Shown one piece after another: positions 1 to 19,429 of a stretch of DNA of 19,429 nucleotides. The stretch comes from Macrostomum lignano. Lineage: Eukaryota. The stretch's first letter is position 1. Every line of letters begins with the position of its first letter. Location: the NCBI GenBank assembly GCA_002269645.1, contig NIVC01005234.1, positions 1 to 19,429 on the forward strand, given 5' to 3'. The translations under genes and the position numbers were made by a program. Below the pieces are notes generated by a model that had not been told where the DNA came from, ran no database searches, and saw only the letters and a list, made by a program, of their open reading frames with translations.

Positions 1-430
1 TCGGCGAAAGTTTACGTCGGCAATGTATCTAAATGGGAAAATTAAGTTTGCGTCAGCAAAAGTTTACGTCGGCAATGTATTTAAATGGGAAAAGTTATCA
101 TCGGCAAAAGTTTACGTCGGCAGTGTATCTAAAGGGGAAAAGTTAGCATCGGCAAAAGTTTACGTCGGCAATGTATCTAAAGGGAAAAAGTTAGCATCGA
201 CAAAAGTTTACGTCGGCAATGTATCTAAATGGGAAAATTAAGTTAGCGTCGGCAAAAGTTTACGTCGGCAATGTATTTAAATGGGAAAAGTTATCATCGG
301 CAAAAGTTTACGTCGGCAGTGTATTTAAATGGGAAAAGTAGCGTCGGCAATGTACGAGCGTATTAATTAAATGGGAAAATTAAGTTAGCGCCGGCAAAAG
401 TTTACGTCGGCAATGTATTTAAATGGGAAC
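1..430. repeat. Host minisatellite, 48/52-bp units (TCGGCAAAAGTTTACGTCGGCAATGTATCTAAATGGGAAAAGTTAGCA-like), ~8-9 copies, running off the window start
   Basis: Units start at 1, 53, 101, 149, 197, 249, 297, then a degenerate copy and one at ~391. ORF 23..241 is a by-product of the repeat. Confidence 0.95.
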
Positions 431-1615
431 AGTATGTTGGACAGAGACAGATCTAGGGAGTGTCGAGTGAGTCTCATCACTGCTGAATCACGCCATTTGC
501 CTAATAGTTTGCCTTGCTTGATCATTTGGTAGGCACTTTAGTGGCCTTGGGGATTCCCTGTCCGCCACCCCATTCCGTTTGTCGTCCAGTGTGCAGCCAC
601 CCCACTCCCGCTATGTACATTTTAACGTCGGTTTAGCGTCGGTAAAAACCGATCGGCCAAAGTTTTATACATTCCTGACGACAAGAAAACATTTGTCATA
701 TTGGGGTTAGGGTAGGGTTAGGTTTTGTGAGTTTTGTGTCGAAGTTGTGAAATGTCGGAGCTGTGAAAGCACCTCCTTTTTGATAACTTTTTAGGGAACT
801 AAAAAATAAGCGTTCGAATACAATTGGACACTGTGATAAAAGGCATAACCAAAATGCAGTAAATGGAGCAAACTGTAGTAGGCCAGCGGTTATAAGTTAT
901 GATACAGAAAGTCAGAAATGCTAACTTGACAATTTATATAATTGAGAATGTTTCAATGCAGCCAATTAACTTCAACTGAATTTTATATAAATTTATTTAT
1001 TAAAGCATGAACTGAAGCGATTTTGAATTACGAATGTTTCATTCTTTATTGACAAACTAACAAATTGAATTGTGTAAACTTAATTCAGCACAAGGGATCA
1101 GTGCAGAGAAATTTGGAGTGAAAAATGATCTGGTTAAACAAATTCCAAATTCCGAATACCTTTTAGCGGAACTGTTACTGTTATGGCAATTGAACGTAAC
1201 CAGACCAGAATTTTTTCATTCTACTATAATATTCTGAGTCGTTGACTAAACATTTATAATATTCTTCCATTCAACTTCCAGAACAAGACGAAAAAATGGT
1301 ACAAAAATAGCATGTTCATCTGACTACTAAGCGATTTATGGATTTTCTGCCAAAGTACTTGAAATACTTTCAGCATTTCATTTTGGACAGTCAGCATCTT
1401 TCAAATTACAAGAGCTGGGGGGAATACGAGCTACAAAAGAAATTTACCTACGCCTTCACAACCAGAAAAAGCATTTAAAGTATTGTAGAATTGCGAAAAT
1501 AATTGAGGCGTGAAACGCGGTGGTTCGTTTGTTTTGGTTTTTGCTTTGATTGTTTTCCGTGCGGAAAATAAGAGGGACTGCGGGCTTGAGTATAATTGCG
1601 TGCTAGGGTGCTGTA

Positions 1616-1758
1616 TATTTATATTCGTGTTAAAAGAACATTCAGGAATCCGGAAAGTTCGAGAAGCAGTTTCTAGAAAGGGGGTGCGCGGGAATTCAAA
1701 ATGCCAAATATGGAAAGTGCGTGTTTACGCGGAAGTTTCTAGAATATAATAGTTATAA
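1616..1758. promoter_or_regulatory. Heat-shock-element cluster with flanking TATA-like boxes (host heat-shock-type promoter)
   Basis: Three perfect nGAAnnTTCnnGAAn elements: aGAAcaTTCagGAAt 1635-1649, gGAAagTTCgaGAAg 1652-1666, gGAAgtTTCtaGAAt 1731-1745. A further TTCtaGAA lies at 1671-1678. TATAAATA is on the minus strand at 1616-1623 and TATAAT/TATAA on the plus strand at 1745-1758. Confidence 0.75.
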
Positions 1759-1988
1759 TACGCTAGCTGCAATACTTTTATATTATTAGTGAATACGCTA
1801 CAACAGTTCCCCCGGAGACGGAGTCACCTGGAGAAGTACAGGAAAAAATTATATACATTAGATGATGAATTGGGGGGGGGGCGTGGACATGTACGTTTGT
1901 ACATGCAGATTTCAAACTGTTACAGCATAGGGGCGATGATGTACACATTCAATAATAAGTGAAACGTTATAACTGGTGAAGTCAAGCT

Positions 1989-2550
1989 AGTAGAAGGCAT
2001 GAGGGGGCTTCTGGGACAAAATTTTTCACGTCCTCCATAATCCACCTAAATCCATCCATATTATCCCTGACAGAATCAGAAAAAAAGGGGGTCGCACTTA
2101 CTCCAAAAACTTCGAACATAATCCCATTAAATCCATCCATATTATCCCTGACAGAATCAGAAAAAAAAGGGGGGTCGCACTCGCTCACAAAACATCCTCC
2201 ATAATCCACCTAAATCCATCCATATTATCCCTGACAGAATCATGAAAAAGGGGAGGGGCCGCACTTGCTCACAAAACATCCTCCATAATCCTATTAAATC
2301 CATCCATATTATCCCTGACAGAATCAGAGCAGGTGTCAACTGATACCTGTTATGCTCACTGACACCGACATCCACCCATAGCATCTTCGAAACAATCAGA
2401 AAATAATCTGCATTCTTCTCCCCACATTCAATCCGCAACGTGCTACCACATCCCTAAGACTTTAAATCATCAGCGCAGGGTCTTTACCCTTTGAAAAAAA
2501 AATAAATTCTCAATAAAAATGTTTTCAGTTGTCTCTCCAGGTTCTTATTA
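1989..2550 (+). repeat. Left terminal inverted repeat (~560 bp) with four ~81-83-bp internal tandem units (2031-2327)
   Basis: Starts AGTAGAAGGCATGAGGGGGCTTCTGGGACAAAATTTTTCAC and matches the reverse complement of 17500-18071. The core ATCCATCCATATTATCCCTGACAGAATCA occurs 4 times. Confidence 0.95.
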
Positions 2551-2704
2551 TAGTAACTCACGCTGAACAGTTCTGCCAAGCTTGTTAATGTCTACTAAGA
2601 TCTATTCATACACAATGCTCTTACATCTAAAATCAACGCTTGCAACTATTTATCTAAGGGAAAATGTAAAACTACCCTCTAGGGCACCAGCTACAGAGCC
2701 AGCT

Positions 2705-2827
2705 ACAAATGTTCCTCAGCCGAACAAATGTTCTGTCGCCGAACAAATGTTCCTCAGCCGAACAAATGTTCCTCAGCCGAACATTTGTTCCTCAGCCCAA
2801 CAAATGTTCCGCCGCCGAACATGTACA
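2705..2827. repeat. 19-bp tandem repeat (ACAAATGTTCCTCAGCCGA) x ~6.5
   Basis: Units at 2705, 2724, 2743, 2762, 2781, 2800 and a partial at 2819. Unit junctions create the palindrome GAACA-AA-TGTTC. Confidence 0.92.
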
Positions 2828-3239
2828 GAGCAAATATCTCTTCCCCCATGCAAAAGCTTTATGCCCTTACTAACTCAGAGTACGCAGGCCCCGTATACAG
2901 AGAGAACCTCTCTTCCTATACACAAGCTTCTCCTCACCGTGAGCATTTATTTCTACATAGCAAGTTCTCTCTCTTTCCACTTCTCTACCTACAGTCAATC
3001 CCGCAGCACGTATGGGTATGCTACGTATGGCATACGTATGGCCAACCAAAACCATACCCCCGATCCTCCATTGTCCCTCGTCCCACAGCTCTTCTCAGTC
3101 TACTCAATTCTCTCCCCTTATCCCCAAAGCCAAGTCGTCTCGCCGCTATCAGGCGGACACCCTCCCCCCCCCCAAAGTCTGTCGGGTAAGGAAGAAAGCT
3201 TATTTATACAACTACTTTTGAAGAGTTACTCGGTTAAAA

Positions 3240-4007
3240 ATGTCTGACTTGTCTGTCACACCAGATCTATCTCTATTCTCTAAAATTTTACAGCTAAATC
3301 AGTTAGCAAAAGATAACAATAAACACGAACTACTCTTATCTGAAGATGATTTAATTCATTTAAAAGTTACATTAGATTGCCCCTTAGTACCTAGTTGTGG
3401 CAATTTAGAAGATCGATCAAAAAAATTAAATGAAGAGCGCATGGATGTAGATGAGGATCAAGATCAACCAGCAAGAAAGAAAGTAAAAGTAAAGAAGCAA
3501 AAACTACGGCCAACTGGTGAGACGCTTCATCAATATCTTTGCGCAAAAGTATTTGAATTTGAAGGGGTCGATGAATTTATTCACCCCTATTCTATTGTTG
3601 ATACAAATATGCCGTTATCTGTAGAAGAACAACTACAGACGGCAGTCACAAGTTTAAAAAGATGTAATAATCGTATGCTCATTGCCACATACATCTGTGG
3701 TGTATGGTTTAACCACAACGCAGCGAAATATAGAATAGAACATCCTGAAGAAACTGTTAAATGTAAAAGTTGTGATGATCAGGTTTTGGAGTTTTTGCAA
3801 CGACATGGGATAACATATGCTAAAAGCACTATTAGAAAAATGTTGTCTCTTAGTAAAACATTACATGATTATCCTCGTTTTTTTAAGCTAAATATAACAT
3901 TTGAGGAACTTTACACCTTAAAAAATGATATTGAAGACATGTTAATGTGTTCAAATAAATATAAAACCTATTGGAGCATGGGTGTTATTCAAATAAAAAA
4001 AGAATAG
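3240..4007 (+). CDS. Polinton accessory protein of unknown function, 255 aa, intact
   Basis: Uninterrupted ORF with the A-rich start context (TTAAAAATG) shared by the element's genes. It has an acidic patch, a basic NLS-like RKKVKVKKQK, a CxxC motif, and an AATAAA just downstream. Confidence 0.8.
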   Translation: MSDLSVTPDLSLFSKILQLNQLAKDNNKHELLLSEDDLIHLKVTLDCPLVPSCGNLEDRSKKLNEERMDVDEDQDQPARKKVKVKKQKLRPTGETLHQYLCAKVFEFEGVDEFIHPYSIVDTNMPLSVEEQLQTAVTSLKRCNNRMLIATYICGVWFNHNAAKYRIEHPEETVKCKSCDDQVLEFLQRHGITYAKSTIRKMLSLSKTLHDYPRFFKLNITFEELYTLKNDIEDMLMCSNKYKTYWSMGVIQIKKE

Positions 4008-4079
4008 TAAATAAAAATATTAAAAATAGAAAATAAATATAACTTTTCTTTTCTTTATCTTCTTAATAATAAGAAGATA

Positions 4080-4165
4080 ATTCTCATCTTCTCTAAATCT
4101 TCTTCTTCTTCTTCTTCTTCTTCTTCTTCTCTTCTCTTCTCTTCTTCTCTAAATCTTCTCTTTCT
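4080..4165. repeat. Polypyrimidine (CTT)n/(CTTCT)n microsatellite between convergent genes
   Basis: Read directly: tcttcttcttcttcttcttc...ctcttctcttctcttcttctct. Confidence 0.9.
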
Positions 4166-4412
4166 TGTTTCAGACAAGTTAATTTTTTTCCATCTTTAAA
4201 AGGAAAAAGAAAGTAAGGAGATTGCTAATATCAAATTACTTTTTTTCTTCTTTTAAAGATGCGCGGGCTGTAGCAGCGGCCTTCGAGTGGCAGCCTGTGT
4301 GAGTACCAAATTTGGGAAACTAACTGCTGCTCAAAAGTATATCATGTCATCCATTTATTTTTCTTTTGCTGTTATTTTCTTAAAAAGTTTCTCTTGAATT
4401 TTCTTGCTTGAA

Positions 4413-4868
4413 TCATTCTGCTCTCTTAACCCCCAGCTCTTTCAGCAGTCTTCCAGGTTCTTTACGTGGCGCGTGCAATATAAAGCCCACCCCTTCTCTC
4501 AAACAACCGCCCACCCCCAACCCCAACTTTGTCTTACCAAAAATAACCACCTTGACTAATTTCCTAGCAATCGACTCACGAAATCCGCTTGAAGCCCCCA
4601 TATGGTCTAGTCTCTTAAGCATTTCTTTGTCCCACCGATTCTTCTCCTCAGGAAAATCTCTATACTTGATGTCATGCCACATGCAGACAGAGTCTAGCTC
4701 GTTCACAGGCTCATGCCCAGGATGTGGATTATTGTTTTTATCTAACTGTATTTCAAGTGGATTCAAAGGCCCGCAATATTTATAGCCGGGAACTGTCCAG
4801 CCTTTGTTTGGACGAGGAAGCTTTTCTATCAGTCCATGTGAATCTATTTTACCACCAGAGCGCTGCAT
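4413..4868 (-). CDS. Parvovirus VP1u-type phospholipase A2 (PLA2X-like), ~151 aa from MQRSGGKID, intact
   Basis: Ca-binding loop PGYKYCGPLNP, then PVNELDSVC, catalytic HDIKY, later D in WDKEM, and KLGLG. The true start is probably ATG 4868 (AATAAAATAATG context), not the ORF-track start at 5111, which overlaps the integrase. Confidence 0.9.
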   Translation of the reverse strand: MQRSGGKIDSHGLIEKLPRPNKGWTVPGYKYCGPLNPLEIQLDKNNNPHPGHEPVNELDSVCMWHDIKYRDFPEEKNRWDKEMLKRLDHMGASSGFRESIARKLVKVVIFGKTKLGLGVGGCLREGVGFILHAPRKEPGRLLKELGVKRAE

Positions 4869-4898
4869 TATTTTATTTAAAATTTTCTTTTTAAATAA

Positions 4899-5934
4899 AT
4901 GACAGATCAGAAACTTAAAAAACTCTACTACAGCGACAAAGGATTCTTTGTAGGCAAAAATGCTGTTAGTAAACTCATGGAGCTGAGTAAGGAACCAAAA
5001 GCTACAGTAGAAAAATGGCTCTCTAAGCAGGCTGTCTTTCAAGTCTATTTCCCACCAGTAAAATTTGAAAGGCCCCATTTCAGTATTTATAAACCTAATG
5101 AGGCGCACCAAGCAGATCTTCTGTTTCTCCCCAATGACTCGGGCTACAAGTATGCTCTCACAGTAATAGACATTGCTTCCAGATATAAGGAAGCTCGCCC
5201 ACTCAAGACGAAGAAGTCAGAGGTTGTTGCCAGCGCACTGCAAGATATTTATAAAAACTCTCCGCTCACATACCCCAAACCTTTATGACCGACCCGGGTA
5301 AGGAATTCATGGGTGCAGTGAAATCCCTTATGGAAAAGAAAAACACAGAGATTCGCTATGGCAGAACAAACTTGCACAGAGACCAGGCTTTTGTGGAAAG
5401 ATTCAATCTAACTCTAGCCAAGAGGCTATTCACTAAGCAGACAGCTGAAGAGCTGAAACTAAAAAGTGGTCAGTACTATTCAAAATGGACAGACCGGCTC
5501 CCCACTGTTATAGAACAACTGAACAATGAAGTCACACGTATGACTGGATTGAAACCGTCCCATGCAATTAAACAAGACACTGTCGAACTTAGGCATCTCA
5601 TAGAACAGACAACAACACTACAACCCCACACAACACACACAACACAAAACACACCTCGAACTACCCTAAGCTTCCAGGAGTTGAATCACCATACATACTG
5701 ACAAACTCTGAGTTTCTACGCTTTTTATATCTACCTGGAGAGCTAGAGAAGGACACCAAAAGAAGAGCTACAGATCCATACTTCAGCCTTGATGTACATA
5801 AAATAGACAGACATTTTACCTCCGACTCCGGTGACTATTACTTTTTATCTCAGGCCTTTAACCCTAAATCCCCCACGCGGTCATTCACTAGAGCTGAACT
5901 CCTAGTGATACCAGCTGACACAGAAATTAATTAA
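4899..5934 (+). CDS. Retroviral-type DDE integrase (Polinton integrase), ~345 aa after repairing two -1 frameshifts (~5280 and ~5593-5690)
   Basis: HQADL (D), TDPGKEF (D), FVERFN (E). The third frame gives the Polinton-type C-terminus FLYLPGELE...RRATDPYFSLDVHKI...RSFTRAELLVIPADTEIN*. Confidence 0.93.
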
Positions 5935-5950
5935 AATATTAAAATAAAAA

Positions 5951-6396
5951 ATGACAAAGATTGAAACCAGAACCATCAATAAACTCAATAAAATCATTGA
6001 ATCAAAGAAACCAGGTATTATATCAATTAAAGGTGCCAAAGTAAAAATCGATCCCACGCAGCAAATACTTCAGTGTAATGAGCAAAGACACAGCATCACA
6101 GATGAAAAGTCAGGAGGAATCCTACCATTAGCAGCTCTTATCCCGATTATTGCAGGCGCTGTAAGTGCCGCAGGTGGTGTAGCTGGAGGTGTAGCAACTG
6201 CCGTTAAAGCTGGGAATGATAGGCCCACCAGCTTGAATTGCAAAAGATTGCAAGAGACAAAGGTATAACAATTAAGGCAGGAGAGGGCTGCCCCGATCGT
6301 GATGATTGTGAGAATGAAAATTCTGTAAGCAAGTCTGACATTGTCAAAGCAATCATGACACTGCACAATGCTGGGTTTACAATAATGCGGATGTGA
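5951..6396 (+). CDS. Putative core/membrane protein with adenovirus pX(mu)-like motif, ~148 aa after one -1 frameshift (~6220)
   Basis: KSGG-ILPLAALIPIIAGAVSAAGGVAGGVATAVKA resembles adenovirus pX MRGG-ILPLLIPLIAAAIGAVPGIASVALQA. The alternative frame continues AHQLELQKIARDKGITIKAGEGC...AGFTIMRM* to 6396. Confidence 0.7.
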
Positions 6397-6519
6397 TGAG
6401 GTTTAAAACCCCACTTTATCCAGCTTCATAAACCTAGCGCTACTGATAGGATGTAGAAACAGTTCAACTTTTCTATCAGGGTGGTCACCCTCAAAATTTT
6501 TTTTATTTTAGAGAAAAAA

Positions 6520-19429: not shown

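Follow-up and report, generated by a model that had tools for sequence, protein, structure and literature searches.

How a Polinton comes to lie next to a promoter that appears built for heat, and whether host stress can reach its viral genes from there, is the question raised by this locus of Macrostomum lignano. The sequence-only reading had proposed that the insertion targeted a heat-shock (hsp-type) promoter and that heat could drive transcription into the element, thereby coupling its reactivation to host stress. The explanation towards which we lean is that a host HSF promoter fires leftward, away from the element, and that the Polinton landed beside it by accessibility or accident and not by dedicated targeting. 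The features of the window, i.e., the whole stretch of 19,429 nt that was analysed, are listed in Table 1.

Table 1 Coordinates of the features in the window, ordered along the sequence.
Feature	Position	Strand	Details
Putative first exon/leader, left-facing gene	1448-1593	-	A-rich tract, 8-codon ORF, splice donor 1447 (5/7 consensus)
Initiator YYANWYY, A at 1593	1589-1595	-	30 nt from TATA; putative start of left-facing gene
Perfect TATA box TATAAATA	1616-1623	-	faces left, away from Polinton; TATAWAWR scan
HSE 1, perfect nGAAn-nTTCn-nGAAn	1635-1649	.	pattern scan and simulations
HSE 2, perfect three-unit	1652-1666	.	pattern scan and simulations
Fourth HSE, one mismatch	1665-1679	.	extends the partial site at 1671 of the sequence-only reading
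Candidate short first coding exon, right-facing gene	1701-1716	+	ATG 1701 or 1710, donor 1717; weak
HSE 3, perfect three-unit	1731-1745	.	intronic (first intron) in one candidate model of the right-facing gene
Imperfect TATAAT-type boxes	1745-1760	+	TATAA-like boxes of the sequence-only reading
Second perfect TATA TATAAAAG	1775-1782	-	right of cluster yet faces left; may be chance in AT-rich DNA
Candidate host exon	1790-1890	+	GC 0.48, donor 1891; phase-compatible with right-flank exon
Left copy, possible 7-bp target-site duplication	1982-1988	+	5/7 match to 18072-18078
Polinton/Maverick (adintovirus-type)	1989-18071	.	16,083 nt
Left TIR	1989-2550	+	562 nt; four 81-89 nt repeat units; AATAAA 2501, 2512; acceptor ending 2540
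Parvovirus-type phospholipase A2-like ORF	4413-5078	-	PF08398 E 4e-13
rve integrase, in three frames	4899-5934	+	PF00665 E 3e-5, below curated cut-off
pX domain ORF	5951-6268	+	PF05829
Protein-primed PolB, in pieces	6450-10160	+	PF03175 E about 1e-4 to 2e-4, below curated cut-off
Adenain-like protease, broken by frame changes	10330-10782	+	PF00770 E 4e-5
A32-like packaging ATPase, intact	12424-13224	-	PF04665; 37 relatives, best 78% identity
Double jelly-roll major capsid, three frames, without in-frame stop	15122-16406	+	PF21738 relatives; tblastn
Presumed minor capsid, three frames	16381-17287	+	position only
Right TIR	17500-18071	-	572 nt
Putative glutamine-rich host exon	18283-18539	+	branch-point-like motif and acceptor
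Putative next host exon	18653-18705	+	in frame with 18283-18539

Judged by its length, its TIRs and its predicted core genes (PolB, integrase, ATPase, adenain and capsid), the element is a Polinton/Maverick. Polintons are described as 13-25 kb long, with TIRs of 100-1500 bp (10.1101/2023.08.22.554363), and both the size and the two TIRs of the element fall within these ranges; a target-site duplication of 5-8 bp is a further Polinton feature. Pfam scans of 22 of the 26 ORFs matched the PLA2-like, rve integrase, pX, PolB, adenain and A32 ATPase families. The integrase and PolB matches lie below the curated cut-offs because both genes are in pieces, and the N-terminal PolB pieces and the minor capsid ORF pieces gave no Pfam match. 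The major capsid was recognised through ORF 15762, five relatives of which carry the double jelly-roll family PF21738. Overall, the element resembles Alpha-type adintoviruses in its 16 kb, TIRs of ~560 bp, pPolB, rve integrase, adenain, A32 ATPase and double jelly-roll capsid (PMC8502044; 10.1101/2023.08.22.554363), and PLA2-like and pX-like ORFs are present as well (PMC8502044). However, the PLA2X fusion of Alpha adintoviruses (PMC8502044) is replaced here by separate ORFs on opposite strands, PLA2 (-) and pX (+), and the element differs from Polintons and Alpha adintoviruses in its non-identical TIRs, imperfect duplication and mostly frameshifted core genes. The PLA2-like ORF stands back to back with integrase ORF 4899-5288 (+), their 5' parts overlapping, and nine head-to-tail copies of a 21-bp unit (13262-13451) are found just upstream of the ATPase gene. 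ORFs 2588 and 2728 were rejected as genes, having coding scores of 0.02 and 0.05 per codon and overlapping a 19-bp tandem repeat. Neither Rfam families nor tRNA genes were found in the sequence. The gene set (PMC8502044) and the splice signals point to an animal host.

A canonical HSE consists of three or more alternating nGAAn pentamers (10.1101/2025.10.15.682611), and in the left flank three sites fit this perfectly and a fourth does so but for a single mismatch. The three perfect three-unit HSEs (pattern GAANNTTCNNGAA, starts 1636, 1653 and 1732) are the sole ones in the 19,429 bases, with 0.39 expected, and are found exactly where the sequence-only reading had placed them (1635, 1652 and 1731). 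Three such sites anywhere in the sequence were reached by 1 of 200 shuffles. Moreover, the sites span 111 nt, and three perfect HSEs within 120 bp arose in none of 600 Markov simulations, the analytic expectation being ~1e-6. The partial site at 1671 is likewise present (TTCTAGAA, 1671-1678) and widens to the three-unit HSE with one mismatch. No perfect HSE occurs in the Polinton, in either TIR or in the right flank. The HSEs belong to the host flank, because the inverted-repeat alignment ends at 1989/18071, 243 nt past the last HSE; the same alignment end rules them out as part of the TIR and agrees with the distance of ~240 bp first estimated between promoter and element. An LTR or MITE around the HSEs was also rejected, as 1400-1988 has neither a second copy in the window nor an outstanding inverted repeat.

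The core promoter adjoining the cluster points away from the element. A left-facing TATA box had been proposed 12 bp from the first HSE, and TATAAATA indeed lies 12 nt from the GAA of HSE 1 and 11 nt from its first pentamer. With consensus patterns for TATA and Inr, a perfect TATA within 30 nt combined with such an initiator is expected in ~0.001 of random draws, per side. Relative to the putative leftward start, the HSEs are positioned at -42 to -152. Two perfect TATAWAWR boxes are present in 1450-1990, both on the minus strand. The A-rich, leader-like tract claimed for the minus strand at 1510-1560 does contain 51% A, but this level is reached by 3.3% of all 51-nt windows and is thus only moderately unusual. 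A leader intron is common in hsp90 and hsc70 genes. Since TATA, initiator, leader and donor all face left, this well-formed promoter is directed leftward, away from the element.

By its architecture, 1593-1745 is an hsp-type promoter, in the leftward direction only, with HSF binding predicted from the motifs. Inducible promoters of the hsp70/hsp90 type similarly carry several HSEs no more than 350 bp from the start site, near which both the first HSE and the TATA box lie (PMC4336284; 10.1101/2025.10.15.682611); unlike these, the present promoter has a predicted inducibility only and no chaperone coding sequence recognised in the window. Pfam comparison of 17 of the 31 frames in the left flank gave no significant match to a chaperone/hsp or any other family, and the single match there (GST_C_3, E 0.049) was rejected as falling below its cut-off. 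Hence, the hsp-type label first given to this promoter holds for HSEs, TATA and Inr, while an hsp gene is unproven, because no hsp coding sequence was found leftward in these frames. The left gene may start beyond a 48-bp minisatellite (1-433), and its coding part may fall outside the window. A related 14-nt inverted copy of the minisatellite occupies 667-680, followed near 705-723 by a short GGGTTA tract of telomere-like type; by resemblance, we take the minisatellite and the 620-730 region to be a possible non-autonomous transposon in the intron of the left gene.

TATAA-like boxes facing the element were also part of the earlier claim, yet no perfect TATAWAWR is present on the plus strand of 1450-1990, where six sites have one mismatch each, and the second perfect box, right of the cluster, faces left as well. 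Measured from the imperfect right-facing boxes, an Inr match at 1780 is 35 and 25 nt away, neither of which is the usual spacing, and no convincing start site for a right-facing gene is evident. The right side of a would-be bidirectional promoter offers one-mismatch TATA boxes together with a plausible spliced gene model. The best plus-strand donors in 1600-1988 are 1717 and 1891 (each 5/7; background 1/56), and with an acceptor at 1789 they yield an ATG-led open frame ending in the phase required by the right-flank exon. Such a model of at least 30 codons was obtained in 108 of 3000 dinucleotide shuffles and one of at least 10 codons in 431 of 3000, with both the model and the codon thresholds chosen post hoc, after seeing the data. 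The candidate exons have a GC content of 0.48 compared to 0.30-0.38 in the introns, and HSE 3 would sit in a first intron of 73 nt. For an alternative start near 1780, the present sequence offers no in-frame ATG. Across the element, the two right-flank exons show intron signals and a joint frame over 103 codons, but they lack an ATG to the right of the element. Taking the Polinton away would leave an intron of 309 nt, and the Polinton begins 98 nt past donor 1891. Based on these phases and splice signals, there are roughly even odds that the Polinton interrupts an early intron belonging to a second host gene, which faces right. No homologue of the right-flank exon was found among 75 candidates at E<=1 or among 1.84 billion representatives, with no usable Atlas match and no Pfam family, and the left candidate exon 1790-1890 had no solved-structure match at E<=10. 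The spliced glutamine-rich gene (18283-18705, +) may form a coiled coil, and a 75-bp G-rich minisatellite, presumably intronic, occupies 18745-19248.

What a transcript going right would encounter bears on the proposed reactivation. It would meet ATTAAA at 2126 and 2293 and then the two AATAAA signals of the left TIR, which are absent from the right TIR; altogether, the plus strand of the element has 17 AATAAA, and 25 ATGs precede ORF 3240. Among 1293 plus-strand AGs, the acceptor ending at 2540 scores within the top 1.8%, and it is conserved in the right TIR; a phase-0 (host) frame spliced to it stops after 15 codons. Strong acceptors are thus seen at the inner ends of both TIRs (2521-2541, +; ~17510, -), facing inward; they may be used by a TIR transcript of the element itself or act as traps for host transcripts. 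Downstream of the TIR acceptor, the frame closes at a stop overlapping the ATG at 2588. Right-going transcription would read ORF 3240, integrase, polymerase, protease and capsids in the sense direction, and the ATPase together with four other ORFs in antisense. Thus, rightward read-through would likely produce a truncated host transcript and not a balanced expression of the element. Were the right-facing gene real and driven by HSF, read-through would be obligatory and sense for integrase, polymerase, protease and both capsids. HSEs can in principle act in both directions, while the head-to-head HSPA1L promoter, which was not heat-induced, exemplifies one-way action (PMC4336284). In a coral, polintovirus expression followed colony and not heat treatment, although a treatment effect could not be assessed statistically (PMC11131425). 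The proposal of heat-driven transcription into the virus therefore loses ground to the leftward core promoter, the poly(A) signals, the acceptor at 2540 and the 25 ATGs, and keeps some through the plausible right-facing host gene and the frameshift-only damage described below. Stress-coupled reactivation of the Polinton appears unlikely.

As sequenced, the genes for integrase, polymerase, protease and both capsids are fragmented. A tblastn comparison, for which 7 of 42 relative proteins were used, placed the capsid in three frames without an internal stop against five capsid relatives and showed the ATPase to be whole. In addition, a codon-usage tracker applied to 11 regions (11,788 nt within 4899-17287) detected 15 frame changes and no in-frame stops, with region limits chosen by the analyst and a model trained partly on the same DNA; in a control with 300 stops planted in random codon strings, it detected 254. 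At 1% neutral decay, ~6 stops would be expected over this length. Under neutral decay, each indel is normally accompanied by several substitutions, and damage by frameshifts alone therefore suggests indel error in the assembly; of the 14 gaps between the TIRs, 7 likewise extend homopolymers. However, the two capsid breaks placed by homology have a longest homopolymer run of 3, and such breaks outside long homopolymers argue against plain assembly error, as do the 40 substitutions and 14 gaps by which the TIRs differ. The frameshifts may be assembly error, and the view that the copy is certainly dead was dropped, as the damage consists of frameshifts without stop codons.

According to the explanation we favour, HSF trimers would occupy the four HSEs upon heat or proteotoxic stress and fire the leftward TATA/Inr core, sending a transcript into a gene whose coding part is not recognisable within the window. 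The Polinton would have integrated 243 nt beyond the distal HSE and 396 nt upstream of the putative start, leaving the HSE-TATA module unbroken, probably in the early 309-nt intron of a plus-strand host gene that starts within the HSE cluster or slightly to its right. Promoter-proximal accessibility or accident most likely determined the site, without a dedicated targeting mechanism. Heat may drive a weaker right-going transcription into the left TIR, which would mostly terminate at the poly(A) signals or be caught by splicing at 2540, so that the main effect would be damage to host transcripts rather than a working switch for virus reactivation. A bidirectional HSF promoter beside a whole element, with stress-driven plus-strand RNA joining donor 1891 to acceptor 2540 or deeper and starting mobilisation, seems quite improbable. 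It draws on the candidate right-facing host gene, whose donor lies 98 nt before the element, the high-ranking and conserved acceptor, the 15 frame changes without a stop where ~6 stops would mark 1% neutral decay, and the ability in principle of HSEs to act both ways (PMC4336284). Against it speak the leftward core promoter, the AATAAA signals at 2501 and 2512 and 17 in total, the 25 early ATGs, the 15-codon frame past 2540, the minus-strand position of the ATPase and four other ORFs, and the capsid breaks outside long homopolymers; so do the coral data, in which expression followed colony and not heat, though no statistical test was possible (PMC11131425). There is correspondingly little chance that an intact Polinton sits in the first intron of the right gene of a bidirectional HSF promoter, with the TIR acceptor feeding a heat transcript into the integrase-polymerase arm. 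If true, host proteotoxic stress would trigger an endogenous animal polintovirus via a borrowed host promoter and not via HSEs of its own.

Transposon-borne HSEs are known (PMC6927752; PMC12801592), and the cluster could itself belong to another mobile element or repeat, comparable to Helitron1_CE or HSE-bearing LTRs, with the Polinton nested in or beside it; the glutamine-rich spliced gene could then be a transposon gene. The minisatellites in both flanks, and the lack of a homologue or Pfam family for either flank gene in the searches run (17 of 31 frames in the left flank), are consistent with this origin. It nevertheless seems rather unlikely, as 1400-1988 is without a second copy in the window, its best inverted repeat is only 25 nt at 72%, and the HSEs form no tandem array but are followed by TATA, Inr, leader and donor in the order of an ordinary host gene. 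The element may also be a chimera of two family members, formed by ectopic recombination or mis-assembly, with a real promoter and a right flank from another locus. In that case the intron model fails, and mis-assembly could make the adjacency of promoter and Polinton itself false. The TIRs differ by 40 substitutions (7.3%) and 14 gaps, seven of which extend homopolymers, although the coding DNA shows no stops. Each TIR holds four repeat units of 77-98 nt (1996-2328; 17731-18071) whose variants are ordered differently between the arms, left unit 2 having 4 substitutions relative to right unit 4 and 11 relative to right unit 2. The target-site duplication at the exact ends is imperfect, with 5/7 as the best match and 1/5 and 1/6 at shorter lengths; given this duplication and the differing TIRs, the two flanks may not be one locus. 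On the other hand, a 5/7 match at the exact ends has a chance of 0.017 (0.048 over lengths 5-8), the exon phases agree across the element, and the differences between the TIRs are densest towards the inner end (in the non-repeat part, 2 substitutions fall in the first 100 columns versus 13 in the last 139), which makes a chimera unlikely. TIR divergence was rejected as a clock, since the repeat units are shuffled and substitutions crowd the inner end. The claim that the insertion targeted the promoter is not supported here: a single copy, lying outside the HSE-TATA module, cannot show targeting. An integrase of this family guided to HSF-bound or paused promoters, with copies enriched at stress genes, is very improbable. 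In its favour, a random insertion within 250 bp of such a cluster would have a probability of 1e-5 to 1e-4 (illustrative, assuming 10-50 clusters and a genome of 0.2-1 Gb), but a scan of many Polintons or windows combined with an ordinary bias to promoters and open chromatin could turn up such a hit. Moreover, mavirus integration sites are described as having no obvious consensus (10.1101/068312), and a report of Polinton promoter targeting, or of a Polinton at an HSE promoter, was not met in the literature searched, outside of which subscription papers and supplements may hold cases. A search for other family copies in prokaryotic genomes gave 63 pattern matches, none of them confirmed.

The insertion is thus probably an opportunistic one beside an HSF promoter, a type of event already known from P elements, whose insertion into hsp promoters of Drosophila has the accessibility of promoter DNA as its documented cause (PMC1592238). 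In both cases, a DNA mobile element lies beside an HSE promoter, and accessible chromatin is the proposed cause; P elements, however, form a hotspot of more than 200 insertions at approximately -90 to -160 in Hsp70 and Hsr-omega (PMC1592238), as opposed to the single 16-kb Polinton here, which lies at -396 and outside the HSE module. ONSEN, LTR families of Macrostomum and Helitron1_CE likewise combine HSEs with a mobile element and a proposed heat transcription (PMC12801592; PMC6927752), but their HSEs are internal and travel with the element, whereas here they lie in the host flank, with no perfect HSE in the element. Any heat coupling is therefore limited to this copy. A Polinton copy beside a strong HSF-type promoter offers a natural test of a host stress promoter reading into a Polinton, and the same locus can show whether a Polinton TIR acts as a splice trap. 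Should read-through be absent, the locus would amount to an ordinary insertion near a promoter, interesting chiefly because it may disrupt a host gene. The mavirus provirophage is comparable as an integrated Polinton-like virus that stays silent until triggered (10.1101/068312). Its trigger is giant-virus infection, acting hypothetically on the element's own promoters (10.1101/068312), in contrast to the host promoter beside one insertion considered here. TATAAAW occurs 21 times in the whole window, compared with 9.9 expected (reached by none of 200 shuffles), and 13 of these sites are inside the element, several of them back to back; the excess possibly reflects TATA promoters of the element's own.
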